Made by a program: the position numbers and the translations under genes
Notes under the pieces: generated by a model
Told to the model about the DNA's origin: nothing
Seen by the model: the letters and a program-made list of their open reading frames with translations, nothing else
The model's database searches: none
IMG/VR virus record: IMGVR_UViG_3300036781_000714
Span: 1,021-65,020 of that record
Strand: one strand, 5' to 3'
Length of the DNA: 64,000 nt
Origin: a virus
Taxonomy: Duplodnaviria; Caudoviricetes
Shown: piece after piece, positions 1-64,000 of the stretch
Numbering within the stretch: position 1 is the first letter of the stretch
How the letters are laid out: each line of letters begins with the position of its first letter

Positions 1-735
1 CGCGAATCGCCACGCCCGGTCGGGAGCGACGCGCTGCATCCAAGTCATGAGGCTCGAGATCGAATGCTCGCCCGTGGCGAATCGGCGAAACAACTCGCGA
101 ATCAAGACGGCTTCGCTCTCGAATGGGGTGAGTGCGACGCGTTCGTCGACCGCCTTCCGCACCCCGTTATCGAGCACGCGCTCGCGGCCTGCAGGGTGCA
201 CCACATGGCGACGGAACCCGTAGGGCGCAGCCGAGCACCAATAGCCACGCTCGACGCTCCCACGCATGCCACGTTTGGCGTTCGCCTTCACATCGTCGCG
301 CTTCTGCGTTGCCTGGCCGGCCACCATCGCACGCATGATCGCGCGAATCGACTTGTTGCCAGTGTCGTCGTTCTCGACGAACTGCACGAGCCACCCGTGC
401 CGCTCCAACTCGAAGCGCCAGTACGTCCCTTCCTCGGGATTCGGGAAGCGTCCCCACCGCGAGTCGTTGAGCACGAGCACCCGACCAGGATGCTTTAATG
501 AGCGTTTGGCCTTGCGGCAATCGTCAATCAGCGCGCGCAAGGCTGGCCGCTGCTCAATCGTCGCCCCGGAATACCCATCATCGGTGTACGTCTGCGCGAT
601 CGTCACGTTGAGTCGACCCGCGAGTTCGTCACACGCGCGCTGTTGATCGTCGAGCGAAGTGTAGACTTCCCCCGCCTGCTTCTCGGTGGAGACGCGGCGG
701 TAGGCGACGCAACGGACGGATGAGAGATCGTGCAT
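1..735 (-). CDS. Large serine recombinase/integrase (N-terminal part; runs off window)
   Basis: Translated by hand from ATG 735: MHDLSSVRCVAYRRVSTEKQ...YTDDGYSGATIEQRPAL...NDSRWGRF; resolvase catalytic motifs Y-x-R-V-S and D-x-G-x-S-G; absent from the ORF track because no stop lies in the window. Confidence 0.9.
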   Translation of the reverse strand, partial: MHDLSSVRCVAYRRVSTEKQAGEVYTSLDDQQRACDELAGRLNVTIAQTYTDDGYSGATIEQRPALRALIDDCRKAKRSLKHPGRVLVLNDSRWGRFPNPEEGTYWRFELERHGWLVQFVENDDTGNKSIRAIMRAMVAGQATQKRDDVKANAKRGMRGSVERGYWCSAAPYGFRRHVVHPAGRERVLDNGVRKAVDERVALTPFESEAVLIRELFRRFATGEHSISSLMTWMQRVAPDRAWRFA

Positions 736-784
736 GGCGGGAATTGCGGCAGAGAGTCAGTACGAACTACGAGAACTACGAGGA

Positions 785-946
785 CTACGCGGCGGATTGG
801 CTCGATGGCGAGGGAACGCCTTCGCGCACGAGCACCAGGTCCACCAATCGGCGCGCCCACGCGTCAAAGTCAAGCGGCTCGGCTGAGCGAACGACTTCAG
901 TCGTGACGCGCGACGCGCCGTTCGCCGAGAACTGGGGCGTCTTCAT
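785..946 (-). CDS. 53-aa hypothetical protein upstream of integrase (possible directionality factor)
   Basis: MKTPQFSANGASRVTTEVVRSAEPLDFDAWARRLVDLVLVREG...; ATGA overlap with the upstream stop. Confidence 0.5.
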   Translation of the reverse strand: MKTPQFSANGASRVTTEVVRSAEPLDFDAWARRLVDLVLVREGVPSPSSQSAA

Positions 947-1689
947 CCCAGCACACTCGGATCGAAGTACCAGCCGAGAAAGAACGTCACAGCCGGCCGA
1001 TTCTTTCTCGGGTTCAGCAGCCGCCCAAGCAGGATCGGATCACCGTTTCGTCTCGCGGTCGAATCCTGCGCGAAGCCAATCTCGTCGAACAGCTTGCGCG
1101 CCATCGCCTCGCCCGCGCGCGTGATGATTTCCGGCCGGGCGAGCGCGATCGGGAATTCGAGTTCCAGGAACTCATCATCGGGTCGTTGCGTCGGATGCAC
1201 CTTCCCGTCCGCATCAGGACTCTCGTGTGTGACGATCCTCGGCATCGGGTTCACGTAGCTGCCGTCTCCTGGTTCCAACAGCTTCGCCGGCTCGACAAAA
1301 CGGTTCCATCGGCCAGTCCGAATGGTTTGCCGCGGCGATTTCGCGGTCGTGCGGATCGCGAAGACATCCATGTCGAAGTTCGGCACGATCACGTAGCCTG
1401 CCTCAACGCCGGCCTGAATCTTCTCATAGAAAATCGACTGCTTTGCCAGCGCGTTGATACGCCGCTCGAACGGAGCGGTCGTGAAACCGCTCCGCGCCGC
1501 CGCATCGAGCGCAGCCGACTCGACGTCAATATCCACGTCGATCTTGTCGCGGCGTGCGCGAACAAAGGCGAGCATCTGCGTGTGTGCGCCCTGCAACTGG
1601 AGCGTGTCGAGCGCGACGAGATGCAGTGGCGTGTCCCGGGCCGCCGCTTCGATCGCCGTGCGCTCTTCTATTCTCGCAACTTCCATCAT
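943..1689 (-). CDS. Hypothetical phage protein
   Basis: 248-aa ORF in the early operon. Confidence 0.75.
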   Translation of the reverse strand: MMEVARIEERTAIEAAARDTPLHLVALDTLQLQGAHTQMLAFVRARRDKIDVDIDVESAALDAAARSGFTTAPFERRINALAKQSIFYEKIQAGVEAGYVIVPNFDMDVFAIRTTAKSPRQTIRTGRWNRFVEPAKLLEPGDGSYVNPMPRIVTHESPDADGKVHPTQRPDDEFLELEFPIALARPEIITRAGEAMARKLFDEIGFAQDSTARRNGDPILLGRLLNPRKNRPAVTFFLGWYFDPSVLG

Positions 1690-1737
1690 TAGAAGACTCC
1701 GTGTCAGGATTCTATCAGTTCTTGAACCGATCTTTAC

Positions 1738-1986
1738 TCATGCGAACCCGCACGCGAGCAACTCGCTCGCGTCCTGCTGCACCCTGGCGTCGATTGCGTG
1801 ATGTGCGTTCACGAACTGCGCGGTGTGCGGAAACGCGCACGAGCCGCATTTGATGACGTGCTCGTCGTCGTACACATGCCACTCGACGGGCTCGGTCGGA
1901 TCGGGCGGCTGCGGTGGCCGCGCGTCCACTGTCACGCGCACGGGCGCGCAGCAGCGAAGACACTCGAAGGCAATGACGAGACGCAT
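1738..1986 (-). CDS. Small Zn-ribbon-like protein
   Basis: CLRC...CGSC; abuts the upstream gene. Confidence 0.55.
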   Translation of the reverse strand: MRLVIAFECLRCCAPVRVTVDARPPQPPDPTEPVEWHVYDDEHVIKCGSCAFPHTAQFVNAHHAIDARVQQDASELLACGFA

Positions 1987-3005
1987 CAGACCTCCTCGTC
2001 GAGCGGATGCTCTTCGTCGATTAGACCTTCGAACGCGGCGTCGACATCATCGCCATCGAAACCTTCCTCGGTGTATACGTCCTGCGGCCCTACAGATTCT
2101 CCCGCTTCTTCCGCCGCTTGAAGTTCCTGCACGGCGTGGTCATCGACTTTCGGCGGCGGCGGCTCAGTCCAGCCTTCGCCATTGCCGCGTTGCGCGATGC
2201 TGCGGTTGTAGCGCGCCGCGAGCGCGAAGGCTTCGCGCTGTTCATCGACGAACTCCCGCTCGCGACCGGCGACGATCCAGAACGCTTCGCCTTCCATGAC
2301 GACGCTCCACGGACCTGCAGCCGCCCACCGATGTTCGTCCTGCTCGCTCATGTCGGACAACGCGATCGCATCCGCGTTGCGCTCAGAGGCCTCAAGTTGC
2401 GCGTCGATCACGTCGTCGAAGATGATCTTGACTGTATGCGTGCCGGTGTGCTCGACCTCGAATTCGCCATCGCGTTCGATGACCGTGTACGGGCCAGCAT
2501 CCAACCGTTCCTTGACGCGCTCGTTGGGAACGGTGTCTCTGCTGATTGCGTCCGGCTCGTCCGGGATCGTGCCACCGAGCGTATTCGCCGCGACGACTTG
2601 GCCGATCCAGGTCTCGACACCGGCGCGCACTTCGGGTTGCCAGTCGTGAATCACACGGAGTGCGACGGTCAGGTGGATCGCGCGCAGTTGATCGCGAATC
2701 TCAAGGTCCGTCGCCGCGTCGCCGGTGTTGAGATGCGTGCGCGTTGCCCCGCCCGTCTCGGTCGCGCCTTCAATCTCGTCTTCGATGTCGAGCTGGCGAC
2801 CGTCTTTCTTCTCCCCGGCGTCTTCGTCGCCGTGCGGATTCACCATGCGGCGTAGCTGCCGGTTGATCTCGAGCTCTTCCTCGATGCGATCGGTCGGTAG
2901 CTCGAGCGACTCGGCACCCTTCTTCTGCTTGTTGTAGGCCTTCGCGCCTTCTTTCAAGCACTGGTACAAGTGCTTTTGCTGTGGTTCGTCGATCACGAGT
3001 TGCAT
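1986..3005 (-). CDS. Acidic hypothetical protein
   Basis: 339-aa ORF in operon context. Confidence 0.75.
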   Translation of the reverse strand: MQLVIDEPQQKHLYQCLKEGAKAYNKQKKGAESLELPTDRIEEELEINRQLRRMVNPHGDEDAGEKKDGRQLDIEDEIEGATETGGATRTHLNTGDAATDLEIRDQLRAIHLTVALRVIHDWQPEVRAGVETWIGQVVAANTLGGTIPDEPDAISRDTVPNERVKERLDAGPYTVIERDGEFEVEHTGTHTVKIIFDDVIDAQLEASERNADAIALSDMSEQDEHRWAAAGPWSVVMEGEAFWIVAGREREFVDEQREAFALAARYNRSIAQRGNGEGWTEPPPPKVDDHAVQELQAAEEAGESVGPQDVYTEEGFDGDDVDAAFEGLIDEEHPLDEEV

Positions 3006-3030
3006 GGACGGGGACTCGATCGCCTATCGG

Positions 3031-4374
3031 TTACGCGCCAACTGCGACGCTGGTCTCTGCATGCTCTGCCTCGGTTTCTTCTGCCCGCACGGGCACGCCG
3101 TCGATCGCCACGACTTCACCGGCTTCGAGTTCCAGCCCAACCGTGCTGCCGGTGCGCACCGATTCCATGAAGACCTGATAGCCTTCTTCCTCGGCCGACT
3201 GCGCCACGAGCGCCATGTTCTTCCTGCCGACGAGCGATGCGTCGCGGATTAGCAGCAGACGCAACTCAGGATTGGCTTGCATCGCGATCTTCGTCGAGAT
3301 GGGCACGGCATCACCGGACGAGGCTTGGCTAAACGGGAGTCCGTTGAAGAGCACGTCTTCAGTCCCAAGCGAGAGTCCGTCGACAGGGAACTTCACCGCA
3401 GCGAGCGCATCGTTCTTCGCCTTTGTGCGTTCTTCGATCTGCGCCGTCAGCCGCGCGGACGCCGCTTGGCATTCTTCGAGTTCCTTCTTCGCGGACGCGA
3501 GCTGCTCGCGGTGATGGATCTGGTTGCGCTTCCGCGCATTCTCCGTCTCAGCAACGCCCATCTGCGCGCGCAGGTCGGTGACATCGACGGGATCGGGCAG
3601 TGGGGCGGCGTTGAGATGCGCCTCGCGCAGATTCGCGAGTTCGGACGATCGCTCGTCACGCTTCGCCATCAGACGCGCGATCTGCTGATCGAGTTCTTCG
3701 ATCTCGGTCTCGCGCTTCTTCATCTCGCCGATACGATGCGCGCGCGTGCTGGATGCGACACCAATCGCGCTGTTGTGCTCCATCGCGTTCGCCAAGGCAT
3801 CAACGAGCGCCGACATGTCCTGCTCGACGACATCCATCGTCCAGTTGACATTCGCCTCGACGTTCTTCACTCGCTCAGCGAAGGTGTTCGCCCGACTATT
3901 GAACGCCTTGCGTTCGTTGTAGTCACGCTCGTTCAATTGTTCGATGGCGTCGACATCGAGATCGATCTTCACCATGGCGCGCAGCATCTCCAGCCGCTTG
4001 GCAGGTGTCGCGCGCCAAAATTCGAGTGGGTCGATCGACCGTTCGCCAAAGAGACGCTCAAGCATCTTGATCGGCGACGGGTAGCGCGCACCGTCTGCCG
4101 ACTCGACGATGACCGTCGTCTCGCGGTTCGGCTTGCACCGCCACTTCACGATGATCTCACCCAGGTCGAGCGTGATACGGGCCATTTCTTGGCCGTCGCG
4201 CACGGGAACCACCGGAAGCGACTTCCGGCCTGAGAGCGCGCATACGATCGCGTTCAGGAATGCTGTCTTCCCTGCCCCGTTGTCGCCGACGATGTGATTG
4301 AGGCCCGGCTTTGGAACGAATTGAATCGCCTTCAACCGCATGAAGTTTTCAATCTCTATTTTGTTAATTCTCAT
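3031..4374 (-). CDS. SMC/Rad50-like AAA ATPase with coiled coil
   Basis: IEIENFMRLK, Walker A GDNGAGKT, long coiled coil, signature QASSG, Walker B LLLIRD. Confidence 0.85.
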   Translation of the reverse strand: MRINKIEIENFMRLKAIQFVPKPGLNHIVGDNGAGKTAFLNAIVCALSGRKSLPVVPVRDGQEMARITLDLGEIIVKWRCKPNRETTVIVESADGARYPSPIKMLERLFGERSIDPLEFWRATPAKRLEMLRAMVKIDLDVDAIEQLNERDYNERKAFNSRANTFAERVKNVEANVNWTMDVVEQDMSALVDALANAMEHNSAIGVASSTRAHRIGEMKKRETEIEELDQQIARLMAKRDERSSELANLREAHLNAAPLPDPVDVTDLRAQMGVAETENARKRNQIHHREQLASAKKELEECQAASARLTAQIEERTKAKNDALAAVKFPVDGLSLGTEDVLFNGLPFSQASSGDAVPISTKIAMQANPELRLLLIRDASLVGRKNMALVAQSAEEEGYQVFMESVRTGSTVGLELEAGEVVAIDGVPVRAEETEAEHAETSVAVGA

Positions 4375-4697
4375 GTCCGTGCACCTCGGCGTGCGTTAGT
4401 GGCTGCGTTTGTACGACGGTGAACCGGCCGCTTCGCACTCGGCCGCGTGGTGGGTGCGGACTTGAGCGCGCGAATCGCTTTCACAATGGCGCGTTCGTCG
4501 TCATCCAGATCAACGACGAGGATGACCATTGAGCCCGCGACGTCCGGCGTGATGAACGTGTCAGGAATGCGCGGCTTCACCCGGTCGGTCGCGGGATCGG
4601 CCCGGCGATCTTTGTCGACGGCCACATCCCGCATCGCGAGCAGAATCGAGCTCTCGAAGTAGCTGCGATACGACGCCGACGCTTCGAAGACGCGCAT
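4371..4697 (-). CDS. Hypothetical protein
   Basis: 108-aa ORF coupled to both neighbours. Confidence 0.65.
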   Translation of the reverse strand: MRVFEASASYRSYFESSILLAMRDVAVDKDRRADPATDRVKPRIPDTFITPDVAGSMVILVVDLDDDERAIVKAIRALKSAPTTRPSAKRPVHRRTNAATNARRGART

Positions 4698-5842
4698 CAG
4701 CGGCGCGCCTCGGCTTCGGCTTTCTCTAATTCGCGATCTTGCTCTAAAATCGCGACTTCCTCCGCAGCCAGTCGCGCGCGCTCAGCCTCTTCGTAGCAGG
4801 GCGCGTTCGGCTCGTGCGTTCCATCGCTTCTGAAACACACTCGACACTTCTCTGATGCAGGCGCGGCGGCGTCCTTCGCCGGAACCGCCGCTTGTGCCGC
4901 CGGCTCGGCCGACCGCTGTCCGTTCTTCCCGAGTTTCGCCTTGAGACCCTCGGTGCCTTTCGTCGCGCCGCTTTCTGGCGCCTGAGTGCTTCCGGTCTTC
5001 TTCCCTGCCGTGTGCGCCTCGACGATGTCAGGCCACGTTGACTCGCCTTCCTTCAACGCGGTGCCGTACGTGCGCAGCAGCGTCATCTCAGCGGGATTGA
5101 TTTGCTCGACCGGGTGACCGAGCAGCTCGGCGACCTGCGCCGGTGTGACGCCGTATTTCCAGAAGGCGTCGAGCAACTTTTTGCGCGAGGCAGCGGGATC
5201 GTTTGCGTCGACGTTCGATAACGTGTCGATCGCCTGTTGCTCGCATTCTTCCTTCACGTCGCCGGGCAATAGCGACAGGATGACGTTCCGGCGCTCCTTG
5301 GAGATCGCCGCGTTGGCCTTCACCATCAAATCGTCTTCGGTCGCGCGCACCTTATAGACGGTCTGTCCCGTGCTGTTGGTGCGTGAGCCGATGATCTCCA
5401 TCCCTTCACGCGTTTTCCGACGCTCGACAAACTTCTCGATCATGACGTCCTTCGACTCGGTCGCGTTCGTCTCGAGATCGATGCCCTGCACGCGGTAGAT
5501 GCGACGTTCCTCGTCGTCGAACACCAGCAGCGTGGTCACATCCATGTTGCCCCACATCACGCGCGCTTCTTCAGCGAAACGAATCGAGAGGCCGGTGATT
5601 CGCTCACCGCCGACGGGCTTCGAGTACCGGGCGACTTCGGCGAATGCTGGGCGGCGGCACGCATCCATCAGTCGACGGCGCGATGTCTCGAAGTCGCGCG
5701 GGCGATGCAGCGCCATGAGAAAGCGCGCCTCAACGGCCGCCTTCTCGCGCGCCGCGATCGCCGAGCTACTCGTCTCGCCTGCAGCGACAGGCAGGTTCGA
5801 CGCACCGACCTGCGCGACGTGGGTTCCTGGTCCCGACATCAA
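4697..5842 (-). CDS. Putative single-strand annealing/recombination protein
   Basis: PRD...YSKPVGG..ITGLSIRFAEE..WGN motifs; directly downstream of a YqaJ exonuclease. Confidence 0.6.
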   Translation of the reverse strand: MMSGPGTHVAQVGASNLPVAAGETSSSAIAAREKAAVEARFLMALHRPRDFETSRRRLMDACRRPAFAEVARYSKPVGGERITGLSIRFAEEARVMWGNMDVTTLLVFDDEERRIYRVQGIDLETNATESKDVMIEKFVERRKTREGMEIIGSRTNSTGQTVYKVRATEDDLMVKANAAISKERRNVILSLLPGDVKEECEQQAIDTLSNVDANDPAASRKKLLDAFWKYGVTPAQVAELLGHPVEQINPAEMTLLRTYGTALKEGESTWPDIVEAHTAGKKTGSTQAPESGATKGTEGLKAKLGKNGQRSAEPAAQAAVPAKDAAAPASEKCRVCFRSDGTHEPNAPCYEEAERARLAAEEVAILEQDRELEKAEAEARR

Positions 5843-6837
5843 TCCTCCTCAACGAGTAGACGGAAGCGCCGCGACGGTGCGCTGGTGTAGCGCTGAATCA
5901 GCGAGGCGTTTTCTGGTTTGGTCGCCCCGAGTGTTTCGGCGACGTTCTTCCACGAGCACCGGCCGGTCTTATCGAGCTTCCACGTGGCGACGTTCCGGAT
6001 ACCTGCCGCGTCGCCAATCGCCTGTTGGATGCGATGCTCGAGCTCACTCTTTTCCATGTCGAGCGCCTTGAGCTCGGCCTTCACGGTCGCGAGATGGCGC
6101 CCGGCCTCGATCAACTCGACGGTCGGCTCGATCATCTCAGCCGAGTGCGTCGCGTACTTCTGCTGCAAATACTTCTGTGCCGACTCGGTGCCGGTAATCG
6201 GGGGTTCGATCTCTGCGAGCACATTCTTATGCCAGAAGTCGTAACCGATGCCAAGCAGCGTCGCCGCGGCGGCAGCATCCCAATCGATGTGGTAGATACG
6301 GAAGTCCGCTTGGCCGATGAGGACTGCGACATCCCAGGCACGCAGTTCGGTGATGGCCATGCTCCAGAGACACTGCGCGGTCACGTCGAGCGGAACTTCT
6401 CCGGTGCCCGGAACACCGAAGTCGTCCGCGCGATAGTCAGCGAACCGCTTGATCTCCAGCCCGCGTACCGGCCCGATGAAATGCCCTTCTCGCCCGAGCA
6501 CGATGCCGTCCGGCGTGCAGGCCATGAAGTCCTCGCGACAGCGTACGTCTGACTCGGGAGTCGTCGACATTACCGCGCCCGTCACTTCGACATACTTCTG
6601 ACGGATTGCGCCTTCGAGGCGAAGGCCCCACTCGGTGAACTGATTCCCCATGAAGGGCGCGACGATACCGCGCTTTTCGAGGTAGACATCGAGTGCGGAC
6701 TTTCTCGGATTCAATCCCGCGACGGCGGGAATCTCAGAGGCGCCGAGGTACTTACGACGCTCCTCAAGTTTCGCGGCGTCGAAGCTCATGCCGACGACGT
6801 GATGCTGCGGCTGCGTAGACACCAGTGATTCTTCCAT
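5839..6837 (-). CDS. YqaJ/lambda-exonuclease family viral recombinase nuclease
   Basis: RRKYLGASEIPAVAGLNP, WGLRLE, TPDG, LEIK, Q...M motifs. Confidence 0.9.
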   Translation of the reverse strand: MEESLVSTQPQHHVVGMSFDAAKLEERRKYLGASEIPAVAGLNPRKSALDVYLEKRGIVAPFMGNQFTEWGLRLEGAIRQKYVEVTGAVMSTTPESDVRCREDFMACTPDGIVLGREGHFIGPVRGLEIKRFADYRADDFGVPGTGEVPLDVTAQCLWSMAITELRAWDVAVLIGQADFRIYHIDWDAAAAATLLGIGYDFWHKNVLAEIEPPITGTESAQKYLQQKYATHSAEMIEPTVELIEAGRHLATVKAELKALDMEKSELEHRIQQAIGDAAGIRNVATWKLDKTGRCSWKNVAETLGATKPENASLIQRYTSAPSRRFRLLVEED

Positions 6838-6857
6838 CTATCGTTCCTCGTGTTGGT

Positions 6858-6906
6858 CGAAGACGCGTCGGGAAACCCTCCCCAGGGCCGGCGCGTCTTC
6901 GTTTTT
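6858..6906 (+). terminator. GC hairpin with T-tract on + strand (antisense to the early operon)
   Basis: CGAAGACGCG...CGCGTCTTCG followed by TTTTT. Confidence 0.5.
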
Positions 6907-7216
6907 ATGCGATGCGGTTCTCGCGTCGCGGTTCGTGGTACAGGTGCTCGTGAACGACATCGCGGATCTCGTCGAGGAGTCGATCGACGTCCGCGAGCGG
7001 TCGCTTCGCCTTCTTCATGTCGACCAGTCGCCGGCCGAGCGTGCCGACTGGCTTGATCTCGTCGTAGCACACGCGCCGCATCGTGCGCGGCACATCGGCG
7101 GCATCGTCGGCGAACATGTCTTGCAGGACGCCTTTCACCCGTGCGTCGAGCTCCAACTCAAAGCGATGTGGCGCTTTGAAGCTTTCTTCCGTGTTTCGGC
7201 GACGGGGTTGGGGCAT
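6905..7216 (-). CDS. Hypothetical protein
   Basis: MPQPRRRNTEESF...; second gene of the early operon. Confidence 0.6.
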   Translation of the reverse strand: MPQPRRRNTEESFKAPHRFELELDARVKGVLQDMFADDAADVPRTMRRVCYDEIKPVGTLGRRLVDMKKAKRPLADVDRLLDEIRDVVHEHLYHEPRRENRIA

Positions 7217-7223
7217 CGTTCGC

Positions 7224-7457
7224 TTACGCTCCCGGTGTCGCTGGCGTCGCATCGGACGGGAGCGGGTTCTTCACCAGGTACTCGTCGATCGACGTCTGCG
7301 AGACGAACGGCCGATCCGCGAACGACTTCCCGCGCAGTTGTCCGCGCACGATCAACGACAAGACCGTGGTAATCGACTTCCGGATCTGCTTCGAAGCGTT
7401 CAGCACCGACACGTACGCGCCATCGTCGTCGGGCTCAGGCTTTCGGACTGCGTTCAT
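7224..7457 (-). CDS. Small excisionase/Cro-like HTH protein
   Basis: YVSVLNASKQIRKSITTVLSLIVRGQL...FVSQTSIDEYL; divergent from the repressor. Confidence 0.65.
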   Translation of the reverse strand: MNAVRKPEPDDDGAYVSVLNASKQIRKSITTVLSLIVRGQLRGKSFADRPFVSQTSIDEYLVKNPLPSDATPATPGA

Positions 7458-7527
7458 GGGCTCTACCTTCTGAGCGTTCAATGAGTGAAGAAGAACAGTC
7501 ACACAACAGTTATCGCTCTGCACCACA

Positions 7528-7556
7528 ATTATTGCTATGCACTCAACAAAAGTCAA
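7528..7556 (-). promoter_or_regulatory. Sigma70-type early promoter
   Basis: TTGACT-17 nt-AATAAT on the minus strand in the AT-rich divergent gap. Confidence 0.65.
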
Positions 7557-7580
7557 TAGTGGCGTTGGACCACGACATAT

Positions 7581-7596
7581 GGTGCCACGTGGCACC
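7581..7596. promoter_or_regulatory. Perfect 16-bp palindrome over the repressor start (candidate operator)
   Basis: GGTGCCACGTGGCACC. Confidence 0.5.
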
Positions 7597-8257
7597 GGTT
7601 GATCTGGTTGAGTTCGCGCGACGGCTGCGCACGCTCATGGCCGATCGCCACGTCTCGCGCGGGAAACTCGCGGCGGCCGTAAGCGTCGATCCGGCAACGG
7701 TGAGCGCGTGGCGAAAGGGCAGCTACATGCCCACCGGCGATAAGCGCGAGCTGCTTGCACGGGCCTTAAAAACGACCGTCACCGAGTTGTTCGATGATCG
7801 GCCGGCGCGCGGGTCGCTGATTCGCGAAGCCATGCTTGGCGATGCCGATGGCGCGGAGCGAGTACGGCAGGAACGGCGATTCCTCGCGCACTTCCGGGCG
7901 GATATGGTCGAGCTCTACGCGCTCGATCCCGAGGTCGCCGCGGCGGAAGCGCTTGTGCAGGTGCCCGAGGCGCTCGCCTTCTTACAGATTCACAGACCCG
8001 ACGCGACACCGCTCGAGGCGATGCGGTTGATGGCGGGATTCGTCGCGGCAGAGGTCGCGCGGCGCCACAATCGACCACAGGAAGAATCGGACGCCGTCCA
8101 GAAACGGCTCGCCGCGCTGATCCTAACCAACGCGCCTGACACCGAGGTCGCCGCAGCGCTCGTCGACGTCCCACTCGGTCAGTTCGTGAATCGCACCGGA
8201 GCGGCGGGAATGCCCAAAAAGAACGTCGTCCGCAAACGGCGGCGCGGACGGTCGTAA
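7589..8257 (+). CDS. CI-like XRE-family repressor
   Basis: FARRLRTLMADRHVSRGKLAAAVSVDPATVSAWRKGSYMP...LARAL HTH; GTG start chosen; no S24 peptidase domain seen. Confidence 0.85.
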   Translation: MAPVDLVEFARRLRTLMADRHVSRGKLAAAVSVDPATVSAWRKGSYMPTGDKRELLARALKTTVTELFDDRPARGSLIREAMLGDADGAERVRQERRFLAHFRADMVELYALDPEVAAAEALVQVPEALAFLQIHRPDATPLEAMRLMAGFVAAEVARRHNRPQEESDAVQKRLAALILTNAPDTEVAAALVDVPLGQFVNRTGAAGMPKKNVVRKRRRGRS

Positions 8258-8270
8258 GTCTTCGAGCGCG

Positions 8271-8642
8271 TCAGTGCGTCGCGGCGTCGATCAATTTGGT
8301 GAGCGTCGCTTCGTCGACCAAGCCGAGTTCGCGAATGACGCGAAGGGTGTCGGCACCGAGGCGCGGGATCTCAGCGGTCACGGGATCGTCAGCCACCAGC
8401 CGCGGCGTTGGATCGATGGTGAAGAGAATGGCGTCGAGCGCACGCAAGACCTCATCTTCGGACTGCGCAGAGAGATCAAGCGGGGCGCGCTGGAGCAACA
8501 TCTTGCCGGTGCTCGTGACGAGCAAAAAGAGGCGCGTGTGTGCGGATGGAACGTCGAGTTGCCAGATCCCGCGCGGTAAGAGCAGATCGGCGCGTTCAAT
8601 GATCTCAGGGCGCATCACAACGTTGGACGAGTGCCAGGGCAT
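8271..8642 (-). CDS. Hypothetical protein
   Basis: MPWHSSNVVMRPEIIE...; divergent from the TPR gene. Confidence 0.55.
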   Translation of the reverse strand: MPWHSSNVVMRPEIIERADLLLPRGIWQLDVPSAHTRLFLLVTSTGKMLLQRAPLDLSAQSEDEVLRALDAILFTIDPTPRLVADDPVTAEIPRLGADTLRVIRELGLVDEATLTKLIDAATH

Positions 8643-8826
8643 CCGACGATGGTAGGAAGAGTTCGCACGAAATGCAACAGACCGTTGCATCGCTCGCAGG
8701 GAGCACACAACGCGATGCAGTCGAGCAATAGGACGTTCCAATTCTGAAATTCATATGACTGACGGTGTGGATAACGTCATAAGTTGCCGCTTGCGATGTG
8801 ATGCGCAGCACGTAGTCTCAAGTCCT

Positions 8827-10059
8827 ATGCGCTCTCAGTCCACGCTCAGCGGTTTTATCGAAGCGCTCGGTCGAGCGAAAGAGAAGTCTCCTGAATGGCG
8901 TGCGGTGCTCGCTGGCATGGCGACACTCCGCGCGTGCGAAGCGGTGCTGGATGTCGACATTGCGCCAACGGAGATGTACGACCGCGCCTGCATGGAACTG
9001 ACAACAATCGCGGATCTCCCGGTTCGGCGCCTGCTTACGGGACTTCTGGTCGTCGCCAACCCGCGTTTAGCGATTTCTCATGAAGAGCGGCGCTTTAAGA
9101 TGGCGACGCGGCTGACCGCGTATGGAGAACTCCTGCACTCGTGCGCTCAATGGTCTCAAGCGATCGACGTATTTGAGGCCGTCGAGTATTTCGCCATGCA
9201 CGACGTTGAGTCGTTGGTCTACGGGACCTACCGGCTCTCGTTCGCCTACCGCATGGCGCGTCGTCTCGATGAGGCGGAACGTTCGTACAAGCGATTGATC
9301 GAAATCGCTGAACGCCATCAGAATACCAACATGATTCTCGAAGTCGAACTCGGTCTCGCCAAAGTCGTGATGACGCACGGTGACATGCCGCGTGCTGAGG
9401 GACTCGTCACGACGGTTCTGGATCGCGCGGTCGAACTGGGCGCTCGATCGGTGTGCGGGAAAGCACACACAGACCTCGCGTTCATCGCGGGCGTCCGCCT
9501 CAACCCGACCGGCGTGCTCACGCACTCGCACAAAGCGATCGCCTATCTCTCGGATCGGGACGAGATCCATCGTGCGCTTGTCAACATTGCCGTCGCGATG
9601 CGGGAACGCGAGCAGCCCGACGTGTCGCGAATGGTGAGCGATTGGTTGCTGGAGCACGCGGAAGAATCTGATATTCGCGCGCACGCACTGCTGAACCGGT
9701 ACCATCTCGCCGTCGACGCACACGACTGGCTACGCACGCCGTTCCTTCGCCGAGACCTCGGCGACATCGCAAGCCGAAGCGCGCAATTCGCGGCCGAACT
9801 CTACGAAGTAATCGCCATCGAGTTCGCAACCTTGGGCGACTGGGATCGCGCGCTTCACGCCGCGGAGCGCATGTTGTCGATTGCGGAGACGGAACGCCTT
9901 GAGGAGTCTATCATCGGCGCTGACGAGGCAATCAAAGAGATCCGGAGGAAGCACATCCCGGTGCGCTTCAATTTTCGGCCATCGCCGCCGAGGCTACCAG
10001 AAGAAAAGAACGCGGTGGCCGCCGTTGCTTTGGCGATCACCGCGTTCTGTCACGCTTGA
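8827..10059 (+). CDS. Tetratricopeptide-repeat (all-alpha) protein
   Basis: Repeated TPR-like units (AYGELL..AQWSQAIDVF, LSFAYRMARRLDEAERSY, LGLAKVVMTHGDMPRAE, LGDWDRALHAA). Confidence 0.8.
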   Translation: MRSQSTLSGFIEALGRAKEKSPEWRAVLAGMATLRACEAVLDVDIAPTEMYDRACMELTTIADLPVRRLLTGLLVVANPRLAISHEERRFKMATRLTAYGELLHSCAQWSQAIDVFEAVEYFAMHDVESLVYGTYRLSFAYRMARRLDEAERSYKRLIEIAERHQNTNMILEVELGLAKVVMTHGDMPRAEGLVTTVLDRAVELGARSVCGKAHTDLAFIAGVRLNPTGVLTHSHKAIAYLSDRDEIHRALVNIAVAMREREQPDVSRMVSDWLLEHAEESDIRAHALLNRYHLAVDAHDWLRTPFLRRDLGDIASRSAQFAAELYEVIAIEFATLGDWDRALHAAERMLSIAETERLEESIIGADEAIKEIRRKHIPVRFNFRPSPPRLPEEKNAVAAVALAITAFCHA

Positions 10060-10090
10060 GTTAACCCATATTACGAAACGCTTATGTGGT

Positions 10091-10252
10091 TCAACCGCCG
10101 CCAGGCTCCTCGACGCAGCGACCGCCAGACATGATGTATCCCGAGCGACAATCGCCATCGTCGCCGGCCGAGCGCGGACCGGTGGCGCTAGTCGCGCATG
10201 CCGACAGCACCATCGGAATGAGTGCTGCGAGAACGAGCAGTCCTTTACGCAT
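10091..10252 (-). CDS. 53-aa lipoprotein-signal peptide with C-terminal Cys-x10-Cys loop
   Basis: AAGGAGG RBS; MRKGLLVLAALIPMVLSAC lipobox; CRSGYIMSGGRC. Confidence 0.75.
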   Translation of the reverse strand: MRKGLLVLAALIPMVLSACATSATGPRSAGDDGDCRSGYIMSGGRCVEEPGGG

Positions 10253-10361
10253 GACAAGCCTCCTTGCAGTGTTGAAGTGGCCTAAAACGACACGCAGATT
10301 CAGGTTACTGGCCATGAAGCCGCGTCGGACCTATCGATTTGTGACATCATTTCGGCGATTC

Positions 10362-10763
10362 ATGACACCAGCGGCAATCGCTCTACTCGCGTTGCCCTGT
10401 GGCGGCTGCAGAGTTGATCTCGAGTACCGCTGGATTCAGCGCGAAGATGGGCTCGGGATGAAGGCACCAATCATTCACCGAGTGCGTGTTCGTTCGCACA
10501 GGGACTCGAACGACGTTGAGTGGCTCGAAGAAATCACATCAGCTGATAGCGTGAGTGATCGGACCATTGCGACATATGGAACCAGAGACTCCGAGTTTTC
10601 TCGATGCAGTGTTTACGATGAGCAGAACTGGCATTGTGATCTCGGGTTTCAGGCACAAGTCGTCATCACGATGGATATGAAAAACGGAACGTTGCATCGA
10701 TCATATTTCGGAGAGCGGCAAGACTTCATAACAATTCGCTCTATCCATGGATTCATGTTTTAA
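10362..10763 (+). CDS. Putative secreted/lipoprotein
   Basis: MTPAAIALLALPCGGC N-terminus; lower GC than surroundings. Confidence 0.55.
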   Translation: MTPAAIALLALPCGGCRVDLEYRWIQREDGLGMKAPIIHRVRVRSHRDSNDVEWLEEITSADSVSDRTIATYGTRDSEFSRCSVYDEQNWHCDLGFQAQVVITMDMKNGTLHRSYFGERQDFITIRSIHGFMF

Positions 10764-10796
10764 TTCTCACCCGTCTAGCGCCACGCTCGGGCCGCC

Positions 10797-11078
10797 GTGA
10801 TTTGGACCGACGCACACGGTCTCGCGTGGGAGATCGTCGACTGGGAGTGGAAGGACTTTAACAAGTCAAAACGCCGCGTCACGCTCGGCACCTTCAACGC
10901 CGATGGCCGAGCGTTTGTGCCACACCACCGAGAGGGCGACGTCCGGATCTACTACGTCCACACCTTCTGGTATCACGACACCTCAGACCGCGTGCTGCAA
11001 GAACAACTGCGATTGTCACGGCCCGCGTCGATGACCGTCGCCCAAGCGTTCTGGCACCGTAACGACGTTCATTCGTAG
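10797..11078 (+). CDS. Hypothetical protein
   Basis: 93-aa Trp-rich ORF. Confidence 0.55.
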   Translation: MIWTDAHGLAWEIVDWEWKDFNKSKRRVTLGTFNADGRAFVPHHREGDVRIYYVHTFWYHDTSDRVLQEQLRLSRPASMTVAQAFWHRNDVHS

Positions 11079-11089
11079 CCTGACCGCTT

Positions 11090-12175
11090 CTACTGACAGG
11101 CCGTCGAGAAGACGAAGTTGTCCCAGTAGTGGTATTCAAGGATGCTCGCCTCGCCCGGCGCGCCTTCGCGCTGATAACCGAAGGCCAGCGTCTGCATCTT
11201 GGTCGAGGTCGATGCGCCGGCGTTGGTGTACGCGAGCCCGGTCATGTTTCCCACGAGCTTGCCGTTGATCCAGAGCTTGAACACGCCGTCTTTCGCGCCA
11301 GGTGTCGAGTTCATCGTGAGCTGGATCTGCATGTGCGTCCACACGCCTGCTTGCATGACGAACTGCGACTTCACCCCAGCGCCGTTCTGCGTATCGGTGC
11401 CGTAGATGTTCGAGTTCGTTCCGCCGCTGCCGACGACGACGCTCGCCTGATGGCCGGTGAGCCAGAAATACGTGAGCTTTCGCAACACCAGGCCGTCTGT
11501 CCAGCGCGGCGTGTCAGGCGGCACGTACATGTCGGCGTTGACGCAGATCGTCTGGCCGTGCGCGACGCCGCCGTTTGCGGGGAGATACCAGAGATACTGA
11601 TTCAGGTCGGCGACGGTGTTGGGCGGGACCACGCACGCGGGCTGGCCTCCGCCACAGGCGTATGTCACGCGCAGCACCTTGCCGTGGCCGGAATTCGTCG
11701 GATCAACGACGATCGAATCGTGCGCGGGTGCGTCCGTCGACATCGCCCCGTACGAACCATTATCAAAGTTTACTGATGCGAGCACCGTCCCTGCCGCTGA
11801 CGGGGGCTTTGTCGTCGTGTCGGTCGGCGACGGCGTGGTGTCCTTCGGCGGCGGATTCACGATCACGACGGTCGAGTCTTTGCGCACCGTGTCGATGCGC
11901 AGGATCGTCAGCGTCGAATCCTTCCGCACGGTATCGATGAGCGTGATCAACACATGCGCGATCGATAGACTTATCGGCACGCCCCTCACGAGCGACGCGG
12001 GCACCGAGTCCGCCAGCTTGATCGTGACCGTTCTATTGATCGGGCTCGTCGACGACACGGCGCCAGCGATCACCTGCGCGTACGCAGGCGTGGCGCACGC
12101 GGCAAACGTGCAAAGGGCCGCAATCGCAAGCGACGCGGCCCTCGTGAGGTAGCGAACAGCGCGGACCGGATTCAC
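11090..12175 (-). CDS. Secreted protein with LamG/concanavalin (polysaccharide-lyase-like) domain
   Basis: Signal peptide ...TPAYAQ, Pro/Thr linker, WTHMQIQL..NSTPGAKDGVFKLWING, YWDNFV; GTGA overlap start. Confidence 0.7.
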   Translation of the reverse strand: MNPVRAVRYLTRAASLAIAALCTFAACATPAYAQVIAGAVSSTSPINRTVTIKLADSVPASLVRGVPISLSIAHVLITLIDTVRKDSTLTILRIDTVRKDSTVVIVNPPPKDTTPSPTDTTTKPPSAAGTVLASVNFDNGSYGAMSTDAPAHDSIVVDPTNSGHGKVLRVTYACGGGQPACVVPPNTVADLNQYLWYLPANGGVAHGQTICVNADMYVPPDTPRWTDGLVLRKLTYFWLTGHQASVVVGSGGTNSNIYGTDTQNGAGVKSQFVMQAGVWTHMQIQLTMNSTPGAKDGVFKLWINGKLVGNMTGLAYTNAGASTSTKMQTLAFGYQREGAPGEASILEYHYWDNFVFSTACQ

Positions 12176-12807
12176 GACGCGCCTCCTGGAAGCGGAAAGT
12201 TGTTGTACGCGGCGTTGCGTGAATCGATGGTGATTCCGCCGCCACCACCGGACGTGAACTCGAATACACCATCGGGACGCAAAACGTACGACTGCCCGAT
12301 GACTTGTTTGAGTTGGAAAGCGAACCACTGGATCGGTTGACCAGCCCATGCGGGATCGCTTGCACGCTCAGCGACAAGTCGGTCTACGTCCGCCTGCGTG
12401 AGCACACCCGATGTCGGCGCCGGTGGGGGTGAGGACGGCTCAGGTGGCGCGGCCGGAGTCTGGACGCTGATCGTTAAGGGGCTCGAGGCAGGCGCGGGTG
12501 TCGGAGCCACCGGGGCGACGGGAGTCGCTGGTGTCGACGGAGTCGTTGGGCTCGACACTGCGGGCGCAGTCGTTGCGGGCGCCGCGTCAGTGGTCGTCTC
12601 GCTGCCAAGCAATCGCTCTGCCCCGGCCGCGACGGTGACAACGGCGACCGCATACGCCTTCTCAGGCTCAGGAATCAACGCGATCACCTCGGCTTTCCCG
12701 AGCGTTGCGATCCCGGAGAGCAGTTTCTGAAAAACGCTATGCCAGAAGCTCGCGTGCTCTTCGTGCGGCGCGTCTGGCGCTGGCGGTACTATTACGAGTT
12801 CGCTCAT
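12172..12807 (-). CDS. Pro/Ala/Thr-rich protein in lysis cassette
   Basis: 211 aa, downstream of the endolysin. Confidence 0.65.
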   Translation of the reverse strand: MSELVIVPPAPDAPHEEHASFWHSVFQKLLSGIATLGKAEVIALIPEPEKAYAVAVVTVAAGAERLLGSETTTDAAPATTAPAVSSPTTPSTPATPVAPVAPTPAPASSPLTISVQTPAAPPEPSSPPPAPTSGVLTQADVDRLVAERASDPAWAGQPIQWFAFQLKQVIGQSYVLRPDGVFEFTSGGGGGITIDSRNAAYNNFPLPGGAS

Positions 12808-12832
12808 ACCGATGTCCTCATTGTCTCAAAGG

Positions 12833-13372
12833 TTAGTCTATCGCGTGCAGCTCGCGCCAAACTGCTTCCACACCACCGGTCGCGAGCAGCTCGGCGGCAT
12901 GGTCAGAGGGTGAGACGTGCATCCCATCGCAAAACCACTGCATGTGCGGCTGGTCGCAGAGGTGCTTGCCCGGCTCTTGGCTGTCCGGGATGCCATTCCG
13001 ATTCCAGTCGGCGCCGACCGTGAGGCCCCGCGCTTCGGCGATGGCCATGACGTCGCGCCAGAACGAGGCCGGTTCGCGGCCGGGTGAGAATCGGCGATCG
13101 CCGAGATCGACGGCGAGGCCGTAGTGGTGCCACGTCTTGAGCGCGTTCACTGCGTTCGTGACGATGCCGCGGCCGTCATCGAACTCACGACCGCACCGGT
13201 ACAGCCAGTCGGCGCGCTCGTTCGACCGCACGGATTCGCGCACACAGACGAGCCATTCTTTGTCGACGAGGTCCGCGAGTACGAGTTCGACCTGCGTCCG
13301 GAACTTCGGCGCCAACCCGGCGAGATCCGTGATGGCGGAGGGTTCGGGAATCGAGGGGCGCGGGAGCGTCAT
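12833..13372 (-). CDS. Endolysin, M15 family (L-Ala-D-Glu peptidase-like)
   Basis: RSNERADWLY..GR, IVTNA, WHHYGLAVD, DQPHMQ. Confidence 0.88.
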   Translation of the reverse strand: MTLPRPSIPEPSAITDLAGLAPKFRTQVELVLADLVDKEWLVCVRESVRSNERADWLYRCGREFDDGRGIVTNAVNALKTWHHYGLAVDLGDRRFSPGREPASFWRDVMAIAEARGLTVGADWNRNGIPDSQEPGKHLCDQPHMQWFCDGMHVSPSDHAAELLATGGVEAVWRELHAID

Positions 13373-13833
13373 AAGGATTCTCTGTTGATGGACTGGTTGC
13401 GTGGCGGGTGGAACGAACCGACTTGCTGGGGACTGAGGCGATCACGCTCTCGCTTGTCGACTTCCTCTTGCCATTTCTCGAGATCTTCGATGCGTGAGCG
13501 TTGACCATTCTTGCCGTCTTCACCGATGAGATGCCCATAGGCGCCGCGAATCTTCCGGTCTTGCTCAGCGTTCAACTGCGTCTGCTCTTGGATGAAGCGG
13601 CGTTGTCGCCGTGCCACGGCGCGCAGTCGACGCTCGAGATTATTCGTCTGCGACTCTGATTCCCGGCGCGCGTCGTCGATCTTCTCGCCGACGAGTTCGA
13701 TCGCCGTCTTCTCGCGACGCGTGCGTCTGCCGCGCAATGCTTCGCGCACCACCAGGGCAAGGGCGCTCGATAGCATGGCGCCTGCGGTGGCGAGCGTCCC
13801 GGCGTTCGCAGCAGCGGACGATTCCAATGCCAT
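13369..13833 (-). CDS. Membrane-anchored coiled-coil protein (holin-like position)
   Basis: N-terminal hydrophobic segment, then basic coiled coil; overlaps the endolysin start. Confidence 0.55.
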   Translation of the reverse strand: MALESSAAANAGTLATAGAMLSSALALVVREALRGRRTRREKTAIELVGEKIDDARRESESQTNNLERRLRAVARRQRRFIQEQTQLNAEQDRKIRGAYGHLIGEDGKNGQRSRIEDLEKWQEEVDKRERDRLSPQQVGSFHPPRNQSINRESL

Positions 13834-13852
13834 CGCGACCTCATCGTCGGGG

Positions 13853-13890
13853 AAAAAGAAAGGCCCGCGCTCTCACAGGAGAGCCGGGCC
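13853..13890 (-). terminator. Intrinsic terminator
   Basis: GGCCCG-GCTCTC-CTGT-GAGAGC-G-CGGGCC-TTTCTTTTT on the minus strand. Confidence 0.7.
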
Positions 13891-13960
13891 GGTTGGCAGT
13901 TCTAGTTTGGGGGCGTTACTTCTGTTTCAAAGATCTCACAATACGGAAACTGGCATCGTC

Positions 13961-14908
13961 TTACTCGTCGTTCTTGTCCTCCGGCTTCGACTTCGGAAGT
14001 TTCTTTTGATCGAGCTTTTTCAATTCACGGTGCGTTTTCTTCAATCCGCTCTTCACGGCCTTGAGATCCTCAGCCGGGGGCAACCGCTCGGGCATCGTGC
14101 CGCCGATTTCGGCGATCGTATTCCGTACGTGGCGACCGACATCCTCGGCCGTGCGCTCTGCCTGATACTGCCCGCGCACTCTATCCTTTCGAATCTTCGA
14201 CTCAGTCTGGGTGATGCGAAACAGATTGGCGGCAAGTTCTTCTTTGCCCATGAAGTCGAGCAACGTCCCACTACCGACGCCTTTGAGCGCCTTTAATTGC
14301 GAAAGATTCATGTTGTACAGGCCGCGGTATCCTGCGTTTTGAAACAACGCGAAATCGGTCACGCCTGCGCCCTTTGCGACGGATGACAATGATTTCTCAC
14401 GGTCAATCATCTCGTCGCGAATGACCACGCGTTCGACGCCGTCGAGATGCAACGCCATCTGGCGCGCCGCTTCCGCAAAGCTCGCAAAGTAGACTTGTGC
14501 GCGTGCGACCTCCGCCTTGCGCGGGTCGCCATTCATCGCGATCAGGTAACAGGCGAATCGCGACAACTTGCAATCGGCGATCGGCTCGCCCTCAACCTCA
14601 CGCTGACTGTGCGTAAAGTTCTCTGGCACCGAGATCGCCAATGCAGTACACGCGGCGATGGCACGACCGACCGCCTTCTCCCACCCGTTGCCCTTGTCGT
14701 AGCCGAGCAATCGTTTGAGATCCGACTCCCACCAGTAGCGCTGGCCGTTATCGTGGCCGAACTGCTCGAAGGGCTCTTCGCCTTCGTCGAGAACGGTATT
14801 GTCTGCTTCGGGCGGGAGAATATCGGACACGGCAAAGCCCCTGAATCGGTCGGGAGAGTTTCGGTCCGGGAATCTAGCGCTCGGACGCCCATTCTCGCGA
14901 ACGCTCAC
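13961..14908 (-). CDS. dinD: DinD/BRO-N family DNA-damage-inducible protein
   Basis: LLGY, LSRFACYLIAMNGDPRKAEVARAQVYFA, FQNAGYRGLY, LDFMGKEELAANLFRITQTE. Confidence 0.8.
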   Translation of the reverse strand: MSVRENGRPSARFPDRNSPDRFRGFAVSDILPPEADNTVLDEGEEPFEQFGHDNGQRYWWESDLKRLLGYDKGNGWEKAVGRAIAACTALAISVPENFTHSQREVEGEPIADCKLSRFACYLIAMNGDPRKAEVARAQVYFASFAEAARQMALHLDGVERVVIRDEMIDREKSLSSVAKGAGVTDFALFQNAGYRGLYNMNLSQLKALKGVGSGTLLDFMGKEELAANLFRITQTESKIRKDRVRGQYQAERTAEDVGRHVRNTIAEIGGTMPERLPPAEDLKAVKSGLKKTHRELKKLDQKKLPKSKPEDKNDE

Positions 14909-15216
14909 TGGTCGCGGCCTACGCTGCGAACGTGATCTTCCGTGAGACCGAGCCGCTTGAGGCGAATCCCCTGCGCCGTCTCGTTGAGGGAGTCGATCGT
15001 ATCATCGACATCGCCGTCATGCGCGCCGACGTAGCCCCGGGCGATGCTTTGTAGTGTGTTCTCGCGGGGATTGCCGGTCATCGCCCGCTTGAGCGGCGAA
15101 CTCTCCCCTGCCGCATCACGTCGCGACTTCAATAACTCGGCGGCCGACTCCGCGTAGGCGCGCGCCGCCTTCTTCACGACGGCCTTAGGGTCCATCCCGG
15201 TCGCGTTAGTGGCCAT
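14905..15216 (-). CDS. Hypothetical protein
   Basis: 103 aa with GGAGG RBS; coupled to the dinD-like gene. Confidence 0.65.
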   Translation of the reverse strand: MATNATGMDPKAVVKKAARAYAESAAELLKSRRDAAGESSPLKRAMTGNPRENTLQSIARGYVGAHDGDVDDTIDSLNETAQGIRLKRLGLTEDHVRSVGRDQ

Positions 15217-15231
15217 GCTCGCCTCCGATGG

Positions 15232-15471
15232 CTAGCGACGCTTCTTGTCGGACGAGAAGTCGAGAATCTCGCGTGGGTCCACGCCGAGCGCCGCGCCGAG
15301 TGACTCCAGCGTGGCGAAAGAGACTTGCTTCGTCTTGTTCAGAACGATCGCGTTGACCGTCGTCATGGAAACGTTCGACTTCCGAGACAGGTCCGTCTGA
15401 GACATCGGCGGATTCTGTTTGTCGAGAATTTCCTTCAGTCGGAATCGGAGAGGCATGGTGGCCAGTTCCAT
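15232..15471 (-). CDS. Small XRE/Cro-C1 HTH regulator
   Basis: RLKEILDK..MSQTDLSRKSNVSMTTVNAIVLNKTKQVSFATLESLGAALGVDPREIL. Confidence 0.88.
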   Translation of the reverse strand: MELATMPLRFRLKEILDKQNPPMSQTDLSRKSNVSMTTVNAIVLNKTKQVSFATLESLGAALGVDPREILDFSSDKKRR

Positions 15472-15479
15472 GAGACGCA

Positions 15480-15555
15480 ATCTTACATGCGCCCACGCCT
15501 AACAGCAAGGTGTTAAAAGGAAGGTGTTGACATTCTACAACCTTCCTTTTAGTGT
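15480..15555. promoter_or_regulatory. Divergent promoters with 11-bp inverted-repeat operator
   Basis: Minus: TTGCTG-17-TAAGAT; plus: TTGACA(15527)-17-TAGTGT(15550); IR TAAAAGGAAGG(15514-24)/CCTTCCTTTTA(15541-51). Confidence 0.7.
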
Positions 15556-15685
15556 CTTCCTGCAAGAAAGAGCCAGCCGGAATGCCCTGGTAGACAGATC
15601 CGGACTGGCTCCTCACGGACCACGAAGGGACCGCACCTGCAAAGTACAGGTACGTGCCCTCGCCGACAACCAACGAGGATGGCGT

Positions 15686-16051
15686 ATGGCAACGAAACCG
15701 AGAATGGTGAGCACGTCGAAGCGAGAGACGCGACCCGAACCGGCGCAACCCGAGCGACCGGTGTCCTGGACGGCGAGTCAGCTGCACATCGTGACTGCGG
15801 AGAACGGCCTCGTGGACATGGAACTCGGCAATCACATATCCGGGGGGTTGGGCGTTGCGGTGCTGATCCGATCTCTGCGTCCTGAATCGAAGACCGGCGA
15901 AGAGCGGCGCATTCGCTTCGTGATTGATCAGCCCCATGTAATCAACGGCGCGGACGAACTGCGGCGGCTTGCGAAGGCGTTGACGAGTGCCGCCGATGAA
16001 CTCGACAGTACCGCGTGGATTGAACAGACGCTGCGCCAGCGGAGCGCCTGA
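15686..16051 (+). CDS. Hypothetical protein, first gene of the RAMP-like operon
   Basis: GAGG RBS; MATKPRMVST... Confidence 0.7.
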   Translation: MATKPRMVSTSKRETRPEPAQPERPVSWTASQLHIVTAENGLVDMELGNHISGGLGVAVLIRSLRPESKTGEERRIRFVIDQPHVINGADELRRLAKALTSAADELDSTAWIEQTLRQRSA

Positions 16052-16054
16052 ACC

Positions 16055-16681
16055 GTGGCCAAGAAAAAAGAAGTGGCCGTGCAGCCCAGCGCGCCAAATG
16101 GCGCTATCACGATTCCGCCGTTGACTATTCAACGACTGCAGCTGGGCGTCGTCGGCGATTCCCCGCTCATCATGCATCGCTGGAGCGAAAAGGCGAAAGC
16201 GATCATGCTTGGGCGAATGATGAAGAAGGCGAAAGCCGCCAAAGCGGCTCGCGATCCCGAAGCAGACTTCTATGAGTCGATGTACATCCTGCAGGACAAC
16301 AAGCAACGTGATCTGACGAAGATGGTGTTCGGATTTCCGAGCGTCGGATTCAAAAGTGCACTGGTCGACGCCGCAAGTTTCGTCGACGGCATTACCAAGG
16401 TCGCAGTTCGAGGCGCTCTTCACCTCGTTGGTGAATACGTCATCATCAACGGTCTGCCCACTATGCGCGAAGACACCGTTCGCGTAGGCATGGGCGCGGC
16501 CGACCTGCGCTATCGCGGCGAATTCCGCGACTGGAGCGCAACGCTGGATGTCGCGCTCAATCCGAGCGTATTGAGCGCCGAGCAAATCGCGCACTTGGCG
16601 AATCTCGCCGGGTTTGCGGTCGGCGTCGGCGAATGGCGCCCACAACGCGACGGCCAGTTCGGTCGGTTCCACGTCGTTTAA
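16055..16681 (+). CDS. Stand-alone RAMP/Cas7-like protein (Vipr-like candidate RNA-guided effector)
   Basis: N-terminal strand VVGDSPLIMH, FPSVGFKSALVDAA helix, thumb hairpin MREDTVRVGMGAADLRYRGEF, C-terminal G-rich loop AGFAVGVGEWRPQRDGQFGRF. Confidence 0.75.
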   Translation: MAKKKEVAVQPSAPNGAITIPPLTIQRLQLGVVGDSPLIMHRWSEKAKAIMLGRMMKKAKAAKAARDPEADFYESMYILQDNKQRDLTKMVFGFPSVGFKSALVDAASFVDGITKVAVRGALHLVGEYVIINGLPTMREDTVRVGMGAADLRYRGEFRDWSATLDVALNPSVLSAEQIAHLANLAGFAVGVGEWRPQRDGQFGRFHVV

Positions 16682-16700
16682 CAATCTTCCGAGAATACTC

Positions 16701-17183
16701 ATGGTATACGAATGGGCGAGCGGCGCCCGGTTCCCTGCCGAAGCACAAGCGATCGGTGATCGGTGCGAACTGTTGCGCAAACGACACGGCGGCACGGTCG
16801 CGCCGGAACACGTTTTGGAAGATGCGGAGAAGAAGTCGTCTCCTCTGCACTCGTGCTTCGAGTGGAACGACGAGCGCGCCGCCCACGAATACCGACTCAC
16901 GCAAGCGCGGCTCGTACTCCGCTCGTTGGTGGTCGTCGTCGATGAGCGTGTCCCCGAACCGGTGCGCGCGTTCGTCTCCGTGCGCACCGTCGACGAGGAC
17001 GACGCGCCGAGTCGTCGGTACACTGCGATCGCCGATGCGCTCGAAGACTCAGTCATGCGCGAACAACTCCTCGAGTCTGCGCGGCGCGAGATCAAGTCGT
17101 GGCGCTCGAAGTACCAACGGCTCGACGAACTCGCGGCCATCTTTTCGGTCGTTGACGAACAGCTTGAGATTCAGCATTCCTGA
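16701..17183 (+). CDS. Phage protein adjacent to the RAMP-like gene (putative partner)
   Basis: SPLHSCFEWNDERAAHEYRLTQARLVLRS motif; starts 19 nt after the RAMP stop. Confidence 0.75.
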   Translation: MVYEWASGARFPAEAQAIGDRCELLRKRHGGTVAPEHVLEDAEKKSSPLHSCFEWNDERAAHEYRLTQARLVLRSLVVVVDERVPEPVRAFVSVRTVDEDDAPSRRYTAIADALEDSVMREQLLESARREIKSWRSKYQRLDELAAIFSVVDEQLEIQHS

Positions 17184-17278
17184 GTCTCGCCGAAGAGATA
17201 CCGATACGTTGATGAGAAGTTGCCAATCTGTCGGCTGTCACGTAGGCTCTGCCCCTCATTTCGCACGAGGAAAGGCAC

Positions 17279-17497
17279 ATGGCGGCCGACGAAGGAGACA
17301 TGTTCAAACCCGGGGACGACTGTCCCCAATCGGGGATTTATCGCGTGGTGCATGATCCGGAGCACACCAAGGAGCATGATGTCACCGTGGTGTACGGGGA
17401 ACCGTTTCCCCCGTGCAACGGTTGCGGGGCGCACCCGAGGTTTGTTCTCAAGCACAAAGCGCAGCACATCCGGAACAATGAGCATTTCAAAGAGTGA
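17279..17497 (+). CDS. YjzC-like small Zn-ribbon protein
   Basis: FKPGDDCPQSGIY...GEPFPPC; GAGG RBS. Confidence 0.7.
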   Translation: MAADEGDMFKPGDDCPQSGIYRVVHDPEHTKEHDVTVVYGEPFPPCNGCGAHPRFVLKHKAQHIRNNEHFKE

Positions 17498-17720
17498 CGC
17501 GGTCATCGTCAAGAATGGAGACGTTTCCTTCAACGTCGTCTTCGCTCTGCTGCGTGATGCGACGTCCGCAGTCGCACTGCCACGTCAATCCGACGTACAG
17601 TACGGAGCCTCGGAGCTCGTTGGTGCGCTCGAAGTGTTTCGCGAGTCGTCCGCAGTGCGTGCACATCGGGGTATGAATAGTCTTCGTGGCCACGGCGGTC
17701 GCTTCTGATGACATTCCCAT
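17487..17720 (-). CDS. Small Zn-ribbon protein
   Basis: CTHC...CDC; GAGG upstream. Confidence 0.5.
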   Translation of the reverse strand: MGMSSEATAVATKTIHTPMCTHCGRLAKHFERTNELRGSVLYVGLTWQCDCGRRITQQSEDDVEGNVSILDDDRVTL

Positions 17721-17743
17721 TGCGTAGTTCCTCAGCGCAGTGA

Positions 17744-17772
17744 TTGACGAAAAATTCGTGGGCAGATAGTGT
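17744..17772 (+). promoter_or_regulatory. Sigma70-type promoter of the pentamer-array RNA
   Basis: TTGACG-17 nt-TAGTGT. Confidence 0.7.
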
Positions 17773-17835
17773 TGCTCGCTCTTCGTTCGACGGGTGGTGT
17801 GACCGACCCTAAAGCAGCAACGCGGTCACCTTCAT

Positions 17836-17966
17836 GGCAGGCGTGGCAAGGCGGGGCGTGCCCCGGCGTGGTTCGGTCTGGCTCGGCATGGCAAGGCACG
17901 GCAGGCAAGGCTAGGCGTGGTGTGGTGAGGCCAGGTGCGGCGGGTCAAGGCTAGGCGTGGTTGGCT
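17836..17966 (+). repeat. GGY-NN pentamer array; two units, each opened by GGCA
   Basis: Unit 1 (17836-17899) NN = GT AA GG GT CC GT TC CT TC AT AA AC; unit 2 (from 17900) NN = AA TA GT GT GA CA GC GG AA TA GT; only 2 of 23 triplets deviate (GCC, GTC). Confidence 0.92.
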
Positions 17967-17972
17967 GGAATC

Positions 17973-18008
17973 GAGAGCGCTCGGGCGAAATCCCGGGCGC
18001 TTCTCTTT
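17973..18008 (+). terminator. Intrinsic terminator after the array
   Basis: GCGCTCGGG-CGAAAT-CCCGGGCGC-TTCTCTTT. Confidence 0.7.
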
Positions 18009-18039
18009 GCACATCGATGCAGTTGAAGTAACATCCAGC

Positions 18040-18255
18040 ATGCCGTTTTGGGTGCGTGTTCGACTCATTCGCATGGTCGGCGTCGGCCTTGCTGCGATCG
18101 TCTTCGCAACTACGATCGCGCTCGTTCGCCTTGGCGTTTCGCCAGAACGTTTCAACAAGCTCCGCCCGATAGAATCCAAAGCGCGGAGCCTCGTTCTCCT
18201 TATCGGCGCAATCATCACGATGATTCTGTTCGCGGCGAGCATGAAGATTTACTGA
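18040..18255 (+). CDS. Small two-TM membrane protein
   Basis: Two hydrophobic segments in 71 aa. Confidence 0.55.
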   Translation: MPFWVRVRLIRMVGVGLAAIVFATTIALVRLGVSPERFNKLRPIESKARSLVLLIGAIITMILFAASMKIY

Positions 18256-21236
18256 CCTGACCCGAGTCGTTTTTGCATCGGCTTGGCGAGCGCACCTGCG
18301 CCGCGAGCACCAGCGGCCGTGGAGAATCGGTCAAGCAACTTTCGCATCTCACCGTGCACGACCGATGCAGCCTGAGCTTTCTGAACGCTCGTGGCATCGG
18401 TCGATGTGAGAATCCTCGCGATCTCGGCGTCTGTCATCGCTCGAGCTTTATTCGCAGACTCTTTCGCCGCACCACCGAGCAACGTTTTCGCGGCGCCGCC
18501 TACATTTCCGCCGACGAGCTGCATCGCCGCCGATCCGGTCGCCTTGTCGCGAGACGCGTCCTCGGCAACGCGACGCGCGGTCTGTGATCCTCCAAGAATG
18601 CGATCAATCTTGCCTTGGAGATCGTCCCATCCCCTTACTGTGTTTTGAAATTCCTGATGGGACGTCGCATCCGGGAAGGCGTGGGCGACCTGCGCGAGTC
18701 GCTCAGGCGACTTCGCGACGACCTGACCAGGTGAGCGAAGGCGCATGTTCGCCGCATCGAGCTTCCCGCGCACAGCTTGGGCGGCGCCTTGCTGCAGCGC
18801 CTTTTGCTCGTCCGGCGACATGGCAGATTTGTCGACGGCGAGCTGCGCGAGACTCTTCTCAGGTGAATTCCCTGATGGTGCGGCGCGGTACTTCGTAATG
18901 TCGAGTCCCGTGCGCGCCGCGGCCGACGTTGCCGATTCCTCAGGAATTGGCGGCGCGGCTGGAATCTGATGCGGGACTGCAGCGAGTGCGTCGGCGAGTT
19001 TTGCGGGAGTCGCTGCATCCCCGGTCGCGAGCGCGATACGTCGCGCCATCGCCGATTTCGGATCGCCTAACGCGGCGACTTGCTTCGCGCTGAATCCGGG
19101 GCCGTTTCTGAGTTTATCCGTGACCGCAGAGAGCGCGCCCGTGCGATACGCCTGCTGTTCAATCGCTGGCGCTGCACCGACATCGCGTTCGATCGCGTCA
19201 AGCGATTGGTAGATCGCTTTTTTCCCGGCTGGGTTGGTTTGCGCGCGCATCACATCACGGCCTTTGTTCAACGCGTCGATCACACGCGAACGAGCCGAGT
19301 ACGCATCGTCGGCGCTGCGCCATACATCTGGGAGTTCGCTGCGGACTTTGCCCCAGATATTGAGTGCGCCCTGTGCCTGCGTCGCAACCGTTCCGCCAGC
19401 GCCATCATGAATGCCGAGTCGCGCCGTCTGCGCGAGTTTCTGCTTCATGAGGTGCAACACTTCCGGATCGGGCAATTCTTTGTCACCAGCAATGTCCGGC
19501 ATTGAGATCCCGCGCTCAGCCGCGGTCATTTGCACGTTCGCCCACTGCTCGGGCGAATAGCCCGCAGGCGCACCGCCCGTCGTCGGCAGTGGCGACATGC
19601 GATTGCCTTTCTGCGCCTTCGCCCAAGAGAAGGCCTGCTGTCCCGCAGGAGTTTTTAGAATATCATCAAGTGTCTCGGAGCGAACGGCCTGGCCTTGTGT
19701 CGCCGCGCGAGCCTTTCCATACAGGTCGGCCGCTTCTTTCGAGCGATCATCGACATACTGCCGCAGCGTTCCGATAGCGTTGTCGTTTCCCCCCGTCACA
19801 GACTGCCAAGCGTCGAGATGTTTCGGCACGTCCGGTTCAGCCGCGTTAGTCTCCGCAGTGACCGTCTTCGCGACGTTTGCCACGTTTGCGCGACTCGCTT
19901 GCTCGTCCGAGAGACGACGTAGCAGCGCTTCGCCGTCTTCGCGTGTCGTGCCGGTGCCCTGGTCGAACGCCTTGGTCACCGCATCGCGCATCTGGCCTTG
20001 CCGGTCATTGGCCGCCTTTGTGATGATCGCCCTGCCCGGCCCAGGTCTGTTCGCGATATTCTCGGCCAACCCAGTGACACTCGGGCCGCCACGTTCGAGC
20101 ACAGAAAGCTCGACGCCTTTCGGGCCATCGGACGGCGTGAATCCGGCCGCCTGGTCTTCTGCGGCTCGTTGCGCGATCTCTGTGTTGGCCGCTCCACGAG
20201 CGCCAAGTGCATTGGCTACATCGCGGAGTTTTCCGGCCGCCTTGCTGCCCTGCGGCAGCTTATCTGCGAGCGCATCGGCCGCTGCCTGTGTGAGCCGCGT
20301 CCCGCCAAGGCGAGCCACGCCTTTCGACACGAGTTCGCCGGCTGGTTGCGCAATCGCGCCGCCGACCGCGCCTTCCGCTGCACCGATCCCTGCACCTTTC
20401 GCGCGATCTTCGATGCCGCCTTCGGCGTTCCCTGCACCACTCGCAGCGCCGATCGCGGCACCGGTTCCTGCTGCGCGGAGAATTCGAGCACCGCGCGACG
20501 CGTTTGACGCGGCGTTGACCGCTTCAGCGGCCTTCGCCCCTATACCTACCGCTCGCGCACCTGCGCCGAGGAGTGCTCCACCGGCCAACGCCCCACCGAC
20601 TGCCCCAGTCACCTCGCCGACACCGGACGCGATTGGATGTGCGTCGGAATACTCCTTTAGCGCTGCCCGTTCGGCCGCGACATTTTGGTCATACGACTTT
20701 CTTAATGTTGAACCAAAGTCGCCACCATGAAGAAACTTCGCCTTCGCCGCATCAACCAACGCGTCGGCTGCCGCATTCATTTCATCAGAGAATTCGGATG
20801 TCGCGCCGTGCGCGAGGACGTCGCCCATGCCGACGCGGGCATTCGACCCATCGTACTTCTGTGTATTGCTGCCGACTACTGGCGGTGTGACGGCTGCTGA
20901 AGCACTCGGCTGCGCAGCACTGGTCAGCGGTTTGTATGTCCCATTCGCGAGCGCATGCGTGCGCTCTACGACGAGACCCGGATCGGCGCCGGCCGCGAGC
21001 GCCGTATTGGCGTCTTGCGCATGCTGCGGATTCGCCTTGAGGAATGTCAACACCTGGCCGAGTCGCGCATTGACGGCGTTTACTGGCGCGCCCTGCGTGA
21101 TTGCCTCGTTCGCACCGAGACCGAGATAGTGCTCGATCGTGCTGGGCGTCTGCGGAGATCCCGGTATTTGAGGCGTTGCCTGAGGCGGCGCACCGAGATC
21201 GATATTGCCGCCTGGATCGATTCGAGGACCGGTCAT
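18249..21236 (-). CDS. Large Ala/Gly-rich internal virion (DNA ejection) protein
   Basis: 995 aa with GAAIGAASGAG-type segments; last gene of the tail/ejection block. Confidence 0.7.
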   Translation of the reverse strand: MTGPRIDPGGNIDLGAPPQATPQIPGSPQTPSTIEHYLGLGANEAITQGAPVNAVNARLGQVLTFLKANPQHAQDANTALAAGADPGLVVERTHALANGTYKPLTSAAQPSASAAVTPPVVGSNTQKYDGSNARVGMGDVLAHGATSEFSDEMNAAADALVDAAKAKFLHGGDFGSTLRKSYDQNVAAERAALKEYSDAHPIASGVGEVTGAVGGALAGGALLGAGARAVGIGAKAAEAVNAASNASRGARILRAAGTGAAIGAASGAGNAEGGIEDRAKGAGIGAAEGAVGGAIAQPAGELVSKGVARLGGTRLTQAAADALADKLPQGSKAAGKLRDVANALGARGAANTEIAQRAAEDQAAGFTPSDGPKGVELSVLERGGPSVTGLAENIANRPGPGRAIITKAANDRQGQMRDAVTKAFDQGTGTTREDGEALLRRLSDEQASRANVANVAKTVTAETNAAEPDVPKHLDAWQSVTGGNDNAIGTLRQYVDDRSKEAADLYGKARAATQGQAVRSETLDDILKTPAGQQAFSWAKAQKGNRMSPLPTTGGAPAGYSPEQWANVQMTAAERGISMPDIAGDKELPDPEVLHLMKQKLAQTARLGIHDGAGGTVATQAQGALNIWGKVRSELPDVWRSADDAYSARSRVIDALNKGRDVMRAQTNPAGKKAIYQSLDAIERDVGAAPAIEQQAYRTGALSAVTDKLRNGPGFSAKQVAALGDPKSAMARRIALATGDAATPAKLADALAAVPHQIPAAPPIPEESATSAAARTGLDITKYRAAPSGNSPEKSLAQLAVDKSAMSPDEQKALQQGAAQAVRGKLDAANMRLRSPGQVVAKSPERLAQVAHAFPDATSHQEFQNTVRGWDDLQGKIDRILGGSQTARRVAEDASRDKATGSAAMQLVGGNVGGAAKTLLGGAAKESANKARAMTDAEIARILTSTDATSVQKAQAASVVHGEMRKLLDRFSTAAGARGAGALAKPMQKRLGSGQ

Positions 21237-22585
21237 GGTGCGGGCGGGAAAAGGTCTCTGTACGCGCTTGATAGCGGCACGCTTTTCGGGGTCGGACTTG
21301 GCGCAGTTGACCCACCTGGCGACGCCGACGAAATCACGCCCGGTCGATCACCGTCGAAGCTCCCGAGATTTGGAACGGGATAGCCGTTCTGATTGAGATA
21401 ATTAACGTCCTCCGGATTGATGTACGCGGCGGCGCGACCTGACCCCAGGATCTGCCCCGACACGGCCTGTTGGCGCGCCTTGCGCTTCGCCGTGAGCACG
21501 GGACCGGTATCGCCCGGCTTTGGGATGTAAGCGTCGCGCATCCTTTGAATTTCTTGGTCGTTGATTCGTTTGCCGCTGCGGGAGAAGGCCAACGCCTGCA
21601 GGAATTGGTCAGCTGACTGATTGAACTGCTGGCCCTGCGGGCCAATCAGAAAATTCCCGAGCGTGCCTTTCGCGCCGAGTTTCGTTACGACATCCGGAGC
21701 GTCTTGCGCATCGAGTGTGCGCAGTGAAGTGACGAGTTCCGGGACCAGTCCCGCCGTCTTGAGATCGTCCGCTTTCGGCAGTGAGTATTGAAATTTCGCT
21801 TTCGCAGCCGCGACCTCACCGCGAATCTTCGCGTCCGTCTCGGGTCCGATCAACTTCAGCCTGTTGGCGAGATCGAGCTGAGCGTGCAGCGCGGTCACGT
21901 CCTTTTCGTTTTTGACGTTTTGCGCGGATACGGTGAGTTCATCGGCCAGATGCTGATGCGCGCCTTGTCCAGCCGCCGACGCGTTGTAGTCGTAGGTCGC
22001 TGGAATCTGCGTCGTTTTGGTCGCGCTCGGACCCAAGTGGTATGTCTGCGCCGTCATCGGGCTCGCAGGCACCTGGGGTGCCGGGACCGCTGGCGGAGGC
22101 GCTGCCGATTGCCCTTCTGATGGCGTCACCTGCATCGGTGGCAATCCGCTCGTCATCGCGCTCGCGAGCGGGCGAAGGGGGGTGATGGGCGTCGGCATCG
22201 CATCGGGAACGGCATCGGCCGACGCCTCATCGTGCGCAGGCGTGAATCCCGAGAGCGTATTCTCTCTCGCCTGAGACGCTCGCTGTATGTCCATGTTCTG
22301 GTCCGCGATCGTCTGCGCGTGCTGCTGCGCACTCTGGCGGAGACCAAAGTCCGCTTTCTGTGCCGAGGCCTCACGCGCTTCTCGCTGCTGCTGCAACGCG
22401 AGGTCCTGTCGGCGCAACATCAGCTCGTTCTGCGCGTTGCGCCGCAGCATCGCGTTGTGCAGTAGTGACGTCGCTCCGCTCGTAAGCGCGTCGATAGCCC
22501 CGCCGACATCGATCTGTCGCGTCGGCGGGTTCGGAGCGCCCGGTGAGCCGAAGAGGCTCTGCGATTGCGCCATGTATCGCGGCAT
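21233..22585 (-). CDS. Internal virion/ejection protein
   Basis: 450 aa, Gln/Ala/Pro-rich; position. Confidence 0.6.
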   Translation of the reverse strand: MPRYMAQSQSLFGSPGAPNPPTRQIDVGGAIDALTSGATSLLHNAMLRRNAQNELMLRRQDLALQQQREAREASAQKADFGLRQSAQQHAQTIADQNMDIQRASQARENTLSGFTPAHDEASADAVPDAMPTPITPLRPLASAMTSGLPPMQVTPSEGQSAAPPPAVPAPQVPASPMTAQTYHLGPSATKTTQIPATYDYNASAAGQGAHQHLADELTVSAQNVKNEKDVTALHAQLDLANRLKLIGPETDAKIRGEVAAAKAKFQYSLPKADDLKTAGLVPELVTSLRTLDAQDAPDVVTKLGAKGTLGNFLIGPQGQQFNQSADQFLQALAFSRSGKRINDQEIQRMRDAYIPKPGDTGPVLTAKRKARQQAVSGQILGSGRAAAYINPEDVNYLNQNGYPVPNLGSFDGDRPGVISSASPGGSTAPSPTPKSVPLSSAYRDLFPPAP

Positions 22586-22588
22586 CCC

Positions 22589-23203
22589 TTACCCCACGTT
22601 GAAGTCAGCGTTCGATGTGCCAGCTCCGGCATTGAGCGTTTTCTGATTGCCGGAGAACCACGGCGACGACGGATGCCCGACCGGATCAATGACCGCGTCC
22701 ATGTTGCGGTCGAAGGTCGGGCCCCCGGAGAGCATCGCGGAGCCGACTGGCGAGTTGCCAGTCGTTGGGGGATTCATCGCGTTCATGTCTTGGTGCGCCC
22801 CATAGGCCTGCATCGTGCCCGTGACGGCCCCGACGCCGGCTCCGAGCAGTGTGTTGTCGTACTGGGCCTGGTTCGTCTTGAGCGCTTGATCATGCTGATT
22901 GTTTAAATCCTGGCGCTCAAGGCCAAGCTCATGCTCAGTGTCCGCGGTCTGCTGCGCGCCGAGCGTGTGTGGCGTGGATCCACTCATCATCGCCCCGGCG
23001 ACGGGCGAGAGGCCACGGGCCGCGAGCGACTCCGCAGTATCCTGACGGACACCGCGCTGCTGCGTGTTGAGCCGATCACTCGCAAGCCGATAGTTCGCGT
23101 CGATGAATCCTTTGTTGCGCTGTTTGTCCTGATTGCCCTGGACGCCTTTGGCGACACCGCCGATGATGGCGCTTCCCGCGATTGCCGTCGCTACCCAAGA
23201 CAT
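22589..23203 (-). CDS. Small ejection/pilot protein
   Basis: MSWVATAIAGSAIIGG N-terminus typical of podovirus pilot proteins. Confidence 0.65.
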   Translation of the reverse strand: MSWVATAIAGSAIIGGVAKGVQGNQDKQRNKGFIDANYRLASDRLNTQQRGVRQDTAESLAARGLSPVAGAMMSGSTPHTLGAQQTADTEHELGLERQDLNNQHDQALKTNQAQYDNTLLGAGVGAVTGTMQAYGAHQDMNAMNPPTTGNSPVGSAMLSGGPTFDRNMDAVIDPVGHPSSPWFSGNQKTLNAGAGTSNADFNVG

Positions 23204-23670
23204 ACGTCCTCCTCCTGCATCGGCAGATACGGGATGTCGTGCGGCTCATGCGGCTCGATCAATTGCGCTTCCAACTTCTCTAAATCCGTCTCGGATGTCG
23301 CGTGAATCGTCGTCCACACCGTGTCTTCGTGCGCGAAGCCGACACGACGCGTGCCCGGCTCGGCGACGAAGGCGAACGGCGCCTGAATGCGCCGGGCCGG
23401 CTCGCCAGGCGACCACACGGTGATGTCGCCTTGCGAGACGATGTTCAGATGCCGCGTCCGATGGATCTTTCCCGTCAGGAGCGTCCCGGCCGGAATGGTG
23501 ATCTCGCGCGCGTAGATCCCATCGGCGAAATGATGCGTCGGCGCGATCTCGACTTGCTCGCGCTGCCGCATCGCGGTTTCGAGCGCATCAATTGAGAACG
23601 CGTCGTCCGCGAGGATGGCGGCGATGGGCGAAGCGAGGGCCACATGCGCGGGTACGTCGTGCTCACTCAT
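23191..23670 (-). CDS. Cupin-fold phage protein
   Basis: HHFADGIYAREITIPAGTLLTGKIH...H; PGTRRVGFAHEDTVWTTIH. Confidence 0.75.
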   Translation of the reverse strand: MSEHDVPAHVALASPIAAILADDAFSIDALETAMRQREQVEIAPTHHFADGIYAREITIPAGTLLTGKIHRTRHLNIVSQGDITVWSPGEPARRIQAPFAFVAEPGTRRVGFAHEDTVWTTIHATSETDLEKLEAQLIEPHEPHDIPYLPMQEEDVCLG

Positions 23671-24485
23671 GTATCGATGAACCCGTGGGTGCGCGCTTCC
23701 GCGAGCAAGGTGTTGAACTTCGTGACGAGGTCGTCGAATGCGCCCGCGAGCACATTGAACGCGCTGGCCACGGCATCGAAGTCGGCCTTCGACACTGGAT
23801 CGGTGAGCGAGAATCCAGCGGTCACGCCCGCCGCCGCGGCGTCGGCGATCGCCGGTTGTTGATCGGTGAGCAGTTGCTTGTCGTTCTGGTCGAAGTACTT
23901 CATCGTACGGATCTTCAGCAGGACCTTGAGGAATCCCGTATCGTCGAGCGAGGCCAAGACGGTTGAGCCATCGGCGCTGATGATCGCAAAGTTGTCATCG
24001 GCGTTCAGTCCGATGTGGGCGAGCGGCGACCCGTTCCGCAGCAACGCCAGCATCGGCAGAATGTCGGCCGTGGTGTTGCGATTGAGGCGCTCGGGAAGAT
24101 CCTTATCGAACGACGCGACGGCTGTGATGTTCGTGTCGTCGTCGTCCTCGGGATGATCCTTTGTGAAAATCGTAATGTGATCGTTCTCATCGAGGCCGAC
24201 ATAGCCGAACGTCTGCCCATGCCGACGAATGCCGATCAGTGGCAGCTTGTCGGGATCAACTTCGTCGCGCTCGACGAGCAACGGCTCCTCTTTCGCCTTA
24301 TGCAGCCAGAGGCGCCCTTCGATACGACGGTCGCCAGTCTTCTCGATGCCGACTTCCTCGAACGATTCCGGCTTGTCGATGAGCGACTCGTACGTCACGA
24401 GCGCCTTGTCTGGCGATCGGCTCGGCGGCGTCGCCGGAGGAATCACGCGGTGAATCGCGGGCGGCGGCCCGATGCGATCACTCAC
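23667..24485 (-). CDS. Virion protein with head/tail-fibre-like C-terminus
   Basis: GTGA overlap start; C-terminal AIADAAA...LVTKFNTLLAEARTHGFI. Confidence 0.6.
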   Translation of the reverse strand: MSDRIGPPPAIHRVIPPATPPSRSPDKALVTYESLIDKPESFEEVGIEKTGDRRIEGRLWLHKAKEEPLLVERDEVDPDKLPLIGIRRHGQTFGYVGLDENDHITIFTKDHPEDDDDTNITAVASFDKDLPERLNRNTTADILPMLALLRNGSPLAHIGLNADDNFAIISADGSTVLASLDDTGFLKVLLKIRTMKYFDQNDKQLLTDQQPAIADAAAAGVTAGFSLTDPVSKADFDAVASAFNVLAGAFDDLVTKFNTLLAEARTHGFIDT

Positions 24486-26422
24486 GCGTCCGCCCGGATC
24501 GCGGTCGGATCTTCCGAGAAGTTCTCGATCTGGAACCGGTGATCGGCAGCCGTGCACTGCACGCGGACCTTGAGCCGTGATCCGCGCGCATAGTCCAATG
24601 TGATCGGGACAGTCACGCGAGTCCCCTGCGCGCCGCCGCCAACCGGCATCCATTTGCCGAACGAGGCCTTCCAGACTTTGACGAGATAGTCTCTGGAGTT
24701 CGCGCGCACGATGTCGCCGGCTGTGCCGTTCCCGATATTCGTGTCCGTGCCCGACGTGTCGACCCATCGATCACCATCCTGCGGCGACGCTGGCGAGTTC
24801 GGACTGATCGTCAGGACCGCTGACGCCATCGCTTGTCCGTCGATCGTCGGCATGATGCTGAACACGAAGGTCGGAATGGCGAACGAGACTTCCCACGCGA
24901 TCGTGAGGTAGCGCTTTCGCATGACGCCAACGCCGTTCGGACCGAAGGGGGCGTATTCGCCGAACGTCACGTCGGGCAATGGGCTCGCGAGCACCGGGCT
25001 GTCGGCCGGCGATGCCTTCTCCCGGTATTTCGCGATGAGCGTGCCGAGCGTCGCGGTGCCGCCGAAAAAGCGTTGCTTGTCGGCGGTATGCTCGCGGCGG
25101 AACTGCGCCGCACTGAGAATGATCTTCCCCGTGAAGACCTGGCGCGTGTAGCCGCCTGTCTTCACATGGTACTTGAGCACCACCGTGTCGCTGCCCGCGC
25201 CCCATCCCACGGTCGCATTGCAATACGGAATGCCGATGAGCACCTGTCCAAGCTCATTGTCGGCCATCATCCAGACGAGATCTTGGTTGGTCTGGCCTGG
25301 GTAGCTCGCGAGCGTCCGAAACGGATCGGTCCAGATGAGATCCCAATATCCAAAGGACTTGGATGAGAAATCTCGTAATTTCGCGCCGACGTCGGTCGTC
25401 TCCGCGCCATCGAACGTCCAGTGGCCGTTGTCGCCGACCCCATGGAGCAAGCGATCGGGCCCTTCGATGAGCGCGTGCGGCCCGACGACATTCTGCGTGC
25501 CCGCGACCGGCGACGCGCCATTGTTCTTGAACGAGTCGCGGCCATACCCTTCAATGAAGTAGAGGCCTTCGTTCGTGCCGACCCACGCGCGCTGCGCCCA
25601 GACCGTCATGGCGCGGACGATGACACCGGCCCCACCAATGAGAATCGCGTCAGAATCGACGAACGCGCGATCACTCGGATCGGCATCGCCCGAGAGAATG
25701 TCATCCTCGGCCGCGTCGAATCCGTATTTGAGCGGCTGGTTGATGTTCGAGAACATCACGCGATTCGGACCATCGCCAGTCGCCGCGTCGCTGGAGTCGA
25801 AGCCCGCGAGCAAGATGTGGCCGTTGTACGCGAGGACGAGCCGCGGGAAGAGCTGCTGCGAGTTCGAGCCGCCAGAGAATTCGCCATCTGGCCCCGTGCC
25901 GAGCGCATCGAAGGCGCTGATTGGCAACACGCTAATGGCGGGCCCGGCACTCGGATCAGTGACCACGACATACAGCCCGATCCCTTGGCGCGTCGGGAAG
26001 GCTTGGCGCGCCGAGAGCGCGGCCAAGGTGAGCCACGTCTGTTCGCCGCCGAAGACATACGGCAGCGTCGCGAACGTCACCACGTACCGGGCGACATGGC
26101 CTCCGCCGACGTTCACACCGCCAAACACCGTTCCATTGAGTTCCGCGACGCCGATGAAGGTCGCACCGGCTTCATCACCCACGTAGAGCATCTGCGGGAG
26201 TTGGGGTGCGGGTAGCGGATGGAGCGCATAGACGAGATCGAGATCGCCCGATCCGGTCGCATCGACATACGGCGTGATGTCCGAGGCCGCGACGAGTTGT
26301 CCGCGCGGTCCGATGTCGTAGCCATCGCACGCCGTGAGCTCGTCGACGCGTTGTGCGTCGGACGATCCTTCGAGGACAATCCCGCCGCCGAAGCCAGGAA
26401 CCGAGAGGACTTGGCCAGCCAC
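24482..26422 (-). CDS. Tail nozzle / packaged-DNA stabilisation protein (tubular B-like)
   Basis: 646 aa, beta-rich; PGFGGG N-terminus; NRVMFS; follows the adaptor gene. Confidence 0.65.
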   Translation of the reverse strand: MAGQVLSVPGFGGGIVLEGSSDAQRVDELTACDGYDIGPRGQLVAASDITPYVDATGSGDLDLVYALHPLPAPQLPQMLYVGDEAGATFIGVAELNGTVFGGVNVGGGHVARYVVTFATLPYVFGGEQTWLTLAALSARQAFPTRQGIGLYVVVTDPSAGPAISVLPISAFDALGTGPDGEFSGGSNSQQLFPRLVLAYNGHILLAGFDSSDAATGDGPNRVMFSNINQPLKYGFDAAEDDILSGDADPSDRAFVDSDAILIGGAGVIVRAMTVWAQRAWVGTNEGLYFIEGYGRDSFKNNGASPVAGTQNVVGPHALIEGPDRLLHGVGDNGHWTFDGAETTDVGAKLRDFSSKSFGYWDLIWTDPFRTLASYPGQTNQDLVWMMADNELGQVLIGIPYCNATVGWGAGSDTVVLKYHVKTGGYTRQVFTGKIILSAAQFRREHTADKQRFFGGTATLGTLIAKYREKASPADSPVLASPLPDVTFGEYAPFGPNGVGVMRKRYLTIAWEVSFAIPTFVFSIMPTIDGQAMASAVLTISPNSPASPQDGDRWVDTSGTDTNIGNGTAGDIVRANSRDYLVKVWKASFGKWMPVGGGAQGTRVTVPITLDYARGSRLKVRVQCTAADHRFQIENFSEDPTAIRADA

Positions 26423-27100
26423 TTACTCGGTACCCGGTCCTTGCTGCATGAGCGACTGCAGGCGCTGCATGATGATGCCACCGTGCGGTGACGTGAGCGC
26501 AGTCATCGAGAGACCGGAGAGGTGAATGAAGAGCGCGTACTGCTGATCGCGGTACGTCTTGAGCGCCGCGAATTCTGACGCATTGCGTCCCTCATCTTTC
26601 GTCGCGAGATACGTCGCCATCTCCACGATGATCAATTCGAGATGGCGCACGGGAAAGCGCGCGTCGAGCACATCGGTGAGCGCCGTGAGGGACGCGGGCG
26701 CATCGAGTTGGAAGACCGTGACCGGTTCGCCAACAGGGTCGCCGGGTTTGCCGCGCGAAATGAGGAGCTCCGCTTGCCGGTACATCGCTGGTGCGAGATG
26801 CCAACTCCGCTCGATCTCTTCGACCGGGATCACGTTGATTTTCGTGCCGTCGGCCCGCTGCACGCGACGGACATCGATAATGTCGGCCGACAACGCCCCA
26901 CTCGCCGGATTGCCGGTGAGCGAGATCGTCGCGCGCGAGAGATAGCGTTCTGGCGCGGCGACGGCCGACGCTGCGAAGATCACCTGGTAGATGCGATTGG
27001 CGAGGGCGACGAGCTCACCATCGGTCGCGAGTTTTCCCGGATCATTCGCGGTCGACCGGCTGTACGCGGCCTCGACGAGAATCTGAACGGTCGTTGACAT
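26423..27100 (-). CDS. Head-tail adaptor (tubular A-like)
   Basis: 225 aa; position and helix/beta/helix pattern. Confidence 0.6.
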   Translation of the reverse strand: MSTTVQILVEAAYSRSTANDPGKLATDGELVALANRIYQVIFAASAVAAPERYLSRATISLTGNPASGALSADIIDVRRVQRADGTKINVIPVEEIERSWHLAPAMYRQAELLISRGKPGDPVGEPVTVFQLDAPASLTALTDVLDARFPVRHLELIIVEMATYLATKDEGRNASEFAALKTYRDQQYALFIHLSGLSMTALTSPHGGIIMQRLQSLMQQGPGTE

Positions 27101-27151
27101 CAGCGATTCCTATTCGAGAAGGAGGGACGCGCGCGTGCGAGCGTTCGAGTG

Positions 27152-28879
27152 TTACAGGAGCGAGTAGCTCGTCAGGTGGAACGTGTTGATGAACGGCGCA
27201 TCATCGAGTTCAAATTCCACGACGGCGGCGGTATTCGCCGGAATCGTCTTGAGCCCCGCGACGTTGAGCGCGCCAGCACCGAGCCCCGTGCGCACGACGC
27301 GATGCCGATGGCCCTTGAGCAGATTGTCCGTCGGTGCCGCAACGACCCGATTCGTGGAGAGATCGCTCGAGAACACGATGGTGATCGGGTCGCTCGACAA
27401 GATCTGATAATCCTGATCGCCGATGTTGCTCGAGAACGTCTCGCGCACGTAGCGGTCTTCCGCCTTGTTCTGATCGAACGAGTGCAGCGTCCCGTTGATC
27501 GCGTAGCCGGAGTTGCTCCCGATGTCGGTGACGTCGTTGGCGGTGATCGACCATTGCGACGTGCTGGGGCGTGAGAGAATGCCGATCGACGTGCCGATGC
27601 CTAAGAGCGTGCGCAGCACGTTGTGCGCGATCTTGATGCGCGTGGCCGGCGCGTCGCTCCAACTCCCGATGCCCGAGAGACCGATATTGGTGATGACGTT
27701 GCCCGTGATGTTCACGTCCGTGCAGACGCCGCGGATGGCGATCGAGTTCTTCAGCGCGTTGGTGATGTGGTTGCCGCTCACGGTCGTCCCGGCGACGTTC
27801 ACCGAAATACAGATCCCGTCCTTCGTGCTGCCGTCGATGCTATTCCCCGTTGCCACGTACGGTCCGTCGCCATCGAGCGCGATGCCGCCCGTCGGCAACG
27901 AGCCATCGTCTTGGCCTGAGGCGACGTTCAGCACGGTGTTGTTGCTCACCAGGCTGTGACGGATGTTCTGGATGTAGATGCCTGAGCCCGCGACGTCGTG
28001 GACATCGTTCGTCAGGATGCGGCAGCGACCCACGAGCGAAACGTCGACCGTCGACGTGTGATAAAGGAGGATGCCGTAGCCCTGGCGTCCCGGATTGATC
28101 GGCGAGACACGCGCCCCGGAACACTCGTTGCCCTGCACGAGCACGTTCCACGGGTCGAAAATCGCAATGTTCTGATTGACGAGCGTCGACGTGCAGCGGT
28201 TGTTCGTGATGCGCGAATTCGTGAGTTGGTACGTGCCGATGTTGCAACAGATGTCGGCGTGTCCTTCGCCGCCGAGATTCCCGTTGCCGCTCAGCCGATT
28301 CGCATCGATCGTCGCATCGTCGATCTGCTGCAGGAAAATCCCGGCGCAGAATCCGTGCGAGTTCGGGAGGGTGGCGCCAGTGATGCTCATGCGCAGCACG
28401 CGGAAGTGCGCCGCGTTGAAATTGCTCACGCCACCGGCGTTGCGCCCACCGATCTTGAAGTCGCGGACGGTGATGTTGTCAAAGTTCTGACAAATGATCA
28501 TCTGGTCCTGCGACGACGTGCCGCTGTAGTCGCAGATGATCTCAGAGGCGTCGCCGTGCCCGAAGATCTCGATGTTGCCGCCAGGGACGGCGATGCCTTT
28601 GGTCAGGCGATAGCGTCCTGGGGTGATCTCGAAATGACTGTTCGTCACCGCCGCCGCCGCGTTCATGCACTTCTGGAACGCCAACGCGTCATCGGTCACG
28701 GAATCGCCCACCGCGCCGAAGTCGCGTGGATTGAACGCCGTGTTGTTGGTGAGGAAACTCTTGAGGTCCGGACCGAGGCGACCAGTCGGAAGCGCCTTCA
28801 CGCCCGTGAGGAACGGCCAGAGATTGTCGAGCAGCGCGTTCTCTTCCGTGGCAGTGGTGCCGAAGAACTTGTCGGGCAT
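27152..28879 (-). CDS. Tailspike with right-handed beta-helix (pectate-lyase-like)
   Basis: FNPRDFGAVGDSVTDDALAFQ, many I..N repeats; GGAGG RBS. Confidence 0.85.
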   Translation of the reverse strand: MPDKFFGTTATEENALLDNLWPFLTGVKALPTGRLGPDLKSFLTNNTAFNPRDFGAVGDSVTDDALAFQKCMNAAAAVTNSHFEITPGRYRLTKGIAVPGGNIEIFGHGDASEIICDYSGTSSQDQMIICQNFDNITVRDFKIGGRNAGGVSNFNAAHFRVLRMSITGATLPNSHGFCAGIFLQQIDDATIDANRLSGNGNLGGEGHADICCNIGTYQLTNSRITNNRCTSTLVNQNIAIFDPWNVLVQGNECSGARVSPINPGRQGYGILLYHTSTVDVSLVGRCRILTNDVHDVAGSGIYIQNIRHSLVSNNTVLNVASGQDDGSLPTGGIALDGDGPYVATGNSIDGSTKDGICISVNVAGTTVSGNHITNALKNSIAIRGVCTDVNITGNVITNIGLSGIGSWSDAPATRIKIAHNVLRTLLGIGTSIGILSRPSTSQWSITANDVTDIGSNSGYAINGTLHSFDQNKAEDRYVRETFSSNIGDQDYQILSSDPITIVFSSDLSTNRVVAAPTDNLLKGHRHRVVRTGLGAGALNVAGLKTIPANTAAVVEFELDDAPFINTFHLTSYSLL

Positions 28880-28999
28880 CCGACCCTCCAAAAACGAAAA
28901 GCCCCGCAACTCCAAGCGGAGCGCAGGGCGGTGGCGAGTGACGAGTTGTGGCGAGCGACGACGGAACGACTGGGAACTACGAGCGCGACGGGACTAGTA

Positions 29000-31297
29000 T
29001 TAGCGTTTGTAAATGACTCGGTTCTGACGGACCTCGGCGACCATGTCGAAGCCGTCGTTGGCCATTTCTTCTTCCGCACGCCGCGCGTTCTCGGCGAACA
29101 TCACGCGTTCGGCTTGCGTGCACGGCCGCGATTGATTGGCAAAGAGCTCGGCCATCCCCGCGATGAGCGGTTCGTGCATGACGGCCGGCACGGTGATCTT
29201 GTCATCGAGCGAGGTCAGGGTCGTGAGTGCGAGATGCCGCACGGACACGTTCCGCACCGCGTCCCACTGGTCGGTGCCCGCCAGCGGCGCGCGACGCACG
29301 GGATACACGCGATTGTTCGCGATCGTGGCTTCGAGCGCCGAATGTTGCTTGGGCCAGTTCACCTGCGCGCTCTCGGCAGAGACCACGACCGATACCGGAG
29401 GGCCATCTTCATAGTTCGCGGTCAGCAGGAACAGCGTGATGATGTCGGGCGGTAGCGGGAGCCCTGCGGCGCCACCAAGCGTGCCGAACGGATCACCGAG
29501 CGTTTCGGGAAGGTCGGTGTTGACGAACGGCTGCTGGTGTTGGCTCGTCAGTGCTTCCCATCCGTCGCCCGCATCGTCGCGCAAAAAGAGCGCGCCGAGT
29601 GGGCTCACGCCGTACAACTGACCATGGGGGGAGAGATCGAACGTCGTGGTCTGTCCGACGAACGGCCGCACTTGCTCGCGGTACTTCAGGAGCTTCGCCC
29701 GCTGCCAGTTGTTCAGCCAGAGCAACGCCGAACCATCGTTCAACTGCACGTCGATGAACGACCAATGCCGAATGCGCGCCTGCTCGATGATGTCGCGCGC
29801 GGACAGCGAGGACGTCGGCGACGGCGTGGTAATGATCCGCTGATTCGTGCACGTGACGGCGCCCGGCGACCACCGATAGGGCGTGAGATCAGCGCAACAG
29901 AGACAGTCGTCATCGCCACCATCGCCCCCATCTCCTCCATCTCCGCCGTCGCCACCGTCCCCGCCATCACCCCCGTCGCCCCCATCATCGACGAACGGCG
30001 CGAAGAAGTCGTCGACGAGTTGCAACGCGCGCGTGGTGATCGCGTTGAAGAACGGCATCGCCCGCAGTCGCGACGCGATGCTGATCGAATCACTTCCGGT
30101 CGGCCCGTCAGTCTCCTCGACCGACAGCGGCACGGTCGGGAGGATGCCAAAGTCCTCATCAGCACCGATGAACAATTGCGGCGCGGCGGGGGGCGCGACG
30201 CGTGGGACGCGGACGACGGCGAGGTCGTCTTCCGCAGCAAGCGCGAGACCGACGACAGGCGGAACGAACTCCTCACTGCCCGGGACCGCGAACGTCGCAC
30301 CGGCCATCGGCAGCGCGTTCGAGACGAGCGGTCGCGCAATGAACCCGGCGTCATCATCGATCGGCAGTGGTACGACGTCTGTGAGAGAACCCACATCGTC
30401 GTTCGCGCCGGGCATCCGACCGCCGAAGATTGCCGCGAGCACGGCGATCGGATTGATGACGCGTGGCGACTGCGGCGCTGGAAGTTGTACCCACTCGTTG
30501 TCGTCGACAGTGAGGGGGAGGAACGGCGGCGCTTCGTCGACCTCGTCCCACGACCCCGGATGTGGAATCGTGAACACGAATGGAATTGGGGCCGGCAGCT
30601 TACTGCCTGTCTCGTCGTCCGCAAACGTCGGCGCTACAAATACCGGTACGTCTTCGATGCCGTCCGATGGAATGCGACGCGGTGGCACGCTCGGCGCCAT
30701 GCGTTGCGGTGTTCGCAGTGGTTGTCCGGCCTCTTCGTCGACAATACTTCCGCCGCCACCACCATTCACGTACGTGAAAGCGAGGATTGCAGTACTCGCT
30801 GGTACAGTCGCGACATCGGCAAAGTTCACGGTACGATCCGGCGAGCCAGTCATCCCGTTGTTCGCGACGATCAGGTTAATCAGGTTCCCTGCTGCCCATG
30901 TGCCCTGATTTACCAGTTCTTGGATAATCGCTGTCACGTCGAACACCACGGGTGCCGTTACGGTCAGCGGGCCATAGGTCACCACTGCGGTAGTGGCAGG
31001 CGTCATGGCGCTTGGTTTGTTGCCGCTAGAGCCAACCGTCGCATTCGCAACCTTTTGACCATAGCACTTGAGTGCATGGTTCGTCCCAACAACGTTTGTC
31101 GGAGTGAGCGTCAGCGTCCCGCTGCTAATAGTCGCGCCTTGATTTACACTGGTGAGCGCAAATGACGTCACTCCGGTTGACGATCTATCCCCGCCGTCTT
31201 GAAATACACCAGCCGATACCAACGACGCATTGTACACGCCTTCAGTGTCAAAACCATCGTTGGCGGTATCAGTGATTTGTTGTGAGAATGCTGTCAT
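29000..31297 (-). CDS. Mosaic virion protein (beta N-domain, acidic/Pro linker, GDG repeat, adaptor-like C-domain)
   Basis: 765 aa; DGG repeat tract near 29910-29990. Confidence 0.65.
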   Translation of the reverse strand: MTAFSQQITDTANDGFDTEGVYNASLVSAGVFQDGGDRSSTGVTSFALTSVNQGATISSGTLTLTPTNVVGTNHALKCYGQKVANATVGSSGNKPSAMTPATTAVVTYGPLTVTAPVVFDVTAIIQELVNQGTWAAGNLINLIVANNGMTGSPDRTVNFADVATVPASTAILAFTYVNGGGGGSIVDEEAGQPLRTPQRMAPSVPPRRIPSDGIEDVPVFVAPTFADDETGSKLPAPIPFVFTIPHPGSWDEVDEAPPFLPLTVDDNEWVQLPAPQSPRVINPIAVLAAIFGGRMPGANDDVGSLTDVVPLPIDDDAGFIARPLVSNALPMAGATFAVPGSEEFVPPVVGLALAAEDDLAVVRVPRVAPPAAPQLFIGADEDFGILPTVPLSVEETDGPTGSDSISIASRLRAMPFFNAITTRALQLVDDFFAPFVDDGGDGGDGGDGGDGGDGGDGGDGGDDDCLCCADLTPYRWSPGAVTCTNQRIITTPSPTSSLSARDIIEQARIRHWSFIDVQLNDGSALLWLNNWQRAKLLKYREQVRPFVGQTTTFDLSPHGQLYGVSPLGALFLRDDAGDGWEALTSQHQQPFVNTDLPETLGDPFGTLGGAAGLPLPPDIITLFLLTANYEDGPPVSVVVSAESAQVNWPKQHSALEATIANNRVYPVRRAPLAGTDQWDAVRNVSVRHLALTTLTSLDDKITVPAVMHEPLIAGMAELFANQSRPCTQAERVMFAENARRAEEEMANDGFDMVAEVRQNRVIYKR

Positions 31298-31370
31298 TAT
31301 CTATTTCTCATCGTGTTCCGATCCGCTGCGTCGCGGTGGCCGAGGTATGCCGCACAAGGGCGAGTGACAT

Positions 31371-32519
31371 TTAGCTACTCCTCGGCTTGCCGATGCGGGT
31401 GGTCGACATCGCCGCAGGGCCGATGTAGCGATGCTCACCGGTGGCGCCCAGCTCAAGTTGCGCCCCGATGCGCACCCAATCGAGAAACCACAGCGCCCCA
31501 CTGGCTGAACTCGGTGTCGTCATGGCGATGGTGACATCCTGCAGGATCGGCGTCGTCTCGTCGTCGAACCACATCGTGACCTTGCCATCGCCCGCGTTCT
31601 TGGCACTATCGCAGACCGTCTTGACCTCGATGTAGTGCCACGTCGCGATGGTGACGAGCGAGTTCGCCGTGTTGCTATTCCACAGTTGCGATGTCGCGGA
31701 GTCGGTCTCACCGCCGATCTGCGCGCCGAACCCTCGGCATACGTGATCCGGATCGCCGGAACTGCCGTGGCCGGAGTCCCACCGTTCGTAGAGCCACTTC
31801 CGCAGCGTGCTTGATCCGATCGTGCCCGCGGCGGTGACGTAGATCCAGAAGGCGGTGTAGTGCGTCGACCCGTAACCGAGCTTGAACGGCGTGTGGGCGA
31901 GATCGGGGAGCACGAGGATGCCAGCGTTTGAATCCGCGCTCGGGTCGTACGTGACATCGATGACCTTGTTGTTCGTTCCGCTCCACGGCTGCACGCCGGT
32001 CGGGTTCGCGATCGGCGTCTGGTTGACGTGCCCCTGCGTGTCCGTATCCCACTGGTTCCCGTTCGCCAGCAACCCGGAGTTCTGGAGCGTCGTGCCGCCC
32101 CATCCAGACCACATGAGATCTGGGTTGGAGAAGCCTGACGAGGAAACGGTGATCGAACTCGACGTCACGCCCGTCAGCCCGGTCGCCACCGCGGCGAGCG
32201 TATTCGTCGACGCCCCCGTGATGACGAGGTCCGTGAATGTCGCTTTGCCGATCGCGTCGGTGTTCACCGTCGCGGTGCCGCTCAACGTCCCCGTGCCACT
32301 GCCGATCGACAGCGTGATCGCGATACCGGCTTGTGCGACAGATGCACCGGACGCGTCTCGCAACTGCACCACCGGTTGCTGTGCGATCACGCTGCCACTC
32401 GTCGCCGTACTTGAGGGTTGCGTCGTGAACGCGAGCTGCGTCGCGGGCGCAACGCCAGAGCCGCTACTAGAGCGGCTCCGACGACCAAGGCCTCGTGGAT
32501 CGAGCGTGATGGTGCGCAC
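31371..32519 (-). CDS. Ig-like plus LamG-like virion accessory protein
   Basis: ATQLAFTTQP..QQPVVQLRDASG..GKATFTDLVI; WHYIEVK..GDGKVTMWFD. Confidence 0.75.
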   Translation of the reverse strand: MRTITLDPRGLGRRSRSSSGSGVAPATQLAFTTQPSSTATSGSVIAQQPVVQLRDASGASVAQAGIAITLSIGSGTGTLSGTATVNTDAIGKATFTDLVITGASTNTLAAVATGLTGVTSSSITVSSSGFSNPDLMWSGWGGTTLQNSGLLANGNQWDTDTQGHVNQTPIANPTGVQPWSGTNNKVIDVTYDPSADSNAGILVLPDLAHTPFKLGYGSTHYTAFWIYVTAAGTIGSSTLRKWLYERWDSGHGSSGDPDHVCRGFGAQIGGETDSATSQLWNSNTANSLVTIATWHYIEVKTVCDSAKNAGDGKVTMWFDDETTPILQDVTIAMTTPSSASGALWFLDWVRIGAQLELGATGEHRYIGPAAMSTTRIGKPRSS

Positions 32520-32531
32520 GACGCCGCGCGC

Positions 32532-32888
32532 TTACAGCTGCGCGGCGGCGGCCGCAGCCGCGTCGACGGCCTGCGCTGCGAGTTGCGCGGCTTCTTCGGC
32601 CTTGGCTTTCCGTCGTCCCACGATGGCGTTCCATCGAGGAATCCAGTCGACTGCGGTCAGCACTTCGATGCTGTCGCCCTCGTGACTGACCTCGAGTGCC
32701 GCCTTCGCCGCGGCGCGGACATGTTCGTCGCCCCAATTCGGCGACACGGCGAGCGCCGTGAGCTCGCTCTGCACGGTGTGAATCTCGATCGACCGCGCAT
32801 CGCTCGGCTCAGCCTGATTCACCGTGATTGAAACGGAGTCGTCGCCAGGGACATAACGCGTGCTGGCGAGGACGAAGACGCGATTCAT
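32532..32888 (-). CDS. Hypothetical protein
   Basis: MNRVFVLASTRY... after GAGG. Confidence 0.6.
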   Translation of the reverse strand: MNRVFVLASTRYVPGDDSVSITVNQAEPSDARSIEIHTVQSELTALAVSPNWGDEHVRAAAKAALEVSHEGDSIEVLTAVDWIPRWNAIVGRRKAKAEEAAQLAAQAVDAAAAAAAQL

Positions 32889-33028
32889 GGAGACCTCGAA
32901 CGAGAGATGAGCGGGTGACGAGCGGGTGACGAGCGGTGGCAACTCGGATGACGAGCGTTTCTCAATGAGCGAAGTACAAACGGGCGCACCAGCGTTGGGT
33001 TGCTGGTACGCCCGCGTTGGTACGGTGC

Positions 33029-33511
33029 TTACTCGATCGTCTCTGCCGACAATTCGTACTTCATCGTCGCCGTGCCAGAACTCACGAACGCGTCGATCGA
33101 CTGCGTGGCCGCGCCTTCGAGGACCATCGGGCTGTCGGCGTTTGCGGCGACCCATCCGCCCGGGCCAGAGGCGCCCATACCGAAGGCCCCCATCACCGAA
33201 GGGCCACCGGTGCCCGTCGTCACCGCGCTCGTCGCGTAGCCGGCGGTGCCCTTCGCGGCCTGCATGCCCGGATCGCGCGGCGTCGGCGTGATGCCCGTGC
33301 CACCCGAGGCGGCCGTCGACGTCCACTTCTTGATGCGCACCATGAGGCCAGAGATGGCCGTGAGTGCGTTGGCCTTTCCCTGTCCAATCAGCGACTGCAA
33401 CGCGACGTTGCGCGTCGAGCCAGCCTTGATGAAGAACGAATCGTTCTCCGTACCGCCCGTTCCGTTCGACGTCTGTTCCGCACCGGGCGTGACCGAGTAG
33501 ATGAACGGCAT
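33029..33511 (-). CDS. Putative virion structural protein
   Basis: 160 aa, Gly/Thr/Ser-rich; strong RBS. Confidence 0.7.
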   Translation of the reverse strand: MPFIYSVTPGAEQTSNGTGGTENDSFFIKAGSTRNVALQSLIGQGKANALTAISGLMVRIKKWTSTAASGGTGITPTPRDPGMQAAKGTAGYATSAVTTGTGGPSVMGAFGMGASGPGGWVAANADSPMVLEGAATQSIDAFVSSGTATMKYELSAETIE

Positions 33512-33643
33512 GGAACTCTCCCCCTAGAATGACGAAACCGCCCCGGCACCCAATTGGGCGCGAGGCGGTTGCGTGTTGACTGAATTGTGAACTGCCCTGT
33601 GAACTGCGTTGTGAACTACAAAACTGTCATGCCACTCTGCTGA

Positions 33644-34075
33644 TTACATCCGGACGGTGAGACTGGCACGATCACGCGCGAGCTTCGAATGCGCGCTGTC
33701 CGGATTGCGGAGTTGCTCGATCTGTTCTTCCAGCGTGAGGCTGCGGCCGAACGTCTGGGCTTCGAGTTCCCGCACGCGCGCGAAGAAGATCTCGTCGGGC
33801 ATCGCGTACGTGCCGGCGATGTCGCCGTACAACCCATAGCATCGAGTGCAGAGAAAAAACATGAAGGTCATGTTCTCTTCAGGACACAGACCGCCATCCG
33901 CCCCGCAACTCGCACAGAAGACCGGCACCCAGAACCCAAGCACGCCGCGATCGATGGCGCCTTTGGGCGTGACGACGTGCGACGTCCGAGAATCCGGAAG
34001 CACTTCGACCGTGGTGGCCGCATTCGCGATCGCCAGCAGTCGATCCGTCGCCGCATCGTTCGGCAGTGCGCCCAT
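33644..34075 (-). CDS. Zn-finger-containing hypothetical protein
   Basis: CASC...CTRC. Confidence 0.65.
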   Translation of the reverse strand: MGALPNDAATDRLLAIANAATTVEVLPDSRTSHVVTPKGAIDRGVLGFWVPVFCASCGADGGLCPEENMTFMFFLCTRCYGLYGDIAGTYAMPDEIFFARVRELEAQTFGRSLTLEEQIEQLRNPDSAHSKLARDRASLTVRM

Positions 34076-34076
34076 C

Positions 34077-34427
34077 CTAGTTGCTGCCGCCCTGGTTGCC
34101 CTGCTTCTTCGCGGCGCGCTCGCGATTGAATTGCTCGCGCTCGATGTTGAACAACTCGCGCTCCTTCCGCATCTCCTCTTCGCGCTGGTTGAGTTCCACC
34201 TCGCGCTTGTCCGCAGCAGCCAACGCGGCTTGTGCCTGCTCTTTCAGCGCCCGTGCACGATCTTCGCCTTTGCGGAGTCGCTGCTGCGCACCCTCGTTCG
34301 GTTCATCCTTCCCGAGGCCGGGCGCGATCGTCAACATGGTTTGGCCTTCGTCGCCAGGCTTGGGCACCGTCGCCACGTGATGATCATTTGGCCCCGGTTG
34401 CCACTTCGCGTCTGAACTCCACGGCAT
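34077..34427 (-). CDS. Coiled-coil hypothetical protein
   Basis: 116 aa; AGGAG RBS. Confidence 0.65.
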   Translation of the reverse strand: MPWSSDAKWQPGPNDHHVATVPKPGDEGQTMLTIAPGLGKDEPNEGAQQRLRKGEDRARALKEQAQAALAAADKREVELNQREEEMRKERELFNIEREQFNRERAAKKQGNQGGSN

Positions 34428-34488
34428 AGCACGAGCTCCTGTTCGCTGCGGGTAGAAAGGTTGTCAGTGCTGATCTGGTGGTGCTGAT

Positions 34489-35064
34489 CTATCTGGAAAC
34501 GACTTCGATGGATGATGTTCGCTTCGCCGTCCCGAGCCACGGCGCATTCTCCGTCTTGCCTTGGGCACCGCCGACCAGGGTGACGCCGCCCTCTTCGCGA
34601 TAGAACCGCTCGAAGACTTCCTGGTGCCCCGCCTTCTCGTCGTCCCGCATCCAACTTTCCGCGCGATCGTGGTCGTCGCGCGCAGCGGCCATGGCGTCTA
34701 TCCACGCCGAATTCGCGCGGTCCCACAACGCCATGTAGTCGACGAGCCAGGGCCCTAACGGCGCGTACGGTCCCTGGTGCAGCATGATCGGATAGCGCCC
34801 ACCCTTGCTCGAGGTGGTGTACTCGACGGCGCAAACCATGGTGATGCGCACCCACCCGCGATCACTCAAGCCCGGTGTGTTGTAGCGAATGACTTCCCAC
34901 CGGCCATCGTACTCGGCGTCTTTGCGCGCGCAGCCGAACGCATCGAACGACGCCGCTTTCGTCTTGATCGCTTGTGGATTCCATCGCACGTCGAGCAGCG
35001 GGTCGATACGCCGAAGCGCATCGACCACGCGTGCGACTTCTTCGCCGGACTGCGGAGCGTCCAT
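34489..35064 (-). CDS. Hypothetical protein
   Basis: 191-aa ORF in the head operon. Confidence 0.65.
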   Translation of the reverse strand: MDAPQSGEEVARVVDALRRIDPLLDVRWNPQAIKTKAASFDAFGCARKDAEYDGRWEVIRYNTPGLSDRGWVRITMVCAVEYTTSSKGGRYPIMLHQGPYAPLGPWLVDYMALWDRANSAWIDAMAAARDDHDRAESWMRDDEKAGHQEVFERFYREEGGVTLVGGAQGKTENAPWLGTAKRTSSIEVVSR

Positions 35065-35077
35065 TATCGAATGCTCA

Positions 35078-35551
35078 TCAGGAGTCGACGGCCCGGATGA
35101 TCGCGAAGTTAAGAATGATCGCGCCCGTTTCCGCGGTTCCGGCTGCGGGATTGTTGTTCGCGACCTTCACCTTGAACGATCCATCGGCGACTGTGGAGAC
35201 GTACGCGTCAGTGTTGCCACCGTTCGAACCGGACTGCTGGCACAACGCGACGACGTCGCCCTGCTTCACCTGCGTATTCGTAACGGTGAATTCTGCGGCG
35301 GCTTCGGCGGCGAGCGATGCACTGCTCGTCGTGATCTGTCCGCAGAGTGTGCTGAGGGTGACGGCCGTGCTGCGGCTCGTCGCCTGCGTGACGACACCAC
35401 CAATGCCAGCCCCTGCGGTCTTGTAACCGAAAACCACGGTGCCCGCATCCGCGGCGGTATTCGCGTCGACGGCGTCGCATAGCTCTTTCGCTGCGTCGTT
35501 GCTCGTCAACGCGTAACTCGCGCGATTTCTCGTGTCGGCTGAGAGAGGCAT
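35078..35551 (-). CDS. Putative head decoration/structural protein
   Basis: GGVVTQATSRSTAVTL..CGQITT...FTVTN. Confidence 0.65.
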   Translation of the reverse strand: MPLSADTRNRASYALTSNDAAKELCDAVDANTAADAGTVVFGYKTAGAGIGGVVTQATSRSTAVTLSTLCGQITTSSASLAAEAAAEFTVTNTQVKQGDVVALCQQSGSNGGNTDAYVSTVADGSFKVKVANNNPAAGTAETGAIILNFAIIRAVDS

Positions 35552-35561
35552 GATCGCCGCC

Positions 35562-36302
35562 TTACTTCGGCACGATGGCGCCGAACGGGAGCGACGCATC
35601 GTCGACCCATCCGTCGGAGAACGTCACCGTGATACCGGTGGCCGTGGCGAGGTTCGTCGTGGCCGGGGTGAACGTGTGCGTCGCGTCGCAGGTGATCGTG
35701 ACGCTGCCCACCGGCGCCAAGCCATCGGCCGGAAGTCCCGGGAACGAGCAGTTCGCGGCGACAGCTTGATCGTCCGAGGCCAGCACCGATGCGGCATCCG
35801 AGCCGTCCGAGAGCAGCAAATACTTGCGGCTTAGGCCCGCCGCGATCACGCCCCCGGTCAGCGTCCAGAAGTTGTCCGTGGCCGCGAGCGCATTCACCGC
35901 GCCGCCATTCAACAGCACAGTCGCCTGCGTGGTCTTTGCCTTCGTCGCCGTCGTGGCCTGTGCCACTTGGGGCAGCGATGCGACCGTTGCGGCGATGACG
36001 CGGTTGCGGTTGGTGTACGACACCCAATTCGCGAGCGCGTTGTACTGTTGCAACACGGAAATTCGCGACGGGAACGAGTCATTGTCGGCCGAGACCGACT
36101 TGAGCGCGCCCATGATGCCAACGCCCGCGATCGCGGACATGTAGCTGGCGGTGTCGTGCTGCGCGACGAACGACGCGACATGCTGCGCCGCATGCACTGC
36201 ATGGGTCGGGAGTGCGAAGATCGCGAGCGCGGCGACGAGCAGCGCCACGCCGATCACGCCCAGGCGCCCGACGCCTCGAGACAGTCTGCTGAAAACCTGC
36301 AT
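35562..36302 (-). CDS. Structural protein after capsid gene, with hydrophobic N-terminus
   Basis: GGAG RBS; MQVFSRLSRGVGRLGVIGVALLVAALAIFAL. Confidence 0.6.
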   Translation of the reverse strand: MQVFSRLSRGVGRLGVIGVALLVAALAIFALPTHAVHAAQHVASFVAQHDTASYMSAIAGVGIMGALKSVSADNDSFPSRISVLQQYNALANWVSYTNRNRVIAATVASLPQVAQATTATKAKTTQATVLLNGGAVNALAATDNFWTLTGGVIAAGLSRKYLLLSDGSDAASVLASDDQAVAANCSFPGLPADGLAPVGSVTITCDATHTFTPATTNLATATGITVTFSDGWVDDASLPFGAIVPK

Positions 36303-36378
36303 GAGAATTCTCCGATGATGACTGAAAGGGAGCGGGCCGCGACCGTCGATGAGATCGCAGCCCGCGTGGGCGTCAGCG

Positions 36379-37614
36379 TTAGCCGACGTTGACGTTGTAG
36401 AGGATGCCCTGACGGCGCGGCTCTTCGACGTCGAGCTCGGAGTACCACTTGAGCAGCGCGTCGCGGGCGTCCTGCCCTTGCACGCGGTGCAGAATGCCTG
36501 AACCATCATCGTCCCACTTCGGATCGCTCGTCTGTGCCCAAGCGATGAAGTTCGTGTTCATGACCTGGAACGATCCGGTCGGCGCCTTCGAGTCCTTGGT
36601 GAGCAGCAACCCGTCGTGTTCGAGTGCGGTGTAGCCGCCCTTGAGCTTCATCGGCGGGACGTTGCGCTGCGTCGGCGTGAGCAACGCTTCGTACGCCGCG
36701 TTGATCTCGGTCGAGTTGATGCAGAGGTTGGACTCTTCATCCTCGGCGCGCTTGAAGACGGTGTCCTTGAGCAGTCGCACCAACGCAAGTGACAGCGCGG
36801 CACCGGACGCATTGACGACGTTGCCTTCCCACGCGTCGAACGCGGCGCGGTCGATGCCGTTGTAGATCGCATCGGACAGGCCGAGCACCGACGTCATGAA
36901 CGACGCGGTCGCGACGAAGCGGAGGAATCCGGAGATCTCCTTGTTCTTCGCCTTCTTCTTGTAGATCGCGGTGTTGTCGGCGACGCTCGTCTGCAACGGC
37001 GGCGAGAAGTTGAACGTCGTGCCGCTGACGCTCGTGATCGTGTAGCCGATCCCGTTGTTGTCCTCGGTGTCGAACGCGAACTTCATGTTCTTGCGGAGCT
37101 GCGTCGTGGTGCGCGATGCGGTCGAACCCCACGCCACACCGAACGCCGAGTCCACCGTCGCCGTGCTGACACCAGCGGAGAGCGCGCCGGCAACGAGGCA
37201 CAGCTTGCCCGAGCCATCAGACCAGCACTGGCGGCCGATGTCCTGCGTGAGCCCTTCCTTCGTGCCGGTGAGCTGACGATCGCTGAACTCGACCCACGCC
37301 TTGTTGTTCGAGAACTCCATCGCCGGGCCGGTCACCTTGAAGGTGCCGTAGTTCAGTTTGCACTGGACGATCGCGTCCACGTACTCTTCGGCGCCGTAGT
37401 CGGGCATCTCCTCGCCCTCGCCGCGGGCACCGTTGCCCTGCGACATGCCGACTTGCACCGGATAAATGCGGCGACGACCGGCCGTCATCCCGACGCGCTT
37501 GAGTTTCGTCTTGAACGGCGTCGCCTTGTTGACGGCGACCTTGATGCCGTCGAGGACGTAGTCGTCCTGCAGGAGCGCATCCCACTGCGCCCGCGTGACG
37601 GTAATTCCTGACAT
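36379..37614 (-). CDS. Major capsid protein
   Basis: 411 aa after the scaffold gene; AGGAGG RBS; C-terminal ELDVEEPRRQGILYNV; HK97-fold-like pattern. Confidence 0.8.
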   Translation of the reverse strand: MSGITVTRAQWDALLQDDYVLDGIKVAVNKATPFKTKLKRVGMTAGRRRIYPVQVGMSQGNGARGEGEEMPDYGAEEYVDAIVQCKLNYGTFKVTGPAMEFSNNKAWVEFSDRQLTGTKEGLTQDIGRQCWSDGSGKLCLVAGALSAGVSTATVDSAFGVAWGSTASRTTTQLRKNMKFAFDTEDNNGIGYTITSVSGTTFNFSPPLQTSVADNTAIYKKKAKNKEISGFLRFVATASFMTSVLGLSDAIYNGIDRAAFDAWEGNVVNASGAALSLALVRLLKDTVFKRAEDEESNLCINSTEINAAYEALLTPTQRNVPPMKLKGGYTALEHDGLLLTKDSKAPTGSFQVMNTNFIAWAQTSDPKWDDDGSGILHRVQGQDARDALLKWYSELDVEEPRRQGILYNVNVG

Positions 37615-37738
37615 CAGAACCTCCTAGAATGCGAAACGCCCCGCAGCTCGAGTGAGCGCAGGGCGGTTGCTGGTGAGGTGAGTTGTTGAACTGTTGTGAG
37701 CGTGCTCCTTCGACTTCTCGGATCGACTACCGTCGGTG

Positions 37739-38932
37739 TTACCGATCGCGCCCGCTGCGATGCACGCGGTTCGCGACGGCGAGCAATCCCTTTTGCCGGG
37801 ACTCGGCGTTGTTGTAGTCGATCTTCATCTTCTCGGGCTTGCGCGCGTTGTGTGTCGAGACGCCGCCTTTGACCCGCACGGTGGGTTTGGGTCGGCGGTG
37901 TTTCTCGGCGCGCTCTTGCACGCGCGTCTTGCTCGCTTCGCGACGGACCGCGCCGGTCGTGCGGTGATAGTCCGAGGCGTGCTTCTTCACGATGTCGTTG
38001 ATCTCGGCCGTCGTGAGCCCGTCCTTGCGTTCCTTCTCGGGCTTCCGTAGTACGGCCGCTTCCAACAACTGCTCGAGCGTGTCGGTGTACGGCACTTTGA
38101 ACGTGCGTGCCGCGTTCCGCGCATCGGTCTCCACCTCGTCGATTCGTGCGAAGATCTTCTGCGTCTCTTTGTCCTGCTCGTCGACGACATCGGTGGCGCT
38201 CTTCCGCGCGTTCTTCACACGCTCTTTGAAGAGCTCCTCGTTGTCTTTCGCGCTCTCGGCATTCGCACCGTCTTCGCCCGGGTCCATGCGATTGAGGTGC
38301 TTGTTCACCTTTGCCATGAGGTCGGGATTCGCGCGGAGCATCTCCACGATCACGAGATCTTGGTTCTGCGTGCGGAACGCCTCGTCGGCGCGGAACTTCT
38401 TTTCTTCGCTCCGATAGGCACGGGCTTCCATCAACGCGCGGGTGAACGGTGCGTCGAGCGCTTTGAGCTTCGCCTCGATCAGTGGCCGATACTTCGCCGG
38501 CACGTCGTCGAGCGTGAGATCTGCCCCATGCCGAGCGAGCGCCGCTTTCGTCTCGTCGGTGGATGTGTCCTCGTCATCCGCAGCGTCATCCGCTTCGTCT
38601 GACGCGTCATCTTCCTCTTCGTCGTCAGCGTCATCGGCGTCGTCATCGGATTCGACGTCTTCGGAGTCATCCTCCTCGTCGTCGGTGTCCGTATCGTCAT
38701 CCGCCTCGTCGTCCTCGTCGGATTCAGCGTCACCGCTGGTGTCCTCGTCGGTCTCGTCGGGGCTGTCGCTGTCGTCGTCCCCTGCGTCACTGTCATCCGC
38801 GTCGTCGGCCGCATCACCCTCGTCCGTACTCTCGACTTTGACCTTGGACATGCGCTCCATGAACGCATCGCGGCCCCCACCCGGTTCGTCGGTCGCGTCG
38901 TCGGTCGTCGTGTCTTCGAGATGATCGGCCAT
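37739..38932 (-). CDS. Capsid scaffolding protein
   Basis: Very acidic N-terminus, coiled coil, basic C-terminus; between portal and capsid. Confidence 0.75.
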   Translation of the reverse strand: MADHLEDTTTDDATDEPGGGRDAFMERMSKVKVESTDEGDAADDADDSDAGDDDSDSPDETDEDTSGDAESDEDDEADDDTDTDDEEDDSEDVESDDDADDADDEEEDDASDEADDAADDEDTSTDETKAALARHGADLTLDDVPAKYRPLIEAKLKALDAPFTRALMEARAYRSEEKKFRADEAFRTQNQDLVIVEMLRANPDLMAKVNKHLNRMDPGEDGANAESAKDNEELFKERVKNARKSATDVVDEQDKETQKIFARIDEVETDARNAARTFKVPYTDTLEQLLEAAVLRKPEKERKDGLTTAEINDIVKKHASDYHRTTGAVRREASKTRVQERAEKHRRPKPTVRVKGGVSTHNARKPEKMKIDYNNAESRQKGLLAVANRVHRSGRDR

Positions 38933-38988
38933 ACGAGTACCCTCAGTACGTTGATATGAGTTTGTGAACGAGCGTACTTCTATAGATG

Positions 38989-41697
38989 CTATTGACCAGC
39001 GGCCGAACGATCCGCCGCCGTGATTTGCATTTGATCCGTGCCACGGTTCGCGATCGGCGTGTTCTGTTTGCCAGCGTCGCCACCCGGTCCCACGAGTTGG
39101 AGCGGTGGACCGCCAGGCTGAGGCGCGCCACCAGGCGCACCACCAGGGACCGGAGGAGCGCCACCACCTTGGTCGGGCGGCACATTCCCCGGGGGAGCGG
39201 CCGGCGCGGCGGGATTTACGGCGTCCACGAGTTTCTGCACGCCCGCCGCGAGCTGCTGCATCCAGTCGAGGAATGCGAGCTGTCCGGGCTGTGACCAGCG
39301 ATCGAAGCGCGACCGGTCCCGCTTCATGAAGTCGTAACACAACTTCTGCTTCACCGGGATGTTCATCCACGGGCCGAGCTGCGGGAGTTGGTTCGAGCCC
39401 TGCATCGGATCATACGATTCGAAGAGCGCGATCTCACGCTCGAACTCAACGATGTCCGGATCTTCGTCCGCTTCGAATGCGGTGAGGCCCGCGTTCCCCG
39501 TCTCGAGGTACTTCGCCAGCGCTTCGCGGTCGACCTGGCCCGTGGCCAGATTCATCACGAGACCCGGCAACGCCTGGATCAAACTCATCTTCGTGTCGAA
39601 CTGCGCGGACTTGGACCACGGGAACATCGAGCCGGTTTGCACGCGCACATCGAGTCCGTCGACGAGATCAGCACCTTTGAATGAGCGGAACTCGGCCTGC
39701 CCACGTTCGCCGCGGATCCGGATGGTGCGGTCTTCGTCGTACTCGCGCTGCACGATCACGAGCTCGCGGCGACCAATCTCTTCGATCGCTTCCTCGAGCG
39801 CGGTGAGATCGGGCATGAACGACGAGTCGGACGCCTCTTGCAGCACGAGGAACGCGCGACCGGCTGAAACGCCTTCCGGCCGTTGCGAGAGATCGACGCC
39901 GGTAAGCCCCGCGATCGACTGCATCTTCGCCTGCAACACTTCGCGCTCTTCGTAGACCGGCGCGGGCAACGGTTGCAGCGTGGCTTGGAACGGCGCGCCT
40001 TCACGACCGCGCTTCGTCATGCCGCGTGAGACTTTGACTTGACCCGGCTCGCTCGTGATGGTGATGTCCTTGTCTTCCTGCATCACCCACCACACACCAC
40101 CCATGGTGTCGACGGCGTGCTTCTCGAGGATTTTGCCGTCCTGCGTGTTGTACTGCTCGTTGAGCGGCACGACTTCCTGCAGGATGCCCCGGCCCTGTGG
40201 CTGGCCTGGGATCGGGGTCGAGATCGCGGACACGCGCGGCGGCCAGAATCCGTAGGGCAACGGCGCTTCGCCATCCTCGTAGACGTCGGCGGCCACTGGC
40301 GACGAGCCTTTGCTGGTCTCGGCATCGGCGTCTGGCGCGTCTTGAGGATTCTGTGAACTCTGTGAACTCTGTGAACTCTGTGAATCGTCGGGGCTGTCGT
40401 TGCCGTCAGTCGCCTCGGCACTGTCGTCATCGTTCTCAGGTGACTCGTCGTCGTCACCATCGTCGCTCGTGTCACGCGCATTGCTCGGCAGCGGCGCTTC
40501 TTCGCCTGGCGCTTTCGGCCACACCTTGAGGCGGCCGGCGACAATCCAGTGACGTCCCTTCGGCGTGCCCTCGGCGATGCTGCCTTTGCGGTAGTACTTG
40601 GTGACGAGCACCCGGTGACCGATGCCGGTTGCTTGGTCGATGCCGCGCATCATCGACGACCACGCGCCCTCGATCGGATCTGGTTCAGCTGCGGCGGCCC
40701 GCGAGAGCCGATCGGTAAACTCTTCACGCATCTCGGTGCTATCGCTTTCGCCGAGTCCGAGCCGGAAGTCTTCGTCGTCGTCGAGGCCGAACGTGTCGAT
40801 GACCTTCTGTTTCGGCCACAACTCCGACTCGAACCATTCCGTCGCTTCGTTGGGATCGTCGCAGTCGGGATCGAAGCGCGTCGCGAACGGATCGATCACG
40901 CGGAGCGCGACTTCGCCTTCCGGATAGCCATCGGCTTCGCGGTCGAGATCGTAGGGCTTCCCGCCGTCGATTGCGGTCTCGCGATCGTCCGCGTCGTCGC
41001 GACGGTACGGCTCACCGTCATCGTCGCACGCGCACGGCACGTTCATCGTCGCCCGCGACTGCGGATCGTTCCCGTTGTGGTCCGGGTTTGAGACTTCGAC
41101 GAGCGCATGGTTCGGAATAACGCGCCCGTCCATCTCGTCGAAGTCGACGTCGAAGAACACGTTGCCCGTCGCGATGAACCAGCCCACGGCGCGCATGAAC
41201 TTCTGCGGGCTCTTCGTCACACGCCACAGGAATTCCAACACCGCTTCGCCGAGCTTCGCGCTCTCGCGATCGTCGGAGTCGCCGGACGGCGGCACGACTT
41301 CGAGCGACGGACGGTTCTTGGTGAGCTTCGCGCGGATGGCGCGGAAGAATGCGAACGTCCAGTTCGTGACCGGCTGTTGGCGCCAGGGCGGGACGTCGGA
41401 ATCCGAGCGATACGATGCGAGATCTTCGTCGTAGCGGATCCACTGTTTGTGAACGAGGAAGAGCAACACCTTCGTCCACTGCTTATACAGGCCGCGGTAG
41501 TGATCGTCTTGGATCGCCACGCGAGCGACGACGTAGTCGGCTTTCGCTTCATCGGTATCGTCGACCGAGGGCGGTGCGCCGTACGCGAGTTCTTCTAACG
41601 GATTCGAGTCTTCTCTGTCTTCCCGCGCGCGAGCGCTCTTACGTCCCCCACGGGGCTTCGACGAAGAGCGGCGTTTCGCGCGCTGAGGAGAGGCCAA
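38989..41697 (-). CDS. Portal protein (P22-like)
   Basis: PVTNWT..IRAKLTKNRP, DRESAKLGEAVL, GRGILQEVVPLNEQYN, SAGRAFLVLQE. Confidence 0.85.
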   Translation of the reverse strand: MASPQRAKRRSSSKPRGGRKSARAREDREDSNPLEELAYGAPPSVDDTDEAKADYVVARVAIQDDHYRGLYKQWTKVLLFLVHKQWIRYDEDLASYRSDSDVPPWRQQPVTNWTFAFFRAIRAKLTKNRPSLEVVPPSGDSDDRESAKLGEAVLEFLWRVTKSPQKFMRAVGWFIATGNVFFDVDFDEMDGRVIPNHALVEVSNPDHNGNDPQSRATMNVPCACDDDGEPYRRDDADDRETAIDGGKPYDLDREADGYPEGEVALRVIDPFATRFDPDCDDPNEATEWFESELWPKQKVIDTFGLDDDEDFRLGLGESDSTEMREEFTDRLSRAAAAEPDPIEGAWSSMMRGIDQATGIGHRVLVTKYYRKGSIAEGTPKGRHWIVAGRLKVWPKAPGEEAPLPSNARDTSDDGDDDESPENDDDSAEATDGNDSPDDSQSSQSSQSSQNPQDAPDADAETSKGSSPVAADVYEDGEAPLPYGFWPPRVSAISTPIPGQPQGRGILQEVVPLNEQYNTQDGKILEKHAVDTMGGVWWVMQEDKDITITSEPGQVKVSRGMTKRGREGAPFQATLQPLPAPVYEEREVLQAKMQSIAGLTGVDLSQRPEGVSAGRAFLVLQEASDSSFMPDLTALEEAIEEIGRRELVIVQREYDEDRTIRIRGERGQAEFRSFKGADLVDGLDVRVQTGSMFPWSKSAQFDTKMSLIQALPGLVMNLATGQVDREALAKYLETGNAGLTAFEADEDPDIVEFEREIALFESYDPMQGSNQLPQLGPWMNIPVKQKLCYDFMKRDRSRFDRWSQPGQLAFLDWMQQLAAGVQKLVDAVNPAAPAAPPGNVPPDQGGGAPPVPGGAPGGAPQPGGPPLQLVGPGGDAGKQNTPIANRGTDQMQITAADRSAAGQ

Positions 41698-42100
41698 CGA
41701 GGCTTGGGCGGGAACGTGAAAAGGCGCCCGAACCCCTGCGGGTGATCGCAGAGGCGGGCGCCAGTTGGCTTGGAACTCGGATTGACCGCCGCGGTGGGCG
41801 GGTGCATGCAGGCACTAAGAGTACGAGCGAATGCGGGTCGGCGCAACGCCGAGCATCTTGAGCGATGTCGAAGATCTACAGCACACGATCACTGTAACCT
41901 CAATCGTGTCACCACAATCGCTTTCGGTCGCGGCTTGGTGGTGTGCTGCAACTCCGAGTGCATGCAGCCCTTCTTGTGTGTGAAGGGATTGCCATGGTCC
42001 GCTGCGCGCGCGCCCGGCTTCCCGTGTTCGCGCGGCGCATCACTGCCCGGCTGACAACTACACCGGGCAGGTTCCTCGCGATGCGTGCGCTTCCGGCCTC

Positions 42101-42664
42101 TCACTGCTCGGCGCGAGCGATAGCGCGATCAGCCAGTTGCGACAGCGCGGTTGCATGTTGTTCGGCGCTCTCGTTTTCAATCGCCTGTATCCGTTCTTCT
42201 GTCAAGCGCTCTTGCACATTCGGGTCAAGCGCTTCGCTCGCATCGACGAGTCGCACATTCTCAGCGCTGGGAATAGGGCTGAGAATGCCCAACTCGATCA
42301 AGTAGTCGCGCCACCGCGCGAAGAACGCCCGCACTCGTCCGCGGAACGTCCGCGACTCAATTTCCTTGTGCACCATCTGCATCAGCACGTGCGCGTGCGC
42401 CTGAAGTCGCGCGTCAGTCTCGTCGGCGATCTGGTCGTAGATCTTCTGCCCGACGTCGAGTGCCGCGTCGGCGATGCCGGTGTTCATCTTCTTCACCAGG
42501 CGCACCATGTCCTCCTTCGGCACGTACGTCTCAGCCGCTTCGACCCGCGACAAGAGATCGTACTTGCTGTCGACGCCGCGTGGCTTCTTCCGGTTCTCGC
42601 GTTCTTCGCGGGCCTCGTCGATCGAGACGATGCGTTTGTCGGGGACTACGAGTTTGTCGCTCAC
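42101..42664 (-). CDS. Hypothetical protein
   Basis: 187 aa; coupled ORF. Confidence 0.65.
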   Translation of the reverse strand: MSDKLVVPDKRIVSIDEAREERENRKKPRGVDSKYDLLSRVEAAETYVPKEDMVRLVKKMNTGIADAALDVGQKIYDQIADETDARLQAHAHVLMQMVHKEIESRTFRGRVRAFFARWRDYLIELGILSPIPSAENVRLVDASEALDPNVQERLTEERIQAIENESAEQHATALSQLADRAIARAEQ

Positions 42665-42894
42665 TTCAGCACTTCTCCGGTGAAACGTTCGACAGCGTCG
42701 GTCACACGATCGAGTTGAAGCAACTTCCCGGGCAACTGCCCATCGAGGTATGCAGCGATCGCCATCTCAGCGACGAGGCGAAGGGACGCAGCCAACTCGA
42801 TGTATGATGAATCTCGCCCGTCCGTGTGTACCGGACCGGCGCTAAACGCGTTGATCAGATCCGCGTCGCGGATAAACGATTCTGTATTAAACAT
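42661..42894 (-). CDS. Hypothetical protein
   Basis: 77 aa; coupled ORF. Confidence 0.5.
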   Translation of the reverse strand: MFNTESFIRDADLINAFSAGPVHTDGRDSSYIELAASLRLVAEMAIAAYLDGQLPGKLLQLDRVTDAVERFTGEVLK

Positions 42895-43252
42895 TCCGCA
42901 GCGGTCTCCACGTGGGGTTGAGCGAATTGCCGTCAGGGTCTTGCAACCGGTGCAACATCTCTGGCGTGCTTGCGGTTGTCGCGGTCGGATCGTTCACCCA
43001 CTGCTTATAACACTCGCGCGAGATCGGGTAGCACGTCGCGTGCGGATCGGGCGAGGTGCTGAAGACCACGAACATGTACGTCTCGGGCTGACACGAATCG
43101 CACGAGAAGAACGCATGCCCAGACAGGCCGCGTACGTCGGCGCGGAATCCAGCCTTGTGGTAGCGCAGGAGATGCTCACCGTTGACCGGCGCGCAGGTGA
43201 GGAAGTTTGAATAACACATCCATGGCTTCCACGTGGCAACGACCCTAGTCAT
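42887..43252 (-). CDS. Cys/His-containing hypothetical protein
   Basis: Overlapping start/stop with neighbours. Confidence 0.5.
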   Translation of the reverse strand: MTRVVATWKPWMCYSNFLTCAPVNGEHLLRYHKAGFRADVRGLSGHAFFSCDSCQPETYMFVVFSTSPDPHATCYPISRECYKQWVNDPTATTASTPEMLHRLQDPDGNSLNPTWRPLRNV

Positions 43253-43613
43253 CACGCTCCATGTCGCACTTGATAGCGCCCGCGAGTTCGTTACGTCGAA
43301 CTCGATCAATCGCCGACCTAGCCGTGAATCCCGCACGCCATCCTTGGCTGCGCCCTATCTCACGTTGCTTATCCATCTCGCTGATGCGACTACCGAACGT
43401 TGGGTTCTTCACACGCCAGTAAAGTTCTCGAATCGCACGCGCAATTACGTTGATGGGCATCGGCATGAAGATCGATGCGTCTTTTCCCGACACACGCCAC
43501 GCGCGACCGTACCCAACCGGCACAGCATCGGAATCGCAAAGCGAGTGCATCGTGTCGATCTCGATGCGCCACCGAATGCGCGGCACGATGTCGGCGCCCC
43601 ACCACTCGCGCAC
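43245..43613 (-). CDS. Hypothetical protein
   Basis: GTG start just after the upstream stop. Confidence 0.5.
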   Translation of the reverse strand: MREWWGADIVPRIRWRIEIDTMHSLCDSDAVPVGYGRAWRVSGKDASIFMPMPINVIARAIRELYWRVKNPTFGSRISEMDKQREIGRSQGWRAGFTARSAIDRVRRNELAGAIKCDMERDD

Positions 43614-43614
43614 C

Positions 43615-44163
43615 TCAGTCCTCGGCGATGTCATCGCGCAGATCCTCGTCGTCATCATCATCATCGTCGCGCACCGCACGCGGGCGCGGCGGCATCTCGT
43701 CGTCCGCGACACCGATTGCACGGCGCGCATCAGCGTGTGCACGGCGTTCCTCAGCAACGCGACGATCGGATTCCGCAACGGTCGGCGGATCGCCGAAATC
43801 GTCGTCCTCTCTCTCGCGCGGTGCCGCCTGCACGGCCGTCGCCGTCATCAGTTTGGCGAAGCGTTCGTTCTGGTCGGTCGCGAAGGCGAGCTGCTTCAAG
43901 GCTTCGCCGCGCCACGACTCGGTGGACGTCTTCCAGAAATCGCACGATGTCCGCGCGAAGTCGCGTTCGGCGCGTGATGCTGCGGCGTTTGACTCCGCAG
44001 CCGTCGCGCGTGCACCGATAGCGACGATCTCTTTGTCGCGAATGTCCATCCCGCGCAACGCTTGGCACGCAATCTTGTGTGAACGATACAGTTCGATAGC
44101 CAATGCGCACGCGACAATCGCGAGCACTAGAGCGATTGCACTACTGGCGAAGAACGGTTCCAT
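43615..44163 (-). CDS. Membrane-anchored coiled-coil protein with acidic tail
   Basis: MEPFFASSAIALVLAIVACALAI. Confidence 0.6.
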   Translation of the reverse strand: MEPFFASSAIALVLAIVACALAIELYRSHKIACQALRGMDIRDKEIVAIGARATAAESNAAASRAERDFARTSCDFWKTSTESWRGEALKQLAFATDQNERFAKLMTATAVQAAPREREDDDFGDPPTVAESDRRVAEERRAHADARRAIGVADDEMPPRPRAVRDDDDDDDEDLRDDIAED

Positions 44164-45811
44164 ACTTTTCTCGCTTTGAAGGTTCCTCATACGTGTCGTG
44201 GTCGATGCGGTCGAGCTCTTCGAGCTCTTTGCGGATCCGCTCGAGCTGCGTTAGCGCGGGCTTCGCCTTCTTCTCTTCGTCGCCCGGGAAGTACGTCATC
44301 GCGAGATAGCGTGTCCCGTCCATCATGTCGGCGCCGTCTGCGCTCGCATCGTCCGGATCGTCCTTCTGAATCTTCCCGTCCGGCATTTCAGGGTACTGCC
44401 AGTGGGACGCTTCCCACATCCATCGTGAGCCCATCACTGGCTTGCCCGGTTTGTTCGAGCTCATGCCGAGACGCCACACGCGGTCACTGCCAAGTCCACG
44501 CCGGACTTTGAATGCGCCGCGGTTCATCATCGACTCGAGTCGAGAGATGCCGGCTGCGCGTTTCTTGAGTTCACCAGGGATGGCGTACACTGAGTGCTTG
44601 GAACCGACGCGCTCCAACGCATCGTTCAATTCGTTGATGCCTTCTGGATCGGCGCAGTCTGCCGGGATAACCATTCCAGATGGGACGCGCCAACGTTTGA
44701 GCATCGCGTCAATGCCCTTCGCGCGCGTGTCTGCGTCTTCGTTCTGCGAGAAGTACTCATCTAACAACGTGAATGTCCCGTGTTCGTCGGCGACGCCGAA
44801 CGGCATTGCGAATCGCCACTTGCCGAGATCCAACGCGGCAGCCCACGCACCGCGCGCGCGCATGCGTTCGAGCCATTGCTCGGTCGGTTGCTCGGCCGTC
44901 TGATGCTTTTCCGGATCCCACGGGAGCACTGCACCCATCGGGCGAACGAACTTGCCCTCGTCGCGCGCGGCGAGCTGCGAGGGATTGTGTTTGAGTTCTT
45001 CAAGGAGTTCTTGTCTCGCTTCCGGCGTGATGCCCGGATTGTCGCGCAGCCCCGCGTGCGAGTACCAATGGCGATCGGCGTTGATCTGTCCTGATCGAAT
45101 TGGCTCGTAGATGCGGCCGAAGATGAACGTCCCCATCCCTTTGAGCGGCGTCATCGTGCCGAGGGTGTCGCCCCCGAAGCGCAGGAGTCGCGGCTGAATC
45201 TCGTCCCACACGGCTTCCGGATGCTCTTCGTCGAGCCAGACGTCATCGACACGCGCAGACTGATACTTGTCCGACCCCTGCTCTGCCGCTTTGCCGGTGA
45301 TGCGCGACAGCTTGCCATTGTCGGCGAGTATGGCGATGTCGCGTTTGGTGGAATGCACCATCGCTGTCGGTGCATCCACAATGCGCCATGGCGGAATCCA
45401 CGTGAGCAGCTCGGGCAGGAGAATCTTCTCCCACAGTTCCCATGTCAGCGCCGACGCCCAACCGGTCCACGGTGGCATGCGCTTACGGCCGGTCATCTGC
45501 CACGGATGGCGACCGAGTGCCTTCAACGCCATGTCGATCGCGGCGAAGCTTGTCTTGCCGACCTGGTTGCCCCAGAACAACCAGCGGTGTTTCGAGGTGT
45601 TGTGCAGCGCTTCGATCTGCTTCGCGTGCAAGCGACCGGGAATGAGACCTACTTTTGAGTTCTCATACTCCCACACCGTGTCGGTGAATGACTCGTCGAA
45701 CAACCGCTTCAACGGGTCGATGCGCACGACCGCTTGCCCTTGCATCGAGGCGAGACGCTCGTGCGCGACGTAGAACGCTTTTGCGAGTGGTGATCCGCCC
45801 GCGGCAATCAC
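44141..45811 (-). CDS. terL: Terminase large subunit
   Basis: LHAKQ, GNQVGKT (Walker A), VWLDEE (Walker B), TMTP, RNase H-like DLG and DMMDGTRY. Confidence 0.92.
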   Translation of the reverse strand: MIAAGGSPLAKAFYVAHERLASMQGQAVVRIDPLKRLFDESFTDTVWEYENSKVGLIPGRLHAKQIEALHNTSKHRWLFWGNQVGKTSFAAIDMALKALGRHPWQMTGRKRMPPWTGWASALTWELWEKILLPELLTWIPPWRIVDAPTAMVHSTKRDIAILADNGKLSRITGKAAEQGSDKYQSARVDDVWLDEEHPEAVWDEIQPRLLRFGGDTLGTMTPLKGMGTFIFGRIYEPIRSGQINADRHWYSHAGLRDNPGITPEARQELLEELKHNPSQLAARDEGKFVRPMGAVLPWDPEKHQTAEQPTEQWLERMRARGAWAAALDLGKWRFAMPFGVADEHGTFTLLDEYFSQNEDADTRAKGIDAMLKRWRVPSGMVIPADCADPEGINELNDALERVGSKHSVYAIPGELKKRAAGISRLESMMNRGAFKVRRGLGSDRVWRLGMSSNKPGKPVMGSRWMWEASHWQYPEMPDGKIQKDDPDDASADGADMMDGTRYLAMTYFPGDEEKKAKPALTQLERIRKELEELDRIDHDTYEEPSKREKYGTVLRQ

Positions 45812-46359
45812 TCCCAAATCTCCGACAACCGCGTGACGATCGCCGAGCCAAAGAACGTCGCGGTATCCGGATCGAGGTGTTGCTTGCAGAGATCGAAGAT
45901 CGCCTCGGCCTGTAGCTTGAGGCGATTCTGCACTTCAGGTGAGACGACGACGATCGTCTGCTTCGACTTGTACCGCTCGTCCCACGCTTCGAGAAAGAAC
46001 TTGATGAGGACGTCGGAGCCGTCCTTCGCGCGCGCGATGCCCTCGTCCTCGAGCTCACCGACGAGCATACGCCGTGCAGCATTGGCGGCGCGACGGAACT
46101 CAGGCTCCTCGTTGATCCAGCGATACCACGTCGCGTACTTCACGCCGGCCGCCTCGCACGCAGCCTTGACCTTGCCGCTGCGCACGAATGCCTTCAACGC
46201 CCGGATCTGTCGCCCTTCCTTCAGCGAGTAGGGGCCGAACTCCTCGTCGTCTTCGTCGGCGGTGTAGCCAACGGGTGCGCTCGGCGCTGGCGCCAACTGC
46301 GCGAGATCGTCGCTCATGCGTGGAAGTTCGTCCGGGGAATCGATCGACTCGTCAACCAC
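45808..46359 (-). CDS. terS: Terminase small subunit (HTH)
   Basis: GKVKAACEAAGVKYATWYRW..PEF; DGSDVLIKFFL; upstream of terL. Confidence 0.8.
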   Translation of the reverse strand: MVDESIDSPDELPRMSDDLAQLAPAPSAPVGYTADEDDEEFGPYSLKEGRQIRALKAFVRSGKVKAACEAAGVKYATWYRWINEEPEFRRAANAARRMLVGELEDEGIARAKDGSDVLIKFFLEAWDERYKSKQTIVVVSPEVQNRLKLQAEAIFDLCKQHLDPDTATFFGSAIVTRLSEIWE

Positions 46360-46666
46360 GCTTCACGAACCCAAAGCGACCCGCGGCTACGCGGTCGATA
46401 CGGGGGAAGTACTCGGTGTTGAGCGGAGCTTTCCGGAGTAGAACTGGCGCGGAATAGTCATCGCGCAGCAGTTCATTCCACTGCCGTTGCGTCATCCAGG
46501 CACCGTTGCGATGACCGTCTGTGAGATGTTTCCACTCCGGCTCGATCGCAACGGACGTGAAGAACCGCCGCACCCATCCGAGCCGATCGAGCAACTCGAG
46601 TTGGTCAGCAGCGACAGCGCCACTCGCGACGATCGTAGCGCGTTGCAGGAAGTCGCGACGGTTCAC
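46352..46666 (-). CDS. Twin-arginine-motif small protein
   Basis: MNRRDFLQR...; contains QWNELLRDDY. Confidence 0.65.
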   Translation of the reverse strand: MNRRDFLQRATIVASGAVAADQLELLDRLGWVRRFFTSVAIEPEWKHLTDGHRNGAWMTQRQWNELLRDDYSAPVLLRKAPLNTEYFPRIDRVAAGRFGFVKRG

Positions 46667-47031
46667 AGTGCCGAGGTCAGTTGATGCCCGATCCGCGCCG
46701 AGTCCAGCTTCCAGGCCGATTCCACGCGGGTCGGTGCTGGCCAGATTTCAAATACAGGCGATGCGTCGGTGATTTCTACGCCGTCGAGCCAACGGCGAAC
46801 GGAGCCGTCCGGGTAGCATGCAAATTCGTAGTAGTGCCAGGGGCCGAACGAGAGCTGTTGCGGCGCATCGACCACCGGGAGGTAGTGATTGAGGTCGGCT
46901 CCCGTTTCTACATAGTCGAGGCTGACGACCTTGCCGTGCGGCGCAGGCAGCAGGCGCTTGATGATCGGAGCGGCCGCGATCGCAGCAAGGACGATCCCCG
47001 ACGCGCGGTGGAAGAAATCTCGACGATTCAT
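46663..47031 (-). CDS. Twin-arginine-motif small protein
   Basis: MNRRDFFHRASGIVLAAIAAAP. Confidence 0.65.
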   Translation of the reverse strand: MNRRDFFHRASGIVLAAIAAAPIIKRLLPAPHGKVVSLDYVETGADLNHYLPVVDAPQQLSFGPWHYYEFACYPDGSVRRWLDGVEITDASPVFEIWPAPTRVESAWKLDSARIGHQLTSAL

Positions 47032-47313
47032 TTACGATTGGCTCCGCACGTAGAGGAGTCTGCGAAGATCGGTGGACGGCTCGTTCTCTTCGAGGGAGGT
47101 CCTTGACCACCGTCGACCACATCGGCATTCAGTGACTGCGTTGCTCGCCTTCAAAGGGCGCTGACAGATGCAGGTGAACTCGGCGAAGTTGTGTGCGTAC
47201 GGGAGCGGCGGTCGGCACCAGCGATCGGCGACCTCGAGTTGCTCGCGCTCGACTTGCTCGGCCCGTCGCTGTGCGAGCTGCGGAGCGCTGGCTCGTGGCG
47301 CCTTGCGTGTCAT
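47032..47313 (-). CDS. Small Zn-ribbon protein
   Basis: CIC...CRC. Confidence 0.5.
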   Translation of the reverse strand: MTRKAPRASAPQLAQRRAEQVEREQLEVADRWCRPPLPYAHNFAEFTCICQRPLKASNAVTECRCGRRWSRTSLEENEPSTDLRRLLYVRSQS

Positions 47314-47498
47314 AGCGGTCGCTCGAGGTAGGAGATCGGGCGCAAAAGAATATCTCGATGTAATTCGCTTCTTGTTGCCAACTCACAAGGCTCTGTCGTG
47401 GAGTCATGCGCGTAACGTGATCGGCCACGAGTCCGTGCGAGAACATATGGACGTCTGTGTGCCATCGCTCTTCGCGTCGTTCGAATTGCGTGAGGCGA

Positions 47499-47759
47499 TC
47501 ACTCATACGGGTTCCTTCCTTCGAGGATCTCATCCGCATCGTCGAACGGAAATCCACACGGCGGAGCGAACGTGTCACGATGCGCGCGCAAGCCAAACCA
47601 GTACCAAGGCTGCACTGTCCATACGTGATTGGCGTGCGCCCCGTACACCTCGACGCGCACCGATCGGTTGTTGTCGAGATTGACCGCGACTGCGATCCGT
47701 CCGAGGTCAGTTTGACGTACACGGCGCGGTGGGTTGGTCGAGACGGTAGCACTCATCAA
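47499..47759 (-). CDS. Hypothetical protein
   Basis: GAGG RBS; 86 aa. Confidence 0.45.
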   Translation of the reverse strand: MMSATVSTNPPRRVRQTDLGRIAVAVNLDNNRSVRVEVYGAHANHVWTVQPWYWFGLRAHRDTFAPPCGFPFDDADEILEGRNPYE

Positions 47760-47895
47760 AGTCCTCTAATTCCATGATCTCGACGATGCGCAGCCCAATG
47801 ACCCGCGCCGCACTGCGATCACATCTGGCCTCAGCAGCGGCGAGTTCGCGTTCCATCCACTCGCGCGCTGCCGAGTAGACCGACACCTGCAACTC

Positions 47896-48195
47896 CTAGC
47901 ACTGGGCGCCGTTGCTGTAACTGCCCGCACCGCCGCCCATCCCGCCCATCGCCTGCGCGAGTCGACTCGGTCCTGCAGGTGCTGGCTTCTTCGCACTACG
48001 CTTCGCTGCCTTCGCTCCCTTCTTCGCGCCCTTCGCTTTGCCCTTCGCTTTGCCCTTCACCTTCAACAGCTTCGGATTCTTCTTCTTCGCCGCGGGGCTC
48101 GCGTTGCGGCTCGCACTCGCGAGGATGGCGCCCGCGTTCTTCATCGGGACCCCGTCTTTCGCGGCGATCTTCTTTTGCACGGCTTGGAACGACAT
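47896..48195 (-). CDS. Lys/Ala-rich basic (histone-H1-like) protein
   Basis: AGAILASASRNASPAAKKKNPKLLKVKGKAKGKAKGAKK. Confidence 0.7.
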   Translation of the reverse strand: MSFQAVQKKIAAKDGVPMKNAGAILASASRNASPAAKKKNPKLLKVKGKAKGKAKGAKKGAKAAKRSAKKPAPAGPSRLAQAMGGMGGGAGSYSNGAQC

Positions 48196-48197
48196 GC

Positions 48198-48389
48198 TCA
48201 GCTCCAGTCGGAGGTCATCGCGCGGTACATGCGGGAGGTCTTCTTCGATGTGCCAGAGCGCTTCTTCTCGCCGAGTGTCCGGCGTTTCTTCGACTTCGCT
48301 TTCCCTTTTCTCTTCCGCGCGCGGCCGGCGCCGTAGTCATCCTCGAGCACGGGATCCGCGTTCGCGAGATTCGCTACGACGCCGGCCAT
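48198..48389 (-). CDS. Small basic protein
   Basis: RKRKGKAKSKKRR. Confidence 0.55.
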   Translation of the reverse strand: MAGVVANLANADPVLEDDYGAGRARKRKGKAKSKKRRTLGEKKRSGTSKKTSRMYRAMTSDWS

Positions 48390-48392
48390 GGC

Positions 48393-48770
48393 TCAGGCCC
48401 TCGCGTTGATTGCGAAGAGCAGGTTCTTGACGGTCGTGAAGAACAGGTAGTCCTTCACCCGTTGATCGGCGGGAAGCTGATCGAACGGCACCATGCACGG
48501 ATGCGTCTTCGCGTCGGCGTCCTTCACCTCGCCGAATACCCAACCATCTGCTTCCTTCTGCGCCATCCAACTCGCGTGCGACTGGTGGTGCTCGGTGATC
48601 TCACCGTTCACGATCTTGTTCACGCCGGTGATCGCACTGTCCTTCTGCCACTGCGGCGCTTGCTCCCACGCGACCTGCGCGGTGTCGTCGATCATCTGGC
48701 ACCAGGCGCGATTGACTTCATGCGCGGCGCGGGCGATGGGCTCGATGTCGACCGTTGTGAGTTCTGGCAT
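48393..48770 (-). CDS. RyR-domain protein
   Basis: HASWMAQKEADGWVFGEVKDADAKTHPCMVPFDQLPADQRVKD. Confidence 0.88.
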   Translation of the reverse strand: MPELTTVDIEPIARAAHEVNRAWCQMIDDTAQVAWEQAPQWQKDSAITGVNKIVNGEITEHHQSHASWMAQKEADGWVFGEVKDADAKTHPCMVPFDQLPADQRVKDYLFFTTVKNLLFAINARA

Positions 48771-48772
48771 GG

Positions 48773-49129
48773 TCAGAGCGCCTCGGCGCGACTGGCTTGG
48801 AATTCCACATCGCCTGTGACCCTCTCAAGCAAGTCCGCAGCGCGATGGAGCTGCCTCACCAAACCACTCGGAGTCCCTTCGTTCCCGTCCGTCGCGCGAT
48901 CACTCGGACTAGCGCCACCGCTGAGCGGACCGATAACGCGATCCATCTGGCCCTCAAGGTTTTGCTGCACGCCGAGCAAACGCGTCGTCACAACCGTGAT
49001 GCGTTCGATGGCGTTTTTAAGCGGACTGCCGTCGGACGGAGCAACACGAATAGACGTGTGCCCTGGCATATCGGTGTTGAAGACCCGACTGCCGATAGCT
49101 CTCGCGCCAACGTTTCCATTCCTTGCCAT
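48773..49129 (-). CDS. Hypothetical protein
   Basis: 118 aa from MARNGN. Confidence 0.55.
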   Translation of the reverse strand: MARNGNVGARAIGSRVFNTDMPGHTSIRVAPSDGSPLKNAIERITVVTTRLLGVQQNLEGQMDRVIGPLSGGASPSDRATDGNEGTPSGLVRQLHRAADLLERVTGDVEFQASRAEAL

Positions 49130-49264
49130 TGCAGTTCTCTCATGCTGGAAGTGGGATGACCTGGGATATGTCGAGCTGTCCGATAGCCATTCTGACGCGA
49201 TCCTCGCGCGACGATTCTGCTCGAATTGCTCCAAAATCGGGCGATCGGGCGCAAACACCGTGAA

Positions 49265-49489
49265 TCAGTCGAGCGGCCGCACGTTGTTCGCCTGCGGGCC
49301 TTTCGTGCCCTCGCCGATCTCGAACTCGACGCGCTGGCCGTCGCGCAACGTCTTTCGCGAGTCGCGCGATTCGATCGCGGTGAAATGGACGAAGCAGTCC
49401 TTATCGCGGGCGCCGTTGCCGTCCGGCGTGATGAAGCCGAATCCCTTCGAGTCATTGAACCACTTCACCGTGCCTTGTTGACGTGCCAT
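49265..49489 (-). CDS. csp: Cold-shock (CSD) protein
   Basis: [37 protein letters not shown]. Confidence 0.95.
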
Positions 49490-49534
49490 CGCTGCGTGTC
49501 CTCGTATGAGTTAAGAGAAATGTGAATTGCGTGT

Positions 49535-49726
49535 TTACGCGCCAATTGCGATCGTGACCACGACGGTTTCCGGCCCGCGCTCCTTTTTGATCGTCATGGT
49601 CGTCGGTGTGATGTGTCCTGCTGCGATCATCGCCGTAGCGAGTTGGGTCGCCGTGTTCTGTGCTTCACTCGTCAGGCGCTCGCACTCGCCTATGCTCTGC
49701 GACTTCACGTGGAGGTCGATCTTCAT
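49535..49726 (-). CDS. Hypothetical protein
   Basis: MKIDLHVKSQ... Confidence 0.45.
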   Translation of the reverse strand: MKIDLHVKSQSIGECERLTSEAQNTATQLATAMIAAGHITPTTMTIKKERGPETVVVTIAIGA

Positions 49727-49745
49727 GTGGGGACCGTTAAGAGTG

Positions 49746-50207
49746 TTATGAACGTTTCGCGTACTCTTTCCAGTACAACATTGCGGGCAAGTTCTTGTCT
49801 CTGAGCCACGCTTCGCCGCAGCGTGCGCAGTTGCAGCCGACATCGTGCCCTACCACCATCGGCGCCGGAGGCCACGCCGCTTGGCGGGCGTCGTAGTCGG
49901 ACATCCCACTGCCGACGCAGACGTAGTACAGGTCCCTCCGAATGACCTCGAGGCGCTCCGCGCGATGACTACCCATTTGTCGATAGCGATCAGCGTCGAC
50001 CTCGACGGCCCGCGACGGATGCAGCGAGTCGAACGTGACGACTTCACTGGGCTGACCAGTGATGGCCTTCGCGATCTCTCGGTACTGGACATAGCTCAGT
50101 CCAACTTTTGGCTTCGGCTCGCGCCACCGGACGAGAATGAACACGATCACGGAGACGATCGCGCCGCCGACCACGGGGAACAGAAGGTCACCGCCCATGC
50201 GGCTCAT
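49746..50207 (-). CDS. Membrane-anchored hypothetical protein
   Basis: N-terminal TM; ATGA overlap. Confidence 0.55.
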   Translation of the reverse strand: MSRMGGDLLFPVVGGAIVSVIVFILVRWREPKPKVGLSYVQYREIAKAITGQPSEVVTFDSLHPSRAVEVDADRYRQMGSHRAERLEVIRRDLYYVCVGSGMSDYDARQAAWPPAPMVVGHDVGCNCARCGEAWLRDKNLPAMLYWKEYAKRS

Positions 50208-50851
50208 GCTTGTTCCTTGATCGGTAATGGGATCGGCGTGTTGTCCGCGCCGAAGACGCACACGCGACGGCCGGCGAGCCACGTGCGAAGAATGCCGAGG
50301 CCACCGACGACGTAGTGCTCGCCGCACGCCTCGGCCATGGTTTGGAATTCGCGCTGCGCAGGCGATTGAACGCCGCGCTCCATCTTGGCTTCCCACCAAA
50401 ACGACAGACGCCGCACGCGATGATAGAACTTTGAGTCCGCGACGCCCGGCGTCTGCTTAGAGGCACGCTTCTGTGAGAGGTGCACGACCTCGAATCCGAG
50501 CGCGCGCAGAAGTTTGTAGCCCGCTTGCTGGATCTCGTCCTCGAGCTTCCCGATCTCGTCGTCCGACATCTGGTCGCGCTTCAAGCGGAACGGGTGTTCG
50601 ATCGACACGGACGTGATCGTTGCGCCGCGCATTAAGGCGGTGAGCGCCGAACCATCTTCGGCGATCGCGACCTGCGCTTCTGCCCGGTCGATCATCCTGC
50701 CGAGAGCCTCACGCGGCGCGTTGTCGCCATTCTCACGCGCGATGATGCGATCCGCTGCACGTTCGGCCGACTCGCGCGACGTGCCGTACGAGCTCACCAG
50801 CCCGTTCACAATTTGCTCACGACGTGAGAGTTCTAACACGCGCTCACCCAC
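50204..50851 (-). CDS. VRR-NUC family nuclease
   Basis: PGVAD...WWEAK..GVQSPAQREF. Confidence 0.8.
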   Translation of the reverse strand: MGERVLELSRREQIVNGLVSSYGTSRESAERAADRIIARENGDNAPREALGRMIDRAEAQVAIAEDGSALTALMRGATITSVSIEHPFRLKRDQMSDDEIGKLEDEIQQAGYKLLRALGFEVVHLSQKRASKQTPGVADSKFYHRVRRLSFWWEAKMERGVQSPAQREFQTMAEACGEHYVVGGLGILRTWLAGRRVCVFGADNTPIPLPIKEQA

Positions 50852-51134
50852 GTCTCAGCACCCCTGACTTATTCGTTGGGTTCGGGCCGCGTTTCGAATG
50901 CGCCCCTTTGCGCGGTGCCGGATCCGGCTCGGGGTGATGCGCGATCGCGTTCAAGCAGCGCCGATTATCACACTGCTCTAATACCTGCCCGTACTCGCCC
51001 GTTGGGAATCGCAGTGTACCCGTGCCACACTTGGGACACGGATGCACGCGCGGCCCGCTATCGCTCGCGTTCGAGAACGAGCCTTCGAGTGCCCGCGCCA
51101 CAGCGGGCGATGCGCCGCGCCGGGCACCACTCAC
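50844..51134 (-). CDS. Zn-ribbon protein
   Basis: CPKCG...CDNRRC. Confidence 0.55.
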   Translation of the reverse strand: MSGARRGASPAVARALEGSFSNASDSGPRVHPCPKCGTGTLRFPTGEYGQVLEQCDNRRCLNAIAHHPEPDPAPRKGAHSKRGPNPTNKSGVLRRG

Positions 51135-51565
51135 GCCGGTGTAGCAGCTATCGCAGCGTCAACGTTCAGGGCGATCGCGAGCAGGCTGTCGAGATGCGTG
51201 ATCTCGAGATAGGTGCGCAGATCCTCGTTCAGTCCGCACAGCACAAGCTTCGCGCCGGCCTCGCGGCACTTTTTGTTGAGCGACACCAGCACGCCGAGCG
51301 CAGACGAGTCGACGTAGCCGCACTGCACGAAGTCGAGCACGATGATCTTCACGCCTTCGGCGAGTGCGTCGATCACCCGATGCTTGAGCAATTGGCGATT
51401 CGTCATGCTCAGATCGTGCGGCATCGCGTACACCGCCGCGCCCCGGTCACACGTGCACGGAAATACCTGCGCCTCGAGCGATTGCTGCGCGCGTTGATGC
51501 AACTCGTACGCATCAACCGGCGTCGACTGTGAGGCGAGCGTGGCCGTCGTGGTCGTCGGAATCAT
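51131..51565 (-). CDS. STAS-domain anti-sigma-factor antagonist
   Basis: IVLDFVQCGYVDSSALGVLVSL..GAKLVLCGLNEDLRTYLEITHLD. Confidence 0.88.
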   Translation of the reverse strand: MIPTTTTATLASQSTPVDAYELHQRAQQSLEAQVFPCTCDRGAAVYAMPHDLSMTNRQLLKHRVIDALAEGVKIIVLDFVQCGYVDSSALGVLVSLNKKCREAGAKLVLCGLNEDLRTYLEITHLDSLLAIALNVDAAIAATPA

Positions 51566-51728
51566 CGTGCCGACCTGATCATGAGCGAATTGTGATGGAT
51601 CGTGCAGGCGGGAAGTGCCGTGCCGTGCTTTTACGTTCTTGACGTCGCTTAACCGAGAGACAGTGTAACACCCGGTTTCGGTACAGTTTCGGGTGTGACT
51701 GCTGTGTAATCGATGTGTTAGAGAACGA

Positions 51729-53231
51729 TCACACCGCTGCGGCCGCGCGCGCCGCTTTCTCCGATTGCCAGTTCTCGAAACTCGGGAAGCCGCACCGATC
51801 GGCGCTCAGCTTCTGCACCTCGGCGCTGATCGCCCGGCCGATGAACGACGAGCTCCGGTCGTACCCGTCGTAGCGCGCTTCGACCTCGCGGACGATTCCG
51901 CGCAGTTCGAGTTCGTTGGCTTCGCCCCACGCGATCGCCGCGGCGCGGCGCTCGTGGTCGTACTCGGATTCCGCCGCGCGCTCTGCGCGCTCGAGCTCCT
52001 GCTGCACCACGCTTGAGATGGCGCGTGGTGCACCGCCGCGGTTCTCGCTCGACGCCAACCCGATGCTGCCGGCGATCTGGCGTGCGCCTGCATCGAACGC
52101 TTTCTGCTCAGCGTCGCGAAACGCGTCGAAGATCGGCTCGCGGAAATACCCGATGGCTTTCATCGGCGCCGACAACTTCGAGGCTTTGCAGACACTCACG
52201 ATCGTGCGTCGCGCGAGATCGATCGGGACACCCGCGGTGATCAATTCGCTCGCCAGTGCGGACGAGGCGCCGTAGTTGATCGGGTGGATCTGCTCGCCCC
52301 ATTTGTCTTCGATGCCCATGTTCGCGGCGCTGGTGATGGCGAGCGCGAATTGGCGGATTTCCTCAGCGCGTTTTTCGTCCGGCTTTTCGTCAGCAACAGC
52401 AGCGGCTTTTTCGATCAGCGGACCTACAGAGATGCTTGCTGTTGCTGTATGAACTTTATCTTGAGAAATACTAGTACTACTGTCTTTCATGTCTTTAGGA
52501 CGCTGCAATGTCTCATCGAATAAAGACTTACGCTCGATATAGTGGCCCGGTGTCGGGGCACTAAGTGGCCCGGTGTCGGGGCACTCACTTTTTTCGGCCT
52601 TCTCAGGAGTGCCCTGGTATTGGGGCACTGGCAGTGCCCTGGTATTGGGGCACTGATCTTCGGCGTCGTCGTCAAACTCTTCTATAGAAGTAGTGCCCTG
52701 ATGTTGGGGCACTTCGTCGATCTCGTATTCGTCCTCCTCGTCCGCCATTTCTTCGGCGTATTGCCGCGCTTGCGCTGCGCGTTTGCGACGCTGCTCTTCC
52801 ATATGCTCGGCCTTCGCCACCTTGAACGCCGTGTCGTCGTGCTCTGGTCGATCGCTGAAATACGCGGACAATCGACCAGTGGGCATGCTGTATTTGCCCC
52901 ACTGCGTGTAGTCCTTTTGCATGCCCCACAGTGGGCGCTTCACGCCGCGAGAACGACCAAACGCGAAGATCACTCCCTCCTTCAGCAGGAGGTCGAGATC
53001 GTCGCGTGCAGCGCCCCCTGAACGCCGCGCATCGGGACCAGGACCGAGTCCAGAGATCTCGAGAAGCTGGGGCGCCGACATGCGCACGCTGCGGCGATTC
53101 CACCCATAGGTTAGCCGCATGAGCGTCCACAGAATTCGATCCTGACGGGCACTGAATCCCGCACCGATCATCGCTTCGGCGAGTCGGTTTGCGACCTTCA
53201 TATGACCCTTCGCAAGCTGAACGTCTTCCAC
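51729..53231 (-). CDS. Replication initiator (lambda O-like N-terminus)
   Basis: GHMKVANRLAEA..FSARQDRILWTLMRLTYGWN...QKDYTQW; internal iterons. Confidence 0.85.
   Translation of the reverse strand: MEDVQLAKGHMKVANRLAEAMIGAGFSARQDRILWTLMRLTYGWNRRSVRMSAPQLLEISGLGPGPDARRSGGAARDDLDLLLKEGVIFAFGRSRGVKRPLWGMQKDYTQWGKYSMPTGRLSAYFSDRPEHDDTAFKVAKAEHMEEQRRKRAAQARQYAEEMADEEDEYEIDEVPQHQGTTSIEEFDDDAEDQCPNTRALPVPQYQGTPEKAEKSECPDTGPLSAPTPGHYIERKSLFDETLQRPKDMKDSSTSISQDKVHTATASISVGPLIEKAAAVADEKPDEKRAEEIRQFALAITSAANMGIEDKWGEQIHPINYGASSALASELITAGVPIDLARRTIVSVCKASKLSAPMKAIGYFREPIFDAFRDAEQKAFDAGARQIAGSIGLASSENRGGAPRAISSVVQQELERAERAAESEYDHERRAAAIAWGEANELELRGIVREVEARYDGYDRSSSFIGRAISAEVQKLSADRCGFPSFENWQSEKAARAAAAV
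52440..52713. repeat. Replication origin: five 22-bp quasi-palindromic iterons plus AT-rich flank
   Basis: AGTGSCC-N8-GGGCACT at 52541, 52564, 52608, 52633, 52692; AT-rich 52440-52530. Confidence 0.85.
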
Positions 53232-53480
53232 CTACAGCCCCCTCGCGAGCGCGAGCTTCCCTGGGTCGGTTGCACTAAATACTTGGCCGAGCGACGAAGG
53301 ATCGGCATCGCGTCGTCCGACGTATCCCATCGCCTCGAGTTCACGGAGAATGCGAAGCACGTTCACCACGTCGATATGAGCGTCAGCAGCAATCCACTGC
53401 GGACCGACGGGCACACCAGCGTTGATAACGGAGGTCAGCACCGTTCGCTGGCTGAACCGCATCACCGTTGATTCACTCAC
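53232..53480 (-). CDS. Small winged-helix protein
   Basis: WIAADAHIDVVNVLRILRELEAMGYV. Confidence 0.6.
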   Translation of the reverse strand: MSESTVMRFSQRTVLTSVINAGVPVGPQWIAADAHIDVVNVLRILRELEAMGYVGRRDADPSSLGQVFSATDPGKLALARGL

Positions 53481-54081
53481 GACGCGTCTCCTCTGGAAAA
53501 CGTGCTATCAGCGCCGCGCGCCAGTCTGCCCAGCGCACGATCATCGCGTTCGCGAGCCGCAACCATTCCTCGCGGGTATGACCGCTCCGCTCAACGAGCC
53601 CAGAGAAATCGCCTTCATGCTCGTTGTCTAACGCCCCGAGTCTGCCGTCGTACCCATCGGTTGGGTAACTGAACGACGCATAGAGGTCGTTGAAATCCCA
53701 CGGACCCGGCGCGAGTCCGAAAATGCCTTGATTGGCTTTGAAGCCGCTGAGGTCCGATTCAGGGGCCACCGCGACGAGTTTCACGTGTGCAGATATGTCG
53801 TCGTGCGACTCGACCTTGGTCTTCTCGTCGAAGGATATGCCGATGTCAGCGCCTGTTCGCGCCGTGCTGAACACTCGATCCACACGCACCGCGAAGTTCT
53901 CGTGGCAACGGTCGCAGGTGAATTCACAGTCGAACGCCATGTCCTCGAGATCGCGGCCGTGCGTATGCACGAAATGACAGAAGGGACATTCCGCTTCATC
54001 GAAGCGCGCGAAGACCTTTGGCTCACTCACGTCGGGAGTCCTCGGGAGATAGCGCGTCATGAAGCTCTTCGCTGATGGCAT
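53473..54081 (-). CDS. Zn-finger hypothetical protein
   Basis: CPFC...CDRC. Confidence 0.6.
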   Translation of the reverse strand: MPSAKSFMTRYLPRTPDVSEPKVFARFDEAECPFCHFVHTHGRDLEDMAFDCEFTCDRCHENFAVRVDRVFSTARTGADIGISFDEKTKVESHDDISAHVKLVAVAPESDLSGFKANQGIFGLAPGPWDFNDLYASFSYPTDGYDGRLGALDNEHEGDFSGLVERSGHTREEWLRLANAMIVRWADWRAALIARFPEETRRE

Positions 54082-54298
54082 TCGTGCGCGCTTCGAGCCG
54101 TAGCGTCCAGTTGTAGACTAGGCGTTTCGCGGCGATGAATTCCTCGTCCTCGATCCCGTATTCCGGCGAGCCGAGTTGATTCGGCGTGATGTCGGATAGT
54201 AGCGAACGAATCACGCGTACCTTCGCGAGATTCGTGTGGACGATGTAGACCTCCTCGTCGCGCGGAAACTGGCGCCGATCGATCGGTTCACTGGCCAT
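54023..54298 (-). CDS. Hypothetical protein
   Basis: MASEPID...; GAGG RBS. Confidence 0.55.
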   Translation of the reverse strand: MASEPIDRRQFPRDEEVYIVHTNLAKVRVIRSLLSDITPNQLGSPEYGIEDEEFIAAKRLVYNWTLRLEARTNAISEELHDALSPEDSRRE

Positions 54299-54476
54299 GT
54301 CGATCCTCGGCGGGGAACATCGGGCCCGGAATAGCAAGCGATTCAACGAATGCAGCGATCCGCTTCGCTTCGAGCATGGTCAAATCCAGAGGCAGAACTA
54401 CCTGCGCGAGGAAGCCAGGGCGTAGTGGAAAATCATAGGCCATTCCCTTAACAGCAGGCAACAGTTCACTGGCCAT
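54288..54476 (-). CDS. Small phage protein
   Basis: YDFPLRP..AQVVLPLDLTMLEAKRIAAFVESL; GGAGG RBS. Confidence 0.6.
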   Translation of the reverse strand: MASELLPAVKGMAYDFPLRPGFLAQVVLPLDLTMLEAKRIAAFVESLAIPGPMFPAEDRHGQ

Positions 54477-54783
54477 CGGGTGCTCCTCCGAGAGAACGGG
54501 CGGCCAACATGTATAGAATTGTCGAATTTCTCGACACGTCGCGCGGATATGTATAGACCGCGGGTTCACTTCCCATCGGCGTCTCCGAGAGAGCGGGTGG
54601 CGGCACAATTTTCTTCGTGATATACCAACCCATCGGAGGAATACACGTCGTCGCCACCACATTCAGAGCATCGGTGAAACGTGGCGGTGGCATACTCGCA
54701 CGACCCCTCGTGAAATCCGTTCGGCCAGCCGAGACATCCCGGATCACCAGACAACGCGCAGACCTCTATCTCGAATGGTTCGA

Positions 54784-55506
54784 TCATTTTGGATCCTGCG
54801 TAGGCCAACCCTGAGTCAACCCACGCTTGTAGTTATCCATTGCGGCTTCATAGCCCCGCGTGAACGCGTTGTGCGCATGGTCCTTTCGCTGTTCAAGCTC
54901 TAACAATGCCCGCAACTCCCTGTTCTCCTGTCGCATCGCTTCGAGCGAGGCCCGGAGCCGTGCTTGGTCTTGCTTCAGGGCCTCGTGCTCTTCGCGGAGA
55001 CGCGAGAGTTCAACCTGTTGACGGAGGAGCGTCGCGCACAGCTTGACATACTTTCCGCCGCGCTCGTTCCATGGCCCCCGCGAAAATCGGACGACTTCGC
55101 GCGCCATGTCGAGCACGTCCTCAATGTCGATCGCGATGTCCTTGGTGAGTTCTTCGTCCTGCGTTGGGAGAACGGGAGCGGGGGACGCTGCTTGCGAGTC
55201 GACATCTTCGCCGATCAGCTTGCAACAGAGCGCAACGCATTCGCTGCAAATCCGCGTGTTCGGGCCTTGCACGAGATGCGCGACTTGATCCTTGGCCTTG
55301 CCGCAGAAGTGACATCGGACAGTCGGCGTTTCGGGTGTCGGCGCGGACGACACGAACGTTCCACCGTGCGCGCACATGGCGCCGTGTGATTTCCCGTTCG
55401 GACAGCAGGTCATCGAGTACTGATAGCTTCTCTGCGCGACGCAGGATTCGCAGCCGCACGGTGCTGGCACGGCGGCTTCCCCGTGGGGATGAAGGGAATC
55501 AGTCAT
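54784..55506 (-). CDS. ClpX-type C4 zinc-finger protein with coiled coil
   Basis: CHFCGKAKDQVAHLVQGPNTRICSECVALC. Confidence 0.8.
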   Translation of the reverse strand: MTDSLHPHGEAAVPAPCGCESCVAQRSYQYSMTCCPNGKSHGAMCAHGGTFVSSAPTPETPTVRCHFCGKAKDQVAHLVQGPNTRICSECVALCCKLIGEDVDSQAASPAPVLPTQDEELTKDIAIDIEDVLDMAREVVRFSRGPWNERGGKYVKLCATLLRQQVELSRLREEHEALKQDQARLRASLEAMRQENRELRALLELEQRKDHAHNAFTRGYEAAMDNYKRGLTQGWPTQDPK

Positions 55507-55709
55507 CGCCTGCTCCAGCGTTTCGCGTGCTTCCGTTTCTTGCGTCGAGCTTCAACCGCGCTATTGCGACCTTTGTTATTCCCGCCGTGGCGAAAATGGC
55601 CGCCATCAGCCCGAGGCGCACCCGGTAGACTCTCACCGCGAGGTGATTCGCCTGGCGCAGACGCCATGATCGCGCCGAGTGCTCCAATCATCGCGAGTTG
55701 GTTTCTCAC
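55503..55709 (-). CDS. Small basic protein
   Basis: Coupled ORF; RRKKRKHAKR tail. Confidence 0.5.
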   Translation of the reverse strand: MRNQLAMIGALGAIMASAPGESPRGESLPGAPRADGGHFRHGGNNKGRNSAVEARRKKRKHAKRWSRR

Positions 55710-56017
55710 GGCGTCGTCCCTCCCGAAGGGGAATGCGACGATCTCCCCGCGCGAATTTCCCGCGCGTCCTCCATAACCTTCAGCATGAGCTTCTGGGGCA
55801 TCGGCGCTTCGCCATCGAGATATTCGATCATCGCGTCCTCAAACTCAGTGCTGAGTGGTGCTTCGTTCGGGTGCGCGCGGTTCCAGCGTTGGTAGGTCTC
55901 GCGGTCGATGATGAGTTGCTTCCGCATCGTCGTCAGCTTCCGGACGATGCGATCACGCGCCTTCAGCTCGCCGACGTTCATCGCTTCGCGCAGTGGCATC
56001 AGCCATAGATCGCTCAT
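55706..56017 (-). CDS. Hypothetical protein
   Basis: 103 aa; coupled ORF. Confidence 0.55.
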   Translation of the reverse strand: MSDLWLMPLREAMNVGELKARDRIVRKLTTMRKQLIIDRETYQRWNRAHPNEAPLSTEFEDAMIEYLDGEAPMPQKLMLKVMEDAREIRAGRSSHSPSGGTTP

Positions 56018-56379
56018 GGTTCGTCAGCTCCCGGAGTAGCGGGGCGAGATGATGGATAGGACGACGCGTGCAATTTGCTCGCGCTATCGCCTGGGTCGAT
56101 GCCGTAGAGCACGGGCACGGATTCGCTGAGATGCTCGACACCCATTACGCACAGCCCAGACGGAAGCCCGAAGATCGAATCGAGCAGATACATCACACGC
56201 ATCCGCTGCACATAGCCCGTCGCTCTGCCACGATCAGTCGGATCCCACTCGACGAGACGCAGGATGTCACCAACCGCGAAGTCGCGATCATTCACGCGGA
56301 CTTCAAATCGCTTCACACGGGATGCGAGTGCGGCGAATTGGCTCGGCCATGTCTTGAGCATGTGTTCGCGTTCACTCAC
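56014..56379 (-). CDS. ASCH/PUA (DUF3850-like) protein
   Basis: HMLKTWPSQF...KRFEVRVNDRDFAVGDILRLVEWD. Confidence 0.8.
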   Translation of the reverse strand: MSEREHMLKTWPSQFAALASRVKRFEVRVNDRDFAVGDILRLVEWDPTDRGRATGYVQRMRVMYLLDSIFGLPSGLCVMGVEHLSESVPVLYGIDPGDSASKLHASSYPSSRPATPGADEP

Positions 56380-56965
56380 GGGGATCTCCGGAGAGGGGAA
56401 CGGCGGCGTTTTCGCATGGACGCTGAGAGATGTTGAACGCAGCGGGAATGTCGTGGCCGTGCTGAGGCAATCCCGCTTCGCCGCACGCGACACACCAAGT
56501 CTTGCGGTCTGCTAGCGCGCGCTCGATACATTCACGCGCCGTCGTCTCGCAATAACTCTCGCCCGTGAGTCCATCTTCAAGCGAGATGAAACCGCGCGTG
56601 TAAGCGGGCCTGAGTTGCGTACCCGGCGCCTCAAACAACGCCATGACCTGTTTCAGTCGTTCCTGCTCGGCGTGCAGGGCGCGGGACCGGGACACCAGCG
56701 ACCGTATCACCGTCGGCTCCTCTAAGAGATCGTTAATATACCGATCCTTAAGTGCCTGGGCGAGCGGAAAGGCCGCGTCCCCACGGTCTGACGTGGCTTC
56801 GATCTTCAGCGCTTCGTTGCGCGAGTAGATGCCCGCGCGCAGCAGCTCAGGCGTGTAACCGCCGCGACTGTGCTTCCACCAGCCGTAAGGCCGGTACAGC
56901 ACAACCCATTGTTCCTGGTTTTCGCCTGGGACGGCGGAGGAGGGAACGGCGGTGGGGTTAGACAT
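56372..56965 (-). CDS. Hypothetical protein
   Basis: GYTPELLRAGIYSRNEA motif. Confidence 0.6.
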   Translation of the reverse strand: MSNPTAVPSSAVPGENQEQWVVLYRPYGWWKHSRGGYTPELLRAGIYSRNEALKIEATSDRGDAAFPLAQALKDRYINDLLEEPTVIRSLVSRSRALHAEQERLKQVMALFEAPGTQLRPAYTRGFISLEDGLTGESYCETTARECIERALADRKTWCVACGEAGLPQHGHDIPAAFNISQRPCENAAVPLSGDPRE

Positions 56966-57557
56966 TTCCTGTACTCACGTTGAGCGATTCATACAGCGCA
57001 TCGATCCACGCGTTCGCGCGGGAGCATCGCTCTAACTCGTCTGCGTAGTGTTCGCGCGCGCTTTCCAGCGATCGTTCCGCGCGCGCGCGTTCCTCCGCCA
57101 GCCACTTCGCGCCATCGATATGCTGTGGCGTCGTGGCCCACTGATGGCTATCGCGACACAGTTCGATCTGCTCACGCATGAATCGCTTGAGCGCATAGTG
57201 GTCGGATGTCGGCGGCGTCCATGCATCCACATGAACGAGCATCGCGTCGTACTTCGCGTTCTTCTCGGCCTGGTCGGCCTGATAGCGCTCGTGGGCGGCG
57301 ATACGCCGCTCATCAGCAAGCATCGCTTCCACCGTCGCTTCGTCGACGGTCATCGCATTGAGCCGGGCCAGCGCCGCGGTCTCCGTCTTCACACGATCCG
57401 CATAGTACGGCGCGACTTCCCGATGCTTCGGCGGCTCGCTTAGCGGATTATCGCGCTGCATGATCGTCGCGCCGAACGCCCGGGCGCAGGTCAGCGCGAA
57501 CGTCGCGAAATCGGTAATCGTGCCGTCTTCGATTCCTGCGGTGTAGCCGGTTGGCAT
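56958..57557 (-). CDS. Phage protein
   Basis: MPTGYTA..FATFALTCARAFGA; WTPPTSDHYALKRFMREQI. Confidence 0.7.
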   Translation of the reverse strand: MPTGYTAGIEDGTITDFATFALTCARAFGATIMQRDNPLSEPPKHREVAPYYADRVKTETAALARLNAMTVDEATVEAMLADERRIAAHERYQADQAEKNAKYDAMLVHVDAWTPPTSDHYALKRFMREQIELCRDSHQWATTPQHIDGAKWLAEERARAERSLESAREHYADELERCSRANAWIDALYESLNVSTGNV

Positions 57558-57558
57558 C

Positions 57559-57792
57559 TTAGGGCATCTCCTGGGGGACGGCGGGGTGAGAAGCGGACCG
57601 TGGCTCAACACCGAGACGCTTGCCCGCGCGTCGCATTCTCCGCTCATGCGCAGCTAAGATGCGGGCGTGATCCGCGTCGCTGATTGGCTGCTTCTTGACG
57701 TATTTCTTGGCGATGGGAATCCACTTGGCCGAGGCACGCTCGACCTCGGTGAGTTCGTCGGCGTTCTTGATCTCACGCGTCTCGATGTTCAC
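57559..57792 (-). CDS. Hypothetical protein
   Basis: AAGGAGG RBS; 77 aa. Confidence 0.55.
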   Translation of the reverse strand: MNIETREIKNADELTEVERASAKWIPIAKKYVKKQPISDADHARILAAHERRMRRAGKRLGVEPRSASHPAVPQEMP

Positions 57793-57992
57793 GCGGCATC
57801 CTCCTTCGCGAGCAACGCACGCACGGCGGCATCCTTCGCCTCCAACAGCTTCCGCAGCGCGACGGTGCGCTCAGGATTGCGCGGAAGAGTATCCACGATG
57901 GTTTGCGCCATCTCACCGAAGGGCTTCGACACCGCCTGGAGATGCGCCGGGAGGTGGCTGTACGCAAAGAACTGGATGATGTGTTCGTTCAT
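57789..57992 (-). CDS. Small helical-hairpin protein (possible Acb2/Tad1-like sponge)
   Basis: IQFFAYSHLPAHLQAVSKPF..LPRNPERTVALRKLLEAKDAAVRA. Confidence 0.6.
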   Translation of the reverse strand: MNEHIIQFFAYSHLPAHLQAVSKPFGEMAQTIVDTLPRNPERTVALRKLLEAKDAAVRALLAKEDAA

Positions 57993-58246
57993 GGCTGGTC
58001 GTCCGGGTTGGGAGAGTCGAGCACGGTGAGCGCCCATTGCGCAGCGGCGGGGGCGATGACAGCACGGTCAGAGCACATCGCGATGATGCGCGAATCGCTT
58101 CGGTCCTGCTTATTCGCGACTGGGATGATCACGCCGAAGTGCTGGCCCGGGGGGAGCGTGGACCGCACGTAATGCATGATGTCTTCGGCGAGCGGGGCGA
58201 GCGCGAGCAGATAGCCCGCGTCCTCGTCGGATTCAGGGTTAGCCAT
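57989..58246 (-). CDS. Hypothetical protein
   Basis: MANPESD...; GAGGAG RBS. Confidence 0.55.
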   Translation of the reverse strand: MANPESDEDAGYLLALAPLAEDIMHYVRSTLPPGQHFGVIIPVANKQDRSDSRIIAMCSDRAVIAPAAAQWALTVLDSPNPDDQP

Positions 58247-58535
58247 GCGTCCGCTCCTCGCGCTCGGAGGCGACAGCAACGCGCGACCGAAATAGAATCG
58301 GCTTAGACGGAAGACTCTCGCCGTCATAAATCCAGAAACTTCCATCCCCGTTGCGCACGCCTTCATGGATGCCGGTGCTTCCCGCTTCGATCAGTTCCAA
58401 CGGCGTGTCGCTCGGCGCATACAGCGTCTCGCGCCATCCGAGCTTCTGCAGCTCATGGTACGCGATGAACATGCGATCGATGAGACGACGCTCAGCCGAA
58501 CTCGCCTCAACTTTCTTAGTTGCCACGGGCGCCAT
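58239..58535 (-). CDS. Hypothetical protein
   Basis: LQKLGWRETLYAP..IEAGSTGIH. Confidence 0.55.
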   Translation of the reverse strand: MAPVATKKVEASSAERRLIDRMFIAYHELQKLGWRETLYAPSDTPLELIEAGSTGIHEGVRNGDGSFWIYDGESLPSKPILFRSRVAVASEREERTHG

Positions 58536-58694
58536 CCCTCTGATTGGAAGACGCCGCGCCGCGCCGGACAGACTCAACGGTGAAGAGCGCATCATCGCAC
58601 CACGGACACCCGCAGTGACATTCCGTTTGTTCGTCGTCGAGCGGGCGATAGCTGCCGCACGCGCAGGATTCCGCCGTGCATTTATTACTTTCGC

Positions 58695-58979
58695 TCATGT
58701 GTTGGCGTCCTCGCGCTCGCCGGGAAATCCCGTGTCTGGTCCCGCCATGAGTGACGTGAGGTGCGCATCGGGCTCGATCGGCGCGCGTAGCTCGAACTCG
58801 TCGACACTGACTCGCGGTTCGCCCGGATGTAGCCCGCGATCTAACCCCAGAAAGCGAAAACGCACGCGACACACCGAACAGCGCACTTGGACGTCTGCGG
58901 CGAAGCTTCCCTTGTCTTCGATGCGGTTCACCCTCACATGCGCTTCAAACGTCGGGTGCTCGCAGAGCGGCTTAGCCAT
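58695..58979 (-). CDS. Hypothetical Zn-binding protein
   Basis: CEH...CSVCRVRFRFLGL. Confidence 0.55.
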   Translation of the reverse strand: MAKPLCEHPTFEAHVRVNRIEDKGSFAADVQVRCSVCRVRFRFLGLDRGLHPGEPRVSVDEFELRAPIEPDAHLTSLMAGPDTGFPGEREDANT

Positions 58980-59343
58980 TTGTCCCCTCGCGCTCGGCGG
59001 AAGAGACGGAAGCAGATGCCTCTTTGAGGTTGTCGCGGAAACGACGCATAGTCTCCAGAGCGCGAACCAGTTTGTCCGACTGCCATCCTTCATCGGACGG
59101 ACCCTCGTCCCAGATCGTCTCGTTGAACTCGATGAGGAATTCGAGCGCCGAGAGCAACTCGGCATCGTCCCTCGCTGACGGGTGAGCAGAACGCGGCGCG
59201 AGTTCTACCACGCGATAAGGCTTCGAGGCATGCAGCGCTGGAGACTCATTGCGCATCCGCGTCGCGGCTTCTGCCAACTCGCGCGACTCTTCCAGCATTA
59301 CACACTGATCGAGACCGTTGAATACTGCGTAATAGGTTGCCAC
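58972..59343 (-). CDS. Hypothetical protein
   Basis: AAGGAGG RBS; flanked by 17-bp direct repeats. Confidence 0.6.
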   Translation of the reverse strand: MATYYAVFNGLDQCVMLEESRELAEAATRMRNESPALHASKPYRVVELAPRSAHPSARDDAELLSALEFLIEFNETIWDEGPSDEGWQSDKLVRALETMRRFRDNLKEASASVSSAEREGTNG

Positions 59344-59390
59344 GGCTTAGTCCTCCTTCGCGGAAGAGACGGAAGCCGTTCTAGATTTGC

Positions 59391-60299
59391 TCATTTCACC
59401 TTCAGCCGCTTGGCGATTGAGGTGTAGTTCTCGCTGATCGCGGTGAGTTCAGCGCGCGCCTTTCGCTCGCGTTCTACATCGGACGCCCACTGCTCATCGT
59501 CGAGGAGCGACGTGATTTCGGAACGCACGAGTTCAGCGAGCACCGAGGGTTCGAGTGCGTCGAGTTCCCACGATTTGTTGCCGAAGAGCGTGCGATAACC
59601 TTGGAATCGCGAGTCGGTTTCCTTCGCGGGGTTCGGCGGCGGCCGATACTGACGCACTTGCGGCATATTCAACGCGAGGCGGCGCACGTCGACACCAACT
59701 GCGCCGAATAGCGAGAGGCGATCTTCGATGTCGCGTGTCATGTCGATGCCACTGGGGTCATGGTCGCCGAAGTGCAGCACCACGAGCTCCTTGTCCGCGT
59801 CGCTCTTCGCGGCGAGGCGCTGAGCGGCAGACCATACCTCAGAGTCCGACGTGTAACCGCGACACGAGAAGAACGGCACGCGAAGCGATTGCGCGACACG
59901 CTCGAAGACACCCATCAACGCGTCCTTCTCGAACCACACCTCGACGTAGTACGGCTGTTGCTCCCACAGATCGAGGCGGAAGACCTCGGAGTCTTCTTTG
60001 ATGATCGCGGCAGGCTCTTCCCACGAACCGAGCGATTTGAGATTGCGCGTGCGATCGACGATCGCGTCCCAGTCGATCAGGCCTGCGCGGCGCGCTTCCG
60101 AGATGAGATTCCCGAGGCGCTTATACTCGCTCTGTTTGTTTGGGATGAGATCGCGGCTCACGAACTGGTAATACAACTGACGCAACGTCAGGTCGTAGCC
60201 TTCGGCCCGATACGCCTCGATGATCTCGTTCGCCTGCTCGATCATCTTGAGCCGCGCCGGACCGAACTTCCGGTCTTCGTAGCAAATGAAGGGGCTCAT
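59391..60299 (-). CDS. Toprim-domain protein (Topo VI-A/Spo11-like architecture)
   Basis: LTLRQLYYQ, VEVWFEKDAL, RGY, FGDHDPSG, WELDAL. Confidence 0.8.
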   Translation of the reverse strand: MSPFICYEDRKFGPARLKMIEQANEIIEAYRAEGYDLTLRQLYYQFVSRDLIPNKQSEYKRLGNLISEARRAGLIDWDAIVDRTRNLKSLGSWEEPAAIIKEDSEVFRLDLWEQQPYYVEVWFEKDALMGVFERVAQSLRVPFFSCRGYTSDSEVWSAAQRLAAKSDADKELVVLHFGDHDPSGIDMTRDIEDRLSLFGAVGVDVRRLALNMPQVRQYRPPPNPAKETDSRFQGYRTLFGNKSWELDALEPSVLAELVRSEITSLLDDEQWASDVERERKARAELTAISENYTSIAKRLKVK

Positions 60300-60351
60300 G
60301 ACCGGGTGTTCTCCTGCGGGGAAGCGGGGAACGGAGACACGGCAAGAGGGC

Positions 60352-61131
60352 TCATGACGCGGCCTCGGCGAACTCAGGGTACATCGCGCGCTTCACCGCG
60401 TTGGCGATCGCGCGGCCCATCGGGAGCGGGACCCCGTTGCCGATCATTTTGCGAATAGCCGTGTCGGTAAACGGAGATTCCGCGAAAAGGTTTGGTGGTG
60501 CTCCTTGCCGACGGAGCATCTCAGCGATTGAAAGTCGCGGGCCGTTGCCGCTTGTGACGCGATTCGCCGGAACACCCGGCTTGGCCTTTCGCTTACCACT
60601 GCCGCCGATAGCAACCGGTTGAATGCGCGCGTCAGAGCAGACCGCGGGATACGATTGCTCGCCGTGGAGTGCACGCTGCTCAATGGTGAACGATGCAGGC
60701 GCGATGCCCGTGTGGAAATTATGAACGCCAAACGAGAAGCGGCGGAGACGCGACGTTTCCCCACCAACCCAATCATCGCGCACTAACTGCGAGCGGACGC
60801 GAAAATGAGGCGTATTGGGCTCCGGCGCCGCCTCAACGTTCTCCATCACGAACCAATGCGGCCGGGCATCGTTCACGACCCGCTCGAACTCGGGGATCAT
60901 GTTGCCGTGCTTTTCGCCGCAGCGTGGGTTCAGGCGCTTGAACGCCGAGAAGAGCTGGCAGGGTGGCCCGCCGATGATTCCATCGAAGCGATCAGCAGTC
61001 GGATGAAACGCGCGCACGTCGCCGCCCCACAGCAGATCGGGTCCGCGCACGACGCAGAACCCCGCTTCCTCGAACGCCATGTCGAGGAGCCCGATCCCAG
61101 GAAACAACGAAAGCACTAACGGCTGTGTCAT
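60352..61131 (-). CDS. DNA cytosine-5 methyltransferase
   Basis: LSLFPGIG, GGPPCQLFS, MENV, R.R.F, IGNGV. Confidence 0.9.
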   Translation of the reverse strand: MTQPLVLSLFPGIGLLDMAFEEAGFCVVRGPDLLWGGDVRAFHPTADRFDGIIGGPPCQLFSAFKRLNPRCGEKHGNMIPEFERVVNDARPHWFVMENVEAAPEPNTPHFRVRSQLVRDDWVGGETSRLRRFSFGVHNFHTGIAPASFTIEQRALHGEQSYPAVCSDARIQPVAIGGSGKRKAKPGVPANRVTSGNGPRLSIAEMLRRQGAPPNLFAESPFTDTAIRKMIGNGVPLPMGRAIANAVKRAMYPEFAEAAS

Positions 61132-62093
61132 CGGCTTCCTTCGCTCTCCTGCGGGGAAAGGGTGGCAACATTGGCAGTAGCAGCCAACGCCGCTTCCTCC
61201 GCAGCACACCGACGCATGTCCGCCATCGCGACGTCGTTCGACTCGTAGAAGCGCGGCGGGGACACGCGGATCGGGCTCGAGGCTTTGTAGATCAACTGCG
61301 CCGCGAGCTGCGTGTCGTGATACGCCTCTAGTGCGCGCCCGGCATCGCCCGCGAGCGTCACGACCCATCCACCGCGACAGTGCGTCGTGTCGCACGTATG
61401 CCAGGTGCTCATGTCGAGCGCGTTCGGTGCGGAGACAGCCGCGAGCACTTGCTGATGGATGTTCGGGATCTTCGGCACGTCCGACGACGGCACAACGTCA
61501 CCGCGCTTGCCACTGGCGCCGATGTCGCCCGAGCAATCCGAGCAATCCGAGCAATCCGAGCAACCCGAGCAATCCGAGCAACCCGAGCAATCCGAGCAAT
61601 CCGAGCAACCCGAGCAACCCGAGCAATCCGAGCAACCCGAGCAATCCGAGCAACCCGAGCAACGCGAGCAACGCGAGCAACCCGAGCAATCCGAGCAATC
61701 CGAGCAACCCGAGCAACGCGAGCAACGCGAGCAACCCGAGCAATCCGAGCAATCCGAGCAACCCGAGCAACCCGAGCAATCCGAGCAACCCGAGCAATCC
61801 GAGCAACCCGAGCAACGCGAGCAACGCGAGCAACGCGAGCAATCCGAGCAATCCGAGCAACGCGAGCAACCCGAGCAATCCGAGCAACCCGAGCAACGCG
61901 AGCAACGCGAGCAACCCGAGCAATCCGAGCAACCCGAGCAACCCGAGCAATCCGAGCAACCCCAACATCCTTGATTGCCGCGTTCTTCATCCCACGTCGG
62001 ATTGGTGTCGGCGAACGCTTGCGACACGCCGTTGATGGACGGATCTGGGCGACGGGCAAAGGCGGCATAGGACGCGAAGATTTCAGTTCTCAT
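61128..62093 (-). CDS. Cys-Ser-X tandem-repeat protein with phage C-terminal domain
   Basis: 48 x CS(D/G/R); C-terminal LDMSTWHTCDTTHCRGGWVVTLAG. Confidence 0.75.
   Translation of the reverse strand: MRTEIFASYAAFARRPDPSINGVSQAFADTNPTWDEERGNQGCWGCSDCSGCSGCSDCSGCSRCSRCSGCSDCSGCSRCSDCSDCSRCSRCSRCSGCSDCSGCSDCSGCSGCSDCSDCSGCSRCSRCSGCSDCSDCSGCSRCSRCSGCSDCSGCSDCSGCSGCSDCSDCSGCSDCSGCSDCSDCSDCSGDIGASGKRGDVVPSSDVPKIPNIHQQVLAAVSAPNALDMSTWHTCDTTHCRGGWVVTLAGDAGRALEAYHDTQLAAQLIYKASSPIRVSPPRFYESNDVAMADMRRCAAEEAALAATANVATLSPQESEGSR
61527..61958. repeat. 48 x 9-bp tandem repeat
   Basis: Units such as CCGAGCAAT / CCGAGCAAC / GCGAGCAAC. Confidence 0.95.
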
Positions 62094-62132
62094 ACGGTGG
62101 TCTCGGGTGAGGTGGGATAATGGTCCGTCGTG

Positions 62133-62714
62133 TCAGGCGTCATCGCGGCGCGTCCTCCGTCCGAGGAAACGAGACGTTGGTTTGAGAGATTCCACGTACT
62201 CATGGCACCGGGTGCAGCCTTTGAGCATTTGCTCAGGGACTTCGCCGCCGCCAAAATTGCGGTACGAACAGTGATGGTCACTTCTGCAGCGTCGCTGGCA
62301 GCGCGAGTAGCCTGCAGGCCGCGCGCGATCGACGCGGACGTCACGCACCAATGGCAACCGCGTCGGATCATCCGCGACCGAGAATTCACAGATGCCACCA
62401 GCGCGCGCCTCGACGATCTTCGCGGTTTCGCTCGCGTGATACTTTGCTAATCCCGCGCGATAGGCCTTGTCGCGCTTCGCCGCGTGTTCATGGTTCCGTT
62501 TCGGAATCGGCTTCCGAGGCTTGACCGCCTTCGGCATCGGTGAGGACCGCTCGAGTGAACTCGCCGCCAGCCGATTCGCGCTCGACACCACGCCATACAC
62601 AAACGGCTTGGGTTCGCGCTGCTTGGGCGCCGTGCGAGCGATGGTGGAGTTGTGATGCAACGCCACCGCGGCGAGGCGCCGAGCGCTCACCGTACGAGGT
62701 CTCGAGCGTTTCAC
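62133..62714 (-). CDS. HNH-like endonuclease
   Basis: VEARAGGICE...DHHCSYRNFGGGE...CTRCH. Confidence 0.6.
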   Translation of the reverse strand: MKRSRPRTVSARRLAAVALHHNSTIARTAPKQREPKPFVYGVVSSANRLAASSLERSSPMPKAVKPRKPIPKRNHEHAAKRDKAYRAGLAKYHASETAKIVEARAGGICEFSVADDPTRLPLVRDVRVDRARPAGYSRCQRRCRSDHHCSYRNFGGGEVPEQMLKGCTRCHEYVESLKPTSRFLGRRTRRDDA

Positions 62715-62971
62715 GGCAAGTCTCCCAGTCGGCGGAGGCAGTCCCCGCACAACTGTTCGTTTGGTCCGATGATCCCGCCCATGCAGACCGGGCACCGCGT
62801 GGCGCTGTCGGGCCAGAGCGTATTCTGGTTGCGCTGCATCTCTTCGTCGTGGCGGCCGGCGCCTTTATGCCAGCTCCACACGACGAACCAGATGATGATG
62901 ATCAGGCATCCGATTGAAATGGCCAGCACGTTGCTCGTGCCGCCCCCACCTACGATTGCTGACGGTACCAT
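62711..62971 (-). CDS. Small membrane/Zn-finger protein
   Basis: TM segment; CPVC..CGDC. Confidence 0.45.
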   Translation of the reverse strand: MVPSAIVGGGGTSNVLAISIGCLIIIIWFVVWSWHKGAGRHDEEMQRNQNTLWPDSATRCPVCMGGIIGPNEQLCGDCLRRLGDLP

Positions 62972-63031
62972 GCGAAACGCTCGGTAATAGATGTTCGTTA
63001 AATGCTCGTTAGATGTTCGTGAACTCGGCGA

Positions 63032-63430
63032 TTACGGCGTCTCGCGCGCGGCAAGATCGCGCAGATGACGTTCCTTCCATCGGCAATTCTTGTTGTGGTC
63101 GAGCTGTTCGTTGAGTCGATGACGTTGCCGACACTCCTCGCAGCGGGTTGCAAATCCCGATGAGGCTTTCCGGCCGCACCCGTCGACGCAGGGTCTGACC
63201 CTTGCGCGTTCGAGGTCCGAGACCGGCAGTGGCCGATCCTCCGAGGGCCGCGGTTTGCCGAAGTACCGACACGGGCCGTCGCACGCTTCGTAGGTCATGC
63301 CGGTCAGGACATGACTCCCAATTCTGAGCCAACCGCCGCAGTCGCAGCGAAGTGCATGTGCGCGCCCAGCCTGTCGCTCGGCGCTGTAATCGCGAATGGT
63401 GACGCTGATGACGCCGCCGTTAGCGCGCAT
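63032..63430 (-). CDS. Cys-rich hypothetical protein
   Basis: CDC, CDGPC, CVDGC, CEEC; GAGGAG RBS. Confidence 0.55.
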   Translation of the reverse strand: MRANGGVISVTIRDYSAERQAGRAHALRCDCGGWLRIGSHVLTGMTYEACDGPCRYFGKPRPSEDRPLPVSDLERARVRPCVDGCGRKASSGFATRCEECRQRHRLNEQLDHNKNCRWKERHLRDLAARETP

Positions 63431-63803
63431 GGGGATGCTCCTCCTCGATGTCGTCGAGGTCAGGGATGTCGTCGGTGGAATCGTCGAGGGAATCGGGGTC
63501 GACCGACACGTCGCCACCGACCGACGCGAGTTCGTCCGACCGGACAAGGAGCGCGATCGAGCGCGTGCTACCCGGCGCGCGGCGCAGCACCTTCTTCCGG
63601 CTCATGTTCTCGATGTGCTCGTGGACCGTCGCGAGTGACGCGAGGTCGAACGCCTTCGCGATCTCCTCGAATGACGGCGAGATCGCATGGCGGCGCGTGT
63701 ACGCCTCTATATAGAGGAAGATGTCGCGCTGTTTTTTTGTGAGCGGCTGGTGCGACGGCTCACGGGCGTCGGCAATCGCGCCACCGCAATGGGGACATTT
63801 CAT
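63420..63803 (-). CDS. LexA-type DNA-binding-domain protein (no peptidase domain)
   Basis: LTKKQRDIFLYI...SPSFEEIAKAFDLASLATVHEHIENM..K..LRR..STRSI. Confidence 0.85.
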   Translation of the reverse strand: MKCPHCGGAIADAREPSHQPLTKKQRDIFLYIEAYTRRHAISPSFEEIAKAFDLASLATVHEHIENMSRKKVLRRAPGSTRSIALLVRSDELASVGGDVSVDPDSLDDSTDDIPDLDDIEEEHPHAR

Positions 63804-63885
63804 CGGCGAGCCGTCCCCACGCGCACCTGACGGACCGTCACACCCTCTGCATCGGGCGTCGCCGCGCTATGCTTTCGATTGGGAT

Positions 63886-64000
63886 GCCTTTCCGTTCGGC
63901 GGCATGGAGCATCCCGGCGTCACGATGTTCAATGAAGAGTCATTCATATATCGTGAACCGCCCACGCTGAACCAGCGCCTTGGGCGCCGCGCAACGATCT
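63886..64000 (+). pseudogene. Internal fragment of host M1 (PepN-like) aminopeptidase beyond the prophage junction
   Basis: Frame reads AFPFGGMEHPGVTMFNEESFIYREPPTLNQRLGRRATI (GxMEx exopeptidase motif) with no N-terminal part upstream. Confidence 0.65.

What the first reader, a model, noticed from the sequence alone, without database searches (positions are those of the whole stretch)
17836..17966. The array decodes into two separate guide-like units of 12 and 11 dinucleotides
Seen: the strict 5-nt period is broken by a 4-nt GGCA at 17836 and 17900, which looks like a unit boundary or processing mark, and the array ends in GGT-T-GGC-T. Unit 1 NN: GT AA GG GT CC GT TC CT TC AT AA AC. Unit 2 NN: AA TA GT GT GA CA GC GG AA TA GT. 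The NN positions are diverse and more AT-rich than this GC-rich genome, while GGY is nearly invariant (2 deviations in 23). A decaying microsatellite would not show this pattern. Inference: the NN string carries target information. If every third target base is skipped, the targets are GTnAAnGGnGTnCCnGTnTCnCTnTCnATnAAnAC and AAnTAnGTnGTnGAnCAnGCnGGnAAnTAnGT, or their complements; such a code could ignore codon wobble positions.
Basis: partly seen in the sequence, partly recalled or inferred. Interest (0 to 1): 0.88.

Follow-up and report, generated by a model that had tools for sequence, protein, structure and literature searches.

The report
Phage VIPR guide-RNA array, two guides

Summary
At 17836-17966 (+) lie GGCA, 12 GGYNN repeats, GGCA, 11 GGYNN repeats, then GGTT GGCT. 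The array scores 21.4, against at most 4.0 in 30 simulations.

It is the vrRNA array of a VIPR system (bioRxiv 10.64898/2026.04.26.720920). There, a small RAMP-like Vipr protein binds each GGY, and the NN dinucleotides pair with DNA, skipping every third target base.

Evidence here:
- A 208-aa gene 1.1 kb upstream (16055-16681) matches the solved SUSP1 Vipr protein (profile E 1.5e-8).
- It keeps that protein's GGY-contact residues and folds like Cas7/Csm3.
- A conserved accessory gene follows it.
- 69 of 80 related viral loci carry same-strand arrays, punctuated by GGCA into units of mostly 8-11 repeats.
- In a local search with 267 unit-defined guides, only the 1-base-skip rule gave perfect non-self targets. 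NN positions vary about 2.6 times more than GGY.

No target of this window's two guides was found, and no RNA data exist. Processing at GGCA is inferred.

Verdict: real, first reading supported, new member of a known kind.

The parts
16055..16681 (+). vipr: 208-aa RAMP-like (Cas7-like) protein that should bind one GGY per protomer
   Evidence: It hits phrog_4652 at E 1.8e-27. A profile of 62 homologs hits PDB 36pp_D 'SUSP1 Vipr protein' at E 1.5e-8. H41, R154, E193, W194 and R195 align with SUSP1 H17, R138, D177, W178 and R179 and are invariant in the alignment. The AF2 model has pLDDT 82.8, and the top Foldseek hits are Csm3/Cas7.
16704..17183 (+). vap-like accessory gene (159 aa), function unknown
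   Evidence: It hits phrog_15946 at E 1.6e-25. The same phrog lies between vipr and the array in Cyanophage Cy-LDV1. There is no Pfam hit, no PDB sequence hit and no named Atlas cluster. 15 homologs share an SPLH..FEW..AA..YR..QAR core.
17279..17497 (+). Small Cys-rich ORF (72 aa) in the 650-nt spacer between vap and the array; whether it belongs to the system is unknown
   Evidence: ORF list. It has only a sub-threshold YjzC-like Pfam hit (21.8 bits, cut-off 25) and no PHROG hit. In most relatives the array starts within about 0.5-0.8 kb of the vipr stop, with no such spacer.
17799..17829 (+). 7-bp hairpin just upstream of the first GGCA (possible leader element; weak)
   Evidence: The fold gives -11.9 kcal/mol and is not better than shuffles (z +0.81). 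By eye, many relatives have some hairpin followed by about 5 nt ending in 'cat' before the first GGCA; this was not tested for covariation.
17836..17839 (+). First 4-nt GGCA mark (start of guide 1)
   Evidence: GGCA makes up 415 of 544 4-nt steps in the family's arrays.
17840..17899 (+). vrRNA guide unit 1: 12 GGYNN repeats
   Evidence: The unit length lies within the published 9-16 repeats and at the upper end of the family distribution, whose mode is 9.
17900..17903 (+). Second GGCA mark (boundary between guides; 1-nt register shift)
   Evidence: It fits the 'staggered vrRNA arrays' legend. In a relative, a perfect target match ends exactly at the marks.
17904..17958 (+). vrRNA guide unit 2: 11 GGYNN repeats
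17959..17966 (+). Degenerate array end, GGTT GGCT
17973..18009 (+). Intrinsic-terminator-like hairpin plus T-rich tail that closes the array transcript
   Evidence: The fold gives -24.5 kcal/mol, z -2.67, with 3 of 200 shuffles as good. By eye, many relatives have a GC hairpin with a T tract within about 20-60 nt after the array. The simple terminator scan did not call it.

Best explanation
The array is the guide-RNA (vrRNA) array of a phage-encoded VIPR system: vipr at 16055-16681, a vap-like gene at 16704-17183, and the array at 17836-17966, all on the + strand and closed by a terminator hairpin.

The mechanism is shown for homologous systems and inferred here. The array is transcribed. Vipr protomers polymerise along the RNA, one per 5-nt repeat. 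Each protomer sequesters a GGY and presents the two N bases. The string of NN dinucleotides pairs with one strand of double-stranded DNA, with every third target base flipped out. The bound filament represses transcription of the target, typically a gene of a competing phage, prophage, satellite or rival VIPR system.

The 4-nt GGCA steps shift the register by one base and delimit two separate guides of 12 and 11 dinucleotides (a 'staggered array'). Their targets would read GTnAAnGGnGTnCCnGTnTCnCTnTCnATnAAnAC and AAnTAnGTnGTnGAnCAnGCnGGnAAnTAnGT, on either strand.
For: 1. Literature. VIPR systems with vrRNAs of 9-16 GGY/NN repeats, the 1-nt skip rule, wobble alignment and staggered arrays are described in the papers read.

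2. Protein.
- The upstream gene belongs to phrog_4652.
- Its 62-sequence profile hits the solved SUSP1 Vipr protein at E 1.5e-8.
- The residues that the cryo-EM paper names as G1, G2 and Y3 contacts align to invariant H41, R154, E193, W194 and R195.
- The AF2 model (pLDDT 82.8) matches Csm3, type VII Cas7, Cmr6 and Cascade Cas7, with 49 PDB chains at E <= 1e-3.

3. Association.
- 69 of 80 viral loci encoding a relative carry an array of score >= 6.
- 102 of 103 arrays in 94 loci are on the vipr strand.
- phrog_4652 genes also flank the arrays in Mycobacterium phages Quico and ByChance and in Cyanophage Cy-LDV1.

4. Boundaries. GGCA makes up 415 of 544 4-nt steps, and 255 of 448 units hold 8-12 repeats.

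5. Code, tested with 267 unit-defined guides against 747 kb with arrays masked.
- Hits with 0/1/2 mismatched bases were 2/1/34 for skip 1, 0/0/12 for skip 0 and 0/0/17 for skip 2.
- Skip 3 gave 3/0/12, where the 3 perfect hits are the guides' own unmasked arrays.
- Five shuffles of NN order gave 0 perfect hits, 0-2 one-mismatch hits and 11-26 two-mismatch hits.
- At >= 85% NN match there were 48 real hits against 16-29 in six shuffles.
- The perfect match of one guide ends exactly at its two GGCA marks.

6. Variation. In alignable blocks of 7 related array pairs (an eighth pair gave no block), 66/845 GGY positions differ against 105/512 NN positions. The closest pair shows 0/81 against 2/51, with a 100% identical 600-nt flank.

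7. RNA. The array has no more structure than shuffles (z -0.44) and is followed by a terminator-like hairpin.

8. Self-targeting. No self-target was found. The best hits anywhere in the local database, which includes the window, have 7 mismatches for guide 1; the window's own best hit for guide 2 also has 7.
Against: - No natural target of either guide was found. The gapped patterns gave 0 exact hits in viral contigs and metagenome contigs.
- Neither guide had a hit with <= 3 mismatches in 50 related viral records and 12 bacterial genomes.
- Partial 8-NN patterns gave only hits whose remaining bases match at chance level. One exception scored 22/24, in a 31-33% G+C phage that is an unlikely cohabitant.
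- The clade-level enrichment under skip 1 is modest beyond the perfect hits. Much of the hot spot comes from one guide hitting a conserved vap motif in 11 homologous loci.
- Shuffled guides also favour the coding frame: 64/137, against 29/48 for real guides.
- The comparison of GGY and NN variation uses alignments that lean on the GGY register.
- Expression, processing at GGCA and binding by Vipr are untested here.
- No sigma-70-like promoter was called.
- Unlike most relatives, the array lies 650 nt beyond vap.
- The similarity to the characterised Vipr exists only at profile level.
Confidence: 0.9

Rival explanations
1. The array is one continuous protein-binding RNA, a sponge or attenuator like the TRAP-binding (G/U)AG repeats or CsrB. 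It titrates or positions an oligomeric RNA-binding protein, and the NN bases carry no information.
For: A constant triplet with 2-nt spacers is the logic of TRAP sites (recalled, not tested). The array lies on the sense strand just upstream of a small ORF at 18040-18255. No target of the two guides was found.
Against: The neighbouring protein is a Vipr homolog with conserved GGY-contact residues. In the same clade, unit-defined NN strings have perfect gapped matches in other phages only under skip 1. NN positions vary about 2.6 times more than GGY, which a pure spacer would not need in unit-wise modules.
Confidence: 0.04
2. It is a decaying pentanucleotide microsatellite, or a DNA-level structural element such as a two-tier G-quadruplex tract or an origin or primase site, with no RNA role.
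For: GG-N3-GG spacing could in principle form two-tetrad G4s (inference). TRF reports period-5 and period-10 fragments.
Against: A slippage product would not keep GGY while randomising NN, and it would not be punctuated by GGCA in 415 of 544 steps across 94 loci. It would not sit on the vipr strand in 102 of 103 cases. The third position is held as a pyrimidine in 95% of repeats, which a G4 does not require.
Confidence: 0.02
3. It is a coding repeat. The open frames across the array (17769-17954 on +, 61 aa; 17832-18242 on -, 136 aa) encode a repeat protein.
For: Frames are open. In Mycobacterium phage ByChance the equivalent array is annotated as CDS gp39, 'hypothetical protein'.
Against: A 5-nt period with 4-nt steps cannot keep a reading frame. 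GGYNN arrays are intrinsically nearly stop-free, since only NN = TA in one phase gives TAG (read from the sequence). In Quico the same element is left intergenic.
Confidence: 0.01
4. The element is a VIPR array, but the two units are not separate guides. One long RNA of about 130 nt is used, or the GGCA steps are merely degenerate repeats.
For: No RNA ends are available. The paper reports sRNA-seq confirmation for two other array architectures and none for staggered arrays. 129 of 544 4-nt steps are not GGCA.
Against: The unit lengths between marks peak at 8-11, within or next to the published 9-16 repeats per vrRNA. A perfect 9-NN target match in a relative stops at both marks, and the neighbouring units do not continue it. 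Units appear to be gained and lost as modules between Quico and ByChance (by eye). The legend of fig. S18 describes such boundaries.
Confidence: 0.15

Closest known systems
VIPR type II systems of Escherichia phage SUSP1 and a Pseudomonas fulva prophage (bioRxiv 10.64898/2026.04.26.720920; structures in 10.64898/2026.04.26.720927; PDB 36pp)
   Same: A small RAMP-like Vipr with the same GGY-contact residues. Guides of GGY/NN repeats within the 9-16 range. A vipr-vap gene pair with the array on the same strand. A phage host. In this clade, gapped targets in frame with codons, some of them in rival VIPR genes.
   Different: Similarity is only at profile level (E 1.5e-8). There is no conserved 3' tail or pseudoknot after each guide; instead the guides abut and are separated only by a 4-nt GGCA. 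The accessory gene is phrog_15946, with no recognisable DNA-binding domain. The array lies 650 nt beyond vap.
'Staggered vrRNA arrays' of the same paper (fig. S18; legend only seen)
   Same: The legend says individual vrRNAs derive from positions overlapping by 1 nt, so the end of one marks the start of the next. This is what a 4-nt step in a 5-nt array amounts to.
   Different: The figure and supplementary tables could not be seen, so I cannot say which of the seven types this locus belongs to, or whether GGCA is the described junction. The main text reports sRNA-seq confirmation for two other array architectures and none for staggered arrays.
Class 1 CRISPR-Cas backbone (Cas7/Csm3 filament on crRNA)
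   Same: The RAMP fold: Foldseek top hits are 6xn3_F, type VII Cas7, Cmr6 and 4qyz_I. One protomer binds per RNA segment, with periodic base flipping.
   Different: There is no CRISPR repeat-spacer array, and no Rfam CRISPR-DR or other family hit. The guide period is 5 nt with 3 bases sequestered, and the target period is 3 nt, instead of 6 and 6. I did not search for cas genes. The element is phage-borne.
TRAP binding sites in the Bacillus trp leader (recalled from general knowledge, not tested)
   Same: Conserved triplets separated by 2-3 variable bases, read by an oligomer with one subunit per triplet.
   Different: The triplet is GGY, not (G/U)AG. The associated protein is a RAMP, not TRAP. 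Here the spacer bases carry the information.

Membership tests
VIPR system | Encodes a Vipr protein homologous to characterised Vipr | tested here: met
   A profile of 62 homologs hits PDB 36pp_D 'SUSP1 Vipr protein' at E 1.5e-8, covering chain residues 2-181.
VIPR system | Vipr has a RAMP fold (RRM core, thumb, glycine-rich loop) | tested here: met
   The AF2 model has pLDDT 82.8 and pTM 0.76. Foldseek finds 49 PDB chains at E <= 1e-3, led by Csm3/Cas7 chains with TM about 0.45. The C-terminal GFAVGVGEWRP loop is invariant. I did not inspect the thumb in 3D.
VIPR system | Residues that read G1, G2 and Y3 are conserved (SUSP1 H17, R138, D177, W178, R179) | tested here: met
   They align to H41, R154, E193 (D to E), W194 and R195, all invariant in 62 sequences. 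The alignment comes from HMMER, not from a structure superposition.
VIPR system | A vrRNA of YNNGG/GGYNN tandem repeats (at least 4; typically 9-16) beside vipr on the same strand | tested here: met
   12 + 11 repeats lie 1.15 kb downstream of vipr on the + strand. Arrays are present in 69 of 80 related viral loci, and 102 of 103 arrays are on the vipr strand.
VIPR system | GGY conserved while NN is hypervariable among relatives | tested here: met
   Family position frequencies are G 0.97, G 0.85 and Y 0.95, while all 16 NN dinucleotides occur at 3-12%. Close pairs differ at 7.8% of GGY positions against 20.5% of NN positions. The alignment leans on the GGY register.
VIPR system | An accessory vap gene next to vipr | tested here: inconclusive
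   A conserved neighbour (phrog_15946) is present here and in Cy-LDV1. Its equivalence to vap1-6 could not be checked, because the supplementary data are closed. It has no Pfam or PDB match.
VIPR system | Guides match natural targets under the 1-nt skip rule | tested here: inconclusive
   For this window's two guides no target was found. For the clade, 2 perfect and 1 one-mismatch hits occurred only under skip 1, against 0 perfect in 5 shuffles.
VIPR system | vrRNAs are expressed, processed and bound by Vipr | not testable with these tools
   The only listed holder of the sequence is one soil-metagenome DNA run, and no RNA run is listed.
VIPR type II (SUSP1-like) | Each vrRNA ends in a conserved structured 3' tail (a pseudoknot in the SUSP1 clade) | tested here: not met
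   The two guides are separated by 4 nt only. A single terminator-like hairpin follows the whole array. The locus is therefore not filed as type II.
CRISPR-Cas | Repeat-spacer array and an adaptation module | tested here: not met
   No Rfam family, including CRISPR-DR models, reached threshold in the window. TRF shows no repeat-spacer array near the locus. I did not search for cas genes with dedicated models.

The most novel reading that the evidence does not exclude
In this clade, vrRNAs are tail-less and are cut out of a continuous repeat tract at the 4-nt GGCA steps. Processing of this architecture was not among those the founding paper confirmed by RNA sequencing. Members of the clade occur in Alphaproteobacteria and other bacteria (records named for a Bacteroidota, a Bifidobacterium and an actinobacterial lineage), in cluster-F-type Mycobacterium phages, Gordonia phages and a cyanophage. 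The register shift itself, rather than a ribozyme or a structured tail, could set filament length and guide boundaries. A further possibility is that this phage's second guide is aimed at the vap or vipr gene of rival VIPR systems: it matches a conserved vap N-terminal motif at 16/22 and a vipr thumb motif at 17/22. That would make the locus part of a VIPR-against-VIPR arms race in soil phages.
Probability: 0.3. Interest if true: 0.55.

Novelty: new member of a known kind. Interest (0 to 1): 0.4.

Why it matters
That code was published only in 2026, so the finding is sound but not new.

What this locus adds:
- It is an uncultivated soil-phage example from a large clade of at least 94 fetched loci whose guides abut at GGCA marks.
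- It gives independent computational support that the 1-nt skip rule and unit boundaries hold in that clade.
- The same clade is present in cultivable Mycobacterium smegmatis and Gordonia phages, where processing of staggered arrays and natural targets could be tested directly.

Tried and rejected
My first hypotheses, before the literature search, were a TRAP-like binding array, a two-tier G-quadruplex and primase or origin sites. I dropped them once the Vipr homology and the clade-level target matches were in hand (see the rivals).

**RHH-regulator idea for guide 1.** I thought guide 1 might encode the N-terminal strand of an RHH regulator ('GVPVSLS'). I rejected this because that peptide is forced by the pattern, and the frame is not a real ORF in the hits.

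**Exonuclease-motif idea for guide 1.** I thought guide 1, read antisense, might hit a conserved exonuclease motif ('ETGTP'). I rejected this because the hit proteins are unrelated to one another. The excess of in-frame hits is what codon composition gives.

**Target searches that found nothing convincing.**
- Exact full patterns in viral contigs and metagenome contigs: 0 hits.
- Guide 2, NN2-10: 0 hits.
- Guide 2, NN3-10: 4 hits. Guide 2, NN1-8: 4 hits. Their other bases match at chance level.
- Guide 1, NN3-10: 11 hits. Guide 1, NN1-8: 22 hits, which fall into about 9 sequence groups. The best scored 22/24, in a 31-33% G+C phage.
- Neither guide had a hit with <= 3 mismatches in 50 viral records and 12 genomes.

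**Host inference failed.**
- A 646-aa protein has no tblastn match in the phage collection.
- The terminase has no match at E <= 1e-20 in 401 genomes sampled from one class.
- The Atlas gives only 'Viruses'.

**RNA and structure.**
- No RNA holder is listed.
- The single-sequence AF2 model was useless (pLDDT 34.7) and was replaced by the alignment-based model.
- The leader hairpin is not better than shuffles.
- Rfam gave no family at gathering score; the E-value hits (SOX2OT and snoRNAs) are chance.

**Closed or unseen sources.**
- I did not open supplementary files of the papers. The VIPR type tables, data S3/S4 and figures S16-S18 may already list this clade or its junction.

Full report
**Observation**

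Two of the 23 triplets deviate from GGY. The NN bases are 43% G+C in a window of 59-64% G+C.

A chain score for GGY triplets at 5-nt steps gives 21.4. The maximum in 30 Markov simulations of the window was 4.0. No other array of score >= 5 exists in the window. In the whole 65-kb IMG/VR virus record, the pattern scan matched only within this array on the forward strand and nowhere on the reverse strand; the backwards-read control gave 3 forward hits. Rfam has no family for it.

**How the identification came about**

A blastn search of 17000-19000 against the phage collection hit nothing but the array itself. The hits were in Mycobacterium phages Quico, Florinda and ByChance (Cheoctovirus) and in Cyanophage Cy-LDV1. 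Those phages hold the same kind of element: GGCNN repeats interrupted by 4-nt GGCA, on the sense strand of the early operon.

A full-text search for 'pentanucleotide repeat' with 'phage' and 'intergenic' then returned the bioRxiv paper 10.64898/2026.04.26.720920. I read its Results, Discussion and Methods parts 1-2, plus passages of the supplementary figure legends. It describes VIPR systems as follows:
- A protein of about 20 kDa, Vipr, which is RAMP-like.
- An accessory vap gene.
- vrRNAs of 9-16 YNNGG (GGY/NN) repeats.
- The NN dinucleotides pair with double-stranded DNA with one skipped base per repeat.
- The skipped base usually falls on the codon wobble position.
- The outcome is transcriptional repression of competing phages, prophages and satellites.

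A companion cryo-EM paper, 10.64898/2026.04.26.720927 (outline and first part of Results read), shows one protomer per repeat. It names the residues that hold G1, G2 and Y3. A third paper, 10.64898/2026.10.15.759431 (outline and one section read), reports vrRNAs aimed at rivals' vipr genes.

**Is this window a member?**

- *The vipr gene.* The ORF at 16055-16681 (208 aa) has no Pfam hit but belongs to phrog_4652. The same phrog flanks the arrays in Quico (gp57), ByChance (gp40) and Cy-LDV1 (g34).
- *The accessory gene.* The next gene, 16704-17183, is phrog_15946. The same phrog sits between vipr and the array in Cy-LDV1.
- *Homology to a solved Vipr.* A profile of 62 homologs hits PDB 36pp_D, 'SUSP1 Vipr protein', at E 1.5e-8.
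- *Contact residues.* In that alignment SUSP1 H17, R138, D177, W178 and R179 fall on H41, R154, E193, W194 and R195. All five are invariant in the 62 sequences.
- *Fold.* The alignment-based AF2 model (pLDDT 82.8) finds Csm3, type VII Cas7, Cmr6, Cas7-11 and Cascade Cas7 as best PDB matches, with 49 chains at E <= 1e-3. The single-sequence model was unusable.

**Family survey**

I fetched 80 viral loci and 14 bacterial-genome loci that encode relatives at 39-62% identity. Most of the named genome records are Alphaproteobacteria; single records are named for a Bacteroidota (Flavipsychrobacter), a Bifidobacterium and an actinobacterial lineage (Nanopelagicales).

- 69 of the 80 viral loci carry an array of score >= 6. 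Four of the 11 without one hold about 0.5-0.7 kb or less beyond the vipr match.
- 102 of 103 arrays are on the vipr strand.
- GGCA accounts for 415 of 544 4-nt steps.
- The units between successive steps have a mode of 9 repeats, and 255 of 448 lie at 8-12. Short 'units' come mostly from degenerate stretches.
- Position frequencies are G 0.97, G 0.85 and Y 0.95. All 16 NN dinucleotides occur.
- By eye, many arrays are followed by a GC hairpin and a T tract. Here the hairpin at 17973-18005 folds at -24.5 kcal/mol (z -2.67).
- The array itself is no more structured than shuffles (z -0.44).

**Test of the code in this clade**

I took 267 guides, defined as the units of 8-17 repeats between marks plus the two guides of this window. 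I scanned 747 kb (92 records, arrays masked, both strands) with 0-3 skipped bases.

| Rule | Hits with 0 / 1 / 2 mismatched bases |
|---|---|
| Skip 0 | 0 / 0 / 12 |
| Skip 1 | 2 / 1 / 34 |
| Skip 2 | 0 / 0 / 17 |
| Skip 3 | 3 / 0 / 12 (the 3 are the guides' own arrays that escaped masking) |
| Skip 1, NN order shuffled, 5 runs | 0 / 0-2 / 11-26 |

- At >= 85% NN match there were 48 real hits, against 16-29 in six shuffles.
- The two perfect hits come from different loci and land on the same gene site in two other phages. For one of them the match stops exactly at the flanking GGCA marks.
- Other good hits lie on the first codons of genes or on a conserved motif at the 3' end of rivals' vap genes.

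Caveats:
- The vap hot spot is mostly one guide hitting 11 homologous loci.
- Shuffled guides also prefer the coding frame: 64/137, against 29/48 for real guides.

**Variation**

In alignable blocks of seven related array pairs (an eighth pair gave no block), GGY positions differ at 66/845 and NN positions at 105/512. The closest pair has 0/81 against 2/51, beside a 600-nt flank that is 100% identical. In several pairs, homology runs through vipr and vap and breaks at the start of the array.

**What the two guides of this window target**

This is not resolved.
- Exact gapped patterns gave nothing in viral contigs or metagenome contigs.
- Neither guide had a hit with <= 3 mismatches in 50 related viral records and 12 genomes.
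- Partial patterns gave only chance-like hits.
- The window has no self-target.
- There are two weak leads for guide 2. One is a 17/22 match, antisense, on the thumb motif of one vipr gene. The other is 16/22 matches, in frame, on a conserved N-terminal vap motif in four to five loci. Statistically these amount to one event, and I treat them as leads only.
- The host is unknown. The source is a soil metagenome. The phage has a portal, a terminase and a tail-spike-like protein, but I found no close relatives.

**Verdict**

The element is real. It is not type II, because it lacks per-guide tails. It fits the paper's 'staggered arrays', whose processing was not among the array architectures the paper confirmed by sRNA-seq.

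Two steps are inferred rather than shown: expression and processing at GGCA, and the natural targets. The locus is a new member of a known kind.

I did not open supplementary files.

Noticed in passing
L009:2975-3240 (Mycobacterium phage Quico), L011:2972-3175 (ByChance), L010:2935-3095 (Cyanophage Cy-LDV1): Cultivable Cheoctovirus Mycobacterium phages and a cyanophage carry long GGCNN arrays with GGCA marks beside a phrog_4652 (Vipr-like) gene. In total, 34 phage records, including Gordonia phages and a Pseudomonas LES prophage-derived phage, encode a Vipr relative. In the Mycobacterium phages the array lies upstream of vipr. In ByChance it is annotated as a protein-coding gene (gp39), which looks like a mis-annotation. 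The VIPR paper's main text does not mention mycobacteria (0 occurrences).
   Followed up: partly
window 61128-62093 (-), repeat at 61528-61962: A 9-nt tandem repeat (CCCGAGCAA x 48, TRF score 667) lies inside a 321-aa ORF. In that ORF it encodes about 48 Cys-Ser-X tripeptides (CSG/CSD/CSR) between non-repetitive ends. This is an unusual cysteine-rich repeat protein for a phage. All six frames are open across the repeat, so the coding frame is not proven.
   Followed up: partly
window 52541-52585 and 52608-52655: Two perfect tandem duplications of 23 and 25 nt (AGTGGCCCGGTGTCGGGGCACTA and AGTGCCCTGGTATTGGGGCACTGGC), each holding an inverted repeat (AGTGCC...GGCACT), lie 20 nt apart. They may be operator, iteron or attachment-type sites.
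   Followed up: no
window 17184-17835: A 650-nt spacer separates vap from the array, unlike in most relatives. It holds a 72-aa Cys-rich ORF on + (sub-threshold YjzC-like hit) and a 77-aa CxxC ORF on -. It is unclear whether this is an insertion, an extra accessory gene or an own promoter region.
   Followed up: partly
L025:197-219 and L028:3251-3273: Two related phages (about 85% identical flanks) each carry an 8-NN guide that matches, with 2 mismatches, codons 2-9 of the same small gene (MNKY(R/L)GNKG) in the other phage. This looks like reciprocal targeting but is at the edge of chance for 8-NN guides.
   Followed up: partly
window 15206-17140 (-): A 644-aa open frame runs antisense across vipr and vap. 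It has no family hits on its own, and it overlies two genes with family support. It is most likely a high-G+C artefact, not a gene.
   Followed up: no
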